Below are positions 1-64,000 of a stretch of DNA of 64,000 nt, piece after piece. The translations under genes and the position numbers were made by a program. A model generated the notes under the pieces. The model ran no database searches. It was given only the letters and a program-made list of their open reading frames with translations, and was not told the origin of the DNA. This DNA comes from Promethearchaeota archaeon (GTDB lineage Archaea; Asgardarchaeota; Lokiarchaeia; Sigyniarchaeales; SOKP01): contig JAHLWP010000005.1 of the NCBI GenBank assembly GCA_019057865.1, positions 1 through 64,000 on the forward strand, read 5' to 3'. Positions within the stretch are counted from its first letter, which is position 1. The number at the start of each line of letters is the position of its first letter.

Positions 1-94
1 TCAACTAGAGAGGACCTAATCTATTTTGTCGAGTGAGTGGGGTTTGACATTAAAGAAAAAAAAAGAATTATGAAGGAAAAAAGGAATTAATAAC

Positions 95-892
95 TTATTT
101 GATTTCCTTAGCTTGTGCTATCCAATCTTCAATATCTTTTAATCGTGGGGGTCTTCTAATCACGTCTGGTTTTTCTTTATCTAATTCTATTATTCTTTCT
201 AATGTATTTTCAGGATTTCGTTGCGCAAATTCTTTTACAGAGTCTATACCTATTTGATTTAGCACATCAGCATATTCAGGACCTACACCACCTATACGCA
301 TTAAATCTGCATGTTCAGCCCATTTATCAATCAATTTTTCTGAGATTTTAGTTTTTCCAACTAATTCCTTAACTCTATCAGTATCTAATAATAATAAATT
401 CTCAACTTTAGAAACCCCAGCTTTTTCTAAAGTTTTTCCATACTTTTTTCCGATACCTTCAATCTCTATAATCGGAGTTTCCTTGGGACTTGTTTTCGCT
501 TTTTTCTCTTCGTATAAATCATTTGCCTCTTTAATCCATCCATCAAGATCTTCTACTACTGGGATCTTTCTTATAACATCAGGTTGCTTCTTATCAAATT
601 CCACTATTTTATCTAATGTACTTTGCGCAGTTCTATAAGATAGTTCTTTAATTGAGTCAATGCCTATCCTATTTAAGACTTCAGAATATTCTGGACCAAT
701 GCCCTTAATTTTCATCAATTCTGCTTGTTCCTGCCATTTATCAATTAATTTGGGTGAAATCTTAGTCTTTTCTGCTAATTCTTTAACTTCTCGCCAAGTT
801 AAGGGTATTAAATCTTCTGCATTAGCAAAACCAGCTTTTTCTAAAATTTTAGCATATTTTTCGCCAACGCCCTCAATTTCTATAATTTTCAT
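95..892 (-). CDS. DUF4332-family helix-hairpin-helix protein with two tandem domains
   Basis: The ~125-aa unit is internally duplicated. IIEIEG(V/I)G.KY.K.LEKAG ... LM.I.G.GPEY..VLN.IGIDS.KE ... PDVIR..P...D...WI..A occurs twice and matches the DUF4332 pattern. Confidence 0.8.
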   Translation of the reverse strand: MKIIEIEGVGEKYAKILEKAGFANAEDLIPLTWREVKELAEKTKISPKLIDKWQEQAELMKIKGIGPEYSEVLNRIGIDSIKELSYRTAQSTLDKIVEFDKKQPDVIRKIPVVEDLDGWIKEANDLYEEKKAKTSPKETPIIEIEGIGKKYGKTLEKAGVSKVENLLLLDTDRVKELVGKTKISEKLIDKWAEHADLMRIGGVGPEYADVLNQIGIDSVKEFAQRNPENTLERIIELDKEKPDVIRRPPRLKDIEDWIAQAKEIK

Positions 893-1056
893 GTTTTTTG
901 CTCCTTAATTTTTTAAAATTTATAATTTAATTTTTATGTAAAATATTGAATGTTCTTCTTTAATATTTTACTCAATAAAAATTAAGTTAGTTTATTTCAT
1001 TGGCATATATCACTTTTAACGATAGATTTATTAATTCAATTCGATTAAATACAATC

Positions 1057-1747
1057 ATGGAAGAAGTTAATGAGAGTTCAGCTATTGCTGGGGAGATTAT
1101 GACTCCCAACGTTATAATGCTCGATACAAGTTCTACTTTCAAAGATGTCATTAAAAAATTGCATAAACATAACATCTCGTCAGTTTTTATTGAAGATGTT
1201 TTTAAAGGCGAATATTTTATAATTACTAAGACTGATGTTATTAATTTCCTTAATAGTGGAAGTATATTTGAGCAAAATCTCTCAGATATTTCAGTCAAGT
1301 ATATAATGCAAGGACCAGTACAATACCTATTTTAAACCTGCAAAACCTCAAATTCTAATTTTCATGGACAATATAAATAGTGTATTTATCGCAAAGCACA
1401 TCTATAGAGAAAATATTGATGATGAGATAGACAAAGATTTAATGGATGTATATGGAGGAGCTTTAAGTTCTATTTCAGCGATAACAGATGAAGTAATTAA
1501 AAGGTCGGGAACCATGCGTCAATTACTTAAAGATAAACGATCTATCCTTTTTGAACCACACAAAGGAATTACGGGGATTTTAATCAGCGATTATAATTCT
1601 ATTGAACTACGACGCAAATTACAAATTGCTACCAAGAAATTTTATGAAACCCATTCAAAAATCATCGACTCTAAGCATAAAGATGAGGTAGGAGTTAATA
1701 GAGATCTTAGTATTGAACCAGTGGTTCCAATTTTTAAAGAAGATTGA
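1057..1747 (+). pseudogene. Disrupted CBS-domain plus longin/roadblock-like domain gene (internal deletion and frameshift at ~1320)
   Basis: The first ORF encodes one CBS unit (AGEIMTPNVI...KKLHKHNISSVFI...IITKTDVI) and the start of a second (ISVKYIMQGPV), then stops at 1335. The +1 frame is open from 1307 and reads NTYFKPAKPQILIFMDNINSVFIAKH into the 1364..1747 ORF, which has a longin-like pattern (GGALSSISAITDEV...ILFEP..GITGILIS...LRRKL...KKFYE). Confidence 0.6.
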
Positions 1748-1889
1748 AGTTCAACAATATTTTCAGTTATTGTAAAACAAGTTCGATCATTGTATATTTT
1801 TCTATTAATAGATTTAGGTATCTTATTAATTTTTAAATAACTTTATTTCTACTAGTTTGTTTAATATCTTAATTATAATAGATTGAGAG

Positions 1890-3164
1890 GTGGAAATATT
1901 AATGCAATTAATTACGGGTGTTGATATTTTAGATGAAGAGATAAAAGAGAAATTAAAATCCGAAAATATTTATAAAATTTTTAATAATTTCATTTTTCCA
2001 ATTATAACAGAGGAAGAGAGGGAATTTTTGGAGGAATTAGAGTCATTTCTACTTAAAAATATTGAACCGAATATGAATTTAACTGAAGAAGTCTATAATC
2101 TTTTTCCAATCCTTGGTCAGAAAAACTATATCCAGAGATTAAATCCCTATGGGGAATATGAAAGATATAACATGCGTTATGAGATGCTTTTAGCAATGGC
2201 AACATCGATCATTGATCCCGAATTAGATTTAGCTAGAGTGGTTACTGGTGTTATATTTGCCAATCCTTTGTTTCAATTTGGTAGAGGAGATAGAATTTCT
2301 GAAATTTTAAACCAAATAATGACAGGCAAAAAGATTGGTTGTATTTGTATTACCGAAAGAAAACATGGTTCTGATGCTGTTAACATGGAAACGAAGGTTT
2401 TAGATAAAGGAGATCATTTAATTTTTGATGGAGAAAAGTTATATACGACTAATGGTCCAGTAGCTGATTACTTTATAGTATATGGAGTTTCGGACGTCTC
2501 AGATCCACGAGGAACAATGTATCAGGCGATTGCTGAAAGAGGATACGAAGGATTAATAACTAATAGATTGGGCATTCAATCAGTTCCACGTGTAGAAATT
2601 GGTCAGACTCTTTTTAATTCTGTTAAAATCCCTAAGGAAAATGTTCTTGGAGAAAAAGGGCAAGGATATAAAAATTTGTTTTCTGGGCTAGTAGCTGAAA
2701 GATGCGCTATTATTGGTTCTAGTTTAGGTATTGCTTGGTTAACTGCAATTACAGGTCTAATTTATACAAATTTAAGAATTCAATTTCATCGACCAGTATA
2801 TGATTTTCAAGGAGTCTCATTTCCTCAGGCACAGAATTTTACTGAATTAATGGCAGCTACAGAATTGGGTTTTAAAGCAGCTTCTGAGTATAACAAGACT
2901 ATTGAACGTAAATATTTTGATCAACAAAAATTTGTTAAATATAACGCGGCATTTAGTTCTGGTACAAAATATCTTGCGTCTCATTTAGCTCATAAAATTT
3001 CATATGAAACTCAACAATTGTGTGGAGGTATTGCGTTTACAGATAATCTAAGGATTGATAAAGCCTTAGAAGTTGCTAAAGTTCAGGAAATTATAGGAGG
3101 TGCCCGAAATATTCAGCTTTATCTGGTTAGTAGAGCTATTAAAGATATGATTTCTCTTTTATAA
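1890..3164 (+). CDS. Acyl-CoA dehydrogenase family protein
   Basis: Motifs CICITE..HGSDA, GEKLYTTNGP.AD, LGEKGQGY, QLCGGIAF and EIIGGARNIQ. The true start is probably the ATG at 1902. Confidence 0.92.
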   Translation: MEILMQLITGVDILDEEIKEKLKSENIYKIFNNFIFPIITEEEREFLEELESFLLKNIEPNMNLTEEVYNLFPILGQKNYIQRLNPYGEYERYNMRYEMLLAMATSIIDPELDLARVVTGVIFANPLFQFGRGDRISEILNQIMTGKKIGCICITERKHGSDAVNMETKVLDKGDHLIFDGEKLYTTNGPVADYFIVYGVSDVSDPRGTMYQAIAERGYEGLITNRLGIQSVPRVEIGQTLFNSVKIPKENVLGEKGQGYKNLFSGLVAERCAIIGSSLGIAWLTAITGLIYTNLRIQFHRPVYDFQGVSFPQAQNFTELMAATELGFKAASEYNKTIERKYFDQQKFVKYNAAFSSGTKYLASHLAHKISYETQQLCGGIAFTDNLRIDKALEVAKVQEIIGGARNIQLYLVSRAIKDMISLL

Positions 3165-3311
3165 TTTAATTTAAAATAATACAATCAATTTTTTTGAAAA
3201 AATGATAAAAGGATTTAACTCATTTATAACTAGATGTTCTTATTAATATATAGAAGAGTAACAAATAGCAAATTAGTTAAATTTTTGAATTCTTAAAAGA
3301 ACGGAAAGGAA

Positions 3312-4088
3312 ATGGTTGATATCACATATAAAGTAGTTTTTAATGGTCAGATCGATGACAATTTGAGAAGTAAGATTGATAACGGATTTTTAGAAGAAGT
3401 AATTGATGATTCACAAACAAATGTTGTAATAGGAGTAGATTTCTATGCTAAAAATTTTAATCTCTATGGTAAAGAAATAAAAGCTCAAGTTTGGATTGTA
3501 AATCAAGGGCAAATGTTTAAGACTATTAAAGCTATGTACTATAAAGGTGCTAATCTTGTAATATATGTGAAATCTAATAACTCATCTACATTTGAAAAAT
3601 TAATAGATTCCTTCAAAAATGCTAAGATTAATCCAAGTCATATAGTTCTAATAGAGAACACAGAGGATTTTACTGAGGTTTTTTTTAAATATGTAATTGT
3701 AATTACTTTGTATCATGATGGTTTAATAAGTGCTAGTACATTTAGAGAGAGACAATTGGTTTATGAGAAAGGCAATAACCCACAATTTACAGTATTAAGT
3801 GATTATTTAGAATCAGAAGAATATGAAATTAAAAATTTAAAAAATTATCTAAGGATAAAAGAGGAGGAAATTGAAGAATTCAGAAAGTTAGTTAAATTTA
3901 AAGATAAACAGATAAATAATTTAAAAGATTCCCTCAAATCGAAAGACAAACTCATAAGGTCACAAATTAATGAAATGAAAATTATAGCGAATTCGGTAAA
4001 AATTAAAGAAAAGGAACTTGAGGATCTAAGAAAAGAATTAAAGCTTAAGGATAAGCAAATAAATGGTTTAAAGAATACGAAAACTTAG
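3312..4088 (+). CDS. Degenerate Rab-like small GTPase domain (no P-loop) fused to a C-terminal coiled coil
   Basis: It keeps Rab-family motifs IGVDF, KAQVW, FKTI and YYKGA. G1 reads GQIDDNLRS and G3 reads IVNQGQ. The C-terminal ~90 aa is a K/E-rich heptad region with an internal repeat (KEEEIEEFRK..KFKDKQINNLK / KEKELEDLRK..KLKDKQINGLK). Confidence 0.6.
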   Translation: MVDITYKVVFNGQIDDNLRSKIDNGFLEEVIDDSQTNVVIGVDFYAKNFNLYGKEIKAQVWIVNQGQMFKTIKAMYYKGANLVIYVKSNNSSTFEKLIDSFKNAKINPSHIVLIENTEDFTEVFFKYVIVITLYHDGLISASTFRERQLVYEKGNNPQFTVLSDYLESEEYEIKNLKNYLRIKEEEIEEFRKLVKFKDKQINNLKDSLKSKDKLIRSQINEMKIIANSVKIKEKELEDLRKELKLKDKQINGLKNTKT

Positions 4089-4249
4089 CCCATTATACTT
4101 ACTTAATTGTCTTAAATTTATTATTTTTATATCATGATTTTAAATTGATATAAAATTTTAATACATATTATCTGGGCAATATGTTTATTAAAAAATAATG
4201 AATGTGTAGATTATTACATAGTAAGTAGCTAAATAGGTAATATACACTC

Positions 4250-4657
4250 ATGGAATTAAATGGTTATCTAGAGAACCCAAAGGATAATGAGGAGGACTTA
4301 GGGAAAAATTTAGAAGCACTACTTCACATGTTTTTACTTAAAAATCCGAACATTAATGCAGCAGCTGTAATTACAACGGAGGGGCTTCCAATTCTTTCTG
4401 CCATTTCTCATCGTTTAGATGAAACAAGAATCGCGGCCATGTCAGCTACACTACTTTCTTTGGCAGAAAGGGCTATAGAAGAAATGGAGAGAGGAGATTT
4501 TAATGAACTTTTTATTAAGGGAACAAAGGGATACTTAATATTAACACAAGCAGGGCCTCATGCTGTTTTGATGCTTTCTACAACCTTGGACGTTCAACTT
4601 GGATTATTATTTTTTGATTGTGAAAGAATATGTGAAAAGATTGCATACCTAATATGA
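4250..4657 (+). CDS. Roadblock/LC7 (MglB-like) domain protein
   Basis: AAAVITTEGLPILS, DETRIAAMSATLLSLAERA, GDFNELFIKGTKGYLIL and LGLLF form the canonical archaeal roadblock pattern. Confidence 0.9.
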   Translation: MELNGYLENPKDNEEDLGKNLEALLHMFLLKNPNINAAAVITTEGLPILSAISHRLDETRIAAMSATLLSLAERAIEEMERGDFNELFIKGTKGYLILTQAGPHAVLMLSTTLDVQLGLLFFDCERICEKIAYLI

Positions 4658-4696
4658 TTTAACAAACTTATTATTATTTCTATATTAATCATTATT

Positions 4697-5566
4697 ATGA
4701 CCTTCTCTAAACCAATAACAGAAATCATAAGAGAGCGTACTTCATGGAGGACCTATTCTCCTATACCAATCGAAAAAGATAAGGAAGAACGTTTAAAAGA
4801 AATACTTACACTTAAAAGTTTCTCAAGCCCGTTTAGTAAGATTGCTGGTAGATGTCGATTTGAACTCATTAGTATGCCTGAGTTTGAACCAAATGAAAAG
4901 AAAAAGCTAGGGACCTATGGTTTAATCTCAGGAGCTCAAGAATTCATAGTGGGCGCTACTGAAGAATCGAAATATAATATTGAAAACTATGGTTATTTAA
5001 TGGAAGCAATTATTTTGGCTGCTACTGATATGGGATTAGGTACGTGTTGGTTAGGGGGAACCTTCAATCGCAGTTTATTTTCTGCAAAAATTAATTGTAA
5101 GTCAAATGAAATAGTTCCAGCAATTTCTCCTATAGGGTATATTCCAGAAAATCGCAGTTTTAAAGAAAAAATAATCCGTAAGTTTGCCAAAGCAAATGAT
5201 CGGTATCAATGGGATAAACTCTTTTTCAATGATAATTTTAGTACTCCCCTCAATCAAGAAGAAGCTGGAAAATATGCTCCTCTACTTGAAATGGTTCGAC
5301 TTGGTCCTTCTGCTGGAAATAAACAGCCATGGAGAATTGTTAAAGAATCAGCCTATAATATTTTCCATTTCTATGTGAAAAGTTCGAAAAATAAATTTGG
5401 TATTAAATATAGCATGTTCGTGCACCTCGATATAGGAATTGCAATTTGCCATTTTGCCCTAACTGCTAGGGAACTTGAAATTAGAGGAAGTTGGGAATTC
5501 CTCCAACCAAAAATTAATGAAATTGAAGGATTAAACTATATTATATCTTGGAATGGCTCTTCCTGA
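4697..5566 (+). CDS. Nitroreductase family protein (two-domain, TM1586-like)
   Basis: IRERTSWRTY, GYLMEAIILAATDMGLGTCWLGG, RLGPSAGNKQPWR and DIGIAICHF. Confidence 0.88.
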   Translation: MTFSKPITEIIRERTSWRTYSPIPIEKDKEERLKEILTLKSFSSPFSKIAGRCRFELISMPEFEPNEKKKLGTYGLISGAQEFIVGATEESKYNIENYGYLMEAIILAATDMGLGTCWLGGTFNRSLFSAKINCKSNEIVPAISPIGYIPENRSFKEKIIRKFAKANDRYQWDKLFFNDNFSTPLNQEEAGKYAPLLEMVRLGPSAGNKQPWRIVKESAYNIFHFYVKSSKNKFGIKYSMFVHLDIGIAICHFALTARELEIRGSWEFLQPKINEIEGLNYIISWNGSS

Positions 5567-5583
5567 GAATTTTTAATACAATA

Positions 5584-5706
5584 TTAAAAATCTATATCTT
5601 GTCCAATTCCTTTTTCTAATGCTTGGTCATATACTATTTTTCCAAATGCTACATCATATGTACTTATTCCAACAGAATTTAAATATAAATATATCTTATA
5701 AACCAT
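5584..5706 (-). pseudogene. C-terminal remnant of an ornithine cyclodeaminase/mu-crystallin (archaeal AlaDH) family gene
   Basis: My own translation of the minus strand gives IYLYLNSVGISTYDVAFGKIVYDQALEKGIGQDIDF*. This matches the family C-terminus pattern (xxxF.SVG.A..D.A.A..VY..A..KGIG..I.F). The rest of the gene is absent. Confidence 0.65.
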
Positions 5707-5746
5707 TTTTAACTATATCAGCACAAGAAGTTATTATATTTAGAAT

Positions 5747-6277
5747 ATGAAAGATTTTTCAAATTATTGGAATGCAATTTCCTTTGCATTTATTAAACAT
5801 GGCCACCTAAAAAGAAAGACCAAGGATGTTCCTTATGTCATTCATCCAATTCGAGTTACTTCAATTTTAAGAGCAACTGGTTTTAACGAATTTGAACACG
5901 AAGATTTGATGATTGCTGCATTATTTCATGATCTAGTTGAAGATACTGACACTAATTTGATAGAAATTGAAAGCCAATTTGGAAAATCAGTTGCCTTAAT
6001 TGTTGCTGAACTTACTAAACCTGATGGGGCTAAAGGTCGTAAAAAAGAAAAATGGTTAGAAAGTTTTATAAAAAAATCAAAAGAAGCAAAAATAATTAAA
6101 ATGGCTGACAGAATAGATAATCTCATGGAAAAGGGAGATATTTGGACTGAAGAAAAACAGAAATTATATGCTGAACAAGCGAAAATAATTTTAAAATCTT
6201 GTGGAGATGCTAACAAAAAATTAGCTGATAAGTTGGACAATAAAATCAGTAAAGTTTTAGAGAGTAAAAACTTCTAA
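5747..6277 (+). CDS. HD-domain small alarmone hydrolase (Mesh1/SpoT-HD-like)
   Basis: H..L.RK...PYVIHP, AALFHDLVEDT, FG..VA.IVAELT and AK.IKMADRIDN are the RelA/SpoT hydrolase (HD_4) signature. No synthetase domain is present. Confidence 0.85.
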   Translation: MKDFSNYWNAISFAFIKHGHLKRKTKDVPYVIHPIRVTSILRATGFNEFEHEDLMIAALFHDLVEDTDTNLIEIESQFGKSVALIVAELTKPDGAKGRKKEKWLESFIKKSKEAKIIKMADRIDNLMEKGDIWTEEKQKLYAEQAKIILKSCGDANKKLADKLDNKISKVLESKNF

Positions 6278-6357
6278 TTCTTAGCTCTTTCAGAGTTCGA
6301 AAAGTAAAAATTATAAAAAAAATAGAAATTAATTATTTTGAATCTTTAATTCTTAAA

Positions 6358-7392
6358 TTAGACAAACCGTTGATTAATGACTGTTTGAAATTGTATATTT
6401 GACCGTGGTCGATTTTGATAACCGCCTCTCTTTGAGACTAAGTAAAACTGTGCCATGGTTTTATCATGAACTAAGGTAATTCCACGCCATTTATTATTGT
6501 TAGAATTGAATTCTACTACGTTTCCGAGACCAACTCCTTCTCTTGTTGAAATTTCAAATTTTAAACTATTTAAAATCTTAATAAGTTTATCATGATATTC
6601 AGTAATTTCTTTTTTCTGTGATTTGTCTTTAAATCTTAAGGCTTCAATTGAAAAGGCTTTAAGGATATCATTACTCATATACTTCCATGCATCAGAGTTA
6701 GCATAAAATTCAATTCCGATAAATTCACCGTTTATAAACACAGCAATTCCACACTGATTTTCTACATTCTTAAAATTATTGACCATCTTTTCTGTTTGTT
6801 TTTCAGATTCCTGTGTCATTTCAAGGTAACTTTGAGTAGGAGCAACAGCAAGGTCGTAATTCATTTCAGCTCTATGAGACTGGATTTCATCCCATACTGC
6901 ACCCTGACCTACTGCTGAAATTGCCTCAAATGCAACATTAGGGTGTAGTCGAGTATTTGACGACTTAAACCCACGTCCCTTAGTGTATCTCCATCTTGAT
7001 TGTTCTACACATTTAGCGGGGATTTTATATTTCTGAGAAGGATTTCCAGGATTTTGCTTGACAATAGATTGTTTTCCTCCGACGGGTAATAAAATAGGTT
7101 CCCAGATTGTTCTATCCTGCTTTCCGCCATGGACAGTCATTCCAAATGGAATTAATATTTGTTTATCGCTTTTATTTATAACTTCTAATTCGCCAACTGC
7201 ATCAGTTTCAACAATTTCTATTAGTTCCAATTCTTCAGCTTCTTTTATTGTTATAAAATCAATAAATTTATCATCTTGAACGATAATAGGGATAACAGTC
7301 ATATTTTTATAAACTTGAGGAGATTCTAACTTAAGAAAACCTAATGGATTTTTAAACATAGATTCTACAATTTGAATACTATCATTTTTCAA
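6358..7392 (-). CDS. ARPP-1 (DUF6569) family protein
   Basis: P.VYKNMTVIPI, EIVE...VGELEVINKS...ILIP.G..VHGGKQDR, IP..CVEQSRW, QGAVW.EI and QCGIAVFING....IEF match ARPP-1/DUF6569. The TTG start overlaps the upstream TGA. Confidence 0.75.
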   Translation of the reverse strand: MKNDSIQIVESMFKNPLGFLKLESPQVYKNMTVIPIIVQDDKFIDFITIKEAEELELIEIVETDAVGELEVINKSDKQILIPFGMTVHGGKQDRTIWEPILLPVGGKQSIVKQNPGNPSQKYKIPAKCVEQSRWRYTKGRGFKSSNTRLHPNVAFEAISAVGQGAVWDEIQSHRAEMNYDLAVAPTQSYLEMTQESEKQTEKMVNNFKNVENQCGIAVFINGEFIGIEFYANSDAWKYMSNDILKAFSIEALRFKDKSQKKEITEYHDKLIKILNSLKFEISTREGVGLGNVVEFNSNNNKWRGITLVHDKTMAQFYLVSKRGGYQNRPRSNIQFQTVINQRFV

Positions 7393-7808
7393 ACTTGCTC
7401 ATCCTCCTTTACATTATTTTTATTTTTTTCTTTTTTTTTGGCAACCTCTTCTTCATAAAGCGGACTTATAAATTGATTAACAATATCTTCTCCATTTTTA
7501 GTAAGTTCTACCCCATAAGAGATTTGGATTTTTCCATTGTCAGTTTTTCCATTTATTCTTGTTCCTTTATCTATTTTTAGATCAGGCTCAGGTATTTCTT
7601 CTGTATGAGTCTTTATTAAACCACCTCTTTTAAGTGCATTTAGATGATAATTTAGACTTTGTTTTTGAATGCCGATATTATCAGCCATTTTTTTAGGTCT
7701 TTGAGGACTTTCCGAGAGTTCTCTTAAAATATCAGCTCTTACAGGGCTTCTAAACACAAGTCCGACTTTCTCGAAAATTGGTTTTTTCTTTTCTTTCTTT
7801 TTTGTCAT
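7389..7808 (-). CDS. ArsR-like winged helix-turn-helix transcriptional regulator
   Basis: SPVRADILREL...PQRPKKMADNIGIQKQSLNYHLNALKRGGLI, with a wing ending ELTKNG. It has a 4-nt overlap with the ARPP-1 gene. Confidence 0.85.
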   Translation of the reverse strand: MTKKKEKKKPIFEKVGLVFRSPVRADILRELSESPQRPKKMADNIGIQKQSLNYHLNALKRGGLIKTHTEEIPEPDLKIDKGTRINGKTDNGKIQISYGVELTKNGEDIVNQFISPLYEEEVAKKKEKNKNNVKEDEQV

Positions 7809-7828
7809 AATTTTTCACATCAATTTTG

Positions 7829-7868
7829 GTAAAAAACTTTTTTACTATAAAAATTTTTACTGTAAAAA
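7829..7868. promoter_or_regulatory. Array of palindromic operator half-sites upstream of the ArsR/ARPP-1 operon
   Basis: There is a perfect palindrome GTAAAAAA-C-TTTTTTAC (7829-7845), a second perfect one TTTTTAC-T-GTAAAAA (7854-7868) and an imperfect TTTTTAC-T-ATAAAAA between them. The array lies between the start codon and a minus-strand TATA-like TTTAAATA near 7885-7893. Confidence 0.55.
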
Positions 7869-7977
7869 TAAATAATGAATTGCATATTTAAATGTTTGTG
7901 ATTTTCTAAATTAAATTTCTTTAAAATCATTTGAATTTGAAAAGGCATAAAATAATAATTTAAGTAAAAATAAAGGC

Positions 7978-10269
7978 TTATTCAACTGGTCGAAAAATTC
8001 CTTTTTTTATTAAAGAAAGAATTGCTTCATAATCTTTTGGGGTACACACATTCTCAGGAAGTAAGTAAATAGTATGAAAGTAATTAAATTTATTTTGCTT
8101 CATAAAATCTAAAGCTCTTTTAATCATTTCTTTCTCATTTTGATTTAATTCAGCTTTTTTAGGCATTACGATTTGCAATGGATAAAGTAATGATATATTC
8201 AAATGCTTTTCCACTACATCCTTCATTCCTCGAAATGGTTGGAGATTTCCACTAAATTGATCAATTAATTTACCATAATTTTTGTATATATCATAAGCTA
8301 AAGATTCAATAGAGTATAAAAAGTTCTTAGAAGGATTTTCTTTCATTATTATGATTATTCTTAAATTTACAAATTCAACCATTAAAAGGATTGAGCCACG
8401 ATACTCTAATTTAATTGTTCGTGAGTCCTTAGTTCCTCCCAATACTTTTGTTCCAAAGTTATGCAATGCTTGTAGGTATCCCGCTATTAACGTTAAATCA
8501 AATTCTTTTTCTTCAAATGACTCTGCGTACAAATCAATACCGGATTTTTTATCAAGAACTATGATATATTTTAAATTCATAACATCGGTGCATTCTTCTA
8601 AAATTAGTTTTAATCTTTTTCTACCTCTTGTTTCGCGTTTTTTAAGGGTTGTATAACCTACGAATCCTATAAAAGCAGCAGCAATTACAATAATGCCGAT
8701 AATAAGAAATAATGAAAAATCAGGGGTAGACCCAGTAGAAACCGGGACAGAAGTGATTGTAAAACCTTGTGTTTGAACTCCTCCATCGGTTTGATTATTC
8801 CAATATAAATATGCAATATAGTTTCCTTCTAAAATACCTGAAGGTAAATCATAAGAAAATACATTATCATCAGGTGGAATAATCTTTTTTATTTCAAATT
8901 CAATAGAACCTAGGGGATCAATTAATTGAAATGTATAATTTCCAGGTAAAACAGGCGGGCTAATTGAAAATGCCAATTCTTCACCAACTTCAAATTCAGT
9001 TTTAATAGTATTGATATTAAAGTTAATGTTTGGAGAATAAGCTTTTATTTCCCATTCTGCTCCATCTGTAATTGCAATATTCGGTATGCATAAGAGATTT
9101 TCTATAGGATGGATTGTTACATTATTAGTTATATCTTCTAAATCTCTATAAATTGTAATATTCTCCCATTTTGAAGGATAATAGAATTTTACTGAACAAT
9201 TATTTGAATATCTTGTAATGGAAGGTCTTATTATCCATTCATTAGTAGAATTAACTTTAATTGTTAGTGAAGCAGGAGATGAAAAAATATTATGTGTATT
9301 CAAAAAGTAGTTTACATCGAAAATTAGATTTCCTGAATTATTATAAAAAACAGGAAGGTTAATTTGTTCACTATTAGGAGAAAAATCTAACGCTGTAAGT
9401 GGTAAATTGCCAGAACCTATAGATGACCCATTTTGAATTTCATAATATTCATTATCAATTTCAATTGTCATATTTATATCTTCTGGATAAACAGGAACTT
9501 CCGTTTCTCGAATTAATTTATATAAGAAGGGAGAATTTGATATTCCATTAGTCCAGATTTCGGTGTCAATAAATTGAGAGATTAACAAACTTGGGTATTT
9601 TGGATCAATATCATTATAATACCAATGATATCTATCATCTTCTGGAGCAATGATATTTGAACCATTTAAAACTAAAAAGTAATCTCCTTTTGGTAATGTT
9701 AAAGTTGAGGGGAAGGCTTGTAAATACCATCCTTCCACGTCTGATATATTAATGTCCATAGTCAAATATAGAGTATTATTAGGGATATCATTTACCGCAT
9801 CGTATCCTCTAATTTGAACTTGAATAATTTTAGGGGTAGTTCTAATTTCTTTCTTTCCATAAATGTATACACCTGAAAGTGTCTCGGATTCATTTAATTT
9901 AATTTGTACTGCTAAACCCCGTTGGTTGAAATTATCATTTTGAAAATAAATTTCATAGTATTTTCCAGAATAACTTTTATTTTCAATACTTTCTATCTGT
10001 GTGCCTAAATCTTTTATATTTGTGAAATTTAATTCAATATCTTCTATATTCCATGAAGAAGATGGCAATTTAACATCAATTGAATCCACATTATCATAGA
10101 AACCCTGATTAATTGAATTTTCTACCATTTCAAAATTTAAGTTAATATTGAGAGAATGCTCACTACCATTTGAGGAAATAACATCTAAGTTCTGAAATAA
10201 TACTGTAAATAGACTTAATAAGATTAAGAAAGTAAATCCTCTTTTTAATAAATTTTTTGTCTTCATCAT
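7978..10269 (-). CDS. Receptor-like type I membrane protein (signal peptide, beta-rich ectodomain, TM helix, cytoplasmic longin-like domain); paralog A
   Basis: It has an N-terminal hydrophobic signal, many NxS/T sequons and a single TM (FSLFLIIGIIVIAAAFIGFVGY) followed by KKR. The cytoplasmic part IIVLDKKSGIDLY...LIAGYLQALHNFG...IKLEY....ILL..F..LRIIIIMKE.PS is longin-like. It is collinear with the three genes at 25938-33071. Confidence 0.75.
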   Translation of the reverse strand: MMKTKNLLKRGFTFLILLSLFTVLFQNLDVISSNGSEHSLNINLNFEMVENSINQGFYDNVDSIDVKLPSSSWNIEDIELNFTNIKDLGTQIESIENKSYSGKYYEIYFQNDNFNQRGLAVQIKLNESETLSGVYIYGKKEIRTTPKIIQVQIRGYDAVNDIPNNTLYLTMDINISDVEGWYLQAFPSTLTLPKGDYFLVLNGSNIIAPEDDRYHWYYNDIDPKYPSLLISQFIDTEIWTNGISNSPFLYKLIRETEVPVYPEDINMTIEIDNEYYEIQNGSSIGSGNLPLTALDFSPNSEQINLPVFYNNSGNLIFDVNYFLNTHNIFSSPASLTIKVNSTNEWIIRPSITRYSNNCSVKFYYPSKWENITIYRDLEDITNNVTIHPIENLLCIPNIAITDGAEWEIKAYSPNINFNINTIKTEFEVGEELAFSISPPVLPGNYTFQLIDPLGSIEFEIKKIIPPDDNVFSYDLPSGILEGNYIAYLYWNNQTDGGVQTQGFTITSVPVSTGSTPDFSLFLIIGIIVIAAAFIGFVGYTTLKKRETRGRKRLKLILEECTDVMNLKYIIVLDKKSGIDLYAESFEEKEFDLTLIAGYLQALHNFGTKVLGGTKDSRTIKLEYRGSILLMVEFVNLRIIIIMKENPSKNFLYSIESLAYDIYKNYGKLIDQFSGNLQPFRGMKDVVEKHLNISLLYPLQIVMPKKAELNQNEKEMIKRALDFMKQNKFNYFHTIYLLPENVCTPKDYEAILSLIKKGIFRPVE

Positions 10270-10442
10270 TCCATTTAACTAGATTCTAGTTAAAATTCTT
10301 CTTTCTTATTAAAAAATTTTTGGTTTATATTCTATTATTAATTTTTAATGAAATAATGGATTTAGTATGTTATTTATACGTAAACATAAATAATTGTATT
10401 TTTATTTCATATTTAAAATTATAAAGAGAGATTTTAGGCGAT

Positions 10443-11234
10443 ATGAAGAATATAAAGATAAAAGTAGCTGTTTTATTAGGTTTTTTAATACTTATAGTTT
10501 CATTTCAGTTTGTGACTGCGGCAAATCAATATTCTGTGGAAGTTGGTGCTCATTTCAGGTGGGATGCTACAAAATATTTCTTTCAAAAAGACGGATTAGG
10601 TCCAGGCAATGATCTTGAGTAAACTCAAACTTATTACCTAGAGTTTAATTTCACAAATTGGGGTGATATTGGAGGTTTAGAGTATCTCAATGGAACGATT
10701 AATAATAATGGAACAGTTTTTGATGATGAAATTAGTCATGAATATTATTATGGGGGTACACCTTCACAGGGTTGGGTAACTGAAATCCTTGACACAATAG
10801 GTCCATATCCAGTGCATGTTTATTTAGTCTGCGACACTGAAATTGAACAAACTACAAAACCAGACCTACAGGACCTCGCTGACATTTCATGGCTTACATT
10901 TAATGAGCCCTCAACAAACAACTTTACTCTTACTGGTACTGACGTTGTTGGAGATGTTACTACCATTTATACAGGAAATATTGAGTTCAACTCAGATAAA
11001 GTCTTGAAATATGTGTATGATGAGTTAGAAATGAAAACCAGTGATGAAACACAAAATAGGATTGACCGATATGAATGGTCTCTCACATATACACCTGGGA
11101 CGGGTACCGAATCAAATGGAGGGAATGGTGGAAATATTCCAGGATTTCAGTTATATGTTGTCATTGCCGCAATTGCGATTGGCTTTATTCTGATAATAAG
11201 AAAAAAAAACCTTTCTAACATAAAAATAAATTAA
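10443..11234 (+). pseudogene. Secreted surface protein with a Loki/PGF-CTERM-type sorting signal, interrupted by an in-frame TAA at 10620-10622
   Basis: The ATG at 10443 gives a signal peptide (MKNIKIKVAVLLGFLILIVSFQFVTAA). After a single TAA the same frame continues (TQTYYLEFNFTNWG...) into the 10812..11234 ORF, which ends in a Gly-rich linker, IPGF, a TM helix and RKK. Confidence 0.8.
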
Positions 11235-11264
11235 TCCAATATTTTTTCTTAATTTTATTATTTA

Positions 11265-11483
11265 TTAATATCTTTTTTTCATCCATATTACATATTGTAT
11301 CCTTGTTAATAATAAAATACTACCGAGTAATAAAGCAATACCAATAGCCATCAATAATGGAGATGCTTTTTCTGGTGAGCTTATATATGAGATTACCCAG
11401 ATAATCAATAATACTATAGCTGTAATTATGATTATCAAAGAATAGTTCCTAATCTTGGTGTCAAATTTATCTAATTCTTCCAT
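11265..11483 (-). CDS. Small two-TM membrane protein, function unknown
   Basis: It has an ATG start, two hydrophobic helices and a basic C-terminus. Confidence 0.6.
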   Translation of the reverse strand: MEELDKFDTKIRNYSLIIIITAIVLLIIWVISYISSPEKASPLLMAIGIALLLGSILLLTRIQYVIWMKKRY

Positions 11484-11693
11484 TTTAACTTTAAATTTAC
11501 ACAGATTATTTGAATTATCTTTAAGATATGAAAGACTAAATGAATTAAAGTTAAATATATAAAAAAATATTTCCTTAAAGCATCTTGAAAATTAATTCTT
11601 GAAAAAATGTTAAAATATTTATTTATTTATTATATTTTCTCGTTTAACCAGCATAATCTATAATAGGATTTCTTAATTTGATAGGATTATAAT

Positions 11694-12182
11694 ATGCAGA
11701 ATAAAAATTTCTCATCATTGAAAGTTTCCCTTATAATACAAATAAATAATTTAATAACTATTTATGAGCAAAAGGCAGAATGTGGAATATTTTTTAAGCT
11801 TAATCAAGAAAAATCACCTTTAGACATTATTGGGGTATTAGATTTTTTAAAATACAAGATTAAAAAATGGGGAAATACAAATCTCTTCAGCTATCATGGT
11901 GATTTATTTAATGGCAGTACTATTCTTGTAGTTGGAGCAAGAAATCTTGAAGAAGCTATAAGCATAATGATTTATATGTTTTTAACTAACGTTGTAGATA
12001 ATGAGTACGAAATCAACAATCTAATCGAAAAATTAGGCTCTTCAAATGATATTGAACAGTATTTAAGAAACAACATTTCTAAAAACATAAAAAAAGGATA
12101 TCCAAGCAATTCAGACCTGGAAATGGAATTAAAAAATCATTTAGAAGGTCTTATTAAAAGTGAAAATAATTCTACAACCTAA
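11694..12182 (+). CDS. Hypothetical protein
   Basis: A 162-aa ORF with normal codon usage that fills the gap between genes; no recognised motif. Confidence 0.6.
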   Translation: MQNKNFSSLKVSLIIQINNLITIYEQKAECGIFFKLNQEKSPLDIIGVLDFLKYKIKKWGNTNLFSYHGDLFNGSTILVVGARNLEEAISIMIYMFLTNVVDNEYEINNLIEKLGSSNDIEQYLRNNISKNIKKGYPSNSDLEMELKNHLEGLIKSENNSTT

Positions 12183-12209
12183 ATTTAAGAACCATATTTA
12201 TTAATTCTA

Positions 12210-13493
12210 TTAAATCTGCTCTTTTTTAATATTTCGTGACAGATACAATAAAATGAAGAAAACTAATAGCCCTAAAAATATCAGAAAATTGTGTATTGCA
12301 TATAGTTGAATTTCTACAACGTATCCTGCTATTATAGGAGTTACCCCAAATCCCATTCCTACTATAATTTCATTAATGGTTGCATATCTTGTTGAGTTCT
12401 CAGCTGTTCCATATTCAAGCATGATTTTCATTCCAACTCCATGTATTAATCCTAAGAAAAGCCCAATAATAGCTGTTATAATCGAAATATACCAGATATT
12501 TCCCAAAAGAACAACTGTGAATGCAATTAGGGCCACTGCTATAACACTTACCAGAGTGGCTATTTTTCTACTATAGATTTTCATTGAATTTATCCAGGTT
12601 AAACCTAATAATTGCATAAATTGTGTTCCACATTGTACAAGATAGGTTAGATAAGAAAATTCATTAGATAAAAGGGCTTTTAGAAGAATAGGATAGCCAA
12701 AAATAAAAATTGATTTTGATATTGTTAAAAACATTATACAAATCCATGAAAAGAGTACAGAGTATACAATCATAGGTGTTTGTGAGTTGACTACTAAATC
12801 TTCTTTAATATCTAAGTGAGAAAGGGGGTCTTCTGATTGATAAATTACGCTTTCTTTTAAAATAGCAGGACTTTTTTCCTTTTGTATGAAGAAACTTAAA
12901 GGGATTAATAGAAATGATAATAACCAAGAAATTATCATTGCAGAATAATCATTCAAAGAAAATGCCCAAAGAAAACCGACAAGAAGCCCTATTATAAAAC
13001 CAGAATTCCAAGAAAGGTTAAACATTGCAAAATTCTTCTTAGATTTTTCAATACTACTTACTTTTTGCCACTTACTTAATAGAATAAGACAATTTGGCCA
13101 AAATAATCCCAATGTTAATCCTAATAATACACGACAGATAATTAAAAACCAAGCCACAGGGTATAATATTTGAGCTACCGTTAGAAAAGGAGTTAAAATT
13201 GAGCTTAAAATAAGCGCTTTTCGAATCCCTAAAAATCTTTTTGTTAGTAATTGTCCTATTATCGGTGCAACAATGTAAATGAGTGCTCCCGCAGATGATA
13301 TGAAACCTAAAGTACTTGCTCTAATATCTATTACAAAATAGAGATAATTTAACAGAGCTCTTTCAAAAATTGAAACATAAAATAGCCTAACAAAGGCAAG
13401 CAAAAATATTGGCCACGCTCGATAACCTTCCACAGAATAATTGGTAATAACCTTATTATCTTGATATGTAGGAGATTTTCTCGAGGTTTCCAT
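12210..13493 (-). CDS. MFS transporter
   Basis: About 12 TM helices in two halves separated by a hydrophilic loop, with motif-B-like CRVLLGLTLG. Confidence 0.8.
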   Translation of the reverse strand: METSRKSPTYQDNKVITNYSVEGYRAWPIFLLAFVRLFYVSIFERALLNYLYFVIDIRASTLGFISSAGALIYIVAPIIGQLLTKRFLGIRKALILSSILTPFLTVAQILYPVAWFLIICRVLLGLTLGLFWPNCLILLSKWQKVSSIEKSKKNFAMFNLSWNSGFIIGLLVGFLWAFSLNDYSAMIISWLLSFLLIPLSFFIQKEKSPAILKESVIYQSEDPLSHLDIKEDLVVNSQTPMIVYSVLFSWICIMFLTISKSIFIFGYPILLKALLSNEFSYLTYLVQCGTQFMQLLGLTWINSMKIYSRKIATLVSVIAVALIAFTVVLLGNIWYISIITAIIGLFLGLIHGVGMKIMLEYGTAENSTRYATINEIIVGMGFGVTPIIAGYVVEIQLYAIHNFLIFLGLLVFFILLYLSRNIKKEQI

Positions 13494-13704
13494 TATTCAA
13501 TGCCTTTTTCAATTTAATTAAAAATTAAAATAGTACTTTCCTCAAATATTTTCTTAAAATTCAAAAAGGTTCGAAATGTATTTGGATATCATTAAATATA
13601 ATTAATTTAAACTTGAATTTGAAAATGAGCTTAGATAAGGAATTTTTGGGATTGATATGTGAAAAGTATTAACAATAGTATACAATTGATTTATTATGCT
13701 TTTA

Positions 13705-14544
13705 TTAAAAGATATTAAATCCAGCATTTTTGAATGCTTGAATTTGTTTTTTATTCAATTCGACCATTGCCTTAGAGGGGTAACGCAATTTAAATAAGAA
13801 CTGGGCATGATTCCTTATCTCTAACTTTTTCATCATTTGTTTAACCAGTTTTATCCAACTAGTTTTATGTTGTTTACTTGCCTCAATAACTTCAATATAA
13901 GCTTTTTCAAGATATTTATCTACATTTTCATCGAAATCCCCATATTTATTATTATAAGCTTCTGCTATCTCGTCATCACTTAAAATTTTGTATTTTTCAT
14001 TATGAGCAATTAAGTTATGTTTTAATTTAGGTATATTTTTTGGAATAGATTCGGGATATCCTATTGATAAAACCATCATAGGAAGTACATACTTAGGTAT
14101 TGAAAAATATTCCCTCACATCATCAATCTTAGATTGAATTGAGCCCACGTAAACGGATCCGAGTCCATAACTTTCAGCTAAGATGACAACATTTTGGGCA
14201 GCGCCCATAAGATCAGCATAGGCAATTAAAAAATGCGAAAGCGAATTTTCTCCTTGAAAGTCCGTATCAGACTTGAGTGTCCATTTTTTTATCCTATAAA
14301 AATCAATACAAAAAATCATGGATAGAGGCGCATTTTCAACCCATGGTTGACCTCCAACAAATTCTGTTAGTTTTTTCCTTCCCTCGACCTTTTGTATAAT
14401 GATAATTGATATAGGTTGTATATTTCCTCCTGATGGAGCATTATTAGCAACTTGGACAAGGTTATTAATGATCTCGTCTGGAATTTTTGTATCTTTAAAG
14501 CATCTAACAGATCGACGTTTGATCATTAAATCAAAAAGATTCAT
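13705..14544 (-). CDS. Nitroreductase, NfsA/FRP-like flavin oxidoreductase
   Basis: RRSVRCF, APSGGNIQP, GQPWVENAP..MIFCIDF and AAQN....AESYGLGSVYVG. Confidence 0.9.
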   Translation of the reverse strand: MNLFDLMIKRRSVRCFKDTKIPDEIINNLVQVANNAPSGGNIQPISIIIIQKVEGRKKLTEFVGGQPWVENAPLSMIFCIDFYRIKKWTLKSDTDFQGENSLSHFLIAYADLMGAAQNVVILAESYGLGSVYVGSIQSKIDDVREYFSIPKYVLPMMVLSIGYPESIPKNIPKLKHNLIAHNEKYKILSDDEIAEAYNNKYGDFDENVDKYLEKAYIEVIEASKQHKTSWIKLVKQMMKKLEIRNHAQFLFKLRYPSKAMVELNKKQIQAFKNAGFNIF

Positions 14545-14653
14545 AATTCATCTGAAATATAGATATCATTTTAGTTTATGTATATCCTACTTAAACGAAA
14601 AATTAATATTTCTTAACATATCTATTTACAAAAACAATAATATTTAGATTATT

Positions 14654-15871
14654 ATGAAGTATCGAAAAATGGGTTCATTGGATTGGGAAGTATCTGCTTT
14701 AGGTTTTGGGGCTATGCGATTGCCAGTGAATCAGCAATTCAAGATTATTGAAGAAGAAGCAATTAAGATGATTCGTTATGCAATTGATCATGATGTAAAT
14801 TATATTGACACAGCATATCCATATCATGATGGTTATAGCGAAGTACTAGTAGGAAAAGCATTAAAAGATGGTTATCGTGAAAAAGTTAATCTCACTACAA
14901 AGCTACCTATTTGGTTAGTTAAGGAAAGAGAGGATTTTGACAAATATCTTAATGAACAAATTGGAAGATTACAAACAAATCCAGATATTTATCTATTCCA
15001 TGGATTAAACAAAGGACGATTAGAAAAAATTAAAAAGTTTAATTTAATCGAAAAAATGGAAGAAGCTAGAGATATTGGCTTATTTCAATACATAGGTTTC
15101 TCATTTCATGATAGTTTTGAAGTATTTCAAGAGATAATTGATTATTATGATTGGGACTGTTGTCAAATCCAACATAATTATCTAGATATCGATTATCAAG
15201 CAGGTACTAAAGGATTAAAATATGCTGGAAGTAAAAACATTGCTGTTATTATTATGGAACCAATTCGTGGCGGGAAATTGGCTATTCCAGAGAATAAATT
15301 AGAGACAAAGCCAGAGATTAAGGAAGTATTGGAAAATTCAAATGTAAAAAGGAGTATGGCTGATTGGGCTTTACAATTCCTTTGGAATCAACCTGAAGTT
15401 TCAGTTGTATTAAGTGGTATGAGTACTATGCAACAAGTTATAGAAAATGTAGAATCTGCTGATAAATCAGGAATTAATATTCTATCTGAAGAAGAATTAC
15501 AAACAATTTCTAATTTGCGAAAAGCATACAAGAAATATGATATAGTACTTTGCACAAGTTGTGGATATTGTATGCCCTGCCCAAATGGAGTAACTATTCC
15601 AAGCGTTCTAATGTTAATGAATGAAATTGCATATTGGGGTGAAAGACGTAAACCAAGAATTGCATTTTTTTATAATAGAATGGCTAAAACCCGAGAAGAT
15701 TTAGAAAAAAAGATATCAGAAGGAGAAGAAGCTGAAGGAGCAGCCTCTCTATGTATCCAATGTGAGGAATGTCTGGATAAATGCCCACAACAAATTGGTA
15801 TTCCAGATATAATGGAAAAGGCAAACGCTATTTTTAAAGATAACAAAAAAGTCTCAGAAGTTCTAGAATAA
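14654..15871 (+). CDS. Aldo/keto reductase with a C-terminal 4Fe-4S dicluster domain
   Basis: LGFGAMRLP, NYIDTAYPYH, IGFSFH and MEPIRGG, plus the cluster motifs CTSCGYCMPCP and CIQCEECLDKCPQ. Confidence 0.92.
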   Translation: MKYRKMGSLDWEVSALGFGAMRLPVNQQFKIIEEEAIKMIRYAIDHDVNYIDTAYPYHDGYSEVLVGKALKDGYREKVNLTTKLPIWLVKEREDFDKYLNEQIGRLQTNPDIYLFHGLNKGRLEKIKKFNLIEKMEEARDIGLFQYIGFSFHDSFEVFQEIIDYYDWDCCQIQHNYLDIDYQAGTKGLKYAGSKNIAVIIMEPIRGGKLAIPENKLETKPEIKEVLENSNVKRSMADWALQFLWNQPEVSVVLSGMSTMQQVIENVESADKSGINILSEEELQTISNLRKAYKKYDIVLCTSCGYCMPCPNGVTIPSVLMLMNEIAYWGERRKPRIAFFYNRMAKTREDLEKKISEGEEAEGAASLCIQCEECLDKCPQQIGIPDIMEKANAIFKDNKKVSEVLE

Positions 15872-16011
15872 AATAATTTACTTACTACTTTTTAGAACTT
15901 ATTATTAATTATTTAGTTTTAATAGATTGTTTATAGATAAGTTTCAACTAATGATTAAGTTATGAAACTTAAATTATACCAGAGGATTTCTTAAATTTTG
16001 AAAGTTCAATC

Positions 16012-17184
16012 TTAATCTTTCCTTTTATAACTTTTCTTAATAAGATTGATCACCTCTTCTAGATTCGGAACTCTTGGATGTATTGAATAATTCCGAAGTT
16101 TTAATGTATCATTGGCTATTGCTTCGAATTCGCTTTCAGGTACATTTTTGTCCTTTAAATTCATCCACATACCAATTTTTTTTAGGAATAAATTAATTTC
16201 ATTGCAACATTTCTCAGCTGCAACCTTATCAGATTCATTTTTTAAATCATGGTTAAAGAGACGACCTACAATCGCAAATTTAGGAATTGCATGTTCCCAT
16301 GTCCATTGATTAATTTCAGGGTACATGATTGCAAGACTCTCTCCATGCATTATTTCGGAAACGTGCCCTCCAATTGCCATACTTATTCCATGAGGAAGTG
16401 TCGTTCCTATATTTGTAATTGAAATCCCACCAAGAGTAGCTGTATATGAGAGTGCCTCTCGTGCCTCCCTATCTGATCCATTTTTAATTGCAAGAGGAAG
16501 GTATTTAATAACCTTTTTTAACGAATCGATTGCCAAAAGATCGATAAAATCGGAAGCATTCTTGTTTAATAGACTTTCAAATGAGTGACAAAAAGCGTCA
16601 AAACCAGTTGATGCTGTAATATGTGGTGGAACAGTGAGTGTGAGTTCAGGATCAATAAAGCTAACCCTCGGAGTAAGTGTCCAATCAGCAAGCACACTTT
16701 TAAATTTTTCATCAGGATTTTTTATAACTGACATATTAGTAACCTCTGCTCCTGTACCTGCTGTAGTTGGAACTGCTATAATTGGAAGTACTTTTTTACT
16801 TTCAAATCGTTGTTGTCCTAAACGGTAATTCCACACATCACCTTCATGTGTAGCGCCAACAGCAATAGCTTTTGCAGTATCAATACTAGAACCGCCCCCT
16901 ACTCCTAAAACAACGTCAATTTTATTATATTTAGCCATCTCCGAGCCTATATTTACACAATCGTTTGTAGGATTGGGTATAACCCCATCAAAATGAAATA
17001 TTTCTATTCCTGCTTCAATGCATAAACTTTTTACTTTTTCAAAGACATGTTCTAAAGCAGGAAATGGTTTAACAGTAACCAATAAACATCTTTTTCCCAT
17101 TCTTGCAATAACCCTCCCTATCTCATTTACACCCCCCCATCCAAATCTAATCCGAGTTGGCTGATAAAAGTTGAAATTTCTCAT
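16012..17184 (-). CDS. Iron-containing alcohol dehydrogenase
   Basis: GVGGGSSIDTAK, PTTAGTGAEVT, GFDAFCHSFES and the His ligands in LPHG and MHGE. Confidence 0.93.
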   Translation of the reverse strand: MRNFNFYQPTRIRFGWGGVNEIGRVIARMGKRCLLVTVKPFPALEHVFEKVKSLCIEAGIEIFHFDGVIPNPTNDCVNIGSEMAKYNKIDVVLGVGGGSSIDTAKAIAVGATHEGDVWNYRLGQQRFESKKVLPIIAVPTTAGTGAEVTNMSVIKNPDEKFKSVLADWTLTPRVSFIDPELTLTVPPHITASTGFDAFCHSFESLLNKNASDFIDLLAIDSLKKVIKYLPLAIKNGSDREAREALSYTATLGGISITNIGTTLPHGISMAIGGHVSEIMHGESLAIMYPEINQWTWEHAIPKFAIVGRLFNHDLKNESDKVAAEKCCNEINLFLKKIGMWMNLKDKNVPESEFEAIANDTLKLRNYSIHPRVPNLEEVINLIKKSYKRKD

Positions 17185-17521
17185 ATTCTTTCCTCCATTA
17201 CTTAAAAAAATTAAAAAATTTTAATTTGCATAGTTTTTTACCCTTTTTTAGTATTATATCCTTATTAATATCCTATCCTATATTATTTTTATTTTGAAAC
17301 AAAAGATTATATAGATAAGAGATATCCAATTCAAAAAAATTAAAAATTTCAGAAGTTTGAAGTGATTAATTCACTTACAATTTTTTATTATATTTTTTTC
17401 TTTCCTTTTGTAACTATTTCTAAAAAGTTTAGCGGATTGGATGTTAAAAAGTTGAATAAATGAAGATCATATAAATAAGTGATAAGCAATTCATAAAAAT
17501 AAATAAATTTAGAATTTTGAA

Positions 17522-18430
17522 GTGTTTAAATTGGTTGAAGTTCATAAAATTGTGAATCCTAAAATTGAAGTAGATCTTGATGTTTGTACTAAATGTAAAG
17601 TATGCACACGTGCATGCCCTTTAAGACTTTACTACTTTAGAGATGATAATCTAGTAATGAGACGGTCTACTGAAATTTTATGTATGGAATGTGGACATTG
17701 TTTTGCAGTTTGTCCAGTTGGTGCAATTAAATTAAAGAATTATCCAGCTGAAGAGATAATAGAGATTTCAGAAGGTTTTGAAATACCATCTTATAAAGAT
17801 TTAATGAATTTAATCAAATCTCGAAGATCTATAAGAAATTTTAAATCTGAACCAATTCCAGAAGATTTATGGAATAAACTTCTTGAAGCAGGAAAATATT
17901 CTCCTACAGGTCATAATGATCAACTGGTAAATTTTACAATTTTGCGTGATCCTGAACTTTTGAAAAATTTTTCAAATGAAATTACAAAGGGATTGATTAA
18001 ACTTTCTAAAATTTATGCTGAACGGAGTAAATGGAAAGAATTTAGAAAGTCAATTGAAAAGAGCTCTCTAAAGATAATTGGAGGTATACTTCCAAATTTT
18101 AGTGATATGCTTAAGGGTATTGAACGAGGTGAAGAATTTTGGCGCTGGAATGGAGAATTAATTATTATTCATGCAGCTAAAAAAACATTTACATTAATTC
18201 AAGATTGTTCTGTAGCAGCTAGCAACATCATGTTAGCAGCAGAATCATTGGGATTAGGAACATGTTCGTTGGGAATTGCAACAGTCGCTATAAATGAGTT
18301 TGAGAATGTTGCTAAAGTAATTCAAATTCCACAAAATCATGTAGTAGGTTATACTTTAGCAGTTGGATTCCCTCGAGTAAAATATTATCGAATACCACCT
18401 CGCAGGTCAGCAAAAGTAAAGTGGCTTTAA
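17522..18430 (+). CDS. Nitroreductase with an N-terminal 2x[4Fe-4S] ferredoxin domain
   Basis: Cluster motifs CTKCKVCTRACP and CMECGHCFAVCP, then SRRSIRNF, SPTGHNDQ and LAAESLGLGTC. Confidence 0.92.
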   Translation: MFKLVEVHKIVNPKIEVDLDVCTKCKVCTRACPLRLYYFRDDNLVMRRSTEILCMECGHCFAVCPVGAIKLKNYPAEEIIEISEGFEIPSYKDLMNLIKSRRSIRNFKSEPIPEDLWNKLLEAGKYSPTGHNDQLVNFTILRDPELLKNFSNEITKGLIKLSKIYAERSKWKEFRKSIEKSSLKIIGGILPNFSDMLKGIERGEEFWRWNGELIIIHAAKKTFTLIQDCSVAASNIMLAAESLGLGTCSLGIATVAINEFENVAKVIQIPQNHVVGYTLAVGFPRVKYYRIPPRRSAKVKWL

Positions 18431-18477
18431 ATAATGCTTATAAAAAAAAATTGTTAATTTTATAAAAAATATTATCT

Positions 18478-18816
18478 TTAGATGGTTTTTATCATTATCA
18501 ACATCATCTTATACTTTTCGAGCGCTTTTAATGCGTGGGGTTCATTTGCAGGCATGATAATCATTTGACCTTTCTCTAAAATATAATCTTTTTTAGAAAT
18601 TGTAATTTTAGCTTTTCCATCGAATATATATACAAGAGCATCAAATGGGGTAGTATGTTCGCTTAATCCCTCACCCTTATCAAAAGAGAATAAGGTGACT
18701 GTACCTTCCTCCTTATTTATTAGAGTTCTACTAACAACTGAGCCTTCTTGATAATCCAGCATTTCATCTAAATTATGTATTTTTACTTTTTCCTTAATCA
18801 AATCCTTGTTTGTCAA
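18478..18816 (-). CDS. Cupin domain protein
   Basis: VVSRTL, TLFSFDKGEGLSEHTTPFDA and MPANEPHALKA. Confidence 0.9.
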   Translation of the reverse strand: MTNKDLIKEKVKIHNLDEMLDYQEGSVVSRTLINKEEGTVTLFSFDKGEGLSEHTTPFDALVYIFDGKAKITISKKDYILEKGQMIIMPANEPHALKALEKYKMMLIMIKTI

Positions 18817-18989
18817 ATTTCTTTCACATCCAAATTATCGAATTTTTTAATTAAATAAGGAAAGTTTACATATAAAATTAAATTCGAACATGTTTTATTA
18901 AAAATAAATAATTTCACCTCTATAATAATGTGTATTAATTAAATTTGATATTTGCTATTAAAGTATATTTGAAAATCAAGTGATATTTA

Positions 18990-19082
18990 ATGAAGCGAGA
19001 AAATCTTACCATAATCATTATTATTATAGCTCTCTTTGTATCTATCTCCTTATTTATTAATGCTACTTTATTTAGTACGTGA
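18990..19082 (+). other. 30-codon hydrophobic ORF (signal-peptide remnant or small membrane peptide)
   Basis: It translates as MKRENLTIIIIIIALFVSISLFINATLFST* and is preceded by GTGA at Shine-Dalgarno-like spacing. Confidence 0.35.
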
Positions 19083-19206
19083 TAAACTTAAAATGAAAAA
19101 TAATTAATTTAAAAAATGAATGATTCTTGTAAAAAATGCTAGTTGCAAGAGGACAACCCTGTGCAGGTTTTATAATAAAATTGTAAGTACTTAAGATGAT
19201 ATAAAT

Positions 19207-19515
19207 ATGAATGATTCATTTTCCGAGAGAATAAAACAACTAATTAAACAAATTCCAAGTGGAAAGGTTGCAACATATGGTCAAATTGCTGCTTATGCGG
19301 GAAATCCACGTGCTGCACGACAAGTAGCATGGATATTGCATTCTTGTTCGAGGAAAGATAATTTACCATGGCATAGAGTTATTAATAGTAAGGGAAGGAT
19401 TTCATTGCCTTATGATGGTGGTTATGAAGTACAGAAAAAGTTATTAGAGTTAGAGGGGATTGTTTTTAATGAAGATGATTTCATTGATCTTAATATTTAT
19501 ATCTGGCATTTATAG
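19207..19515 (+). CDS. Alkyltransferase-like protein (ATL, MGMT family DNA-binding domain)
   Basis: IPSGKVATYGQIA and AARQV, with PWHRV in place of the catalytic PCHRV. Confidence 0.9.
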   Translation: MNDSFSERIKQLIKQIPSGKVATYGQIAAYAGNPRAARQVAWILHSCSRKDNLPWHRVINSKGRISLPYDGGYEVQKKLLELEGIVFNEDDFIDLNIYIWHL

Positions 19516-19547
19516 ATGAAAATTAAAAGTAAAATTTCTAATAAAAT

Positions 19548-20024
19548 TTGAAAAAAATTGTGAGAAAAGATATAGAAATGAAATATAATGATATATTAGA
19601 TATCCTTGCTCCATGTGGGCTTAATTGTCGTAAGTGTTTCGCAAATTCTAATGGAGATATAAGGAAAAGTAGTATAAAATTACAAGAACTTCTAGGATCT
19701 TTTGATAGATATGCCGAGAGATTCTCAACATTTCTTCCGGTATTTAATAATTATCCTCCATTCAAAGAATTACTTATATATTTAACAGAAGAGAATTGTA
19801 ATGGATGTAGAAAAGGATCTTGTTTATATCCTGATTGTGGAGTAAGAGATTGTTATAAAAGTAAAGGAGTTGATTTTTACTTTCAATGTGATGAATTTCC
19901 TTGTGAAAAAACTAATTTTGATTCTGATCTTAAGGGAAGGTGGATTCAAATGAATAATCAGGTAAAAGAAATAGGAATTAAATCATTCTATCAGAAGACT
20001 AAAGATTTACCAAGGTATAGGTAA
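19548..20024 (+). CDS. DUF3795 family Cys-rich protein
   Basis: APCGLNC..C, C.GCR, C.VRDC...KG and QCDEFPC. The likely start is the ATG at 19578. Confidence 0.8.
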   Translation: MKKIVRKDIEMKYNDILDILAPCGLNCRKCFANSNGDIRKSSIKLQELLGSFDRYAERFSTFLPVFNNYPPFKELLIYLTEENCNGCRKGSCLYPDCGVRDCYKSKGVDFYFQCDEFPCEKTNFDSDLKGRWIQMNNQVKEIGIKSFYQKTKDLPRYR

Positions 20025-20042
20025 GATATTTCATAGAAATAA

Positions 20043-20510
20043 TTAAGTCAAAGATAAAATAAATTTTCTAATTTTGTTACTATACAATCCTTCTTTAATT
20101 TCTTTTTTATTAATTTCCAGAGTTGATATTGCTTGTTTATCACATAATTTTGCCATGCTTTCAAAGGCTTTATGACTTCCTTTCCCACCCTTAGTACAGA
20201 AAAAGGCAACATTCTTAATTATACTTCTATACTCAGTAATATATGTTCTTATTGGCGTACTCATTCTTTTATTCCATATAGGCGTTCCCATTATAATTAA
20301 ATCATATAATTCAGGATTTTTTTCAATCTCTTTAATTATTGTTAATTTCTTTCTTGTAGCATCTGCACCAGCTCTAAGAAATCCTATAAATCCTGATCGC
20401 TTTTTAGTATCAAATATTTCTTCATACTCGCAATTTAGCTCTCTTGAAATTAATTCACCAATCTTCTTTGTATTACCGGTTCTTGAGTAAAAAACTACCA
20501 AAACACCCAT
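20043..20510 (-). CDS. Flavodoxin
   Basis: FYSRTGNT, YDLIIMGTPIW and VAFFCT.GG. Confidence 0.88.
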   Translation of the reverse strand: MGVLVVFYSRTGNTKKIGELISRELNCEYEEIFDTKKRSGFIGFLRAGADATRKKLTIIKEIEKNPELYDLIIMGTPIWNKRMSTPIRTYITEYRSIIKNVAFFCTKGGKGSHKAFESMAKLCDKQAISTLEINKKEIKEGLYSNKIRKFILSLT

Positions 20511-20684
20511 AATAAGTTATTTAACAAAAAAAAACTATTAAAACTTTAGATTTCTAATTTTAATAATAGAAATGAATTTTTCAGTAAATTTAAAAGAGTA
20601 ATATTGAATAATTTAATATAAACCATTAATTCAAATTCTCATAAGAATATATTTTAAAGTTAAATAAAGTTCCTTATCCCGATT

Positions 20685-21530
20685 ATGATCATTTGGATAT
20701 TAGATTCTGAATCTGGAACAAAATTGTTATATAAATCCTTTTTGAAAACTACTGCAGATGAAGATATTGTTTCTGGATTTTTAACAGCGTTTCATCATTT
20801 TTCTATGGTTGAATTTAAGCAATCATTAGAATCTATAGAGATGGGTGGATTAAGATGGAGTTATATATTAGAGCCAGAGTATCAATTACTTTTTGTCGCA
20901 GCAGACCACAAAAATGTAAGAACTGAAATGTTAATAGGGAGATTGAATGTTATAAAAGAAGCATTCATAAAAGAGTTTAAATCCGCATGGGAAAAAAAAG
21001 GGCATACTTGGAATGGAAATATTAATATTTTTTTACCTTTTATTGATGTAATTGAGGATTATTATAATCAATGGGAAGAGGTTGAAACTTTAACACATGT
21101 TGCAGATTTTTTTGATATCTTGGGTGTTTTCCAGCATATATTAATTTCAATTAGAAATATTATAGATCATAAAATGTATAGTAAGTCCAAAACTGAAATT
21201 TTAAATCTCATCGATAATTCGTATAGTACTATTAAAAACCAAGCAATATTCAAAAACCATCCAGAATTGAAAAATATTTCCTATTCTAAAGAGTCTTGGT
21301 TTAATATTGTTGATATAGACCTTATTAAGGGTGAAAAAAAATTAGTTCTTAAGTATTTAAAATCAATTCTTAGCCAAATTATAAATATTTTAAAGGAAGT
21401 AAAAGGAGAGAATTTATGTTTGAGATATTTTAGCGAAGAACATGTTTATGCTTATATTTATAATAATATGAAATTATTAAAAGATTTAAAATTAGATATG
21501 TTTTTCTTAGAACTCTTTTTGTTATTATAA
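20685..21530 (+). CDS. N-terminal longin-like domain protein
   Basis: MIIWILDSESGTKLLY...DEDIVSGFLTAFHHFS...LESIEMGG...LLFVAA...RLNVIKEAFIKEF is the Asgard longin-like pattern. The helical C-terminal half is unrecognised. Confidence 0.65.
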   Translation: MIIWILDSESGTKLLYKSFLKTTADEDIVSGFLTAFHHFSMVEFKQSLESIEMGGLRWSYILEPEYQLLFVAADHKNVRTEMLIGRLNVIKEAFIKEFKSAWEKKGHTWNGNINIFLPFIDVIEDYYNQWEEVETLTHVADFFDILGVFQHILISIRNIIDHKMYSKSKTEILNLIDNSYSTIKNQAIFKNHPELKNISYSKESWFNIVDIDLIKGEKKLVLKYLKSILSQIINILKEVKGENLCLRYFSEEHVYAYIYNNMKLLKDLKLDMFFLELFLLL

Positions 21531-21637
21531 AACAATACTGGATACACTTCCATTTAAGACAATTATTGGTCTATATAAGGGTTAAATAAAAAGGATAAAA
21601 ATCAAAATGATAAAACTTTAAGGAATGATATGTTAAA

Positions 21638-22135
21638 ATGAATGGAGGAAGACATAAGGGTCATGAGAGAGAAATACCACGCGCACACATATATCATGCA
21701 ATATTGCCAATAGTATTTTTTCTGATTTGGTTTCTAGATTCAACAATTTTTCTAATTTCAACGTTCCTAAACGATTTTGTACCATTTTTAATTCGCTTAA
21801 TACTATTTATTGTAGTTATTGTCATAGCAATTATTTTCATATTATTATCTCATCGTGCTTTATTTAAATCACATCAACCACCTAATACTTTGATTACTAA
21901 TGGGATTCTTGGATATGTGAGAAATCCAATGTATTTTGGTATTTTATTGATTTATATAGCATTTATCTTTTTATCAATTTCATTAATTAGTATTGGCTCC
22001 TTCATAGTAGTTTTTTTAGTTTATAACTGGATGGCAAATTTCGAAGAAAGTATTCTTGAAAATATGTTTGGCAAACAATATCTAGAATATAAAGAGAAAG
22101 TACCAAAATGGTTTCCAAATCCATTTAAAAAGTAA
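21638..22135 (+). CDS. Isoprenylcysteine carboxyl methyltransferase/PEMT family membrane protein
   Basis: LITNG..GYVRNPMYFG and EE..L...FG.QY.EY.EKVP.W.P. Confidence 0.88.
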   Translation: MNGGRHKGHEREIPRAHIYHAILPIVFFLIWFLDSTIFLISTFLNDFVPFLIRLILFIVVIVIAIIFILLSHRALFKSHQPPNTLITNGILGYVRNPMYFGILLIYIAFIFLSISLISIGSFIVVFLVYNWMANFEESILENMFGKQYLEYKEKVPKWFPNPFKK

Positions 22136-22263
22136 AAGAGCATGATCCATAAGTATATAAATTTTTAATGTTTAAGCAAAATTTTATTACAAAAGAATAC
22201 ATACATATCTTAATTGTTGCATTTTTAGCAAATGTGTGTACACAATTGTTTTAGGTTTTATCA

Positions 22264-22518
22264 ATGGCAAAAGGAACAGTAAAATGGTTTAATAGTAAGA
22301 AAGGCTATGGCTTTATTACTCCCGATGATGGTTCGAGTGATTTATTTGTTCACTATTCCACTATTCAAGCCGAAAGTGGTGATTTTAAAATAATCTATGA
22401 AGGGGATATTGTAGAATTTGAAGTCACTCAGGGTCAAAAGGGACCGCAAGCCAGCAATGTCGTAGTTACTGAAAAAGGACCTCGGCAGAGTTTTCATAGC
22501 CGGAAATCTTTTTATTAA
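22264..22518 (+). CDS. cspA: Cold-shock domain protein
   Basis: GTVKWFN..KGYGFI, LFVHYS.I and G.KGPQA.NV (RNP1/RNP2 motifs). Confidence 0.95.
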
Positions 22519-22685
22519 TAAAATAGTTTATTAATTAAGAAAGAGAATAGGTAATAAAAATAAGGAATTTTGGAAGATAGTAAATATGGTATAAGAGATT
22601 TGTTAATTTCTTTTTAGTATTTCTTTACATCTGACAGGTTCCCTTTTTTTTTTAATTTTAATTTTTTTAAAGCTCTAAATTGAAT

Positions 22686-23150
22686 TTAAAGTTTTAACTC
22701 AAAAAATTTAGCACCATCATAAGGATTATAACAATAAGGATCGATTTCTTTAAATCCTAAAGAAAGATATAAAGTTATTGCTTCTTTCATAAATGGAAGT
22801 GTGTCTAAACGCATATGTGTATATCCCAATTTCCGAGCTGTATTAAGTATTTGTTTTGCTAACGCTTTTCCTATACCTTTTCCTCGATATCCTGATCGAA
22901 CATAGAGTCTTTTCATCTCACACATGCCTTCATCAAACTTTCTTAGAGCTACACATCCTGCTAATTTATTTTTATAAAATGCTAAGAGAAGACATCCCTC
23001 TGGTAATGAATAATCACCAGGTAAGGATTCAAGTTCCTCATTAAAATTTTGAAACTCTAAATCAATGTTTAAGTAGTTAGCATATTCTTTAAATAGCTCG
23101 AACGCTTGTTCTATTCGTTCTTTAGATGTTACCTGTTTAATCTCTAGCAT
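22686..23150 (-). CDS. GNAT family N-acetyltransferase
   Basis: CEMKRLYVR..YRGKGIG and MRLDTL..M.EAI.LY.SLGF. Confidence 0.92.
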   Translation of the reverse strand: MLEIKQVTSKERIEQAFELFKEYANYLNIDLEFQNFNEELESLPGDYSLPEGCLLLAFYKNKLAGCVALRKFDEGMCEMKRLYVRSGYRGKGIGKALAKQILNTARKLGYTHMRLDTLPFMKEAITLYLSLGFKEIDPYCYNPYDGAKFFELKL

Positions 23151-23274
23151 GAACTTCCAAGAAGAACATTTCTGTATAGTTTAAAAATAATTTGAATTTT
23201 AATCAAAGAATTTATATAAGATTTAAAAGTATTTTTCTTAAATTAAATATAAACAATAGAGGTAGAAATAAAAA

Positions 23275-23727
23275 ATGGTAAAAGTAAAATATGGAACTCA
23301 AGAGTTTGCGGATGCCTATCGTGATGCCCTCAATAAAAATGAGAATTATAGAGACGCTGCTGCCGATTGGGAAGGGGATTTTGTCTGGGTAGCTACTCCT
23401 AGCGGAAATTTAGACCATGAACAGAGAATGTGGATTGGGCTGTATCATGGAGAATGTACAGGTTGTAAGAAATTAAATCCTGAAGATAAAATAAAACTTT
23501 TACAACCAGGAGAAAAACCGAGTGGAGAAGGCTATGAAGTTGAATATATATACACTACTGATTATGGAACATGGAAAAAAATCACTATAGGTGAAGCAGA
23601 TTCTATTAGAATGATGTTAAGTGGAAAAGCAAGACTCGAAGGAGATATGGCTAAAGTAATGAAATATACTAGAGCAGCTGCTGAACTAACAGTTTCTGCT
23701 CAACAACTTGATATAGAATGGCTCTAA
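23275..23727 (+). CDS. SCP2 sterol/lipid-binding domain protein
   Basis: LN.NE.Y..AAA.WEGDF, L.HGEC and Y.TW.KI..G..D....M.SGK..LEGDM..VMKY..AA. Confidence 0.8.
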   Translation: MVKVKYGTQEFADAYRDALNKNENYRDAAADWEGDFVWVATPSGNLDHEQRMWIGLYHGECTGCKKLNPEDKIKLLQPGEKPSGEGYEVEYIYTTDYGTWKKITIGEADSIRMMLSGKARLEGDMAKVMKYTRAAAELTVSAQQLDIEWL

Positions 23728-23759
23728 ATAAATCTAACATTCAAAGAAATATTCCATTT

Positions 23760-25031
23760 TTAGCGCCATTCAGTACCACACTGACCACAGTGGTATTTCT
23801 TACCATAGACTCTTGGATACGCTAAAATAATATGTGTTTTATCAGACATTTCCCGGATGAGTGCTTTATTAGCATTTCCACATTTTGGACATCTGCGCCT
23901 TCCCTCAGAACTTCCTTCTAAAACTGGTTGTTCTTCTTTTTCTAATTCAGGAGAAAGGATTGATTTCAACTCATCGAACGTAGTATGAGAAGAAACAACT
24001 TCTTCTGCCTCAACCTTCAAGATATCGGTATCTAGTGTAATCTTTTCTTCCATTTCCAACGAAGGTTCCGTTAATTGTTCAGTCTCAACTTTTAAAGGTT
24101 TTTGAGTAGGGATCTCAATTTCTTCTTGAGATAGAGGAATTGATATAGCTTCTTTCAAGACTTTTTCATCTTTTTCTTTAAGCCTTATATTTTCATCCTC
24201 AAGAGCGACTACTTGTTCTTGCAAAATAGCGATTTCTTCTTCTAATTGAGCAGTATCGGGTTTTTCAATCTTTAAAAAATCAATATTATTCCTTAACAAA
24301 TTGTTTTCATTCACTAATTCAAAGATTTTCTCATTTTTTTTAAGAATTACATTTTCTAATCTATTAACTTCTTCCATTAAGTTTGCGATAGTATTACGAG
24401 TGCTCTCTAAAAACTCAATATCAGGCGTTTTTTTTTCTGCTTTCATACTATTATCTTTGAGTATCTGATTTTCATTTTCTAATTCTACAATTTTTGCTTC
24501 TAAATCTATAATTTCTTCCTCTAAATACGCAATCGTTGACAGCTCAGTTTTTAAATCTTTGAGATTATTTTTTAACAATCTATTTTCATCTTCTAATTCA
24601 GAAATTTGATTTTTCAATGGTTCAAAGTCCTTTTCTAATCTATCATAATCTTTAGATAAGTTTTCGATTTTTGTAGTATACTCTTTTAAAATCATGGGAT
24701 CAATTGCTTCATCAACATTTTCTTTTTGTTTCGATAATTCGAGATTTATATCATCAAATTTTTTTTGTAAAATTTCACTTTCATAATCTTTCTGAGCTAG
24801 TTCTTTTCGTTGTGAAGAAACCATATTTTTTAAAATTGTAATTTCTTCCGATTCATTTATACTATCGGCGGTAACTTTATCACTTAATTCGGTTCGTGAA
24901 TTCTGTTCTTCTAATTGAGCATTCAATCTATTAATCTCATTATTCAATTTTTCTATTATTTTTTCCAATTCTGCTCTGTTACTTTCTTCTTCTTCAGCTT
25001 TATCAATTAAATCTTTTAAATTTTCGCTCAT
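23760..25031 (-). CDS. Long acidic coiled-coil protein with a C-terminal zinc ribbon
   Basis: About 290 aa of E/K/L heptads and a low-complexity linker, then RRRCPKCGN...YGKKYHCGQCGTEWR. Confidence 0.75.
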   Translation of the reverse strand: MSENLKDLIDKAEEEESNRAELEKIIEKLNNEINRLNAQLEEQNSRTELSDKVTADSINESEEITILKNMVSSQRKELAQKDYESEILQKKFDDINLELSKQKENVDEAIDPMILKEYTTKIENLSKDYDRLEKDFEPLKNQISELEDENRLLKNNLKDLKTELSTIAYLEEEIIDLEAKIVELENENQILKDNSMKAEKKTPDIEFLESTRNTIANLMEEVNRLENVILKKNEKIFELVNENNLLRNNIDFLKIEKPDTAQLEEEIAILQEQVVALEDENIRLKEKDEKVLKEAISIPLSQEEIEIPTQKPLKVETEQLTEPSLEMEEKITLDTDILKVEAEEVVSSHTTFDELKSILSPELEKEEQPVLEGSSEGRRRCPKCGNANKALIREMSDKTHIILAYPRVYGKKYHCGQCGTEWR

Positions 25032-25280
25032 TGTATTAAAATTTCTATAATTTTATTTAAAAATTTCCAATTTTCTAGAATGATAATAAAATTCTAATTA
25101 AAAAATTTAAGGGGACTAGATTAAGAATAAAATAATATGAGTATTGCAGAAATTTAAAAAAATAATTGATTAAATGTCTTATAAATTATATATTAAAGCT
25201 TTAAAAATGTTTAAATATTTACACCTCTTACTTTAAAAATCTTACAATAATAATAAAAAAATTAATGAAAGGTAATTAAA

Positions 25281-25859
25281 ATGGAAGATGTAAGTGCTGA
25301 AGTTTTCTGGAAAAATAAAATTAAAAAATATTGGAAAATATTCGTCATTTGTATAATCGCAGTAATTGTATGTGCTATAGGAGCACTTCTAGTTCTTGTT
25401 TGGTTTATAGAAACCTCTACTCTTGGGGGGCAAGGTGAATGGACTTTTAACGATTGGACATTGAATTATGTTGTTGGCTTTTACATTTTGATAATTCTAT
25501 GGGAGCTATTGTTTATAGGAGTTCCAGCAGCTCTATTTTTTGGTGTAGGAGCATATCTGTGTTGGAAGAGATTACCCGATGAAGAGAAACAAGAATTCAA
25601 AGAAAGAGAAAAGAAGGAAAAGAAAAAATATAAACAGGGTGGCAGTGGTGGAGGCTTTTCCTTTTTTATATTTATAGCATATTGTATCGTTATTGCAATT
25701 GATGGAAACTATAATACCCAATTTGGGCAATTAGATTACAGTTATTTCGTTTATGCTTGGTTTTTTACTATTATGTGGCTTTTGATAATTTTTGGCGTTC
25801 CTGTGGCTATTATACTGTTGATTGTTTATTTTAAAGTATGGAGAAAAAAATCAGAATAA
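25281..25859 (+). CDS. Four-TM membrane protein, function unknown
   Basis: Two TM hairpins separated by a charged, Gly-rich loop (EEKQEFKEREKKEKKK...GGSGGG). Confidence 0.7.
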   Translation: MEDVSAEVFWKNKIKKYWKIFVICIIAVIVCAIGALLVLVWFIETSTLGGQGEWTFNDWTLNYVVGFYILIILWELLFIGVPAALFFGVGAYLCWKRLPDEEKQEFKEREKKEKKKYKQGGSGGGFSFFIFIAYCIVIAIDGNYNTQFGQLDYSYFVYAWFFTIMWLLIIFGVPVAIILLIVYFKVWRKKSE

Positions 25860-25937
25860 AATTTTTTTTATTATAATTTTTTTTTTATATTCTTTTTTTG
25901 TATAGAACCTCTTATAGTCAAGAATAAAAGATGTTAA

Positions 25938-28214
25938 TTATAATTTAGGTTGAAAAACTTTTTTCTTTATCAAATTAAGGATTATTTCGGCCTCTTTTGC
26001 ATCAAAATCCTTTCTTATTGATAAGAGACTAGTTACAGTAAAATAATCCTTGTTCTTCTTTTTCATAATCGCTTTAGCTCGATTTACCATAGATTTTTCA
26101 TAAGACTTAAGTTTTATATCTAGTTTAATTATTTCTAATGGATATATCAAGGCTGTTTGTAAATGTTGTTCAAGTAATTCACCAATACCTTTAAATGGTA
26201 TTAAATTTCCATTAAAACTTTCAATAATATTACCATATCTTTTATCAATATCATAAGATAAAGCTTTAATAGATTCTAAGAAGTCCTGTGAAGGATGTTC
26301 TTTCATAATGAGCAAAATTCTAAAACTCTTAAATTCTGACATTAAGATTTTTGAATCTTGATATTCCAATTTTATTGTCTGAGATTGTTCACCAGCTCCA
26401 GTTAATTCAATACCAAAGCTACGAATTGCTTCAAGAAATCCTGCGACTAATGAAGCATCAATGGATTTGCCAGCTAAAATTTGTTCGTATAAATTTAAAC
26501 CAGACTTCTTATGTGTGATAATAAAATAATCTAAATTTAAAACATCCATATATTTATTAAATATGCTCTGTCTGTATGCCTCATGTTTTCTCTTAGTATT
26601 TTTAACAAGTTTATATGTGGTAAAACTAGCAATTGACAAAACAGCTACAACAGATACTATTATAATAATTAACATTGGATCTAAAACAAATGGAACACTA
26701 ATTTTAAATTCTTGGGTAATTACTCCTGCATCTGTAGCATTATTCCAGAAAATGTAAGCCTTATAAGTTCCCTCATGGGGATTAGATGGAAGTTGATAAG
26801 TAAGTAAGAGTTCCTCCGTTTCGATTGTTTCTATAACATAAGTTATATCTGGTTGAGCTGGATAATCTAGTGGATTAATTAGCCTAAAAGTAATATTTCC
26901 TGGAGGAATTGGAGGCAGAATTGAAAATTGTATTTCTTGACCCGCGCTAAATTTTGTCTTTCGTACATCTAAGGAAGGTTCAATATTTGGAGAATTTGCT
27001 GTGATTTCCCAATCTGTATCCTCTATTATTGTATTATTTGGAAGAAATATAAAATGATTTATTGGATCTTTTATAATATCTGCTGTAATATTCTCCCAAC
27101 CAAACCCTATATCTCTGTATATAGTTAAATTATACCAACTGTTTGGATATATAAATTTAATCGAATAATTAGAATAACATCTATCAAAATTTTGAGTCAT
27201 TATCCAAATATTAGCCAAATTTTCTTTAATTGATATTTCCCATTCTGATTCAAAAATATTTTGAAGTTTGATATGATAACTTAAATTGAATAATAACTCA
27301 GGGACACGATTATTTTCTATTGGTATATTATATATTTCAGATAAAGGAGAAATATCTTTACTGATATTTAATTGACCAGTTCCAGGTTCTGTTCCATTTA
27401 AGATGGGATAATGAATACCATCAATAATTGCACTCATATTAATTTCCTCCGGTTCAAAAGATTTATTTACTCTTTGAATTAATTTATATAATAAAGGTTC
27501 TCCAGTAGCTTCCCAATTCCATTTTGCGCCATCATAGTTTGATGTATTAAGATTAGTATTAATAGAGTCACTATCATTGAAATACCAATTATAAGCTGTT
27601 TTTTCTATGGGAATATTCATTTCTGTTCCATTCATTACCAGATAATATTGGCCAATTAAAAGTGATATTGGGTTTTCGAAGGTTTGGATATACCAATCAA
27701 AACTATTAGTCATATTTATTGGTACTGTTCCATAAATACTATCATCTGGTATGTCTTCTGTGTCATTATACCCGTGTATTTGTATATATGCCGGAATTGA
27801 TGGATCGTCCCCGCTACGAACTCCATATATATATACTCCAAAAATTTCCGTCGGTACAGTAATATTAATTTGAACACCATAGCCTGGTTCTCCTTTATAA
27901 CCTACTGTTTTTGTTTCATCTCCCTCATATTCAATTGTTATAATTTCTTTTCCTAATTTTATATCCGTAAAATTAAACTCCATATTTGTAATGTTCCAAG
28001 TAGTTGATGGTAAAGGAATATCTATTGAACTAACATCTGTACTTGTATTTATATTATCTGAATATTCAATCATTTGTAGATTTGAATTGATTTCAAGGGA
28101 TTCACCATTATTTTGAGCATTAGCAAAATTAGTACTATATATTAGACTTACTAATATAAGTGTTATAAAAGCGATTCCTATCATTAAATTTCTTGGTTTA
28201 TATGCCTTTTCCAA
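25938..28214 (-). CDS. Receptor-like type I membrane protein with a cytoplasmic longin-like domain; paralog B
   Basis: Same architecture as paralog A, with TM LIIIIVSVVAVLSIASFTTY. The cytoplasmic part reads IITHKKSGLNLYEQ...LVAGFLEAIRSFGIEL...TIKLEY.DS.IL. Confidence 0.8.
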   Translation of the reverse strand: MEKAYKPRNLMIGIAFITLILVSLIYSTNFANAQNNGESLEINSNLQMIEYSDNINTSTDVSSIDIPLPSTTWNITNMEFNFTDIKLGKEIITIEYEGDETKTVGYKGEPGYGVQINITVPTEIFGVYIYGVRSGDDPSIPAYIQIHGYNDTEDIPDDSIYGTVPINMTNSFDWYIQTFENPISLLIGQYYLVMNGTEMNIPIEKTAYNWYFNDSDSINTNLNTSNYDGAKWNWEATGEPLLYKLIQRVNKSFEPEEINMSAIIDGIHYPILNGTEPGTGQLNISKDISPLSEIYNIPIENNRVPELLFNLSYHIKLQNIFESEWEISIKENLANIWIMTQNFDRCYSNYSIKFIYPNSWYNLTIYRDIGFGWENITADIIKDPINHFIFLPNNTIIEDTDWEITANSPNIEPSLDVRKTKFSAGQEIQFSILPPIPPGNITFRLINPLDYPAQPDITYVIETIETEELLLTYQLPSNPHEGTYKAYIFWNNATDAGVITQEFKISVPFVLDPMLIIIIVSVVAVLSIASFTTYKLVKNTKRKHEAYRQSIFNKYMDVLNLDYFIITHKKSGLNLYEQILAGKSIDASLVAGFLEAIRSFGIELTGAGEQSQTIKLEYQDSKILMSEFKSFRILLIMKEHPSQDFLESIKALSYDIDKRYGNIIESFNGNLIPFKGIGELLEQHLQTALIYPLEIIKLDIKLKSYEKSMVNRAKAIMKKKNKDYFTVTSLLSIRKDFDAKEAEIILNLIKKKVFQPKL

Positions 28215-31200
28215 ATATAAAACCCTGAAGAATTTAAAAATGAACTAAAATGTCTAGCAATATGATCTAAATTCGTCTATTTAAATTTTGATTTTATTAC
28301 TTATAGGATTCATTAAAATAAGTTGTTTTTATTCAAAATCGAAGAATTGAGAGATTAATAAAGGTTAAATTGCTACTTGAAAAATATTTTTTTCTATTAA
28401 TTTAAGAATAATTTCAAAATCTTTAGGACTGCAAGTTTTTTCAGGTATTAAATCTTTAGTATAAAAGGCATCAGTATTAGTCTTTTTGGTAATCGATATT
28501 GCATTATTAATAAAAGACTTCTCAGTTGGGCTTATTCTGATTTTGTCTAATTTATCTATATTAACAACTTTTAGTGGATATACAATTGAAACATTTAGGT
28601 GTTTCATAAGTAAATCCTCTATACCCTTAAACTTTCGAATATCTCCATTAAATTGATCAATCATATTCCCGTAATTCTTATAGATATCATAAGCTAGATC
28701 TTCAAGGGAATAGAGCAAGTATTTTGATGGACTTTCTTTCATTATTAAGATTAATCTAATATTTACGAATTCACTCACTAGTACAATTGAATCTTTATAT
28801 TCTAATTTTATAGTTTGAGATTGATTTTCAATTTTCATTAGTTCAATTCCAAATGAAGAAATGGCTTGCAAAAATCCAGAAATCAAAGTACCATTAAATT
28901 CTTTAATTGCAAATTTTTGTTCATAAATGCTTAATCCAGAATTCTTATTTGTCACAATAAGATAATCAAGGCTCATAATATCCATACATTTACTGAAAAT
29001 TTTCTGCTCTTCCTCAATTTTTCTGGTTCGAATCTTTTTAATTGTTCTGTATGATATAATGCTAAATGCTGATAATCCTACTGCAAGTAGGACAATTCCA
29101 AAAATAGTTAGTGGATCTAAGGTGAATGGGACTGATTGAACTATTATTTGGAATTTTTGAGTAATTACACCTGCATCCGTAGCATTATTCCAAAAAACAT
29201 AAGCCTTATAATTTCCCTCATGGGGATTAGATGGAAGTGTATAATTTAGTTTAAGATCCTCTGTTTCGATTGAATCTATTACATAAGTTTCATCTGGCTG
29301 AGCGGGATACCCTAAAGTATTAATTAACCTAAAAGTAATATTTCCTGGAGGAATTGGAGGCAGAACAGAAAATTGTATTTCTTGACCCGGGTTAAACTTT
29401 TCTTTTTGTACATCGTAAGGAAGTTGAATATTTGGAGAATTTGCTGTGATTTCCCAATCTGTATCCTCTATTATTGTATTATTTGGAAGAAATATAAAAT
29501 GATTTATTGGATCTTTTATAATATCACTTGTAATATTTTCCCATCCAGTTCCACTGTTTCTATATATAGTTATATTATACCAACTGTTTGGATAAATAAA
29601 TTTAATAGAATAATTACAATAATATCGTGAAATTTCAGGATTTAAAGTCCAAATATTGGCAGGATTCTCTTGAATGAATACAAAACCTTCGGTATTTAAG
29701 AAATTTTGTAATTTAATATGAAAACTTAGATTAAATAATAATTCAATTGATCGATTATTATAGATTGGTATATTAAAAACATCACTATTGGGAGAGATAT
29801 TTTTATTCACAGTAATACTTCCATTTCCACTAATTGGAAATAACGATCCATCAATATCTAATGTCATATTTATCTCTTCAGGATTAAATGATCTATCTAC
29901 TCTTTGGATTAGTTTATATAGAAGAGGTTTACCTACATCTTCTTCAGACCATACCCCGCCATCATAAACGGCTGTATGTAAATTGGTGTTTATAGATCCA
30001 CTACCATTAAATAACCAATTGTAATCTGATTTGTCAGTAGGAAAAGTTAATTCTGATCCGTTAATTACTAAATAATAGTTTCCTGGAGAGAGTGAGACTT
30101 CATATTCAAAAATTTGTTGATGCCAACCTGGAGTAGAAATATTTATTACGGTATTTCCTAGAATATTTTCATCTGGAGAATTGGTTGAAATATTATATCC
30201 TTGTATTTGAACATATACTGGTTTAACTGGAGTCCCAGTTATATAGCCATAGATATAAACACCAAATAGTATAGTAGGCTCAATAATATTGATTTCAACA
30301 CCATACCCTAATTTACCCCTTGAATCTATTCTATGAATACTTGTACCGCTTTCTTCAACGGGTTTTATTTCTTTACCTAATTTTACATCTGTAAAATTCA
30401 TTTCAATATATGTTATATTCCATGAAACACATGGTAATGAAATATCTATTGATCTTATTCCACTATTTGTATTTATATTATCTGCAAATTCAAGCATCGG
30501 GAAATTTGAATGGGTTTCAAGGATTTCATCATTATTCTGAGCATTAGCAAAATTAGTACTATATATTAAACTTAGGAATAAAAGTGTTATGAAAGCAAAT
30601 CCTATTATAAAATTTCTTGATTTATATACCTTTTTCAAATACAAATCCCTGAAGATTTTAGATTATACAAAAATGTTATCAAGAAATATAATTTCAATTA
30701 ATCTATTTAAATATTGATTTTATTACTTATAGGATTCATCGACAATAAGTCGTATTTACTCAAAATCGAAGAATTGGAGGGATTAATAAACTTGAAAAAT
30801 ATTTTTCTCTATTAATTTAAGAATGAGTTCAATATCTTTGGGACTGCAAGTTTTTTCAGGTATTAAGTCTTTAATATAAAAGAATTCAGTACTACTTTTA
30901 TTCATAATTGATATTGCAGTATTTATAACAGACTTTTCAGCGGGGTTAATTCTAATTTTCTCTAATTTATCTATATTAACAAGTTTTAGAGGATATACTA
31001 TTGAAACATTTAGGTGCTTTATAAGTAAATCCTCTATACCCTTAAATTGTCGAATATCTCCATTAAATTGATCAATCATATTCCCGTAATTCTTATAAGT
31101 ATCATAAGCTAGATCTTCAAGGGAATAGAGCAAGTATTTTGATGGACTTTCTTTCATTATTAAAATTAATCTAACATTTACAAATTCACTCATTAATACA

Positions 31201-31575
31201 ATTGAATCTTTATATTCTAATTTTATAGTCTGAGATTGATTTTCAACTTTCATTAGTTCAATTCCAAATGAAGAAAGAGCTTGTAGAAACCCAGAAATTA
31301 AAGTTCCATTTAAATCTTTACTTGTAAATTTTTGTTCATAAACACTTAATCCAGATCTCTTATTTGTTACAATAAGATAATCTAAGTTCATAATGTCCAT
31401 ACATTTACTGAAGATTTTCTGCTCGTCCTCAATTTTTCTGGTTCGAATCTTTTTAATTGTTCTATATGATAAAATACTGAATGCTGATAATCCTACTGCA
31501 AGTAGGACAATTCCAAAAATGGTCAGCGGATCCATGGTGAATGGGACTGATGGAACTATTATTTGGAATTCTTGA
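26707..31575. repeat. Diverged ~2.4-kb tandem direct duplication (units ~26707-29155 and ~29155-31575) offset relative to gene boundaries
   Basis: A 99-bp block is identical at 26982-27080 and 29427-29525. Cytoplasmic-domain DNA is near-identical at ~28640-28750 and ~31055-31165. The intergenic spacers 28215-28364 and 30645-30782 are homologous (both contain TGATTTTATTACTTATAGGATTCAT and CAAAATCGAAGAATTG). Confidence 0.85.
28365..30644 (-). CDS. Receptor-like type I membrane protein with a cytoplasmic longin-like domain; paralog C (chimera of a B-like ectodomain and a D-like TM/endodomain)
   Basis: The ectodomain shares IYSTNFANAQNN, DIIKDPINHFIFLPNNTIIEDTDWEITANSPNI and LPSNPHEG with B. The TM and cytoplasmic part share DPLTIFGIVLLAVGLSAFSI.SYRTIKKIRTRKIE and everything downstream with D. 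Confidence 0.8.
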   Translation of the reverse strand: MYLKKVYKSRNFIIGFAFITLLFLSLIYSTNFANAQNNDEILETHSNFPMLEFADNINTNSGIRSIDISLPCVSWNITYIEMNFTDVKLGKEIKPVEESGTSIHRIDSRGKLGYGVEINIIEPTILFGVYIYGYITGTPVKPVYVQIQGYNISTNSPDENILGNTVINISTPGWHQQIFEYEVSLSPGNYYLVINGSELTFPTDKSDYNWLFNGSGSINTNLHTAVYDGGVWSEEDVGKPLLYKLIQRVDRSFNPEEINMTLDIDGSLFPISGNGSITVNKNISPNSDVFNIPIYNNRSIELLFNLSFHIKLQNFLNTEGFVFIQENPANIWTLNPEISRYYCNYSIKFIYPNSWYNITIYRNSGTGWENITSDIIKDPINHFIFLPNNTIIEDTDWEITANSPNIQLPYDVQKEKFNPGQEIQFSVLPPIPPGNITFRLINTLGYPAQPDETYVIDSIETEDLKLNYTLPSNPHEGNYKAYVFWNNATDAGVITQKFQIIVQSVPFTLDPLTIFGIVLLAVGLSAFSIISYRTIKKIRTRKIEEEQKIFSKCMDIMSLDYLIVTNKNSGLSIYEQKFAIKEFNGTLISGFLQAISSFGIELMKIENQSQTIKLEYKDSIVLVSEFVNIRLILIMKESPSKYLLYSLEDLAYDIYKNYGNMIDQFNGDIRKFKGIEDLLMKHLNVSIVYPLKVVNIDKLDKIRISPTEKSFINNAISITKKTNTDAFYTKDLIPEKTCSPKDFEIILKLIEKNIFQVAI

Positions 31576-33071
31576 GATTGAACTCCTGCATCTGTTTCAT
31601 CATTCCAATAAATCTCTATAGTGTATTCTCCTTCACGGAAACTTGTTGGTATTATAAATGAAAATAAAATTTCGTCTGAAGTCACTTCTCTATTTAATTC
31701 AATAATCTCGATAAAATTTCCTGGTTTTATTAAAATAAATGTAAGATTGCCTTGTATTATTGGAACTTCAACTGAAAATTGTAGGTCTTGTTCTGGTTTA
31801 TATTCAGAAAATAGTCCCTTTATCTCGAAATAAATATTCGGTGAATTTGCTGTGATTTTCCAGTCTGCTTCCTCTATTGTTATATTGTTTGGAAGAATGA
31901 TTATATGATATAATGGATCTATTATAATATCTGAAGTAATATTTTCCCAACCAGTTCCAGTATCCCTATATATAGTTAAATTTTGCCAACTTGCAGGATA
32001 TTCAAATTTAACTGTATAATTAGATGAAAACCTAGAAAACTCAGGAAAAATATTCCATTCATTATTAGAATCTGAAATTATTACAGAACCTTCTGAAAGA
32101 AAGGTGTTTCTTAAATTAATGCTATATTTAACGTTAAAACCTAAATCAGACATTAAATTATTTGTAATTGGAATAGATATTACATCAGTATTCAGAGAAA
32201 AGTTCATATTTAAATTTAGATTTCCAGTTCCATAACTACTACCATTTATAATTGGGAAATAATTTTTATCTATTTCAGCAGACATATTAATCTCTTCTGG
32301 AAAAACTTCTTTTGTAATTTTTTGATCTAATTTGTATAGAAACGTTTCTCCAGTTATACCATTTACCCAATCTATATCATATCCCCATGAAAATAAATTT
32401 GGATTATTTGGATTAATATCATTGATTTCCCAATAATATTTTGCCCCATCAGAAGGACCCATTTCTAAACCATTCACAATTAAATAATAATATCCTTTAG
32501 TGATATGTATAGAAGAAGGAAAACTTTGGGAATACCATTTTGTTTCACTTGACATATTTAATACAACTGATCCATAAACTGTTTCATTTGGTTTATTTGT
32601 TGGATTATCATAGCCATTTATTTGAACTTTTATAGTAGTTGTTGTAGCTGGGTTAGATTCATACCCATAAATTTGCACTCCAAAAACATCAGTAGGCTCT
32701 GTAATATTAATTTGGATTGCATATGCTTTATCCCATTTATCTAATTCTCTCGAATGACCAACTCCAATGCTTTCAATTTCTCGTATCTCACGTTTAAATT
32801 CAATATTCGTAAAATTTAACTCAATATTAGTAAGATCCCACTTAGATGAATTTAATGGAATCTCAATTGAACTAACATTGTTAATGTTATCTCTAATATT
32901 CGCGTATTCAGTCATTTCAAAATTAAGATTAATTGGCGGAGATTCGCCATTAATTTGAGCGTTGGAAAAAGTTATGAGATTATTTAAAAAAAATAGAAAT
33001 GATAATAAAACTAATATGATTACAACAACGTTTTTTGATTTTGATATAGCTTTTTCCATAAAATTGATCAA
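30783..33071 (-). CDS. Receptor-like type I membrane protein with a cytoplasmic longin-like domain; paralog D
   Basis: Same signal peptide, ectodomain, TM and longin-like layout as paralogs A-C. The start may be the ATG at 33059. Confidence 0.8.
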   Translation of the reverse strand: MINFMEKAISKSKNVVVIILVLLSFLFFLNNLITFSNAQINGESPPINLNFEMTEYANIRDNINNVSSIEIPLNSSKWDLTNIELNFTNIEFKREIREIESIGVGHSRELDKWDKAYAIQINITEPTDVFGVQIYGYESNPATTTTIKVQINGYDNPTNKPNETVYGSVVLNMSSETKWYSQSFPSSIHITKGYYYLIVNGLEMGPSDGAKYYWEINDINPNNPNLFSWGYDIDWVNGITGETFLYKLDQKITKEVFPEEINMSAEIDKNYFPIINGSSYGTGNLNLNMNFSLNTDVISIPITNNLMSDLGFNVKYSINLRNTFLSEGSVIISDSNNEWNIFPEFSRFSSNYTVKFEYPASWQNLTIYRDTGTGWENITSDIIIDPLYHIIILPNNITIEEADWKITANSPNIYFEIKGLFSEYKPEQDLQFSVEVPIIQGNLTFILIKPGNFIEIIELNREVTSDEILFSFIIPTSFREGEYTIEIYWNDETDAGVQSQEFQIIVPSVPFTMDPLTIFGIVLLAVGLSAFSILSYRTIKKIRTRKIEDEQKIFSKCMDIMNLDYLIVTNKRSGLSVYEQKFTSKDLNGTLISGFLQALSSFGIELMKVENQSQTIKLEYKDSIVLMSEFVNVRLILIMKESPSKYLLYSLEDLAYDTYKNYGNMIDQFNGDIRQFKGIEDLLIKHLNVSIVYPLKLVNIDKLEKIRINPAEKSVINTAISIMNKSSTEFFYIKDLIPEKTCSPKDIELILKLIEKNIFQVY

Positions 33072-33436
33072 TAAATATATTTTATTATGAAAAATCCTTG
33101 GTTAAGTCTTAATACAGAAACCCTTCATATAAAAAAATCCGTAATAATTTATAAATTTATGTAAGATTTATTGACTTTTTTCATATGACTTATTAGAAAT
33201 TCAACTTTTGAGGAAGAGAGATAATTTTCTTAGAGTTCTTTACTGTACTGTAATTTAACGCTAGGATAAGAATGAAAATCTTAGGTAATAAAGATTCTAA
33301 GGAAATTGAATTCAATAAAATGAATAAATATTAACAATTTTGAATTAATTTTTAAAGGATCTGCTATTTTAAATGATTTAACAAATACACTTTATAATTT
33401 CTAGATATTTAGAAATTCCACACGAATTAAAGTGAT

Positions 33437-33820
33437 ATGGATATGATAAACACTATATTATTAATAATTGGAGCTGTTTTTGTGTTATTGTGGGGAATAA
33501 GTCATTTATTTCCAACTAAATCAGTTGTAAAAGATTTTGGTGATATCTCTCAAGACAATAAATATATAATTACAATGGAATGGATTATTGAAGGTTTTAC
33601 GCTTATCTTTATTGGATTACTAGTATTATTGGTTACTCTATTGGGAGGACCTGAAGAAGCAGTCTCAAAATTAGTATATTGGATTTGTTCTGTAATGTTA
33701 TTTGGTTTAGCAATTCTTTCTTTGTTTACTGGTGCGAAAGTAGCTTTTATTGTTTTTAAACTCTGTCCAGTCATTTTTACAATATCCGGGATTTTAATAT
33801 TAGCAGGAAGTCTTTTATAG
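33437..33820 (+). CDS. Four-TM membrane protein, function unknown
   Basis: A hydrophobic 127-aa ORF with conserved-looking WGISHLFPT and MEWI.EG segments. Confidence 0.7.
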   Translation: MDMINTILLIIGAVFVLLWGISHLFPTKSVVKDFGDISQDNKYIITMEWIIEGFTLIFIGLLVLLVTLLGGPEEAVSKLVYWICSVMLFGLAILSLFTGAKVAFIVFKLCPVIFTISGILILAGSLL

Positions 33821-33854
33821 AAAAATCTTATTTAATATTTCTCAATCTTTTTTT

Positions 33855-35378
33855 TTATGTAGCTGCTATTCTTTTGGGAACTTTAGTCTGGGCTTTTAGA
33901 TTTTCATGTAATACTTTATTTACTAGTTTGAATCTAATATCCTTATAGTTATTATCATACCATAGATTATTTAGTTCATTAGGATCATTTTTACGATCAT
34001 ATATATCCCCAAAATTACTCATTCCTTCGTAAATTGTTATTTTATAATTTTCGGTTATTAAATGTCTTAAACGTGCTTCAAGAGGTCCTATTTCTTCATC
34101 ATTTTCTATAAATATACTGTCTTTGACTTTTTCATTTGGATTTTTTAATATAGGATTTATATCAAAACCCTGCATATCTGGAGGTTGGTGTCGTTCAGGA
34201 ATGTTTAAAGTATTTAAAATTGTCTTAGGATAATCAATTGAACTTACTAATGAATCAGATACAGCTGGCTTTGTTAACCCTGGTACTTTCCATATCAATG
34301 GAAGTTGCAGTACTCCATTGAATGGGCAAGGTCCCTTAAATAATAAACCATGATCCCCCATTAAATCTCCATGATCGCTCATGAAAACAACAATTGTGTT
34401 ATCTGAGTAACCTAGTTTGTCCAGTGCGGCTAATATTTGTCCTATAGTGTAATCAACATATGAAACTGCTGCATATGTTAATGCAGTAATTTTACGAACT
34501 TCTTCCTCTGATGATTCACGTAGGAAAGCTTTTTTAAATGGGGGATTCTTCAAATGAGGTCCTAAGAACTTATGACCGTATAAATTTCTAATATCAGTAA
34601 AATTTGGAGGAAGTTTAACTTTATCAGGTTTATACATATCTCGATATTGTTGGGGGGGAAATAAGGGGTAATGTGGGTCTGGAAAGGAGCAATGTAAATA
34701 AAAGGGTTTATTTCCATAGTCTCCATTAGCATATCTTTCCAAAAATGCAATAGTTCGTTCTTTCACATATGTAGTATTGTATAATTCTTCAGGAATCTCA
34801 TCACAAAATAAACTAAATAGATTATCATAGTTTTGAACTCTCTTTTTCATTCTATTCGCTTGCTCTGGTGATTTTTCTTCTAACCACTGAAGATAATGGC
34901 CTGAACAGACCGAACCATTTCCAGAAACTACTTCCACTTCTTGATATCCATAATAAGGAAGAGGAAAATTTTCTCTAACAGGATAATTTTTATCTCTCTT
35001 AATAGCCCAATCAGTTATGCTTTCTGCTGATCTACTCTTATGACGAAATGGTCCAAGCCAATATTGATGGTGTATTTTACCAATAGCTGCTGTATACCAC
35101 CCCCTTTTATTTAATGTTTGAATAATTGTTGGAATGGTGAGTCGTAAATTTATGCCATTACTTCTAACACCATGCACATTAGGATAAACGCCTGTGGCTA
35201 ATGTAGCTCGATTAGGCATGCATATTGGGTTAGTACAGAAATGGTTTGTAAACCTTATTCCCTCATTTGCCAATCTATCAAGATTCGGTGTCTTTATAAT
35301 CAGATTTCCGGTACATCCTAAATGATCTGCTCTTTGAGCATCAGTAATTAGAAATAATACATTCAATTTTTCACTCAT
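33855..35378 (-). CDS. Sulfatase (Cys-type, formylglycine-dependent)
   Basis: N.LFLITD.QR.D, the CMPNRA (CxPxR) signature, GKIH, SFPDPHYP, SDHGD..GDHGL..KG and DP.EL.NL. Confidence 0.93.
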   Translation of the reverse strand: MSEKLNVLFLITDAQRADHLGCTGNLIIKTPNLDRLANEGIRFTNHFCTNPICMPNRATLATGVYPNVHGVRSNGINLRLTIPTIIQTLNKRGWYTAAIGKIHHQYWLGPFRHKSRSAESITDWAIKRDKNYPVRENFPLPYYGYQEVEVVSGNGSVCSGHYLQWLEEKSPEQANRMKKRVQNYDNLFSLFCDEIPEELYNTTYVKERTIAFLERYANGDYGNKPFYLHCSFPDPHYPLFPPQQYRDMYKPDKVKLPPNFTDIRNLYGHKFLGPHLKNPPFKKAFLRESSEEEVRKITALTYAAVSYVDYTIGQILAALDKLGYSDNTIVVFMSDHGDLMGDHGLLFKGPCPFNGVLQLPLIWKVPGLTKPAVSDSLVSSIDYPKTILNTLNIPERHQPPDMQGFDINPILKNPNEKVKDSIFIENDEEIGPLEARLRHLITENYKITIYEGMSNFGDIYDRKNDPNELNNLWYDNNYKDIRFKLVNKVLHENLKAQTKVPKRIAAT

Positions 35379-35414
35379 TATCTTTACTCTAATTTTTCGA
35401 AATATATAATTTTC

Positions 35415-35585
35415 TTAATTCAAAATTCTCACAAAGAGAGATAAATAAGATGTTGTTAGACCAGTAGAATGAAGTCCGCATAGATCTTCTGCTATTTGAA
35501 TAATATCGTTAGTTTTATTATCTTCAGTTAAATGGTGTTTTTGTAAAACTAATTTATAAATTTGAATTAAATCGAAAGCGTCCAT
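35415..35585 (-). pseudogene. Truncated N-terminus of an AlkZ/YcaQ-like (HTH_42) DNA glycosylase gene
   Basis: My own translation gives MDAFDLIQIYKLVLQKHHLTEDNKTNDIIQIAEDLCGLHSTGLTTSYLSLFVRILN*, preceded by a GGTGA Shine-Dalgarno. L.KHHL ... L.GLH.T ... YLSL..R resembles the N-terminus of the HTH_42 family, but the ORF stops after 56 aa. Confidence 0.55.
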
Positions 35586-35635
35586 ATGATATCACCTGGT
35601 AATATTATCATTAAAAATAAAAAAATTGATGAAAA

Positions 35636-36202
35636 TTAAGATTTAATTTTTTTAAGCACAAAAGCAATATTTCTACCTAATCTCTCAAATGTTCGTATAC
35701 CCTCCTCGTCATTCAATACATCTCCCGGATCCCCCCCAACTCCAAGATTCCAATAACTCGAACCAACAACTATCATTTGCTTTATCAAGAAAAAATAGTT
35801 AATACTAGAGAATACATGAACTGCTCCTGCTCGTCTAACGGCAACCACAGCAGCACCAACTTTATGTTTTAAATGTCTTCCTGTTGCATATCCTGCTCTT
35901 TCTATTAATGCTTTTGTACTTGTAGTTAGATTTGAGAAATAAGTTGGTGATCCAATGATAATCCCATCTGCTTCAAGCATTTTTTTAATATAGTCATTCA
36001 TTTTATCTCCAGGTAAAACACATTTTTGATCATCATTATCAATACATTCTAAACAAGCTGTACATCCTTGTAACTTATCCATACCAATCCAATTATAATC
36101 ACACTCAATTCCAGCAGCTTTTAGCTCATCCATAACGATATTAAGGCAGTGATATGTATTTCCTTCTTTTCTTGGACTTCCGTTAAATAATACTACTTTC
36201 AC
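35636..36202 (-). CDS. Iron-sulfur flavoprotein (Isf) / NADPH-dependent FMN reductase family
   Basis: NGSPRKEGNT, GCTACLEC......C, ADGIIIGSPTYF and RRAG. Confidence 0.9.
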   Translation of the reverse strand: MKVVLFNGSPRKEGNTYHCLNIVMDELKAAGIECDYNWIGMDKLQGCTACLECIDNDDQKCVLPGDKMNDYIKKMLEADGIIIGSPTYFSNLTTSTKALIERAGYATGRHLKHKVGAAVVAVRRAGAVHVFSSINYFFLIKQMIVVGSSYWNLGVGGDPGDVLNDEEGIRTFERLGRNIAFVLKKIKS

Positions 36203-36323
36203 TTTTAGTTCCCCTAAATAATTAGCAAATTAATTTTCAATAATTATTATAATACTATTAATTTTTTTGAAAAATCAATTATCACATTCAAAAAAAGGAA
36301 AAAAAGGATTTATTTATCAAAAC

Positions 36324-37067
36324 CTACTTTTCTCTTAGAAGTAATCGTTCCATCCATTTTGGTAACATGAAACCCCCATAAAATTCGATAGAACTCGAGA
36401 TTAAGATCAATCTAGCTACAATTAGTATGATAATCGAAATACCACTTAAAATTTCTAATACAGAGCCCAAAACGAAAGAAATAAAAGCAGCAAAAAGTAA
36501 TTTTCCTTTTAATCTGATTTCGGGACTTTTAGATTTTAAAGATTGTCGAGCAAATAAGATTCCCGTTAATAAAACAATGACAACAAGGAAAAGTTGGTAA
36601 GCAGTAACGAAGAACTCATATTCAGCGTCAACAGGGCTAGTAACTTCTCCTATTTTTGTATAATCAATAAAAACTATTGAGAAAAACACTATTTCGAAAA
36701 CAATTCCAATAATTCCAAAAATTATTAAAATTGTTTTCTGATTTTTTTTATAGAGAAGGTCTGTAAAGGCAATCATCCAAATAAAAGCTGTTATTGGTAA
36801 TGGTACAACTCCTATTATGAAATAAAATGGGGGTGCTGACATATAACCATCACCACCAGTTATTAATGCGACTAAAAATGAAGAGGAACTCGCATACCAA
36901 CTGGATACAATTCCAAGCCAGACAAGACCGACGAGTAATATCGTTCTATTTTTAGATTTAGGATATTTTGAGATAATGGTTATACCAATTACTACTGATA
37001 CAATAGCAAATATTAAGCTAAAAATTCCATTTAAAAATTCGTCTGGGGTTAACGTCAAAAATATCAC
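36324..37067 (-). CDS. Seven-TM membrane protein, function unknown
   Basis: Seven hydrophobic segments and a basic loop (SLKSKSPEIRLKGK), ending in GF.LPKW. There is no soluble output domain. Confidence 0.65.
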   Translation of the reverse strand: MIFLTLTPDEFLNGIFSLIFAIVSVVIGITIISKYPKSKNRTILLVGLVWLGIVSSWYASSSSFLVALITGGDGYMSAPPFYFIIGVVPLPITAFIWMIAFTDLLYKKNQKTILIIFGIIGIVFEIVFFSIVFIDYTKIGEVTSPVDAEYEFFVTAYQLFLVVIVLLTGILFARQSLKSKSPEIRLKGKLLFAAFISFVLGSVLEILSGISIIILIVARLILISSSIEFYGGFMLPKWMERLLLREK

Positions 37068-37212
37068 TTTTTTTGCAATTCTGTAAAAATATAATTAATT
37101 GAATTAATATATATGATAAAATAATTAATAAGCTTATATCATATATTTAACATAAATTATTTTAGAGCTATTTTTCATATATTTTCATATAATAAAGAAT
37201 TTATTCAAATCC

Positions 37213-38460
37213 ATGAATTCTATTATGGTTAAACGTCCTGAATTACTTGCGCCAATCCAAGAATGGAGCTCATTAAAAGCAGTAGGAGGGATAGCAGATG
37301 CTATATATTTTGGAGTAAAGAAATATAGCATGCGCGCAAAGGCAAAAAACTTTAGGAGAGTAGATTTAAGAAAAATTACAGAGTTTTGTCATAACCAAAA
37401 TCCACCTATGAAAGCTTATTTAACTACAAATATTTTAATTTATGATTCCGAACTACAGGATTTGGAAAACTTGATCTTAGAAGCTAAAGAAGCAGACATT
37501 GATGCAATAATTGCTCATGATCTTGCTGTACTCAGAATTGCTAAACAATATAAGATAGATTTTCATATATCAACTCAGGCAAATGTATCTAACATTGAAG
37601 CAGCAAAATTTTATGAAGAATTGGGCGCTGAAAGAATTATTTTAGCAAGAGAACTCTCTTTAAAGCAAATAAAGCTTATAAAACATCACTTATCAAAAAC
37701 TAAGATTGAATGTTTTGTTCACGGTTCGATGTGTACTTCAATTTCAGGAAGATGTTATTTTTCTGCTACTATTTGTGATTCTGAAGAATTTTCTGCAAAT
37801 CGAGGAAATTGCGTCCAACCATGTCGAAGAGAATGGCGAGTTATTGACGATGAGAATAATGAATTCATTTACGATGGTCAAATGTTTTTAAACACAAAAG
37901 ATTTATGTATGATTGAATACATTCCTCAACTTATTGATGCGAATATTGACGCTTTTAAAATAGAAGGTAGAATGAAGGATCCACTTTATGTTAAAACAGT
38001 TACAGAATGTTATAAAGAAGCTCTTGATAGTTTTTTTAATGGAACTTATACAAAAGAAAGAATTAAAAATTGGCTTCAAAGATTATCCAAAGTGTATAAT
38101 CGGGGTTTTCATACTGGATTTTATTTTAGAAAACCTACTATTGAAGATATTCAATTAGAGCAAAGAGGTAATATCTCACCTTATAAAAAACATTATCTTG
38201 GAAAAATTTTATCTTTTGATAAGACTAGTAAAACAGCCAATGTTCTGCTTGAGAGTTTAGAAGTACCATTAAAATTAGGAAATGAAATTATAATTATTGG
38301 AAATAACACTTATTTAACTGAAACCATAAAAAAAATGATTTATAAAGGTGAGAAAATCAAGAGTATTGTAAGGAAAAGATATAGTGATCCAGTAAAAATT
38401 AACTTACGTATTGATAATTGCGAGGCAAACGATAAAATTTATATCATTTCAAAAACATAA
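37213..38460 (+). CDS. Peptidase U32 family Fe-S protein (TrhP-like RNA hydroxylation family)
   Basis: PELLAP, ADAIYFG, HISTQANVSN, RIILAREL, E.FVHGSMC.SISGRC, NRGNC.QPCR and KIEGR.K. Confidence 0.9.
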   Translation: MNSIMVKRPELLAPIQEWSSLKAVGGIADAIYFGVKKYSMRAKAKNFRRVDLRKITEFCHNQNPPMKAYLTTNILIYDSELQDLENLILEAKEADIDAIIAHDLAVLRIAKQYKIDFHISTQANVSNIEAAKFYEELGAERIILARELSLKQIKLIKHHLSKTKIECFVHGSMCTSISGRCYFSATICDSEEFSANRGNCVQPCRREWRVIDDENNEFIYDGQMFLNTKDLCMIEYIPQLIDANIDAFKIEGRMKDPLYVKTVTECYKEALDSFFNGTYTKERIKNWLQRLSKVYNRGFHTGFYFRKPTIEDIQLEQRGNISPYKKHYLGKILSFDKTSKTANVLLESLEVPLKLGNEIIIIGNNTYLTETIKKMIYKGEKIKSIVRKRYSDPVKINLRIDNCEANDKIYIISKT

Positions 38461-38516
38461 TCAAATGATTTTTTCAGACTCCAATCTAATTAGAGAAAAT
38501 ATTATCAGGTATAATT

Positions 38517-39188
38517 ATGACCTTTGAGGAGAAAAGAAGAAGATTGGTTGAAAGTCTTACAAGTCGAAAAATCTTAACAGATCCAAAAGTAGTTAGGGCA
38601 ATGTTAATAGTACCTAGACACAAATTTGTACCTGAAGAAGCTGTTTCTTCTGCTTATATAGATTCTCCTCTATCAATTGGTCAAGGTCAAACAATAAGCG
38701 CACCTCATATGAACGCCATGATGTGTGAATACCTTGAACTTAAAGAGGGTGAAAAGGTTTTAGAAGTTGGAACAGGCTCGGGATATCACGCTGCTTTATG
38801 TGCAGAATTAGTTGCCCCAAAAAATTCAGAATCAAAAGGGCATGTATATACAATTGAACGCCTCAAACAATTAGCTGAAGGAGCTAAACGTAGTTTAAAA
38901 GATACAGGATATGAGAACATTGTAACTGTAATTCATGGTGATGGTACATTAGGATATCCAGAAGCTGCACCATATGATAAGATTTTAGTAACTGCTGCTT
39001 CACCTAGCAAAATTCCTCAACCGCTAAAAGAACAATTAAAAAATGGTGGAGTATTGTGCGTTCCAGCAGGTTCTAAAAATTTTGCCCAAAACTTATATAT
39101 TATTAAAAAAAGAGGAGAAAAATTCGAAACCAAACGTGTTTCTGGAGTAAGATTTGTACCTCTAATTGGAAAATATGGATTTGATTAA
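38517..39188 (+). CDS. pcm: Protein-L-isoaspartate O-methyltransferase
   Basis: VPRHKFVP, GQTISAPHM, VLEVGTGSGY.AA, GDGTLG.PEAAPYD.I.VTAA and VRFVPL.G. Confidence 0.95.
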   Translation: MTFEEKRRRLVESLTSRKILTDPKVVRAMLIVPRHKFVPEEAVSSAYIDSPLSIGQGQTISAPHMNAMMCEYLELKEGEKVLEVGTGSGYHAALCAELVAPKNSESKGHVYTIERLKQLAEGAKRSLKDTGYENIVTVIHGDGTLGYPEAAPYDKILVTAASPSKIPQPLKEQLKNGGVLCVPAGSKNFAQNLYIIKKRGEKFETKRVSGVRFVPLIGKYGFD

Positions 39189-39510
39189 ATTATAGAATAT
39201 TAAATTATAGAATGAAGTAAGTTATTCTTAAAATGAGTTTATTCAGAAAAATTATTTTTTAGCTTTTTTTCCATTAATTTTTTACGAACGCTTTTTACAT
39301 ATTCGTTATTTTGTATCCTATCTTTTATAGATTTGTTATTATAGGCCCAGCCATTACGCTTTTCAAAGTTATTTCCTTTAATTGTAACTCATTCTCTTTT
39401 TTTAATGTTTCTTTACTTTTATTACTACATTAATATTTAAAAAGATAATCAAAACCGACAGAATTCCTCCTATTGCTCACAAAATTGTAAAATATAAAAA
39501 AGTATAAATT

Positions 39511-41682
39511 TTAAAAAATCTTTATTTGGAGGGTAATTTCAAAACTTTTATCTATTTTAATGAGAGGGGAAACATTTATTCCTTGATAGATCTTTTTATA
39601 TCCTTCTTCGGTATATACATATGCAATTATTGGAAATTTATTAATTTTAATTGGACCTACTTTACTCAAAATAGTAAACTCGATATTTAAATCGTAAGAA
39701 TCATCATAAGCTTTAAAATGGGATCCCTCATATTGGAAAGGCTCTAGTAGATCCTTTTCCTTATCATCCTTGAGTTCTACTTGAGCGCTCTCCCATCGGA
39801 ATTTATTTGTATCCCCATTAAAGAAAAAGGGAAGATCAATTGCTAGCTGTAGATTATCAACAATCCTCTCTAGTTCTTCTTCTTGACCAAGGATCTCCTC
39901 AAAATTAACTCTAATTATTGCTTCAATTTGGTTTTCTTCAACATAAATATCTTTTGTAATTAAACAAGGATTTCTAAAATCTGTTTCGGTATCTTTCACC
40001 GTTCCATGTTTTTCCATTTCTAAAATAGCAAGTTTTACATCTTTTTCACTACTCGTAACCTTAAAATTACCGTCAATGAAATCACCAAACTCATGATATT
40101 TATCTATATGTAATTGTTCCAGATTTTCATCTTTGTGTAAAAATCTTATCCGCAACATGCTTCGCCTAAATCTATCTACTAAAACCTCTTTATCTTTAAG
40201 TTTTTTACTTTCATGATATGCTTCTCGCCATCTTGTTAAGGTATTAAGTAAATTATAAGATTTGGGTTTATAGTCTAATTCAAATATCGTCCCACCGTTA
40301 GAGGGATTAATATAAAGATTGAGTATATTTGATTCAATCAAATAATCTGTTTTACTATCTTTATTGAAATCTAAAGGAGTTATATAAATGTATGATTCTA
40401 AAGCTGGAGTTATCAGAGTGTTTATCTCATCAATCAATTTCTCAGCATTAATTAAGTGAGTATATACCGAAAACCTTAAAAATTGTAAATAAACTCCTCC
40501 AAAAACTCCATGCCAATAGCAGTCATTACATTGGGATCTGTATATTTCATCCCACGCTTCATTTATTTTATCTAGAATTTTTGGAATTAAGACCTCATCA
40601 TCAACTCCTATTAGTCGTTCTTCTGCCTTAATAAGTTTTCCTCTTACATAAAGCATTTTTTTGTGCATAATATTAGATTCAGGATATTTTACAAGAAAAT
40701 ATCGCCAAAATCCACCACGGAGAAATTGATATGTCTCTTTCTTTTCTTCATCATCTTTTAGCGATTTTCTTATTCGCTTGAAATTTTTACGAATTTCAGT
40801 AGGTAGAACCCATTCCTCCATCTTATCATAACTTGCTGTTGGAAGATAGACCAAACTTTTTGCCGGAAACTGGTCCATATATTCAGAAAGAGTTATAGAT
40901 TTAATCCATGTATTATTTCTAATTTGTTCGAAAAATGCTGGAATAAACGGCTTGCTCTCATCTCCTTCATCATGACCAAGAACATAACAAATTTCATGTG
41001 TAGTTCCCCAAACACCCATTTTTTCAGCGTCAGATATGAATAAAACACATCTATCACCTTCAATGTCTGCTGCTTTTCGTAAATAATCAATCGACATATA
41101 TGTAGGTTTCCATGGTGTTAAATATCTCAATTTTTCGTTAATTGGGAATATTCGTAATGTTTTTCCTTCATCTTCAGTTATGTATGAATAAAATGTGTCT
41201 TGCTCAGTAATTCCTGTAGAGCGGAAATGATTATCGTCAACCATAACATATTTTAACCCTGCATCACTTAAGAATGAAGGGTAATCTGGCTCCCACACTC
41301 TTTCAGATAACCACGCACCTTTTACTTCAAGGTTAAATTCATTATTTATTAGATTGGTTAATTTTTTAATTTGTGCGATTTTATCTCGATAGGGGATGAT
41401 CGCAAAAATAGGTTCGTAGTAACCACCTCCAATTATCTCTATTTGTCCTCTTTTTGCCATGATTTTAAGTTTGTCTATTGTATCGGGTTTATTTTCAATA
41501 AGCCATTCAAGTATATTTCCAGAAAAATGTAAAGTAAATTTAATTTCTGGAAATAGATATAAATTTTCTACTAAAGGTTCATAAGATTTCTTATATACAT
41601 CCTCATAAATGAAATCTAGTTGATCAACAGGTTGATGAAAGTGAAAAACAATCGGAAGACAAATGGTTTTCTCTTTGGCCAT
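39511..41682 (-). CDS. GH57 alpha-amylase/4-alpha-glucanotransferase
   Basis: HFHQP, GGGYYEPI, G.WLSERVWEP, D.EKMG.W, GG.WR.FL.KYPESN.MHK and QCND.YWHGVFGG.Y. Confidence 0.92.
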   Translation of the reverse strand: MAKEKTICLPIVFHFHQPVDQLDFIYEDVYKKSYEPLVENLYLFPEIKFTLHFSGNILEWLIENKPDTIDKLKIMAKRGQIEIIGGGYYEPIFAIIPYRDKIAQIKKLTNLINNEFNLEVKGAWLSERVWEPDYPSFLSDAGLKYVMVDDNHFRSTGITEQDTFYSYITEDEGKTLRIFPINEKLRYLTPWKPTYMSIDYLRKAADIEGDRCVLFISDAEKMGVWGTTHEICYVLGHDEGDESKPFIPAFFEQIRNNTWIKSITLSEYMDQFPAKSLVYLPTASYDKMEEWVLPTEIRKNFKRIRKSLKDDEEKKETYQFLRGGFWRYFLVKYPESNIMHKKMLYVRGKLIKAEERLIGVDDEVLIPKILDKINEAWDEIYRSQCNDCYWHGVFGGVYLQFLRFSVYTHLINAEKLIDEINTLITPALESYIYITPLDFNKDSKTDYLIESNILNLYINPSNGGTIFELDYKPKSYNLLNTLTRWREAYHESKKLKDKEVLVDRFRRSMLRIRFLHKDENLEQLHIDKYHEFGDFIDGNFKVTSSEKDVKLAILEMEKHGTVKDTETDFRNPCLITKDIYVEENQIEAIIRVNFEEILGQEEELERIVDNLQLAIDLPFFFNGDTNKFRWESAQVELKDDKEKDLLEPFQYEGSHFKAYDDSYDLNIEFTILSKVGPIKINKFPIIAYVYTEEGYKKIYQGINVSPLIKIDKSFEITLQIKIF

Positions 41683-41791
41683 TTTTCATAAAACTCCTAA
41701 ATTCTTTAAGATATTAAGAAATTGGACAATTATTTACAAGATACATCAAACGTTATGATAGTATATCTTTAAAATTTAGAATTAATAAGGT

Positions 41792-44050
41792 TTAACCATT
41801 TAAAAAATAATCTAAATCTAGTTGTTTTCCATTATCATCCTTTTTATTTATTACTTCAAAATTGAAATATTCATAAAAATCTTCTTTAATTAACCCTTTT
41901 TGAATTAAATCTTCTTTTAATTCTTTAGTACTATGAGTGTTAATAGAAGATAAATCATAATTATAGAGCGCCTTTAGTGAATCCAAATCATGATTATAAT
42001 TGAAATCAATTATTTTATTATAAAAATCTTTATCTCTACCTTCTAATCCAATGAGAACTACTCCTAAATTATGACTAATAACTCTCACATTTTCAGGATA
42101 TTTAATCCTATCGTCTACAGGTAAATGTTTAATATCATCATACGGATACCATCTAGTTCCGACAATGACGAGGAGTGTGTCTTCTGATTGATATTTTTCA
42201 ATCTTATTAATAAGGTTTTCATTACCTATATCATTAGTAAAATCAAATTGAGTGCTTTTTACATGATCTAAATTTTTAGGATCTAATTCAAGTTTATCTC
42301 TTAAATATTCCCCGGTTTGAGGGTTTGTTAATCTTTGATGTATAAAATTATTGTCTTCTAGAATTAATCCATCAGGTCTTCTTTTATCGGAATATATATT
42401 TGGTTCTGTATAATATTTCTGCTTATGGATATTGTTAATCGCTCTTGTTAGAAGAGAATTTAAATTTAAATGAGAATAATTTCCAATTTCAAGATTTTCA
42501 TCATAAGGAAATCTTTCTCTATGGGCATCAAGACTATCCTTGAAAACCTCATTCTGAGAAACACTTGAGACTGAAGGTCGACTTACTCCATTTTTTTCGG
42601 CTATTTCTGAAATATTCAGTTTGGTATTTTTGATATCATTTATAATTTCTTTTTTTGTATCAGAAGTAATTGGATCGTAAGGCTTCCAAGTTTTTTCATA
42701 AATTTCTTTAGGGATTGTACTTTTAGCTAGTTTTCGAGTATATTCAGTAGAGACCTTGTACTTTTTTCCAATTTCATTTAAGGAGAGATGATCAGGTTTT
42801 TTAATTTCCTCTTTTAAAGATTGTATTATTTCTAAGGCAATTTCCTTAGGAATTTCAATTGTTAATGGAGACCATATTTTATCATGGAGTTCCTTGGGAA
42901 CTGCTTGTTGGGCAAGTCGTTTAATTGTATCTGAACCCACTTCTGGAAAATCTTTATGAATATCCCTTAAAGTTCTAGGATTTTCTTTCTGAGATTCGTT
43001 TTGAAGAGTTTTTAAGATCTCATTTTTTATTTTGCTAGGTATCTTTTGGATTGCTGGCCATAATTCTTCATATCTATCTGGATATGTATATCTTGCTAAT
43101 TCAAAAATGTATGTATTAGAAACTTCTGGAAAATCTCTTGAAATATTTCTGAGAGAGCGTGGAGATTCTTTTTGAACTTCTTCTCTGAGTGACTCTTTAA
43201 TGCGTTCTCTTGTTTCAGGAGAGACTGTACTCCTTGTGGATGGCCACATTTTTTCATATATTTCTTGGGATATTTCCTTCTTAGCGATTCTGTCTATTTT
43301 TGAGATTTCTGGAAATTCCTTTGCAATTCTATAAAGTGAATCATGTTTAGTTCCCGCATTATATTTTTCTACTTCTTCTTTTAATCTTTCCATTATTCTT
43401 TCTTTTAAATCATTTGGTAAACCTCTAGCCCATCGTTCTTTATGAGAATTTATATCATTTTTATATACTTCTTGAAGAGAAATACTTCCAACTAGTTTGC
43501 GATTAATATATAACCCTACCTCATTCAGCTGATTGGCAATTTCATTTTGAGAAAGACCTGAATTTCGGATTTTATCGTTTAAGAAATTATTGATTTCTTG
43601 TTTATTTTGGATATCTTTTATTCTATTGATAATCTCTGGATCTTTTTCTGTATTTTCGACCCATTCTATGAAATCTTTTTTTAAATTCCTACCATAATTA
43701 GCATATTTCCCTGTTTCATCATAATATTGTCTAAAAGTGTTTTGAATCCTTTCTTTTAATAAGTCATTATAATCTTTAGATCCTTCATTAAAATTATCTA
43801 GAACTAAATTTTTGTGTTCTTCAAATGGTTCTTCAACCTCTTCTTGAGGATTAAAATTAATATATTCTTCAAATGGATCTTCGACCTCTTCTTGAGGATC
43901 AAAATTATTATATTCTTCAAACGGATCTTCAAATTGTTTATGAATTTCCTTATCCTTATCTAAAGTTTTTTCTTCAATCATATCTTCGTCTTTTTCTTCA
44001 TCTATCTCTTCAAAAGTGTCATCATTATAATCGCTACCATATTCACTCAA
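41792..44050 (-). CDS. Modular protein: acidic repeat N-terminus, about six tandem ~62-aa HTH-like repeats and a C-terminal putative PD-(D/E)xK nuclease domain
   Basis: The repeats align as I....K..I...L.EE..K...(R/L)SL..I.K.FP.VS...I..LA....P.E.YE..W. The C-terminus reads IG..SH ... YTE ... RRPDGLI ... QFDFT ... NKIEKY ... LLVIVG. Confidence 0.55.
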   Translation of the reverse strand: MSEYGSDYNDDTFEEIDEEKDEDMIEEKTLDKDKEIHKQFEDPFEEYNNFDPQEEVEDPFEEYINFNPQEEVEEPFEEHKNLVLDNFNEGSKDYNDLLKERIQNTFRQYYDETGKYANYGRNLKKDFIEWVENTEKDPEIINRIKDIQNKQEINNFLNDKIRNSGLSQNEIANQLNEVGLYINRKLVGSISLQEVYKNDINSHKERWARGLPNDLKERIMERLKEEVEKYNAGTKHDSLYRIAKEFPEISKIDRIAKKEISQEIYEKMWPSTRSTVSPETRERIKESLREEVQKESPRSLRNISRDFPEVSNTYIFELARYTYPDRYEELWPAIQKIPSKIKNEILKTLQNESQKENPRTLRDIHKDFPEVGSDTIKRLAQQAVPKELHDKIWSPLTIEIPKEIALEIIQSLKEEIKKPDHLSLNEIGKKYKVSTEYTRKLAKSTIPKEIYEKTWKPYDPITSDTKKEIINDIKNTKLNISEIAEKNGVSRPSVSSVSQNEVFKDSLDAHRERFPYDENLEIGNYSHLNLNSLLTRAINNIHKQKYYTEPNIYSDKRRPDGLILEDNNFIHQRLTNPQTGEYLRDKLELDPKNLDHVKSTQFDFTNDIGNENLINKIEKYQSEDTLLVIVGTRWYPYDDIKHLPVDDRIKYPENVRVISHNLGVVLIGLEGRDKDFYNKIIDFNYNHDLDSLKALYNYDLSSINTHSTKELKEDLIQKGLIKEDFYEYFNFEVINKKDDNGKQLDLDYFLNG
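43817..43930. repeat. 48-bp intragenic tandem repeat (about 2.4 copies; encodes EDPFEEY.NF.PQEEV)
   Basis: Units start at 43817, 43865 and 43913, each beginning TTCTTCAAA(T/C)GG. Confidence 0.85.
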
Positions 44051-44561
44051 TTAAAATCACAAGCATTTATTTAATTTTTAATAGATATTAATTTGAAAAT
44101 AATTAAAGAAAAATCTTAGTTCAATCGAAGAATCCTTGTTTCAATATTCTCATTCAAAGAATTCGTAATTTTTTTTTTTTAAAAATCATAGTTATTCATC
44201 TAAATTTTTAGAGAAAATACTAGATTAATATCTTATATTTTATTTAGGTTAGAAAAAGTTATAAAATTCCTCAGACTTTTAATTTAGTAATATTTACTAA
44301 ATCTATAGAAATATGGCTGATGAAATCGCATTTTTCCATTAGTTTAATATAAGTAAAAGAGGATTACTTATAAAAAATAACATTATTAATATTAATTTTT
44401 TGTGTCTATACTAAGGGAAACTGAGACGATAACTAAAATTCAATAAAAATACAAATTTTATTAGTGTACATTAATTTAATTGATCATTGCATTTTCTGGA
44501 TTTGGTATTTTTCAAAACCACAAATCTATATTTTGTAATATTGAACTCTTAAGTAGATGAC

Positions 44562-45872
44562 TTGCATATGTTCACAAAATTTAAACGTACATATAACGAA
44601 TATCCCAATGCATTTAAAGTGCTGACTCTCGCTACTTTCATTGACAGATTAGGAGGCTTTTTATTATTTCCTTTTTTTGCGTTGTATATAACCGATCATT
44701 TTGGAGTGGGGATGACCGAAGTAGGAATTCTATTTGCGATCTTCTCGGGAGGAAGTATACTCGGTAGTGCTATTGGAGGAGCATTATCAGATAAATATGG
44801 TCGTCGGGTGATGGTCCTATTTGGTTTGGTTTTAAGCGGGATTGGAAGTATTTTAATGGGATTGGTCAATGATTTGACTATTTTTTTCATACTCGCTGCA
44901 TTTTTAGGTGTTTTTGGCTCTTTTGGTGGTCCTGCACGACAAGCAATGGTAGTAGATTTACTTCCAACAGAGAAACAAGCAGAAGGATTTGGAATTCTAC
45001 GAGTGGCAGTTAATCTTTCAGCAACGATCGGTCCTATTTTTGGTGGATTTTTAGCGACCCAATCTTTTATGATGTTATTTATTGGGGATGCTGTGAGCAG
45101 CTTAATTACCGCATTTATTGTTTATGGTGTCATTCCTGAGACGAAACCTCAAAAACTTGATGGCATACCAGAAGAAACAGTAGCAAAAACCTTTAAAGGA
45201 TATAAAGAAGTGTTAAACGATTGGGTATTTGTGGTATTTCTCGCTGTGTCTGCCATAACAGTGTTAGTATATATGCAAATGGTTAGCACACTTTCGGTAT
45301 TCTTACGGGACGTTCACGGGTTCCCACCAGAGGGTTTTGGTTTGTTGGTAAGTATGAACGCGGCTATGGTGGTGCTATTTCAATTCTGGATAACTAGGAA
45401 GATTTCAAAGTATGCTCCCATGAAGATGATAGCCGTTGGAACACTGTTTTATATGATTGGCTTTGGGATGTTTGGTTTTGTCTCTACGATATACATGTTT
45501 TTCATCGCTATGGCAATTCTCACGGTGGGAGAGATGATTGCAATGCCTATTGGGCAAACTGCAGCTGCATCTTTTGCTCCTGAAGATAAGCGAGGACGGT
45601 ATATGGCGGTGTATGGTTTCCATTGGGCTATTCCAACTCTTTTTGGGGTTTATGCCGCCGGATTAGTTATGGATAATATTAGCCCATACTTGGTGTGGTA
45701 TTTAGCGGGGATTCTGTCTCTGATTTCAGCGATAGGATTTTGGCTACTCCATGGTCCTACCAAAAAGCGCTTTTCAAAAGTAATGGAAGCTCCAAAAATA
45801 ATAGAAGCTCCGAAAGTAATGGAAGCTCCAAAAGTAATAGAACCCATAAAAGAAGATTTGCATGAACTATGA
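44562..45872 (+). CDS. MFS transporter (MDR/YqjV-MdtH-like)
   Basis: Motif A reads GGALSDKYGRR, with N....IGP..GG, ILT.GEM...P and AP...RGRYM. The start is probably the ATG at 44568. Confidence 0.92.
   Translation: MHMFTKFKRTYNEYPNAFKVLTLATFIDRLGGFLLFPFFALYITDHFGVGMTEVGILFAIFSGGSILGSAIGGALSDKYGRRVMVLFGLVLSGIGSILMGLVNDLTIFFILAAFLGVFGSFGGPARQAMVVDLLPTEKQAEGFGILRVAVNLSATIGPIFGGFLATQSFMMLFIGDAVSSLITAFIVYGVIPETKPQKLDGIPEETVAKTFKGYKEVLNDWVFVVFLAVSAITVLVYMQMVSTLSVFLRDVHGFPPEGFGLLVSMNAAMVVLFQFWITRKISKYAPMKMIAVGTLFYMIGFGMFGFVSTIYMFFIAMAILTVGEMIAMPIGQTAAASFAPEDKRGRYMAVYGFHWAIPTLFGVYAAGLVMDNISPYLVWYLAGILSLISAIGFWLLHGPTKKRFSKVMEAPKIIEAPKVMEAPKVIEPIKEDLHEL
45777..45848 (+). repeat. 18-bp tandem repeat, four copies, in the MFS C-terminal tail (KVMEAP/KIIEAP/KVMEAP/KVIEPI)
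   Basis: AAAGTAATGGAAGCTCCA, AAAATAATAGAAGCTCCG, AAAGTAATGGAAGCTCCA, AAAGTAATAGAACCCATA. Confidence 0.9.
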
Positions 45873-46026
45873 TATTATTAGTGACTACAGATTTCTTTAC
45901 TAGTTTAATATAGTTTTATTGCAAATATTCCAAAATATATAAAGTTTAAATTTAAATTATGGAGATATTAGTAAAAGATTTTTACTTATAAAAGATAACT
46001 AATTATAACACTGAAGATTGGATTAA

Positions 46027-47760
46027 ATGGGTATTATGTTAAGCTTTATTGATAACAATTTGGTACAAGATATCTTTAATTCTAATGAATTTAAAGGATG
46101 GCTTCTTTCAAAAAGATGGTTTGGTGATAAATCTGCATTATCTAATCTAGAGTTCAAGATCAACCTAAATTATTTTGAAATTCTTTCTGAAAGGATACTA
46201 CTTACTGTAATAGATATTCAAAAACCGGAATATAAAAAATCATATTTCTTGCCTTTAATTTATTATGAAAAAATTCAAAAAATTCTTGAACCAAATGAAA
46301 TAAGTAATAAAAAAAAAATTCTTACTCTTACAATCAATACTTTTAGTAAGAAAATAGTTTTAAATATTGAAGGAGAACAAAAAATATTCACAGTTAATTT
46401 AGTAGAAGGTGAATATTGTCTTTTCTTCTGGAAAAAGATTTTGTTTGATAAGGATATCTCTGAAAGCTTTCCATCTCGTTCTTTGGATCTTACACTTTAT
46501 ACAGAACAGTTTCAAGATGAGGCTAACATGAAAAAGGTTCAAAATTTAATTGAAACTAGTTTATATCCTGATCGATATTCACTCTCATTAACACAATTAG
46601 GAGGGGGAAATACCACAAATACTTTATTTTTATTATCAATTTTAAATAACAGAATGCCTGACCAAGAACCAATTACATATGTGTTAAAATCATATAAAGA
46701 ATATTTAGAAAGTTTAGAACCAACTACATTATTCGTATTAGTTAAAAATTCATTTCCAAATGCGCCTAAAATTTATGGTACAATTAAATTAAGAGACAAA
46801 GAAACAATAGGTATTCTTGAGGACGTCCCAAATGTAGGAAATCTAGGAGATATCTATTGGAATGAACTTAATAACATGGTTAATAACGTGTTTAAAGTTA
46901 TTAATGGAAATTACTCACAGTTAAGTGAAAAATCTAATATTTCTCAATTAATTAAGAAAAATTGTTATGAAACAATAAAAGTTTCGGATGAAATTGGAAA
47001 CTACATCAAAAGATTACATGAATCCTTAATTTACCCAGAAAAAATAGAATACAATTTAGAATCTGTAGAAAGTAATAATTATCTTGTATCTTATACAGAA
47101 AAACTCAACTCTATGATTTCAGAATTACAAAATACAATGAGTCAACAAACTGAAACTTCATTTTTTAATTTACCTAAAATTAATTCAATATTAATCGATA
47201 TTAAAGATATTATACAAAGCTTTCAGGATGAATTTAAAGAAACTAAAGTCAACATTCAACCTGTACATCAAGATTTGCATATGGAACAAATTTTGTATAA
47301 TAAAATAGATGATCAATATCAATACTACTTTATAGATTTTGAAGGTGATCCACAATTAACTTTCACAGAAAAAAAAGGAAAATTTCCAATTGAAAAAGAT
47401 TTAGCATCCTTTTTAAGGGCATTAAGCTATATAAAATTCAATACATTTCTTAAGTTCATAGAAAAAAAAGTGATTAGGAAGGATAAATATGAAGTTCCTG
47501 AAGAGATTCTTTATAATATAATTTTTAGAAGAGCAGCTAGACCCATAAATAAAACACTTGATGTGGTTCTTAATGTTTTAAACATCTGGGAATCAAAATT
47601 AATAGGTAAAATTTTAAAAAATCTAAATGCACACTATACTCTAATTACTTACTTCTACATAGAAAGAGCATTACATGAATTAAACTATGAAATGTTATTT
47701 AGACCAAGCAAAATAATTGTGCCAATTTTAGGACTAAAAGAAATAATTGATAAAAGCTAA
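46027..47760 (+). CDS. Maltokinase-like (Mak/Pep2; TreS C-terminal type) phosphotransferase
   Basis: It has the N-cap WL..KRWFG.K, a catalytic loop HQDLH..QIL and IDFEGDP. It also has DLA.FLR.LSY and IERALHELNYE...RP....VP..GL. Confidence 0.8.
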   Translation: MGIMLSFIDNNLVQDIFNSNEFKGWLLSKRWFGDKSALSNLEFKINLNYFEILSERILLTVIDIQKPEYKKSYFLPLIYYEKIQKILEPNEISNKKKILTLTINTFSKKIVLNIEGEQKIFTVNLVEGEYCLFFWKKILFDKDISESFPSRSLDLTLYTEQFQDEANMKKVQNLIETSLYPDRYSLSLTQLGGGNTTNTLFLLSILNNRMPDQEPITYVLKSYKEYLESLEPTTLFVLVKNSFPNAPKIYGTIKLRDKETIGILEDVPNVGNLGDIYWNELNNMVNNVFKVINGNYSQLSEKSNISQLIKKNCYETIKVSDEIGNYIKRLHESLIYPEKIEYNLESVESNNYLVSYTEKLNSMISELQNTMSQQTETSFFNLPKINSILIDIKDIIQSFQDEFKETKVNIQPVHQDLHMEQILYNKIDDQYQYYFIDFEGDPQLTFTEKKGKFPIEKDLASFLRALSYIKFNTFLKFIEKKVIRKDKYEVPEEILYNIIFRRAARPINKTLDVVLNVLNIWESKLIGKILKNLNAHYTLITYFYIERALHELNYEMLFRPSKIIVPILGLKEIIDKS

Positions 47761-47763
47761 AAT

Positions 47764-48369
47764 TTATTCTTCTTCTATTTCTGGTATTTTAGCGAATTCA
47801 TAGGAATAGTGAGATGATGATCGATCAACAGGACCAATCTCTTTTTTATATTGCGCCCTTAGATTTTTACTGGATTTCATTTCTTCTTCAGTAAAATCAT
47901 AAGTATATTTTGGGTCATAATTGATTAATTTATAGATAAATACTTCAACAAATTTTTTAGGTCCAAGTTTCTTTGAAATTAAAATATAATTCTCCTTATC
48001 AATGAATTTAGGAAAAAGTCCTAAGTGTTCACATAAATCTAATTTATATTCAATATTATCAATTTTACCTTCTAATCTTGCGATATCATTAATAAACCGC
48101 GCTAATTTATTCCCTAATTCCATCTGTTTTGTTTCATTTAATGGTTCAACAAGTTTCCTAAAAGTACTCTTTTTTAAAATAATAAAATCTCGATTATTCA
48201 ACGATTTAATACCATTATTTTGTATCAATAAATATTTTGACATGTCAAGATATTTACGTATAAAATCTGCTTTTGTTATACCTAGCTTAGAACGCATTTT
48301 CTCAATATTTTGGTCTAACTCTTCATCAATTCTGACAGTTACAACACTGGTTGAACTTTTATCCGACAT
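47764..48369 (-). CDS. Ribbon-helix-helix (CopG/MetJ-like) regulator with a C-terminal extension
   Basis: The N-terminus reads VVTVRIDEELDQNIEK....LGITKADFIRKYL. Confidence 0.75.
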   Translation of the reverse strand: MSDKSSTSVVTVRIDEELDQNIEKMRSKLGITKADFIRKYLDMSKYLLIQNNGIKSLNNRDFIILKKSTFRKLVEPLNETKQMELGNKLARFINDIARLEGKIDNIEYKLDLCEHLGLFPKFIDKENYILISKKLGPKKFVEVFIYKLINYDPKYTYDFTEEEMKSSKNLRAQYKKEIGPVDRSSSHYSYEFAKIPEIEEE

Positions 48370-48388
48370 TGTAGAATTTTCCTAATTA

Positions 48389-49050
48389 GTAATTATTGTA
48401 TTTATTTTGTTTCATTTGTAATTATAGTAATAATAGTATATAAACGATTGTATTTTACAATTTTTGTAAAAAATTATTCAAAACTAAATACGCACTTACC
48501 ATACATTTGACCATTTTGTTGTTCAGATCATCTTGAATAAAGAAAATTTTAATTTAAAGAAATTCAAATTGAAATAAATTGATATATTTTAAAATTAATC
48601 ATAAATAATCTTCATAAGTCTGAAGCAATATCTAATAAAACAATAAGAGTAAGAACTACATAAATAATTTCATTTAATGTTAATTATGCGCGATTTTCCT
48701 TTAATCGACACTTACTGATAGGTAAAAAATTCATAAAAAATCGTTTCAAAACAGAAAATATATAAAAATTATCCTAGTGGGATTTTAATGTCATTTTTAA
48801 TAAATTCATGATGTATTTTTTAATATATTAAAAATCTTGACTTTAAAGGTAGTTTGATTGAAATCTATAGCCTATTTTGATAAAACTTATTTTAAGTTGC
48901 CAAATATTATTAAAAAAGCTTAAATTTACTAAATTTAAAATTATTGAATGTTTTGATTTTATTAAAAGAACGCTTTATTAAATAAATAAACCCAAAAGCA
49001 AAAACAAATAATGGTTAATCTTAATATCAATTGTAATTATTGTAATATTA
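48389..49050. promoter_or_regulatory. Divergent promoter region with a shared GTAATTAT(T/A)GTA motif near both regulator genes
   Basis: GTAATTATTGTA is at 48389-48400, TTGTAATTATAGTAAT at 48416-48431 and TTGTAATTATTGTAAT at 49031-49046. There is also a TTGTA-TTT-TACAA palindrome at ~48448-48460. Confidence 0.4.
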
Positions 49051-49158
49051 TATAATCTTAAATTACAAATGATACACGAGGTAAATATAAATACCCTCTA
49101 AAATATTGGTTTCATGTAAATAACCATAAAAATTTTATTAAGGGTTGAATAAAAAGTA

Positions 49159-49482
49159 ATGGAAATTACCGAATCGGGTACTTTGGAAGTAAATCTAAAA
49201 AATAAAACAGATTCTATTACAATCGAATCTGATGAACTAATCGAAAAAATAGTTAAAGCCTTATCTTCTCATACAAGACGCCAAATTTTACGTCATATTC
49301 AAATTGAACCACTGGATGTTTCGAATATAGCTTCTAATTTGGACATGACAGAAGCAAATATTTCAGCCCAGATAAAGAAACTTGAGGAGGCTGGTTTGAT
49401 TACATGTGATTATGCGTCTGGCGAGCATGGAGTCAGAAAGATTAGTAAGTTAAAATATGATAGGGTTTTAATAAAATTTTAA
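49159..49482 (+). CDS. ArsR family HTH transcriptional regulator
   Basis: KALSSHTRRQIL, LDVSNIASNLDMTEANISAQIKKLEEAGLI and G.HGVRKI. Confidence 0.88.
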   Translation: MEITESGTLEVNLKNKTDSITIESDELIEKIVKALSSHTRRQILRHIQIEPLDVSNIASNLDMTEANISAQIKKLEEAGLITCDYASGEHGVRKISKLKYDRVLIKF

Positions 49483-49636
49483 TTCATCAGAATTATTTTT
49501 TATCTCTTTTTCTAGAGAAGTGTTTAATTTCAATTGAATTCGATAAGTTTCATAATTAAATTATGTTTTAATTACTTAATTTAAATTATTTTATTAATTA
49601 TATTTATTTACTTCTTATACTAAAGCAACAATTCAA

Positions 49637-50581
49637 ATGAAAGAAAGAATTTCTCTAAAAATTCCCGGTCGAATATGTATCCTTGGCGATAAAGTTGATT
49701 TGTTAGGTAAACCAGTCATAGCCATGGCAATTAATTTAATGATGAAGATAAATTTTGTAGCAAAGAAAAATAATAGAGTAATCTTTTATAGCCATAATAC
49801 CAAAGAAAAGATAGAATTTAATTTAGGTGAATCTCCTCCTAAAAATATTGATTTAGGTTATTGGAGTGTTTTATATGAGCGTATAAAAGTGAAAATCAAT
49901 CGAGGTTTTTATATAGAAGTGGATTCTGATATACCAATCGGATGTGGATTATCGACTTCCGCAGCATTATCTGTTGGATTTCTGAGAGCGTTAAATGAAG
50001 CATATGACTTAACTATATCAAATTCAGAAATCGCAGAACTTGCATATTTAGGTGAGAATCATGATTTAGGTATCCAATGTGGAAGAATGGATCAATATAG
50101 TATAGCTTATGGAGGTATAACCTTTATTCATACCGATGAAAATCCGAGGGTTGAAATATTAGATATTAATGAACTACCAGTAGTTGTAGGTGATTCAATG
50201 GAAGAAAGAAAATCAGTGTCGGTATTAAACAGAGTTAAGAGACAAATAAGAGAAAAAGAAGAAAAGACTTTAGAAGCATTTAAGGTTATTGAGGAATGCG
50301 TTTATCAGGGGAGAGAGGCTTTAATTAAAAGAGATTTTAAAAGGTTGGGAGGTCTAATGAATAAACAACAGGAACAAGAGATTATTTTAAAAGCTGAGAC
50401 TGAAAAAATTCATACCTTATGCGAAGTATCTAAAAAGGTTGGTGCTTTAGGAGCTAAGCAAATGGGTGCTGGAGGGGGTGGATGTATGTTAGCAATATGC
50501 CCTGGGAAACAGCAGGAAGTCGCTAAGGCTATTGATGATGCTGGTGGAAGATCATGGATTTTTGATATTTTCAATTATTAA
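49637..50581 (+). CDS. GHMP kinase (galactokinase/mevalonate kinase-like; probably a sugar kinase)
   Basis: PGRICILGD.VD, IPIGCGLSTSAA, CGRMDQY and GAKQMGAGGGG. It is co-oriented with a nucleotidyltransferase gene. Confidence 0.85.
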   Translation: MKERISLKIPGRICILGDKVDLLGKPVIAMAINLMMKINFVAKKNNRVIFYSHNTKEKIEFNLGESPPKNIDLGYWSVLYERIKVKINRGFYIEVDSDIPIGCGLSTSAALSVGFLRALNEAYDLTISNSEIAELAYLGENHDLGIQCGRMDQYSIAYGGITFIHTDENPRVEILDINELPVVVGDSMEERKSVSVLNRVKRQIREKEEKTLEAFKVIEECVYQGREALIKRDFKRLGGLMNKQQEQEIILKAETEKIHTLCEVSKKVGALGAKQMGAGGGGCMLAICPGKQQEVAKAIDDAGGRSWIFDIFNY

Positions 50582-50627
50582 GAATTAGTATATCCAAAGT
50601 AATAAGATAAAATGGGGTAAAATCTAA

Positions 50628-51365
50628 TTGAAGGTTATTATATTGTGTGCTGGGGAAGGGAAACGTATGAAACCCTATACTGAAACATACCAGAAAACTA
50701 TGATTCCTATTCATGGCAAACCTTTACTAGAGTATCTTATAAAGGGCATTAAGTTAGCCGGTTTTAAGGATTTCATAATAGTAGTAGGATATAATAAAGA
50801 ACAGATTATTGATTACTTTCAAGAAGGGAAAAAATGGGATATTAATATTGAATACATAGAACAACATAATTTAAATGGAACAGGAGGAGCACTATTATTA
50901 TGTGAAGATGCAATCACAGATCAGCATTTCTTTCTAACTTGGGGAGATACTTTAGTGGCTTATGATGTTTATAGAGAAGTCTATGAGGTGTTTAAAAAAG
51001 AAAGACCTGATTTTATTTTAGTTACCAATTATGTGGATGATCCCTATAAAGGAGCTGCTGTTTATTGTGAAGGAAATTACTGTATAGATATTGTTGAGAA
51101 ACCACGAAAAGGAAAATCAACTACAAATTTAAATAACGCTGGGATATTTATTTTATCCAGAGAGATATTTGAAATATTAAAGATGCAAACTCCATCAAAA
51201 CGAGGTGAAATAGAAATACCTGATGCTATACGTTATGGAGTAAAAGAAAAGAATTGGAAATTTCGAGTTGTTAAAATAGAAAAAGATCAGTTTTATGGAG
51301 ATTTTGGGGATGTTAAAAAATACGAGAAACTTGTGAAAAATACTAACTGGCTTAATCTATTATAA
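50628..51365 (+). CDS. Sugar-phosphate nucleotidyltransferase
   Basis: ILCAGEGKRM.P.T...QK.MIPI.GKP, GTGGA, WGD, VEKP and S.RGE.EI.DA. Confidence 0.9.
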   Translation: MKVIILCAGEGKRMKPYTETYQKTMIPIHGKPLLEYLIKGIKLAGFKDFIIVVGYNKEQIIDYFQEGKKWDINIEYIEQHNLNGTGGALLLCEDAITDQHFFLTWGDTLVAYDVYREVYEVFKKERPDFILVTNYVDDPYKGAAVYCEGNYCIDIVEKPRKGKSTTNLNNAGIFILSREIFEILKMQTPSKRGEIEIPDAIRYGVKEKNWKFRVVKIEKDQFYGDFGDVKKYEKLVKNTNWLNLL

Positions 51366-51369
51366 TAAT

Positions 51370-53523
51370 TTAATTTATTACTAGAACTAAAACCCAATTT
51401 ACCATCCCACCAATTAATAATGCAAGACCTATTTCAAGAAAAGATATTTGTATGGCATATTTCCAATTAGTTTCTCTCGCTATTAATACTACTGTTGCAA
51501 AACAAGGGATATAAAGCATAGTAACTAAACTAAATACAACCATTTGAGTTGGTGTTAATAATTCTAAGAGACTTAATCCCATAGAATTTGCTAAAACTGC
51601 TAGGAGTACTAAGGTTAATTCTTTTCTTAAAATCCCATAAATCAAAAAAATTCCTGTAATAAATGGTAAACCTAACCAAAATGTTATTGGTGATAAAATA
51701 AAATTTATAGGATCTAATAAGCGAAACATAAATAGTATTTCTAAAATAATACCAGCTATAATTATAATAGGCAATGCTTTATAGACAAATTCTTTAGTTC
51801 TTATCCATGTTTGTTTTAAAATTACAGGGTAATTTGGAGTTCTATATCCATGCATTTCCATAATTAATTCTGTACATTGACCTGGCATTACCTTATTTAA
51901 TATTTTTCCAACGATAATTAAAACAGAAAAATTTATTGAAAATAATGTTAAAACCCAAATTATACCTAGATATCGTCCAACCAAGCCTAAAACTACTGTC
52001 ATAACCGCTGCACACGGAATTAAGGAAGTTAAAGCTATTGAGATTTTTTTTTCTCTTTCAGTTTCCATAATCCTACAACCTGCACAAGCAGGAACATTAC
52101 ATCCAAATCCTAAGATCATAGGAATGATTGTTTTACCATGAACTCCTAAAGAATGCATAAATCTATCCATAAGAAATGCTGCTCTAGGTAAATAACCGGA
52201 ATCCTGTAGAATCTCAATTATTAAAAAGAATGGAATAACATATACCAAAACACCACCAATAGCTCCAAATAACCCACCAATACCACCATCCCAAAATATT
52301 AAAACCCATAGATTTTGATCACCATAAATTTGATAAATTCCATCACTCCATATAGTAAAAACTTTCTCGATTAATCCTCCAAAAAAGTCACCGATAAGAA
52401 ATGTAAAAAAGTATATCCCAATAAGTACTAATAAAAGAATCACATATCCCCAAAATGAATGTGTTGTTACATGATCAAACTTTTCGGCTAAAGAAACTTT
52501 TCTTCCAATTCTAGATTTAACTATTACGACTTTTTCAATAATATTATGAATGTTATTATAAATTTCAGAAGAAATTATTGTATTGATGTCTTCTCCATGG
52601 TAACCCTCTAATTCTTTACGATATTCATCAGCTAATTCTAATAATTGAGATGTTTTTTCATTAGCTATGAATAATTTTTCTATTTCTTCATCTTTCTCTA
52701 AAATTTTAATTGCTAGAAATCGTGAAGGAAAATTAAATTGTGAAAAATATTCTTGATGAGGATCAATTTTCTTAATTAGGTTTTTTATTTTTATTTCAAC
52801 TTCTTTACCATATGAAAGTATAGAAATTAAATCTGGAAATTGAAATGTTTTTTTTACTGAAATATTTTTTGTACTTTCTTTCAAAGAATACCTTTTTAAA
52901 TGATTTTCGTGAGTCAGGTGGTCATGGATTTCTTTACCCCCTTGAATATAATGAGAATGAGGATGATGATATATCATTAATTCTATAGCTTCTTCAAGTA
53001 TTTGATGTACTCCTATCCCATGAACTGCAACAGTTGGAATTATTGGTAATTTAAAAATTTCTTCTAACTTTTCTAAATCAAGTTCAAAATGTCTTTTTCG
53101 TAAAAGATCCATTTGATTAATGGCTAATATCATTGGTACTTTTAGTTCTAATAACTGGAAGGTAAAAAATAAGTTTCGCTCAAGATTTGTAGCATCGATT
53201 ACATTAATAATAATATCAACTTCATCTGAAACAATATACTCTCTACTTATAATTTCTTCTAACGAGTAAGTAGAAAGAGAATAGATTCCTGGCAAATCTA
53301 CAATATTAAAACGATAACCTAAAAAATTTAAGTGCCCTCCCATTTTCTCTACTGTTTTTCCTGGCCAATTTCCAATAGTTTGAGAGAGACCTGTCAAATG
53401 ATTAAATATAACTGACTTTCCAACGTTTGCATTACCAGCTAAAGCTAAATTAATTGTATCTTTATATTCTCCCTTCTTTAATCCTGATTTTTTTTCAGAT
53501 TTATGACTAATTAGTTTTCTCAC
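51370..53523 (-). CDS. feoB: Ferrous iron transporter B
   Basis: GNANVGKS, GNWPGKTVE, DLPGIYSL, LERNL, DSGYLPRAAFLMD, GFGCNVPA and YIPC.AT. It has a His-rich insertion after the G domain. Confidence 0.95.
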   Translation of the reverse strand: MRKLISHKSEKKSGLKKGEYKDTINLALAGNANVGKSVIFNHLTGLSQTIGNWPGKTVEKMGGHLNFLGYRFNIVDLPGIYSLSTYSLEEIISREYIVSDEVDIIINVIDATNLERNLFFTFQLLELKVPMILAINQMDLLRKRHFELDLEKLEEIFKLPIIPTVAVHGIGVHQILEEAIELMIYHHPHSHYIQGGKEIHDHLTHENHLKRYSLKESTKNISVKKTFQFPDLISILSYGKEVEIKIKNLIKKIDPHQEYFSQFNFPSRFLAIKILEKDEEIEKLFIANEKTSQLLELADEYRKELEGYHGEDINTIISSEIYNNIHNIIEKVVIVKSRIGRKVSLAEKFDHVTTHSFWGYVILLLVLIGIYFFTFLIGDFFGGLIEKVFTIWSDGIYQIYGDQNLWVLIFWDGGIGGLFGAIGGVLVYVIPFFLIIEILQDSGYLPRAAFLMDRFMHSLGVHGKTIIPMILGFGCNVPACAGCRIMETEREKKISIALTSLIPCAAVMTVVLGLVGRYLGIIWVLTLFSINFSVLIIVGKILNKVMPGQCTELIMEMHGYRTPNYPVILKQTWIRTKEFVYKALPIIIIAGIILEILFMFRLLDPINFILSPITFWLGLPFITGIFLIYGILRKELTLVLLAVLANSMGLSLLELLTPTQMVVFSLVTMLYIPCFATVVLIARETNWKYAIQISFLEIGLALLIGGMVNWVLVLVIN

Positions 53524-53593
53524 CTAAATTCACCTAAATTGATATAATATCATTACCTTTATTTTGAAAATTTGAGGTATATGTTCTATATTA

Positions 53594-53893
53594 TTAAAGA
53601 GTTTGGGTTCTTTCTTTTTTTACCATAATTCTAGATGCCAAACCTCTGCCAATAACTAAACTAGACCCTTTAACAATTATCTCAATGGGACCTCTAAAGA
53701 GAGCTGATCTTTTTTTTATGATTTTTACTCCAGGGATTATTCCTAAATTAGCAAGTCGTTTCTTTGCCATAAAACCGGCATGTACTCTTAATACAGTAAC
53801 TTCTTCGCCATTCTGACAGTTAGATAATCTGTCAATTCGCAGATGTCTATGATGCTTCTTAGTAGAATAATTAATGTGTGTCCGTTTTCTCAT
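53594..53893 (-). CDS. feoA: Ferrous iron transport protein A
   Basis: RLANLGIIPG, GPIEIIVKGS.LVIGRGLA.RI.V; directly upstream of feoB. Confidence 0.92.
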   Translation of the reverse strand: MRKRTHINYSTKKHHRHLRIDRLSNCQNGEEVTVLRVHAGFMAKKRLANLGIIPGVKIIKKRSALFRGPIEIIVKGSSLVIGRGLASRIMVKKERTQTL

Positions 53894-53977
53894 TTATAAG
53901 GTTTATCTTTAAAATAATTCAAATGATTTTTCTTAAAATCAAATCTCTAATTATAATATTGAAAATTAATATTTAAA

Positions 53978-53995
53978 TTTTAGGTGAGACTAAAA
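53978..53995. promoter_or_regulatory. Putative DtxR/MntR-family metal-responsive operator upstream of feoAB
   Basis: The inverted repeat TTTTAG-GTGAGA-CTAAAA resembles TTAGG-N-CCTAA boxes and abuts a minus-strand TATA-like TTTAAATA at ~53969-53977. Confidence 0.55.
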
Positions 53996-54309
53996 ACACT
54001 ATTAATAACTGATAGAAAACATTATATATAATTGTATAAAATGAATAATTTAATTTTAATAAATAAAATTGATTATTATTTAACTCTAATGATAATAAAT
54101 ATATAATAGAGCTTAAAGAAAAATAATTTTAAGATTATTTAATTGACGATTATAAAAAATAAATTTCTACTTACTTTTAAAATTATTAATTATTTTTATT
54201 AAAAGCATAAGCTTGTAAATTTAAACTTAAAAAATTAATTTAAGATTATCTTATTTTTATAAGAAAAAGTAACATATTTTAATTTGAAAAGTATTTCTCA
54301 CAGAATATC

Positions 54310-55359
54310 ATGGTCAATAAAACAATTTTTTGTGAAATGATAAGACAAGGATACTCCAAAGGTGCATGCGAAGTTATTATTAAAGACAGTGTTAAACGCC
54401 CAGCTTGTCAAGCAACTTTGAAGTATGAAAATGGTCAACATCATAGAGTAATTACAGCAATGCATTTATCGAGACCTGAAGATTATTTTTCAATTTATCA
54501 ATCAGGATGTAATCATGCTTGTTTAAAATGTCATTCTTGGGAATTTTCTAAATACCTTAATGGAAGATGGTATTCAACAGATGAAATTACTGAAAAATGT
54601 AAGGAATATGAGAATTCTGTAACAATAATTGAGCCAAGGGAACGGGCACTGATGTATTATGCTACTGATTTATGTAAACATTGTGGCTCTTGTGTATTAT
54701 TATATAGAAGGAGTCCATTATGTCCAGATAAAGTACCGAAGCACAAAATAGTATTAGGTCCTCAAGGATTTGGTCCAGCAAGAAATATGATTGCATTTAC
54801 AGGGGGTGATATTGCATGTCAGGCAAAATTTTATGCGGAAGTTACAAAAAAAATAAAGCACCGTTGTAAAAATCTCTGGGTCTTATTAGAAACAAATGGG
54901 TATGGATTAACTCCTAAAAATTTGAATCTTTTACAAAAGGCAGGTTTAGACTCTTATTGGCTAGATATTAAAGCTTATGATCCTGAAATTTACAAAAAAT
55001 TATGTGGAACCTCAAATAAAACAGTTTTAAATTCTCCGAAAGAAATCTTAAAACGAAATTTCATTTTGGAAATACTTACTGTCTATATTCCTAATTTTGT
55101 AGAAACTAATCAATTCGAAAAAATCGCGAAAATAATTATAGAACTAGATGATAAAATTCCCTTCCATATTTTAGCATTTTTTCCACAATATAAATTAAAA
55201 GCTTATCGAGCCCCTAACTTATATGAAATATTAGAAACATATAAATCAATAAAAGATATAGGATTGAAAAATGTAAGAATTGGAAATATTGGAGTATTTG
55301 CTAAAACAGAAGAAGAAATGAAAAAACTGATAAAAACAGTTGGGCCTGAAGCAATATGA
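54310..55359 (+). CDS. Radical SAM protein (PFL-activating-enzyme-like family)
   Basis: The CxxxCxxC motif is GCNHACLKCHSW, with FTGGD, ETNG, DIKA and LAFFP.YK. It has additional Cys clusters. Confidence 0.88.
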   Translation: MVNKTIFCEMIRQGYSKGACEVIIKDSVKRPACQATLKYENGQHHRVITAMHLSRPEDYFSIYQSGCNHACLKCHSWEFSKYLNGRWYSTDEITEKCKEYENSVTIIEPRERALMYYATDLCKHCGSCVLLYRRSPLCPDKVPKHKIVLGPQGFGPARNMIAFTGGDIACQAKFYAEVTKKIKHRCKNLWVLLETNGYGLTPKNLNLLQKAGLDSYWLDIKAYDPEIYKKLCGTSNKTVLNSPKEILKRNFILEILTVYIPNFVETNQFEKIAKIIIELDDKIPFHILAFFPQYKLKAYRAPNLYEILETYKSIKDIGLKNVRIGNIGVFAKTEEEMKKLIKTVGPEAI

Positions 55360-55365
55360 ATTGGA

Positions 55366-56514
55366 TTAAAACTCTTTATAATAAGAGATTAATGTATTTT
55401 TTATTTTTTCAAAATGTCCTAAATGCACCTTTGAGAGCTCATCTAGAGTATCACGGATTCCTGCTTTTTGAATTCTCTTGGCAATTTTAAAATATGGAGA
55501 CTCTTTTAATTTTTTGGCTAGGGGCTTATTTGATTCAACATTTTTTAAAAGAAGATCGATTGAGTCTACCTCTTTAACTCCTATATTTCTTTGAATAATC
55601 TCTAATAACATTGTATCGAATGTAATTCTTAAAATAACTTCATGATCAAATTCTGCTGTTTTCGGAATTAAATATTCCTTAAGTAGCGATATTGACTTTT
55701 GGAAGAGAGAAATTGAATCTTGACCTATTTCTCTTATTTTTTGATCAAAAGAATGATTTTTAGTAAGTGTCAAACACAATGCGGCTACAGTTTGATATTC
55801 AGCAACAAAATGAATAAACCGTGCTTTAGTATTTAGAACTGTTTCTTTTGATTCTGCTTCATCTAAAAGGTCACCTAAATTATCAAGAGATTTTCTAAAG
55901 TATGTTGCAATCTCTAAGAATTTATTTGCTGAAGTTTCATAATCTTTTGCAGATAATAGATGGAGTGCTCTTTTTTCTTCTTGTTCATATAATTCATCAA
56001 ATTTGTTAATTTTCATAACAGCTTTTAAAATCAAACGCTTTCCTAAATCTTTTTTAATATGAGAACGCTCATATGCTTGTCCTGCTTTCAGAAGAAGAAG
56101 AGAAGAAGGGCTATGAAAGTCTTCTGGATCAGCTTTGATCAAATACTCAGAAGCTTTTTCCCAGCTTTCACCAGCGGATTCCCAATCATTCATTTTATAA
56201 GAGAGATTTGCTAATCGCATGAGCAATTTAGCTGAGATTTCATATAGTTTTAATTCTTCAGTCTTTCTAATTATTGATTTTAATCGATAAAGTGCTTGAA
56301 TATTATTCTTAAATTGAGATATAATCTGAACAATTCTAATGAATAATTCATCTAATTTGATATAACTTCCTAAATCAATATAAATTTCGGCAGCTTTCTC
56401 ATAAAGATTGATAGCGTCATCTCCTTTACCTTTATCAGCAAAAGTTTCCGCTCTATCAATTAATTGAATTGCTTCTAATTCTCTCTCATCTTTATATGAA
56501 TTACTAAACACCAT
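55366..56514 (-). CDS. All-helical TPR/SNAP-like repeat protein
   Basis: Repeated helical hairpins: DDAINLYEKAAEIY, DWESAGESWEKASEY, LLKAGQAYER and DYETSANKFLEIATYF. Confidence 0.6.
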   Translation of the reverse strand: MVFSNSYKDERELEAIQLIDRAETFADKGKGDDAINLYEKAAEIYIDLGSYIKLDELFIRIVQIISQFKNNIQALYRLKSIIRKTEELKLYEISAKLLMRLANLSYKMNDWESAGESWEKASEYLIKADPEDFHSPSSLLLLKAGQAYERSHIKKDLGKRLILKAVMKINKFDELYEQEEKRALHLLSAKDYETSANKFLEIATYFRKSLDNLGDLLDEAESKETVLNTKARFIHFVAEYQTVAALCLTLTKNHSFDQKIREIGQDSISLFQKSISLLKEYLIPKTAEFDHEVILRITFDTMLLEIIQRNIGVKEVDSIDLLLKNVESNKPLAKKLKESPYFKIAKRIQKAGIRDTLDELSKVHLGHFEKIKNTLISYYKEF

Positions 56515-56683
56515 ATTGTTTCATCTTATTACGGTAGAATGACATTTTGATATATTTAGATCAGAAGTTTTCTATACTAAATATATATCAAGTAATTTTC
56601 TAGTAATTTAATTTATAGGATTTAAATAAATAAACTCTTATTTATACTTATTTATACAAATAATTAGATGAAGATTAGGCTTT

Positions 56684-57571
56684 TTATTGATGATAAAATA
56701 GCTTAATATTTCGATTTTTTACTATTTTTTTAAACTCGAAGCTTTGGTAAGCAGATGAGAAAGATTCTTTAGCATCTTCTATAGCTCCATAAAAAATGAA
56801 ATTGGAAAACCAAGTTACAATAAATATTATACTAGCTCTTCTATATCGCGTATGGAATTTAACATTTAGACGCGGTGATGAATATTGAAATAAGAATAAA
56901 TTAGGAGCTGTGCCAACTGGAAGTTTTAGTGATGAACTAATTAATTGTTGAGTTTCTAATATATGAGCTATACTCTCCAAATTAATAACACCTCCATCAA
57001 TCCAAATCTTTTTAACGCCTATGTCTTTTAAACCTTCTAATATACTCACACTATTAGGTTGGTTCTTTTCTGTAATGTAAGCATATCTTTGAGTAGAGGT
57101 CATATTTTCAGAGCCTATTATTAATACCACTACTGAAGGTATTTTATATTTCTGAATAATTTTTAATTCTTTATCGTTCTTTAGATTTGAAATGGTGTTA
57201 TAAATATATTGGTCGGATTTAATACCTCTTTCATTAAGATATTCAACTCCAGCAATTCTAGAATCAAAATTCCCACCTAATACAAAAGGAGGGCTAAAAT
57301 GTTTCAAAAAAAAATCTAGATAACTAATCATAGCTTTGGGTTTGGATGCAGATATTTCAACTAAATTTGGTATTTTATATTGGTTTGATAATGAAATTTG
57401 CGTGTTAATTGCCTTTAGAGCTTTCCTCTCATCGAAAATTTCACTATTCTTACGATCAACAAACGATTGACCTTGATAAAAAAGTGTCCCTATTAATACA
57501 GGTGGTAAATCAAAACTCCCTCGACCTACTTTAATGTGTCCATAGGAATAAAATTTTGATTCTTTCATCAT
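56684..57571 (-). CDS. MtrH-like (methyl-H4MPT methyltransferase subunit H family) protein
   Basis: G.IKVG.....PPVLIGTLFY.G, FDE.KA...IN.Q, AM..Y.DF, IYN.I, LPVG.A and F..YG.IE. It stands alone, with no other mtr genes nearby. Confidence 0.75.
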   Translation of the reverse strand: MMKESKFYSYGHIKVGRGSFDLPPVLIGTLFYQGQSFVDRKNSEIFDERKALKAINTQISLSNQYKIPNLVEISASKPKAMISYLDFFLKHFSPPFVLGGNFDSRIAGVEYLNERGIKSDQYIYNTISNLKNDKELKIIQKYKIPSVVVLIIGSENMTSTQRYAYITEKNQPNSVSILEGLKDIGVKKIWIDGGVINLESIAHILETQQLISSSLKLPVGTAPNLFLFQYSSPRLNVKFHTRYRRASIIFIVTWFSNFIFYGAIEDAKESFSSAYQSFEFKKIVKNRNIKLFYHQ

Positions 57572-57651
57572 TAACTCAAATATTGCTTGAACATCTTTAA
57601 AACAAGATATAGCGGCTATTATCTTTAAATTTATAAAATTTATCTAAGCTA

Positions 57652-57939
57652 TTAAACAATTCTGTCTTTAGGTTTTCTTGTTTTTTTAATCTTTAACTTA
57701 ATATCATGTTCCGAGATAAGCCAGACTATTACCTCATAAGGTATCTTACGAAAATAGATTTCTGCTGCTTTTTCTCTGACTCGCTCTTTGTTCGTTAACC
57801 TTGGATCTCGTTGAGCAAGTAATTCTCTTTCGGCGAGCATCCAGCATAAATTGTCATATGTATAGTTCCTTTCTGAAAGATAATAAGCAGCAACATTAAT
57901 TTGTTCTTTCAAATCGATTTCTTTTCCACTCATTTTCAC
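57652..57939 (-). CDS. Small protein with a duplicated DUF2934-like motif
   Basis: EQINVAAYYLSER...LCWMLAEREL is followed by REKAAEIY....PYEVIVWLISEHDI. Confidence 0.55.
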   Translation of the reverse strand: MKMSGKEIDLKEQINVAAYYLSERNYTYDNLCWMLAERELLAQRDPRLTNKERVREKAAEIYFRKIPYEVIVWLISEHDIKLKIKKTRKPKDRIV

Positions 57940-58030
57940 TCCTTCCTTTAATATTTAATTTTATTTCTACTATTCCTAAAGAGAAATAAGATCTTTTAAA
58001 CTATTTCTTCATTACCATGATTGTATTTTT

Positions 58031-59233
58031 TTAATAAAGGTCAAGTTTGACACCACATTTTTTACACTGGGAATCTAATAATTTAACAAAGCAATCTTCA
58101 TGGTATAGTTGACCACATTCTGGATTACCACATTTAACTACTTTTTGACCTTTCTCAAAAATAAATTGGCATATTGGACAACTTGAATAGAGATCATCCT
58201 CTCTAAGCTCATCAATATTCATTGATTTTGCTGAGAATGTCTGTGGTTTCTGAAAACTAACTTCTTTTTTACCTTTTGAAAGAATCCTTAATTTCTGTAT
58301 TTGAGAAACTTCAGTTGGAATTTTTAATAGAAAAAAGCAATGGGGACACCTTGCGGTTCCAGATTTCTTTAATTTACTACTATGTTGAGAATCTGCCCAT
58401 GCTGCTAAACAATGAATGTGAAATGGAGTTTGACAGTTAGGGCAATATCTACCAGTAACATAAAATGATCCTTTAGTATATGGATTTTTATCAGAAAAAC
58501 AGATTGTGCATTTTTTAAAATCAGCTTCTCCTCTCAACTGTTTTATACGCTGTTCTTGATCTTTCGTTAAATCTTGAACTCTTAATAAATTTGCAGCTAT
58601 TTTCCTAAGGAAAGCTGGATTTTCTATATCGATTTCCTTTACTCCATAATTTTTTATGTTAGCTTCAGCAAATTCATGAGCAGATTGTAATAAAGTCCCT
58701 ACATCATTATTAAAATAGTATCTACCTCCTGTAAGATCACTTATTTTTTTTAAGATATTGACTTGGCTTACGTCTCCAATTCTAAATGTATCAATTTTTA
58801 TATTTAATCCTTCTGCAAGACGAGCCATTCTTAATGGATCGATAGCTGTATTTTTTGTGTAGTTCCCATCAGAAATAAGAAGTATTTTGGGATTTTTAGC
58901 TGCAATTTTTCTTAATTCAGCAATAACAGTTTTAATTGATAAAGCTAGCCCTTCTCCCATAGCAGAATTCCCTCCAAGCTTTATAGAATCCAATGCTGAA
59001 AAAAGACTATTTATGAAATTTGAAGTTGTAAAGTCCATAATTTTTTCTGCTATATCAGAAAATTTAATAATTGCAAATGCACTTGAAGTATCTAAATTAA
59101 ATCTATCAGTTATTAATTTTTTAACAGCCTTTATACAACAAATCAATCGGTTAGGAGTATAATCTGTTCTAAACATTGATCTTGATGTATCGATGCAAAT
59201 AACGATATTTTCAGGGACTCTTTGCTCAGACAT
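58031..59233 (-). CDS. vWA domain protein (Ssl1/Rpn10-like N-terminus) with two C-terminal RING/PHD-like zinc fingers
   Basis: The vWA part reads IVICIDTSRSM...DY.PNRL, ILLISDG and LKKISDLTGG.Y. Finger 1 is CTIC...CPNCQTPFHIHCL..W...CPHC and finger 2 is CPIC...C.NPEC..LYH..C...CKKC. Confidence 0.8.
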   Translation of the reverse strand: MSEQRVPENIVICIDTSRSMFRTDYTPNRLICCIKAVKKLITDRFNLDTSSAFAIIKFSDIAEKIMDFTTSNFINSLFSALDSIKLGGNSAMGEGLALSIKTVIAELRKIAAKNPKILLISDGNYTKNTAIDPLRMARLAEGLNIKIDTFRIGDVSQVNILKKISDLTGGRYYFNNDVGTLLQSAHEFAEANIKNYGVKEIDIENPAFLRKIAANLLRVQDLTKDQEQRIKQLRGEADFKKCTICFSDKNPYTKGSFYVTGRYCPNCQTPFHIHCLAAWADSQHSSKLKKSGTARCPHCFFLLKIPTEVSQIQKLRILSKGKKEVSFQKPQTFSAKSMNIDELREDDLYSSCPICQFIFEKGQKVVKCGNPECGQLYHEDCFVKLLDSQCKKCGVKLDLY

Positions 59234-59437
59234 CTTATTTTGAAAATCTTATTGAGAATTTTGCTAGACAAAATCTAATAAATCTATTTTATATATGTAT
59301 ATTAATTTATAAATAAATAACAGTCTTCAGAAAAATAAAGTTTTTTTTAAATTATACTAATATTTAATAAAACGTTTTACAACTATTAAAGTAAAGAATA
59401 TATAATAAAAGTAAAATGTAATTTAATCTGGTGTATA

Positions 59438-60646
59438 ATGTCAGAGAATAGTGAAAAAGAGATAATTATTAAAGATTTTTTTAAAAGTAATGTAATTTTC
59501 TCAGAATTAGATGAAATTTTAAGATTAAAGCCAGAAACTATGATTGGTATAGATAAAGTAAGTTCTGATAAATTAGTTGAAAATAATATCAAAACTGTTG
59601 AAGATCTAGCCAATCTATCAGTTGATAATCTCCCTGAAATCGAAGATTTACTACCTAAAATATTTAGAAAATGGGTCAAGATAGCTCAAGTCATACAAAA
59701 AGCTGTAAAAGAACAGTTGCGTCGCCATAAGAAGCTTTTAATGATAGGTCTCGATAATGGGGGCAAAACCTCCATCCTAGCGGTAGTTCAAGATAAATTC
59801 TCGATTATAAAATCCTTATTGCCAACAAGAGGCGTTAAGAGAGAAAAACTGGACTTCTTCGGATATCCAATAGTTTCGTGGGATTTAGGTGGACAAATCC
59901 AATATAGAGAAAAATTATATTTTAATAGACCAGAATTATTTTTTACCGAAGCTGACATCCTTTTATATGTTATTGATAGTCAAGATCTAGAAAGATTAGC
60001 AGAATCAGCTAATTATTTTCGAGAAGTTCTAAAAGCCTTAATAGATTTAGATGAGCAACCAAAGATTTTAATAATTATGAGCAAAAGCGATCCAGATTTT
60101 CGTAAATCATTCCAGTGGCAAAAAAATGTTGAAAGTATCAAGAATAAATTTGACAAAATTGCCGATGAATATAAACAATTCACAGTAGATTATTGTGATA
60201 CATCAATATTTCAAAGAGAGACCATAATGCAAATGTTTAGTATTGCCTTGAAGAAAGTTTCTGAAACTTCTGAAATTATCGAAAATATTCTTGAAGATTT
60301 TACTAGTCAGGTTGAGGGTAAAGCGTCAAGTTTAGTATCGATGGACGGATTAATTTTTGGAAGTTATACCAAAACAAGTACTGATGAGATGTTAGTGAAT
60401 AATACAGCACTTTTATTGCAAACACTTTCGAATTTTTATAGTTCAATTGGTCTTATTAGAGAAAAATCAATAAGTCTTGATTTACCACTTAATGGGTTTA
60501 CTATTCGGGGTGAAAAATTATTTGAGTATTCAGACCTTCATATACCTGTATATTTATGGCTGGTTTCGGAAAACCCAGAATTATTACAAAGCAAAATTGA
60601 TTATTTTAGAAAACAATTATTGCCATTGATTAACTTATTCCTCTGA
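59438..60646 (+). CDS. Arf/Rag-type small GTPase with an N-terminal HhH-like module and a C-terminal roadblock-like domain
   Basis: G1 is GLDNGGKTS, G2 PTRG, G3 WDLGGQ, G4 SKSD and G5 TSIF. The N-terminus has GI......KL....IKTVEDLA and the C-terminus has ASSLVSMDGLIFGSY. Confidence 0.85.
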   Translation: MSENSEKEIIIKDFFKSNVIFSELDEILRLKPETMIGIDKVSSDKLVENNIKTVEDLANLSVDNLPEIEDLLPKIFRKWVKIAQVIQKAVKEQLRRHKKLLMIGLDNGGKTSILAVVQDKFSIIKSLLPTRGVKREKLDFFGYPIVSWDLGGQIQYREKLYFNRPELFFTEADILLYVIDSQDLERLAESANYFREVLKALIDLDEQPKILIIMSKSDPDFRKSFQWQKNVESIKNKFDKIADEYKQFTVDYCDTSIFQRETIMQMFSIALKKVSETSEIIENILEDFTSQVEGKASSLVSMDGLIFGSYTKTSTDEMLVNNTALLLQTLSNFYSSIGLIREKSISLDLPLNGFTIRGEKLFEYSDLHIPVYLWLVSENPELLQSKIDYFRKQLLPLINLFL

Positions 60647-60714
60647 TTTTTACTTTTTTTTAAAATTATCTTATCATTTTAATGAATAAAGCTCAAATTG
60701 AATTTTCGGGTATT

Positions 60715-60927
60715 TTATTCTAATTTCTTATTAGCCTCGAGTAGATATTCATTGCACTTTTCCATCATTTCAATTGCTTTATTTAAGTTATCAACAATTG
60801 AGTCCAAACCCTTATTTTTTGCAACATCTCGCCATTTTATAAAAGATTCTTTGTGAGAATTATTATGATCTGCCCAATGTTTCAATAATTTAGATAATTT
60901 TAAAATATCCTTATCTTGTTTATCCAA
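60715..60927 (-). CDS. Small helical protein with an HW..HN..H motif (possible metal-binding accessory protein)
   Basis: It reads KL.KLL.HW.DHN.SH.E.F..W...AK and lies directly downstream of cdhA. Confidence 0.65.
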   Translation of the reverse strand: MDKQDKDILKLSKLLKHWADHNNSHKESFIKWRDVAKNKGLDSIVDNLNKAIEMMEKCNEYLLEANKKLE

Positions 60928-61075
60928 ACAATCTCACACTCTGAAAATTAAAAATGATATTATAATAAAATTATGTACTATACATTAAATTTTTGACTTA
61001 AACTTCTAAACTTAGTTTAAACTCAATGAATAATGCAATTTTAAAAAAAAAAGAAATATAAAAATTAAAAATAAA

Positions 61076-63430
61076 TTAGGCATGGCATAATCTTTTTAGC
61101 AAAGTTGGATCTATAATCTCTTTTGGTTTCCAACCCCTTTCTTTTAGATATTCTACAACTTCATCTTTCACGTTAATAGGAATATCTGCTTCGACACGTA
61201 TAAATTTATCTAAATCATTTGGGAATTTGACACCCTTATATTTACGTTCTAAGTCGATCCAATGAGATAATTTTATCATTCTGCCTTTTGAGTTATCAGC
61301 AGGTCTCAAACATAATTTAGCAACTAAACAGATTGCTTGCTCAATTGACTCAGCTGTAGTTAATAAATGCTCGGGACAAGGCCCTATTAAATGGTCAGCA
61401 GTTCCATCTCTTGCATTCCATACTTTCCAAGTATCTTCATCATCAGATCTGCCAATATACATTCTTCTATATTCAGCAGAATGAGGACCTACTACTGCGG
61501 GTACACCTAATCCATTTGCCATACTTGCGATACTTGCTGCCTTTTGACTCATTGCACCCCAAGCAACCCCCACGGCTCCAACTCTGTTTAAAATATAGTC
61601 AGCGATTTCTTCAAAATTACCTCTTAATGGACGCCTTGCGAAAATATTTGCTACCTTACATGCAGCTCCAGTGATGTGTGGATTTGAAACGCAACTTCCA
61701 ACGTTCACCAAACCACCACGGTCAAATTCGCCAGAATAACGATCATACAAAGTGTTGCCCTCTTCATCCTTAACAAGACCAATATCCATAGCACCACATC
61801 CAGAGACTACGACTATATAATTTCTTTTACAGAATTCTTCAGCCATTAAATAGAGTTCTTGGATATCTTTACCATAATTAGCACATCCAATAATAGCTAT
61901 AATACCTGGAATTTCTCCTAGAACGATAGGAGCGCCAACATTCCTAATTTCAGTGTCCATAATTGGTCCACGCCCAACTCTACAATTAAAGGTCTCGGTT
62001 CGAATCTTTTCGCGGCCAGCATATTGTATTAGAGTTAATGGGGATACGTTTTTCATACATTCCGCTTCACATCGCCCACAACCAAGGCAAAGATCAAAAG
62101 TATCTGCTAGTACAGAAAAGTCTCCCTCTTTTGCCAATCGAATACCTTCTACTAGTGGTAAATCATTAGGACAATTTCGTTGACAATTTTCACAGCCATT
62201 ACATCTATATGCCATATCAATACATCCTTGTTCATCAGGTACTCCACTTTTAGCTTTTCTTATAGGTTTTACTTTTATCGCAGTTTCAGCAGCTACTTCA
62301 CCTGCTTTTATTGGATCTAAAATTAAAACCCCAGGTGTTTTACCACTCACTAAATCATCAACAATTTCTTCATTTGGATCACCTGTTCTATCTGGAAGTC
62401 CACCCATATTTTTTTCATTAGTAGCAATAAATGGAGCTCCAATTAATTGAGCTTGCTCAAAAGATCTTAAATTAACACATTGCTCATCAACCATCACTAC
62501 ATCGGCTAAACCAGAACGGATGAAATGAAGTTGTCTTGACATTGAACCAACAATTTTTGCACCATCATAATACCTTGTTAAATCATGAGCAGTACAACAG
62601 ATAGCTCCAATATCAACCTTATCCTCAATTCCTTTTTCTCTTATGTAATCAACTAACTCAATTCCTGGAGCAACATTATGCCCAATCATTAAAATTGTCG
62701 CCTTGCTTGTATCCATTGTTCCCATACCTAATTCTACGATAGGAACATCTGGATCTCCCATAGGAAATCCATATGCAGCGATTTGTACCGCGTCAGAAAT
62801 CTCCATACCAACAGAATCTGCTAAACCGGCTAAGAAGCTTTTAGCTTCATAATCTAAGTAATTTGATTCTTGACCAGTATGACCTGCTGCGAGCAAGTGA
62901 GTTATAGTATAATGAACCCATTCCATTGCTGTTTCTAAATCCTCTAACGTTTCAGGTTTCATACCTACAACTAATCGAGTATGAGGCATCTCAACAGCAA
63001 TATTATTACCAAAATTAATGGGTACATTCCCGTATTTTTCTTTTAACCAATGTAATAAATGATCTCCATGAGCACTATGACAGGCAGCACCAATACAACA
63101 TGCAATTTCTACAATACGGCCCTGTTGGGTTTCCATATTAATTCCACATGCACCTGTCCTACCTTTTGATAGATTGCATTTACCATATGTACATAAGCAA
63201 CACATATCACATATTGGCATGTAATAAGGTTTATATCTTTCCATAAGCTTGAAAAACCATGATCTCAATGTGGGGATATTCGGAGTTGGTGTAGGACCAA
63301 GTGGTTCCCATTCAGTTTCATCTCCATAAGAAATTTTACCAGTAGTTAATTCAAATCCTTTAATTGTTCCCAGTGGTCCTTTATAAGAGTCTATTTTAAG
63401 TTTTGCTCCTTTTTTTTCCAATTTTTTCAC
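61076..63430 (-). CDS. cdhA: CO dehydrogenase/acetyl-CoA synthase complex subunit alpha (archaeal type)
   Basis: CDMCCLCTYGKC, GACG, H..H..H, GHN, ICCTAHD, DEQC, two ferredoxin motifs, GCA.Y, SGC, GSCVSN.H and GAMSQKA. Confidence 0.97.
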   Translation of the reverse strand: MKKLEKKGAKLKIDSYKGPLGTIKGFELTTGKISYGDETEWEPLGPTPTPNIPTLRSWFFKLMERYKPYYMPICDMCCLCTYGKCNLSKGRTGACGINMETQQGRIVEIACCIGAACHSAHGDHLLHWLKEKYGNVPINFGNNIAVEMPHTRLVVGMKPETLEDLETAMEWVHYTITHLLAAGHTGQESNYLDYEAKSFLAGLADSVGMEISDAVQIAAYGFPMGDPDVPIVELGMGTMDTSKATILMIGHNVAPGIELVDYIREKGIEDKVDIGAICCTAHDLTRYYDGAKIVGSMSRQLHFIRSGLADVVMVDEQCVNLRSFEQAQLIGAPFIATNEKNMGGLPDRTGDPNEEIVDDLVSGKTPGVLILDPIKAGEVAAETAIKVKPIRKAKSGVPDEQGCIDMAYRCNGCENCQRNCPNDLPLVEGIRLAKEGDFSVLADTFDLCLGCGRCEAECMKNVSPLTLIQYAGREKIRTETFNCRVGRGPIMDTEIRNVGAPIVLGEIPGIIAIIGCANYGKDIQELYLMAEEFCKRNYIVVVSGCGAMDIGLVKDEEGNTLYDRYSGEFDRGGLVNVGSCVSNPHITGAACKVANIFARRPLRGNFEEIADYILNRVGAVGVAWGAMSQKAASIASMANGLGVPAVVGPHSAEYRRMYIGRSDDEDTWKVWNARDGTADHLIGPCPEHLLTTAESIEQAICLVAKLCLRPADNSKGRMIKLSHWIDLERKYKGVKFPNDLDKFIRVEADIPINVKDEVVEYLKERGWKPKEIIDPTLLKRLCHA

Positions 63431-63492
63431 TTTACTTTTTTTTTTAATATTAGGTATAATCGATAATAATTAGGTTTATCTTTGATTTTATT

Positions 63493-63530
63493 TTAAATCT
63501 ATGAAATAGATTTAATTCTATGAAATAGAC
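63493..63530. promoter_or_regulatory. Tandem palindromic operator in the cdhA promoter
   Basis: The perfect inverted repeat TTAAATCTAT-GAA-ATAGATTTAA is at 63493-63515, with a second TCTAT-GAA-ATAGA core at 63517-63529. Both lie immediately downstream of a minus-strand TATA-like CTTAAATA at ~63532-63539. Confidence 0.65.
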
Positions 63531-63668
63531 ATATTTAAGAATTTAAAAGTTGATGTTTATATTCCAAAACTTAGATTTGGAAATTCCATAATTATAAAAA
63601 GTGTGAAGCTTCACACTAGCTTAAAAATCTGAATTCAGTAAAATGAAATTAATCTAAAAACTATAACC

Positions 63669-64000
63669 TTAAAGTGTAGAGAGAAAATCAGAAACTACTT
63701 CTTCTGAGGGTTCTGGATCGACAACAGAACTATCTAGTTCTTCACTTATGATATCAAATTGGTATGTACATTTATCAGCACCTACTAGAACACATTCAAC
63801 TTCCTGACCATCGACATCAAAATTTAAGGTTTCAAGTACCCCTTGGAAGATGCCTAAGTAAAGTAAGCATATGTTTTTAGCCATAATATTTTCTTTTTCT
63901 TGAGATGCTAAGGAGTTATTTACACCCACTAAAATTTGAGTTTTTCTGAATAGTGCCCTTAATTGACCATAACCCATTAATTCCATGGCTTCAAGAACAC
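63669..64000 (-). CDS. V4R (Bet3/TRAPP-related fold) domain protein, 5'-partial
   Basis: The frame is open to the window edge. LMGYG, C.LY.GIF.G.L and EVEC...GADKC.Y.F are typical of V4R domains. Confidence 0.75.
   Translation of the reverse strand, partial: VLEAMELMGYGQLRALFRKTQILVGVNNSLASQEKENIMAKNICLLYLGIFQGVLETLNFDVDGQEVECVLVGADKCTYQFDIISEELDSSVVDPEPSEEVVSDFLSTL

Follow-up and report, generated by a model that had tools for sequence, protein, structure and literature searches.

Gene C, the middle member of three tandem paralogs (B, C and D) encoded on the minus strand of a 64,000-nt stretch of Asgard archaeal DNA (the window), is a real and inherited hybrid of its neighbour types, with the ectodomain of one and the transmembrane (TM) and cytoplasmic parts of the other. 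Its most probable origin, to which a probability of about 0.8 was assigned, is an unequal crossover between ancestral loci that held two tandem paralogs, an 'up' gene (like D) and a 'down' gene (like B), two alleles of an ectodomain cassette having been brought together then or later. The mechanism, in which unequal crossover between tandem genes yields a hybrid, is a textbook one; less ordinary are the host and the gene family, which is uncharacterised. The case is unusually clean: the breakpoint is confined to 9 nt, the two-gene ancestor is kept in relatives, and the hybrid was inherited and selected in three diverged genomes.

Mosaic structure and breakpoint of gene C

The three genes succeed each other with start-to-start periods of 2415-2445 nt (Table 1). 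The repeat families D3, D4 and D6 recur at +2415 (to D) and -2445 (to B) from their copies in C, offsets that explain the coordinates in B and D which a sequence-only reading of this DNA had matched to the two sides of the switch. A separate copy comparable to the distal fourth paralog of the window is present in several relatives. The TTTAAATA block in the spacer between D and C may represent a promoter, and no Rfam match was obtained anywhere in the window.

Table 1. Features of the array and of the distal paralog in window coordinates.
Feature	Position	Strand	Description	Basis
Gene D	30783-33071	-	'up' type: up ectodomain and up endodomain; 5'-most in the array	ORF; both trees
Spacer D-C	30645-30782	-	contains conserved AT-rich TTTAAATA block	end-to-end alignment; repeat families D12, D19
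Gene C, whole	28365-30644	-	middle gene of three	ORF
Gene C, ectodomain part	29161-30644	-	residues 1-495, 'down' type: signal peptide, distal module, membrane-proximal module	
Distal ectodomain cassette of C	29621-30467	-	residues ~60-342; 'C-type' allele class	change-point fit; dS; distal-module tree
Distal cassette of B (counterpart)	27176-28043		'B-type' allele class	
W-N-N-A-T-D-A homology island in C	29173-29192	-	copies in B (26728-26747) and D (31588-31607)	repeat family D6; alignment
Crossover interval	29152-29160	-	9 nt (TCAARAATT) in the juxtamembrane stalk, between last ectodomain strand and TM helix	
Gene C, endodomain part	28365-29151	-	'up' type: stalk, TM helix, long helix, predicted longin-fold domain, C-terminal alpha/beta subdomain	
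TM helix of C	~29049-29111	-		structure model
Longin-fold domain of C (predicted)	~28584-28988	-		structure model
Spacer C-B	28215-28364	-	shares 91-92% identity with the spacers of L010 and L049 (two-gene arrays)	
Gene B	25938-28214	-	'down' type: down ectodomain with B-type distal cassette, and down endodomain	
Distal fourth paralog	7990-10272	-	41% identical to C; taken as outgroup	

The sequence-only reading had described C as B-like in the ectodomain and D-like beyond a switch at ~29152-29161, and both points were borne out. In sliding windows, B and C share 79-99% nucleotide identity over gene positions 1-180 and 1036-1490, beyond which the value drops to 51-69%, while C and D, at 47-62% before, share 81-98% from about position 1530 through the stop codon. 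Of the 754 informative sites of the B/C/D triplet, 487 lie 5' of the break and 267 lie 3' of it; C agrees with B at 358 of the former and at 23 of the latter. The maximum chi-square for this mosaic is 290.6, with the best split between positions 29162 and 29160; the highest value obtained by permutation was 23.2 and none of 2000 permutations reached the observed one. The codon alignment further confines the exchange to 9 nt, C following B 5' of 29160 and D 3' of 29152. C carries ATTACT (ITQ) as its last down-type signature, and its up-type signatures begin with TTC CAA ATA ATA together with a 9-nt insertion carried by up-type genes only.

The switch is in frame, and none of the three assemblies that contain the hybrid has an interrupted ORF; the endodomain of C orthologs has an omega of ~0.25, and gene C is under purifying selection. 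The exchange site lies past the final beta-strand of the modelled ectodomain, ahead of the TM helix. The parental up and down proteins are only ~57% identical, and the W-N-N-A-T-D-A island, located ~15 nt 5' of the exchange, is with its 19-20 nt the longest exact identity between up and down genes in three of the five arrays compared. As a single exchange, gene C cannot establish the TM junction as a preferred site.

The predicted conflict between trees, in which C pairs with B by ectodomain and with D by endodomain, was found with 99-100% support. In the ectodomain tree C belongs to the 'down' clade with B and the down gene of the two-gene array L010 (99/99), and D is placed with the up gene of that array, L010_up (100/100); in the endodomain tree C joins D and L010_up in the 'up' clade (100/100), and B is placed with L010_down (100/100). 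D groups with the first genes of two-gene arrays, including L010_up, in both trees. AU tests agree, as they reject congruent trees for the ectodomain (p = 1.8e-7) as well as for the endodomain (p = 0.005).

The homology noticed earlier between the two intergenic spacers extends over their whole length, with ~72% identity overall and blocks of 87-91%. Each can be aligned over its full extent with the only spacer of two-gene arrays, and no second novel junction was detected, which supports the proposal that the duplicated unit comprises an endodomain, a spacer and the next ectodomain. Because of this collinearity, the simplest origin of the array is one unequal crossover of the anti-Lepore type.

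Ancestral locus and origin of the hybrid

The two-gene state is ancestral, and the D-B pair that the sequence-only reading had postulated exists as an arrangement: 13 complete syntenic loci of relatives consist of an up gene and a down gene (L010, L049, L050, L051, L053/L054, G003, G004, G007, G011, G013, G014 and G016), and an additional one (G017) is cut by a contig end. In all the more distant species of the genus that were searched, the locus has two genes, whose endodomains separate cleanly into an up and a down class. Two other assemblies, G012 and L009, contain collinear three-gene arrays whose junction (in the hybrid genes G012_C and L009_C) is identical to that of C; they share the array with the window at 90-94% nucleotide identity, the three assemblies differing by 6-10%. 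When 120 database homologs were scored, a set which did not include the G012 copy, the clear combination of a down ectodomain with an up endodomain was restricted to C and its L009 ortholog; the reverse combination in a single gene, expected as the reciprocal deletion product, was clear in none of these 120, the search being seeded with C and thus biased. Up and down types differ in their cytoplasmic domains across the whole genus.

Starting from such a locus, the down gene of one copy would have paired with the up gene of another in an unequal homologous exchange, which would have been resolved within the 9-nt interval of the juxtamembrane stalk, close to where up and down genes share their longest identical run. 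The resulting duplication would then read up gene, spacer, down ectodomain joined to up endodomain, spacer, down gene. C would have retained the down-type promoter region, signal peptide and ectodomain and acquired the up-type TM helix and predicted longin-fold cytoplasmic domain.

The similarity between B and C is uneven along the ectodomain, residues 60-342 being more diverged, a point that was absent from the sequence-only reading. In a two-change-point fit the mismatch amounts to 14.6, 35.7 and 13.0% in the successive segments, of which the middle one corresponds to those residues, and dS is 0.20 (residues 1-60), 1.21 (61-340) and 0.34 (341-496). Fast protein evolution was rejected as the cause of the low distal identity between B and C, given the saturated dS (1.2) and an omega of 0.3. 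On the two sides of the junction, dS is 0.34 and 0.29 (the latter for the C-D endodomain), values within the background between genomes that have the locus (0.18-0.49). The duplicated segments are therefore of unequal age, with flanks at dS 0.20-0.34 and the distal cassette at 1.21.

According to the distal-module tree, both cassette classes (B-type and C-type) also occur in two-gene arrays, and the distal modules of B and C represent two old allele classes. Since distal dS is saturated (~1.2) and lies at 0.2-0.3 elsewhere, a single event inside one genome is insufficient; with two old classes that both occur in two-gene arrays, either diverged haplotypes were joined or the cassette was replaced later, alternatives that cannot be told apart here. 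Thus, the recombining locus copies would have borne different old distal-cassette alleles, or one cassette would have been swapped soon after, and the array now holds both. The proposed crossover between an ancestral D-B pair near the TM helix is upheld by the mosaic, the junction and the two-gene parents, but not as a single within-genome event.

An unlikely alternative to this crossover is the duplication of a whole gene (e.g. to up-down-down) and subsequent conversion of the middle gene by the up gene from the stalk to beyond the stop codon. The locus is prone to patchy exchange, as the distal cassettes have histories unlike those of their flanks, the down genes of G014 and G016 carry an up-type distal module, and the identity between the array of the window and that of L009 switches abruptly between 100% and 90%. 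However, the up-type similarity of C does not end at the stop codon but continues across the entire downstream spacer and enters the next gene, the spacers have no separate duplication junction, and a tract of such length would be indistinguishable from the crossover product at the cost of one more event. The endodomain of C shows a dS of 0.29 to its own D and of 0.24-0.26 to the D genes of other genomes; ongoing within-genome conversion of the C and D endodomains was rejected, C being no closer to its own D than to a foreign one.

It is improbable that the three-gene array is ancestral and that two-gene arrays were generated by repeated collapse, D x C crossovers in the endodomain leading to B-type arrays and C x B crossovers in the ectodomain placing the C-type cassette on a down endodomain. 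Such events would be mechanically easy between repeats that are 85-90% identical and would account for two-gene arrays with either type of cassette, but they are at odds with the clean two-gene loci of the distant members of the genus and with the restriction of the down/up pattern to C and its L009 ortholog in the scored set; moreover, the C endodomain is nested in a shallow group with D and L010_up (dS ~0.25) and not at the depth of the cassette split.

Least probable of all is a chimeric join of strain variants or of two paralogs during metagenome assembly: the assembly of the window genome is fragmentary (87 contigs, 5% contamination), as are metagenome contigs among the loci compared, and strain mixing could contribute to the abrupt identity switches against L009 and blur the fine mosaic, though hardly the junction, but gene order and junction are the same in the two other assemblies, which makes misassembly very unlikely, the identity shared by up and down genes at the junction is only ~20 nt, usual assembly k-mers being longer, and the uninterrupted reading frame is subject to purifying selection.

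Parallels with known hybrid genes

Hybrids of tandem paralogs formed by unequal crossover include the anti-Lepore haemoglobin genes and the red/green opsin, glycophorin and KIR hybrids. The array described here and the anti-Lepore arrangement have in common same-orientation tandem paralogs with one in-frame switch inside a gene, the order parent 1, hybrid, parent 2, a duplicated unit made of the 3' part of gene 1, the spacer and the 5' part of gene 2, and an exchange located in a short patch of shared sequence. They differ in the host, which is an Asgard archaeon and not a diploid eukaryote, the recombination partners of C being genome copies or imported DNA, presumably, rather than meiotic homologs; in the low identity of the parents of C and their short shared patch (~20 nt); and in that the parental arrays of C seem to have borne different old ectodomain alleles. 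The likeness to eukaryotic receptor gene clusters that had been proposed stands as an analogy of mechanism and does not extend beyond it.

Chimeric surface-protein genes are also known in tandem or paralogous families of bacteria, such as babA/babB of Helicobacter and the emm-like genes of streptococci, where gene conversion or deletion mainly operates and variation occurs on the time scale of infection. In these systems as in gene C, recombination between paralogs reassorts an exposed variable part against a conserved one; in contrast to them, the hybrid C is fixed and has been inherited by no fewer than three diverged genomes, and what was swapped is the cytoplasmic domain.

Predicted architecture and its implications

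The B, C and D proteins look like type I membrane proteins in which a single TM helix links an all-beta, glycosylated ectodomain to a longin-fold domain in the cytoplasm. The predicted topology is based on an N-terminal hydrophobic helix ending in ANAQ, a basic stretch after the TM helix, and the distribution of N-glycosylation sequons, 14-20 in the ectodomain (18 in that of C) versus 0-4 in the endodomain. The ectodomain of C was modelled as all-beta (pLDDT 91) and its endodomain with a pLDDT of 82.5, the cytoplasmic domain showing a beta-beta-alpha-beta-beta-beta-alpha order. This model matched longin-type structures at Z 9-11.3 over ~115-136 residues, including Sec22 (11.3), VAMP7 (11.1) and a Lokiarchaeal longin protein, 8yqg (10.9), and Foldseek matched it to longin-type structures at E about 1e-4; the endodomain is thus predicted to have the longin fold.

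The predicted fold is shared with Sec22, VAMP7, the N-terminal domains of AP sigma/mu, TRAPP sedlin, Mon1-Ccz1, the SRX domain of SR-alpha and the Lokiarchaeota roadblock-longin protein 8yqg. With respect to these, the array proteins are distinguished by a type I anchor (longin SNAREs are tail-anchored), a large glycosylated ectodomain and an extra C-terminal subdomain, and the likeness is one of predicted fold, as the domain has no sequence-level match in Pfam or PDB: the three proteins gave no Pfam match at E <= 1, the conserved neighbours provided nothing relevant, and the best hit of an endodomain-alignment profile among PDB sequences was the unrelated Ssr1698 (E 0.06). A protein-atlas search with the endodomain retrieved nothing beyond Asgard clusters without a name and, for the C-terminal subdomain, faint TrmB/HTH leads. 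The Foldseek matches of the ectodomain were all generic, namely multi-domain beta-sandwich proteins at low TM-scores (Eph ectodomains, phage baseplate proteins, complement), and do not point to a specific ligand class. Neither enzymatic domains nor known signalling domains were detected. Two papers on Asgard longin and roadblock proteins yielded no description of this membrane-anchored architecture, an absence that is no proof.

The proteins may act as receptors at the cell surface, with longin domains that dimerise or to which a partner docks. When the cytoplasmic domains of D and B were co-folded, a score of 0.46 was obtained against 0.03 for the best of three controls ('weak support'), with runs agreeing in at least 64% of contacts and a partner pLDDT of at least 77. 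Calibration had shown 58 of 80 solved complexes and 2 of 110 mismatches passing this threshold, and scores of 0.60 or less comprise only 7 of the 80 solved complexes plus both passing mismatches; as the two chains are paralogs with 47% identity, such a pass cannot separate a heterodimer from a homodimer. The sequence-only reading had spoken of a B-type sensor on a D-type output: a down ectodomain on an up endodomain is what C encodes, 'sensor' and 'output' being guesses from architecture.

An Asgard archaeal family thus appears to couple a variable glycosylated ectodomain to a predicted cytoplasmic longin-fold domain, a fold which in eukaryotes is a platform for small GTPases and SNAREs. As a tentative and rather doubtful extension, up and down proteins could be obligate heterodimeric surface receptors associated through their longin-fold domains, built of three exchangeable modules (distal cassette, proximal domain and endodomain) with conserved boundaries, the W-N-N-A-T-D-A island among them, acting as recurrent recombination sites. 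If so, the hybrid would let the cell present two 'down' ectodomain alleles, the second of them on an 'up' partner, and combinatorial receptor diversification, feeding longin/GTPase-type signalling, would exist in the closest archaeal relatives of eukaryotes.

Gene C constitutes a natural domain swap: the endodomain classes are separate across the genus, yet a down ectodomain seems to work on an up endodomain, which speaks for two functionally separable modules, ectodomain and endodomain, and indicates where such proteins can be cut and recombined.

Array setting and protein architecture

The contig has a low GC content (~29%) and belongs to an Asgard archaeon; homologs of the array genes are 'hypothetical proteins' of the Promethearchaeota/Lokiarchaeota type. 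Several genomes of the genus also have a separate copy comparable to the fourth paralog listed in the table, and the family therefore includes a conserved single gene in addition to the tandem pair.

Tandem paralogs B, C and D and the additional family member in the window
Feature	Coordinates	Strand	Description
Gene B	25938-28214	minus	ORF, 758-762 codons (range across B/C/D), head to tail
Gene C	28365-30644	minus	ORF, 758-762 codons (range across B/C/D), head to tail
Gene D	30783-33071	minus	ORF, 758-762 codons (range across B/C/D), head to tail
Fourth paralog	7990-10272	minus	41% identical to C; distal to array

No Pfam family matched the B, C and D proteins. Each has an N-terminal signal-like helix, a ~460-residue ectodomain predicted as all-beta (pLDDT 91) with 14-20 N-glycosylation sequons versus 0-4 in the remainder of the protein, one transmembrane (TM) helix followed by a basic stretch, and a cytoplasmic endodomain modeled in beta-beta-alpha-beta-beta-beta-alpha order (pLDDT 82.5) with a small C-terminal subdomain at its end. 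The endodomain model matches longin domains (Sec22, Z 11.3; VAMP7, 11.1; Lokiarchaeota longin, 10.9) as well as AP sigma/mu, sedlin, Mon1-Ccz1 and SRX. The overall layout is thus receptor-like; the 'sensor' and 'output' roles of ectodomain and endodomain are guesses.

In the same genome the cytoplasmic module is also found attached to other, larger ectodomains and in soluble proteins. Copies with 21-25% identity were found at G000:C54:42765-46322 (L056), G000:C66 (L055), G000:C75:109877-110611 (L057) and G000:C28 (L058), and include a module behind a ~880-residue ectodomain with 31 sequons, one in a 1913-codon ORF, and soluble proteins of 244 and 462 residues lacking a TM helix.

Mosaic structure of gene C

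Genes of this locus are of the up type (like D, the first gene of two-gene arrays in relatives) or the down type (like B, the second gene). In sliding windows, B and C share 79-99% of their nucleotides over gene positions 1-180 and 1036-1490 and 51-69% thereafter. C and D, 47-62% identical at first, reach 81-98% beyond about position 1530 and keep this level through the stop codon. Of the 754 informative sites, at which C shares the nucleotide of either B or D but not of both, C follows B at 358/487 sites 5' of the best split and at 23/267 sites 3' of it (maximum chi-square 290.6; highest of 2000 permutations, 23.2). Codon alignment confines the exchange to 9 nt (29152-29160), flanked by down-type I-T-Q codons and by up-type F-Q-I-I codons, the latter accompanied by a 9-nt insertion exclusive to up-type genes. 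This is where the sequence-only reading had placed the switch, and the matching coordinates it gave in B and D are explained by repeat offsets. In the predicted models the junction sits in the stalk between the last ectodomain beta-strand and the TM helix, a site at which joining two parts should not disturb the structure.

Trees of both parts were built with 25 relatives from syntenic loci added to B, C and D. The ectodomain tree places C in the down clade with B and the second genes of two-gene arrays (99/99), and D with the first genes (100/100). In the endodomain tree, up and down classes split deeply and cleanly, C belonging to a shallow up group with D and the up gene of L010 (100/100), and B grouping with the L010 down gene (100/100). 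The log-likelihood drops by 132 units when the C ectodomain is constrained to the D group (AU p = 1.8e-7), and by 30 when its endodomain is constrained to the down class (AU p = 0.005). The conflict between trees that had been predicted from the sequence was therefore found, with support of 99-100 and both forced placements rejected, and identity profile, maximum chi-square, codon alignment and trees together confirm that C is chimeric.

Ancestral locus and origin of the hybrid

The syntenic locus is bordered by sulfatase and 125-132 aa genes at one end and by 192-195 aa and 423 aa genes at the other. Between these flanks, L010, L049, L050, L051 and L053/L054 hold only two genes, up then down, as do the genus relatives G003, G004, G007, G011, G013, G014 and G016 (in G017 a contig end cuts the up gene); this two-gene arrangement is the ancestral state. 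Outside the window the three-gene array was found in only two assemblies, G012 (90% nucleotide identity to the window across the array) and L009 (94%), both collinear with it and with an identical C junction. An assembly artefact is very unlikely as the source of C, because the join would need three origins on sequences 6-10% apart, at a ~20-nt repeat.

The two window spacers can be aligned over their full length, both to one another and to the lone spacer of two-gene arrays, and neither contains a second duplication junction; what is repeated is therefore the up endodomain, the spacer and the down ectodomain. A single unequal exchange in which a down gene recombines with an up gene would produce exactly the order up gene, spacer, down ectodomain/up endodomain hybrid, spacer, down gene, known as an anti-Lepore arrangement. 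The longest exact up/down identity is a 19-20 nt run encoding W-N-N-A-T-D-A in 3/5 up/down pairs compared, which stops ~15 nt 5' of the exchange.

The B-C dS is 0.20 for residues 1-60, 1.21 for residues 61-340 and 0.34 for residues 341-496, and the C-D endodomain dS is 0.29. A two-change-point fit places the divergent distal block at 29621-30467 in C and 27176-28043 in B; its omega of 0.3 and saturated dS rule out fast adaptation and mark the divergence as old. The distal module of down genes (ectodomain residues ~60-342) occurs as two allele classes: a B-type class (B and orthologs, down genes of L049, L050, L051 and L052; mutual dS 0.06-0.34) and a C-type class (C and orthologs, down genes of L053, dS 0.37, and L010, dS 0.60). 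A distal-module tree, made by the quicker method with a single support test, recovers the B-type class as a clade (100% support) with a long stem and places the C-type class with down genes of other species. The dS values on either side of the junction (0.29-0.34) match the background seen when flanking genes are compared across these genomes (0.18-0.49).

The most economical explanation of all these data is that two diverged versions of the locus recombined unequally: one would supply D, the spacer and a C-type down ectodomain, and the other the up endodomain, the spacer and a B-type down gene. A crossover within one genome, with one cassette replaced later, would fit equally well. The sequence-only reading of an unequal crossover is thus largely right, requiring the amendment of two haplotypes or a cassette, and it stated function too boldly. 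The C ORF is intact in three genomes, with omega ~0.25 for the endodomain between C orthologs, and by these sequence measures the hybrid is maintained. Such events are well known from eukaryotic gene clusters and bacterial surface-protein families; C adds a well-resolved hybrid gene from an Asgard archaeon, belonging to a family whose fold is of eukaryote type.

Patchy identity and probable module exchange across the locus

The down genes of L046 (G014:C201, 2480-4795) and L047 (G016:C6, 4643-6958) carry an up-type distal module (alignment columns ~61-420), their signal peptide, proximal domain and endodomain all being down-type. This chimera represents another module swap, independent of the one in C, and its 3' boundary falls between the distal and proximal domains and not at the membrane. 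Window and L009 are 100% identical over ~24200-27630 (3.4 kb) and 85-97% identical in surrounding stretches, either because lineages recombined very recently or because strains were mixed during metagenome assembly; the identical stretch spans the 423-aa gene, the 192-aa gene and the endodomain and proximal ectodomain of B. Identity to G012 is 97-100% over 28683-30300. Identity to L009 falls to 65-71% at 31524-31800, starting exactly at the D ectodomain/endodomain junction. This patchiness suggests module-wise exchange, and part of the fine between-genome pattern could come from mixed strains in the metagenome assemblies.

The drop at 31524 is a second discontinuity, at a position equivalent to the C junction in a different gene; over 31524-31800, the membrane-proximal ectodomain of D, G012 becomes the closer match (identity up to 95-99%). 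A 12-nt deletion at the extreme 3' end of the gene (30783-30800) is common to D and the orthologous gene of L009, the protein ending in FQVY instead of FQVAI. The D-C spacer, in L009 likewise, is only ~70% identical to two-gene-array spacers, and the C-B spacer 91-92%. In L052 (4588-6841) two extra genes of 379 and 363 aa, with no Pfam match on record, separate the down gene from the conserved 195-aa neighbor. In L010 (3522-6715) two tandem sulfatase genes adjoin the array, against a single one in the window; one copy differs from the window gene by a dS of 0.18, the other by 1.98.

Follow-up and report, generated by a model that had tools for sequence, protein, structure and literature searches.

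The window, a 64,000-nucleotide stretch of DNA from a Promethearchaeota archaeon, contains an open reading frame at 41792..44050 (-) that encodes 752 amino acids from a TTG start. The frame, as given in a preliminary description of this DNA, is real, since orthologs start with MSEYG at the matching position of the ortholog alignment, and the strings quoted from its translation (GNYSH, YYTEP, RRPDGLI, FDFT, NKIEKY and LNISEIAEKNGVSRPSVSSV) are all present. The gene lies between a GH57 gene and a gene for a 577-aa protein, with an unstranded spacer at 41683..41791 separating its stop codon from the GH57 start and an unstranded upstream spacer at 44051..44324. Its parts are known and their combination is new; together they point to a DNA endonuclease, with cleavage predicted from the parts. 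Residues 1-89 (43784..44050 (-)) form an acidic low-complexity tail, which holds 16-aa (48-nt) tandem repeats at 43806-43949. An acidic N-terminus had been described before, and it is a feature of this gene, but it is poorly conserved (mean 0.20), the tail being basic, K-rich or extended in other orthologs. It is followed by a conserved motif at residues 90-149 (43604..43783 (-)), marked by Y109, K115, N118, G120, F127, and W130, which is modelled as a helix, a short hairpin, and a second helix and is found in paralogs too.

The central part of the protein is made up of six helix-turn-helix (HTH) modules of about 62 amino acids each, arranged in the order A-B-B-B-B-A. Module A1 (residues 150-212, 43415..43603 (-)), helical in the model, is followed by B1 (residues 213-272, 43235..43414 (-)), B2 (residues 273-335, 43046..43234 (-)), B3 (residues 336-397, 42860..43045 (-)), which is the most conserved of the repeats, and B4 (residues 398-459, 42674..42859 (-)), with B1, B2, and B4 each recognised by BLASTP, hhalign, the structural model, and structural neighbours alike. 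The array closes with A2 (residues 460-520, 42491..42673 (-)), which has a canonical helix, G-V-S turn, helix arrangement and whose residues 464-496 match Pfam Sigma70_r4 (E 1.2e-5; 25.2 bits, where the cut-off is 24.1). When pieces of the array are compared by BLASTP, the inner four repeats match each other at E 5e-13 to 2.5e-6 and the outer two at E 4e-8, while hhalign profile-profile probabilities reach 98.9-99.4% for B-B pairs, 97.8% for A1-A2, and up to 88.5% for A-B pairs. The repeats are therefore well beyond chance, as had been proposed, but what had been read as four clear and two degenerate copies is really two repeat types.

In the array model (pLDDT 86.5, pTM 0.35), each repeat is a separate module of three to four helices. 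The closest solved structures, found with VIA, are HTH DNA-binding domains matched over 42-60 residues with an rmsd of 1.8-3 Å, headed by the bipartite domain of Tc3 transposase and including GcrA, Myb R2R3, and serine-recombinase HTH domains; the Z scores are just 5-6 because HTH domains are small. Pfam, the model, and VIA thus agree on a tri-helical HTH geometry, in keeping with the HTH assignment made beforehand. Foldseek with the array model returned no match at E <1e-3, a search that is uninformative for the entire 430-residue array because its modules are not fixed in position relative to one another. The preliminary description had also raised a repeat-encoded recognition code and variation in repeat number. 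Neither finds support: the repeats are 30-37% identical to one another, each recognition helix is conserved across orthologs, and every full-length ortholog has six repeats. With repeat number fixed and positions conserved repeat by repeat between orthologs, the array does not fit a TALE-like repeat-code reader, whose repeats are nearly identical apart from a few hypervariable residues and differ in number. Six independent HTH modules would instead be suited to binding an extended stretch of double-stranded DNA.

Downstream of the array, residues 521-660 (42071..42490 (-)) are predicted by AF2 to form a compact domain (pLDDT 90.2) whose elements, in domain numbering helix 16-43, strands 47-48, 62-65, and 100-106, helix 111-121, and strand 126-132, follow the alpha-beta-beta-beta-alpha-beta order of the restriction-endonuclease fold. 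Nearly all of its top 50 VIA neighbours are PD-(D/E)xK nucleases, with Z scores of 5-6.8 that lie below the tool's noise level of 7-8; the best is HerA-DUF4297 (Z 6.8), followed by Can1/Can2, McrC, Bax1, R2 RLE, Cfr10I-type enzymes, and EndoMS. Other searches with this C-terminal domain were negative: Pfam with 32 family members and E values up to 1, NCBIfam, and the PDB by sequence and by profile gave no match, PHROGs returned HTH matches and none for this domain, and Foldseek with the domain model gave none with E <1e-3, while the Atlas yielded one weak lead, PDDEXK_3, at a score of 0.86. Support for a very divergent restriction-endonuclease fold, the class that the preliminary description had assigned, is thus moderate, and comes from element order and from the near-exclusive identity of the neighbours. 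The domain is followed by a conserved helical subdomain and a variable linker (residues 661-740, 41831..42070 (-)).

Ten residues, E549, P550, D560, G561, Q601, D603, K616, K619, Y620, and Q621, are invariant among 36 orthologs, and four of them make up the candidate catalytic residues: E549 (42404-42406 (-)), D560 (42371-42373 (-)), D603 (42242-42244 (-)), and K616 (42203-42205 (-)). D560 lies before strand 2 and D603 on strand 3, while the canonical lysine position is occupied by T605, and K616 projects from the helix after strand 3. Co-occurrence of D603 and K616 among 92 paralogs is 62/1/0/29, and one paralog clade of 28 representatives has lost both; in this clade E549, D560, and K619 erode as well, while T605, Q621, G631, and W634 are kept. 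Since E549, D560, D603, and K616 decay jointly in one clade, they behave as a single candidate active site. The migrated lysine proposed earlier agrees with K616 tracking D603 alongside invariant acidic residues. A migrated active-site residue is known from Cfr10I-type enzymes, and the position of K616 is a comparable variant. The domain would then cut DNA with E549, D560, and D603 as its acidic residues and K616 as a lysine donated by the post-strand-3 helix.

These same residues bear on the reading of the protein as a non-catalytic DNA-binding factor, a multi-HTH regulator or chromatin protein that uses the restriction fold for binding or oligomerisation only. The HTH modules do have folds like those of sigma-70 region 4, Myb, or transposases, T605 replaces the canonical lysine, and the fold persists in the 28-representative clade that has lost D603 and K616, which shows that the scaffold is useful without catalysis. 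We nonetheless regard this reading as very improbable for the present gene, because the 36 orthologs show no variation at any of the four or five candidate catalytic residues, amid a variable surrounding surface, and because they decay only where D603 and K616 have already gone, a pattern that marks a putative working site here.

The protein ends in a motif that the preliminary description had overlooked. Q743-L-D-L-D-Y-F-L750 (41801..41824 (-)), two residues before the C-terminus, conforms to the PIP consensus Q-x-x-[LIM]-x-x-[FY]-[FYL] (PMC7776575), and is near-invariant among orthologs (conservation 0.79). The linker that precedes it is variable, and the region is modelled by AF2 as a short helix with pLDDT <50, so that a conserved consensus motif sits at the extreme C-terminus behind a flexible linker. 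PIP-type tails are found in only 26 of the 4727 open reading frames of this genome, among them FEN1, which ends QVSLDNFF, and PolD DP2, which ends QHKLSDFF, both of the same motif type as the tail of the nuclease gene. From this motif we infer PCNA binding: the tail would dock the enzyme onto the sliding clamp and hence onto replicating or repairing DNA.

Archaeal PCNA-dependent PD-(D/E)xK nucleases are known, namely NucS/EndoMS and XPF/Hef (PMC7776575), and the tail resembles those of bona fide replication proteins in this genome, both of which favour a PCNA-tethered accessory nuclease of host repair or replication, structure- or lesion-specific like NucS/EndoMS or XPF. The conservation of the recognition helices between orthologs is in line with such a host function, as is the fusion of one paralog to a DEDDh exonuclease. 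Clamp-binding motifs are also frequent in the nucleases of mobile elements, including Pogo, LINE-1 ORF2p, and IS transposases with archaeal PCNA (PMC5371812). Considering as well the distribution and synonymous-site data that follow, we hold a host repair role to be unlikely.

The ortholog is always found between the GH57 gene and the 577-aa gene, in at least five lineages, while within the genus it is variably present, as a check proposed in the preliminary description had anticipated. It is missing from 4 of 4 same-genus genomes tested, and the closest relative, one of these, differs by a clean 2.64-kb indel at the locus. The absence in G008 is a deletion, in which both the spacer at 41683..41791 and the flank-type spacer at 44051..44324 were lost along with the gene, and not a pristine empty site. 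Degenerate copies take several forms: L024 has a relic in which a hydrolase gene replaces the 5′ two-thirds of the gene, G049 keeps a 24-aa tail, and the gene of L058 has an internal deletion. Presence and absence at one homologous site, combined with degenerate copies, is the pattern of a homing-type element. An insertion at this spot had been suggested from the position of the gene alone between its neighbours, a suggestion that finds no support, as at least five lineages carry the gene at this site, some of its absences are deletions or relics, and the composition of the nuclease gene is native. It is the neighbouring MFS gene, with a GC content of 0.38 against about 0.29, that is the clearer local insertion, overlooked in the preliminary description; in other lineages the spacer between GH57 and the 577-aa gene carries an MFS gene or a hydrolase gene.

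Terminal repeats are absent around the gene, and the sole flanking inverted repeat, 34 nt at 71% in AT-rich DNA, led us to reject a transposon structure. The upstream spacer moves with the gene, being lost along with it in G008 and 88% identical to that of L059, compared with 72% for the adjoining 577-aa gene. The match between position 44324, where the G008 deletion ends, and 44314, where homology to L059 ends, was not taken as independent evidence of a cassette edge, since the insertion point of the MFS gene is exactly there.

Synonymous sites bear on whether the gene has travelled apart from its surroundings. Identity of the nuclease domain to its counterparts in L021 and L024 reaches 0.80-0.85 at 4-fold sites, compared with 0.34-0.53 for the four flanking genes (nuclease domain versus GH57, Fisher p 2e-7 and 2e-8 in the L021 and L024 comparisons). 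Both ends of the gene are far less diverged synonymously (dS 0.1-0.27) than the four flanking genes (dS 1.1-3), the HTH array showing the greatest divergence within the gene (dS 0.7-1.6). The excess in nucleotide identity, 88-92% versus 70-80%, extends no further than about 50 bp past the stop codon on one side and 170-260 bp upstream of the start codon on the other. In the gene, this genome and L024 are closer than L021 and L024, while the flanks show the opposite, so that 4-fold identity and dS both give the gene a history discordant with that of its flanks. Because every pair shows a low dS in the nuclease region, part of the signal could be synonymous constraint, whereas the signal at the N-terminus is specific to one pair (this genome and L021 only), which argues for real exchange. 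The data thus argue for cross-lineage exchange of the gene, with synonymous constraint possibly contributing.

We first took the gene to be inherited vertically and simply dispensable, a reading abandoned after this analysis. Its counterpart under a repair role, in which the gene is passed on mainly vertically, is dispensable and often lost, and owes its low dS to occasional homologous recombination or local constraint, has some evidence behind it: composition is native, the locus is constant in five lineages, and the tree of the flanking genes requires just 2-3 losses, the neighbour tree being compatible also with ancestral presence and at least 2-3 losses. We consider it of low probability, because the synonymous-change deficit relative to the four flanking genes is 5- to 10-fold and limited to the gene, because its dN/dS (0.2-0.47, GH57 having 0.07-0.09) is 3-5 times that of its neighbours, and because the ortholog occurs in a minority of same-genus genomes and has left several independent relics. 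A family confined to one archaeal family also sits poorly with a repair gene.

That confinement is seen in the wider distribution, drawn from genomes that are all MAGs. Of 134 genomes from a single family of Loki-type Asgard archaea, 56 carry a member of the protein family, and none was found in 126 genomes from elsewhere in the phylum. Orthologs are present in about 5-8 of 53 same-genus genomes, the closest homologs being P0002 (93%) and P0003 (85%). There are up to 6 paralogs per genome, with differing N-terminal arrays, and the genes adjoining them are ordinary genes. No near-identical copies of the gene were seen, a scan of viral contigs yielded no relative, a metagenome scan returned three short contigs only, and Pfam has no model for the family. 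Even under modest readings, this is an uncurated restriction-fold domain family with a clear candidate active site and a putative PCNA link, both of them open to experiment.

A defence effector could also produce a distribution of this kind. Here, a stand-alone restriction-like nuclease would ride on PCNA while its HTH array recognises foreign replicating DNA of viruses or plasmids. We judge this improbable, although it draws on a patchy spread, on genomes with as many as six paralogs whose N-terminal arrays differ, on one clade that is catalytically degenerate, and on structural neighbours that are mostly defence nucleases (HerA-DUF4297, Can1/2, LmuA, NucC, McrC, the Avs3 nuclease, and MspJI). 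It would, with a similarly small likelihood, explain patchiness, exchange, and decay as the ordinary gain and loss of defence genes at a chromosomal hot spot of variable gene content. Exchange and relics accord with this, as do the MFS or hydrolase genes held elsewhere by the GH57 and 577-aa gene spacer, like a hot spot, and HTH arrays that have diverged deeply between alleles, like specificity modules. However, PADLOC has no model matching the nuclease-fold domain, its only hits being weak ones to HTH domains and a DEDDh hit that covers the exonuclease portion of one paralog. No copy examined has a methylase, immunity, or sensor partner beside it, the neighbours being housekeeping genes, and one fixed locus across lineages is less typical of defence genes; the reading also offers no account of what would keep a nuclease acting alone from cutting host DNA. 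A PIP-bearing DNA methylase on C34 was considered as a partner and dropped, since its orthologs show no clear pattern across five genomes. The earlier suggestion of a selfish or defence gene is therefore upheld in part, with presence or absence at the locus and cross-lineage exchange fitting it. Lack of the restriction-endonuclease fold, unconserved acidic residues, repeats folding as a non-HTH solenoid, or a syntenic single-copy gene across Lokiarchaeia had been named beforehand as telling against the proposal, and none of these was found.

The reading that we prefer, tentatively, is a free-standing, homing-type, PCNA-tethered selfish endonuclease cassette. It builds on the architecture, fold class, conservation, and evolutionary behaviour of the gene described above, and supposes DNA binding and cleavage by the encoded protein. 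The gene and its upstream spacer of about 170-260 bp would act as the cassette, holding one chromosomal intergenic site between GH57 and the 577-aa gene, moving between related lineages without its flanks, and repeatedly decaying and disappearing. A cycle of invasion, degeneration, and loss is known for homing endonuclease genes, and the present locus may pass through the same one. The paralogs that these genomes carry at other loci would then be sister elements with sites of their own. Divergence within the gene is highest in the HTH array, the expected reader of the site, and this agrees poorly with one conserved homing site. A more far-reaching proposal, which we regard as rather doubtful, is that these genes form a new class of PCNA-dependent free-standing homing endonucleases, native to Asgard chromosomes, in which the HTH array specifies a very long site for the divergent restriction-fold domain to cut. 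Clamp docking would then couple cutting and copying to replication, elements at different sites would spread between species like a natural gene drive, and swappable HTH arrays would serve as specificity cassettes.

If the homing-type reading is true, a family of nucleases tethered to the clamp and guided by HTH modules is private to Loki-type Asgard archaea, is mobile between species, and decays at fixed chromosomal sites. This would be direct evidence that genes are exchanged, and that selfish or conflict dynamics operate, in the lineage closest to eukaryotes, as well as a prokaryotic parallel of eukaryotic PIP-bearing transposases such as Pogo, and possibly a new scaffold for long-site DNA targeting.

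Several known systems share parts of this design. Aloposons and giant Asgard proteins (PMC8813620) were considered and are unrelated. Pogo/Tigger transposases, LINE-1 ORF2p, and IS transposases (PMC5371812) are alike in having an N-terminal tandem HTH, a nuclease, and a clamp motif at or near the C-terminus, but they use DDE or APE catalysis, occupy many sites, and have terminal repeats, while the present gene has a fixed locus, a restriction-endonuclease fold, and no terminal repeats. EndoMS is among the structural neighbours of the nuclease domain (5gke, Z 4.4; 2vld, Z 4.5-4.6). However, this protein has no NucS N-terminal domain, its reader is a six-HTH array, and searches by Pfam, NCBIfam, and PDB sequence gave no match to a NucS/EndoMS signature; NucS/EndoMS is, moreover, a conserved repair gene, in contrast to a gene that is patchy, exchanged, and decaying. 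In the R2 retrotransposon, a Myb/zinc-finger reader with HTH modules of the Myb type directs a restriction-fold nuclease to one chromosomal site, and R2 RLE domains recur as weak structural neighbours (Z 5.1-5.7), but the reverse transcriptase is absent here and the domain order is not alike. A further analogy is to free-standing homing endonuclease genes such as Seg and Mob of the T-even phages, and to the yeast omega element, for which the invasion-decay-loss cycle was described. Such genes also join a nuclease domain to an HTH-type reader of a long site, lie between conserved genes, are variably present, leave relics, and are more similar to each other than their flanks are. They differ in using GIY-YIG, HNH, or LAGLIDADG nucleases, in having one HTH, and in residing in phages, introns, or inteins, whereas the present gene combines a PD-(D/E)xK-like domain with six HTH modules and a PIP box on a cellular chromosome.

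The reverse-strand ORF at 41792-44050 is the sole long frame of that stretch and translates to 752 aa, with a TTG start that agrees with the MSEYG start of its orthologs. BLASTP of pieces of the protein and profile-profile comparison of 33 orthologs resolve six repeats of ~62 aa into two types, where the outer repeats A1 and A2 match each other with 97.8% probability, a value of 98.9-99.4% holds among the four inner B repeats, and links between A and B reach 88.5%, spanning the helix-turn-helix (HTH) part. Mean conservation is 0.20 in the N-tail (residues 1-89), 0.65 in the N-motif (residues 90-149), 0.57-0.72 in the repeats, 0.72 in the C-terminal domain and 0.79 in the last 12 residues. In the model of residues 90-519 (pLDDT 86.5, pTM 0.35), the array is predicted to consist of well-formed helical modules whose mutual arrangement is not fixed. 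When single repeats were compared against all PDB structures, the nearest were nearly all HTH DNA-binding domains, including the bipartite domain of Tc3 transposase (Z 6.0), GcrA (Z 5.9, rmsd 2.2 over 48 residues), Myb R2R3 and a serine-recombinase HTH, and repeat A2 scores above the cut-off of Pfam Sigma70_r4.

The C-terminal 253 residues are modeled confidently (pLDDT 90.2, pTM 0.85) with the element order alpha-beta-beta-beta-alpha-beta-beta. The preliminary description had proposed a restriction-endonuclease fold here; the Foldseek search it called for returned no significant match to the domain model, while the top VIA matches in two runs were nearly all PD-(D/E)xK nucleases. HerA-DUF4297 scores highest among these (Z 6.8), accompanied by Can1/Can2, McrC, Bax1, R2 RLE, NucC, EndoMS and Cfr10I, EcoRII and PspGI-type enzymes. 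Because even the best of these Z values falls under the noise level of the tool, the class assignment is drawn from the uniformity of the match list, the secondary-structure order and the motif positions, which together support a PD-(D/E)xK class at low Z scores. The domain has no sequence match in Pfam, NCBIfam, PADLOC or PDB and is present in only 127 clusters in a search of 1.8 billion representatives, mostly at the C-terminus of proteins of 200-3037 aa.

Five residues (E549, D560, D603, K616 and K619) never vary among 36 orthologs and are kept by most paralogs. The lysine that the preliminary description placed on the following helix finds support in K616, whose co-occurrence with D603 is almost perfect (62/1/0/29). 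In the domain tree, the losses are essentially limited to a single clade of 28 (support 97), so that they represent mainly one event and the Fisher values exaggerate their independence. Within this clade, D603 and K616 were lost jointly, then E549, D560 and K619 erode in sub-lineages, while T605, Q621, G631 and W634 are retained. Such piecemeal later erosion is nevertheless what marks an active site as dead, and together with the joint loss it identifies E549, D560, D603 and K616 as one candidate functional site. Members of the clade (P0047-P0127) keep the fold, often carry TPR-like N-terminal regions, lack the PIP tail, and may represent a branch that was domesticated or inactivated. Even they retain a conserved stretch, T-x-E-L-K-E-D-L-I-Q-K-G-L-I, at residues ~700-740 (41831-41950), which has no Pfam match and by eye looks like the opening helix-turn of a SAP/HeH DNA-binding motif.

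The C-terminus of every ortholog reads K-Q-L-D-L-D-[YH]-F-L-N-x, and that of many paralog subfamilies is a variant of Q-x-x-[IL]-x-x-[FY]-[LIF]. The PIP consensus is established, as are C-terminal PIP boxes in DP2, FEN1, NucS and XPF (PMC7776575). Only 26 of the 4727 ORFs of the same genome have such a tail, among them FEN1 (QVSLDNFF) and PolD DP2 (QHKLSDFF). Others are an N6/N4 DNA methylase (QLKIDKFL; contig C34, 60618-61547), a PDDEXK_1 nuclease (QVNLMKFI; C22, 76307-77272), a deoxynucleoside kinase (QMNLNEFL; C27, 46834-47544) and a DUF72 protein (QIGLDEFM; C16, 3069-3938), whose tails suggest a wider PCNA client set in this organism.

Occurrence at the locus is patchy; the insertion first supposed here is not supported. 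Four other MAGs (L021-L024) have an ortholog likewise between the GH57 gene and the gene for a 577-aa protein, whereas this spacer is without it in 4/4 same-genus genomes; in G008, the closest relative, the difference is a clean indel of 2.64 kb (41683-44324). Broken copies occur in three lineages: a 24-aa tail relic beside GH57 in genome G049, an internal deletion that took out the array and nuclease core at locus L058, and a truncated copy in L024. In the last, the PIP tail is gone and an alpha/beta-hydrolase gene (L024:3074-3871, Abhydrolase_1, E 2.5e-28) replaces the 5′ two-thirds, so the cargo of the spacer differs among lineages. No terminal repeats flank the gene, and no pristine empty site is definable among the genomes compared. 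An MFS transporter gene (44562-45872, forward strand; GC 0.38 vs ~0.29 around it) occurs in this genome and G008 alone, the corresponding spacer lacking it in L021, L023, L024, L059, G150 and G132. Its insertion is lineage-specific and lies precisely where the nuclease cassette ends on the upstream side.

Within the window's own family, 9 of 25 and then 56 of 134 genomes had the domain, as against 0/126 from other families of the phylum; orthologs at ≥70% identity are confined to ~5-8 of 53 same-genus genomes. A viral-contig scan found no relatives. Three paralogs (≤35% identity) lie on contigs C9, C77 and C49 of the same genome, and paralog neighbors are ordinary genes. The C49 paralog (L006:343-4887, 1514 aa) joins a long acidic N-region, another set of ~100-aa helical repeats and the same restriction-fold domain, with V replacing E549, to a C-terminal DEDDh 3′-5′ exonuclease (PADLOC DEDDh, E 4e-16). 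On the same contig, a class I aminoacyl-tRNA synthetase is apparently split into ORFs of 181 and 488 aa (L006:5171-5716 and 6475-7941, ~760 bp between), which could reflect frameshift, insertion or assembly error; an RNase HII match on C75 (81539-82168, L045) contains an in-frame TAG. Small Ras/Arf-family GTPase genes adjoin the long paralogs in three genomes (L007 on C77, L027 and L034), which measure 1284-1562 aa, with a shorter ORF of 865 aa in L034; this is probably just conserved synteny.

The tree built from four flanking genes could be reconciled with presence in the ancestor and two or three losses, a reading contradicted by synonymous sites. For residues 521-752, 4-fold identity is 0.80 with L021 and 0.85 with L024, against saturation (0.34-0.53) in the flanking GH57, U32 peptidase, PCMT and 577-aa genes (Fisher p 2e-7 and 2e-8 vs GH57), and dS is 0.10-0.27 vs 1.1-3. 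Synonymous constraint is possibly part of this low dS. The first 149 codons show low divergence only with L021 (at conserved residues, 0.92 of codons are identical vs 0.50-0.68 for L022/L023), which cannot be explained by constraint, the tail being disordered. With dS of 0.7-1.6, the HTH array is close to saturation, so the gene is a mosaic in which the ends were shared recently and the middle is old and diverged. Nucleotide identity is in excess from ~50 bp past the stop codon to 170-260 bp ahead of the start codon, ending short of the flanking genes; dN/dS is 0.2-0.47 vs 0.07-0.09 for GH57.

These patterns indicate a gene that passes between lineages without its flanks, always at one site, with frequent decay. 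Much of this evidence would also fit an accessory repair nuclease spread by introgression, which we consider unlikely, and a defence effector, to which we likewise give little credence. We favor, tentatively and at somewhat less than even confidence, a homing-type, PCNA-tethered endonuclease cassette. Its weak points are that no part of the gene is more diverged than the array meant to read the site, along with the low fold Z scores, the lack of a definable pristine empty site, possible synonymous constraint and genome data that are all MAGs. Exchange without flanks, a fixed site and frequent decay are the behavior of free-standing homing endonuclease genes. A clamp-binding tail is no obstacle to the homing-type reading, since binding to sliding clamps, archaeal PCNA included, is also known for Pogo, LINE-1 ORF2p and IS transposases (PMC5371812).
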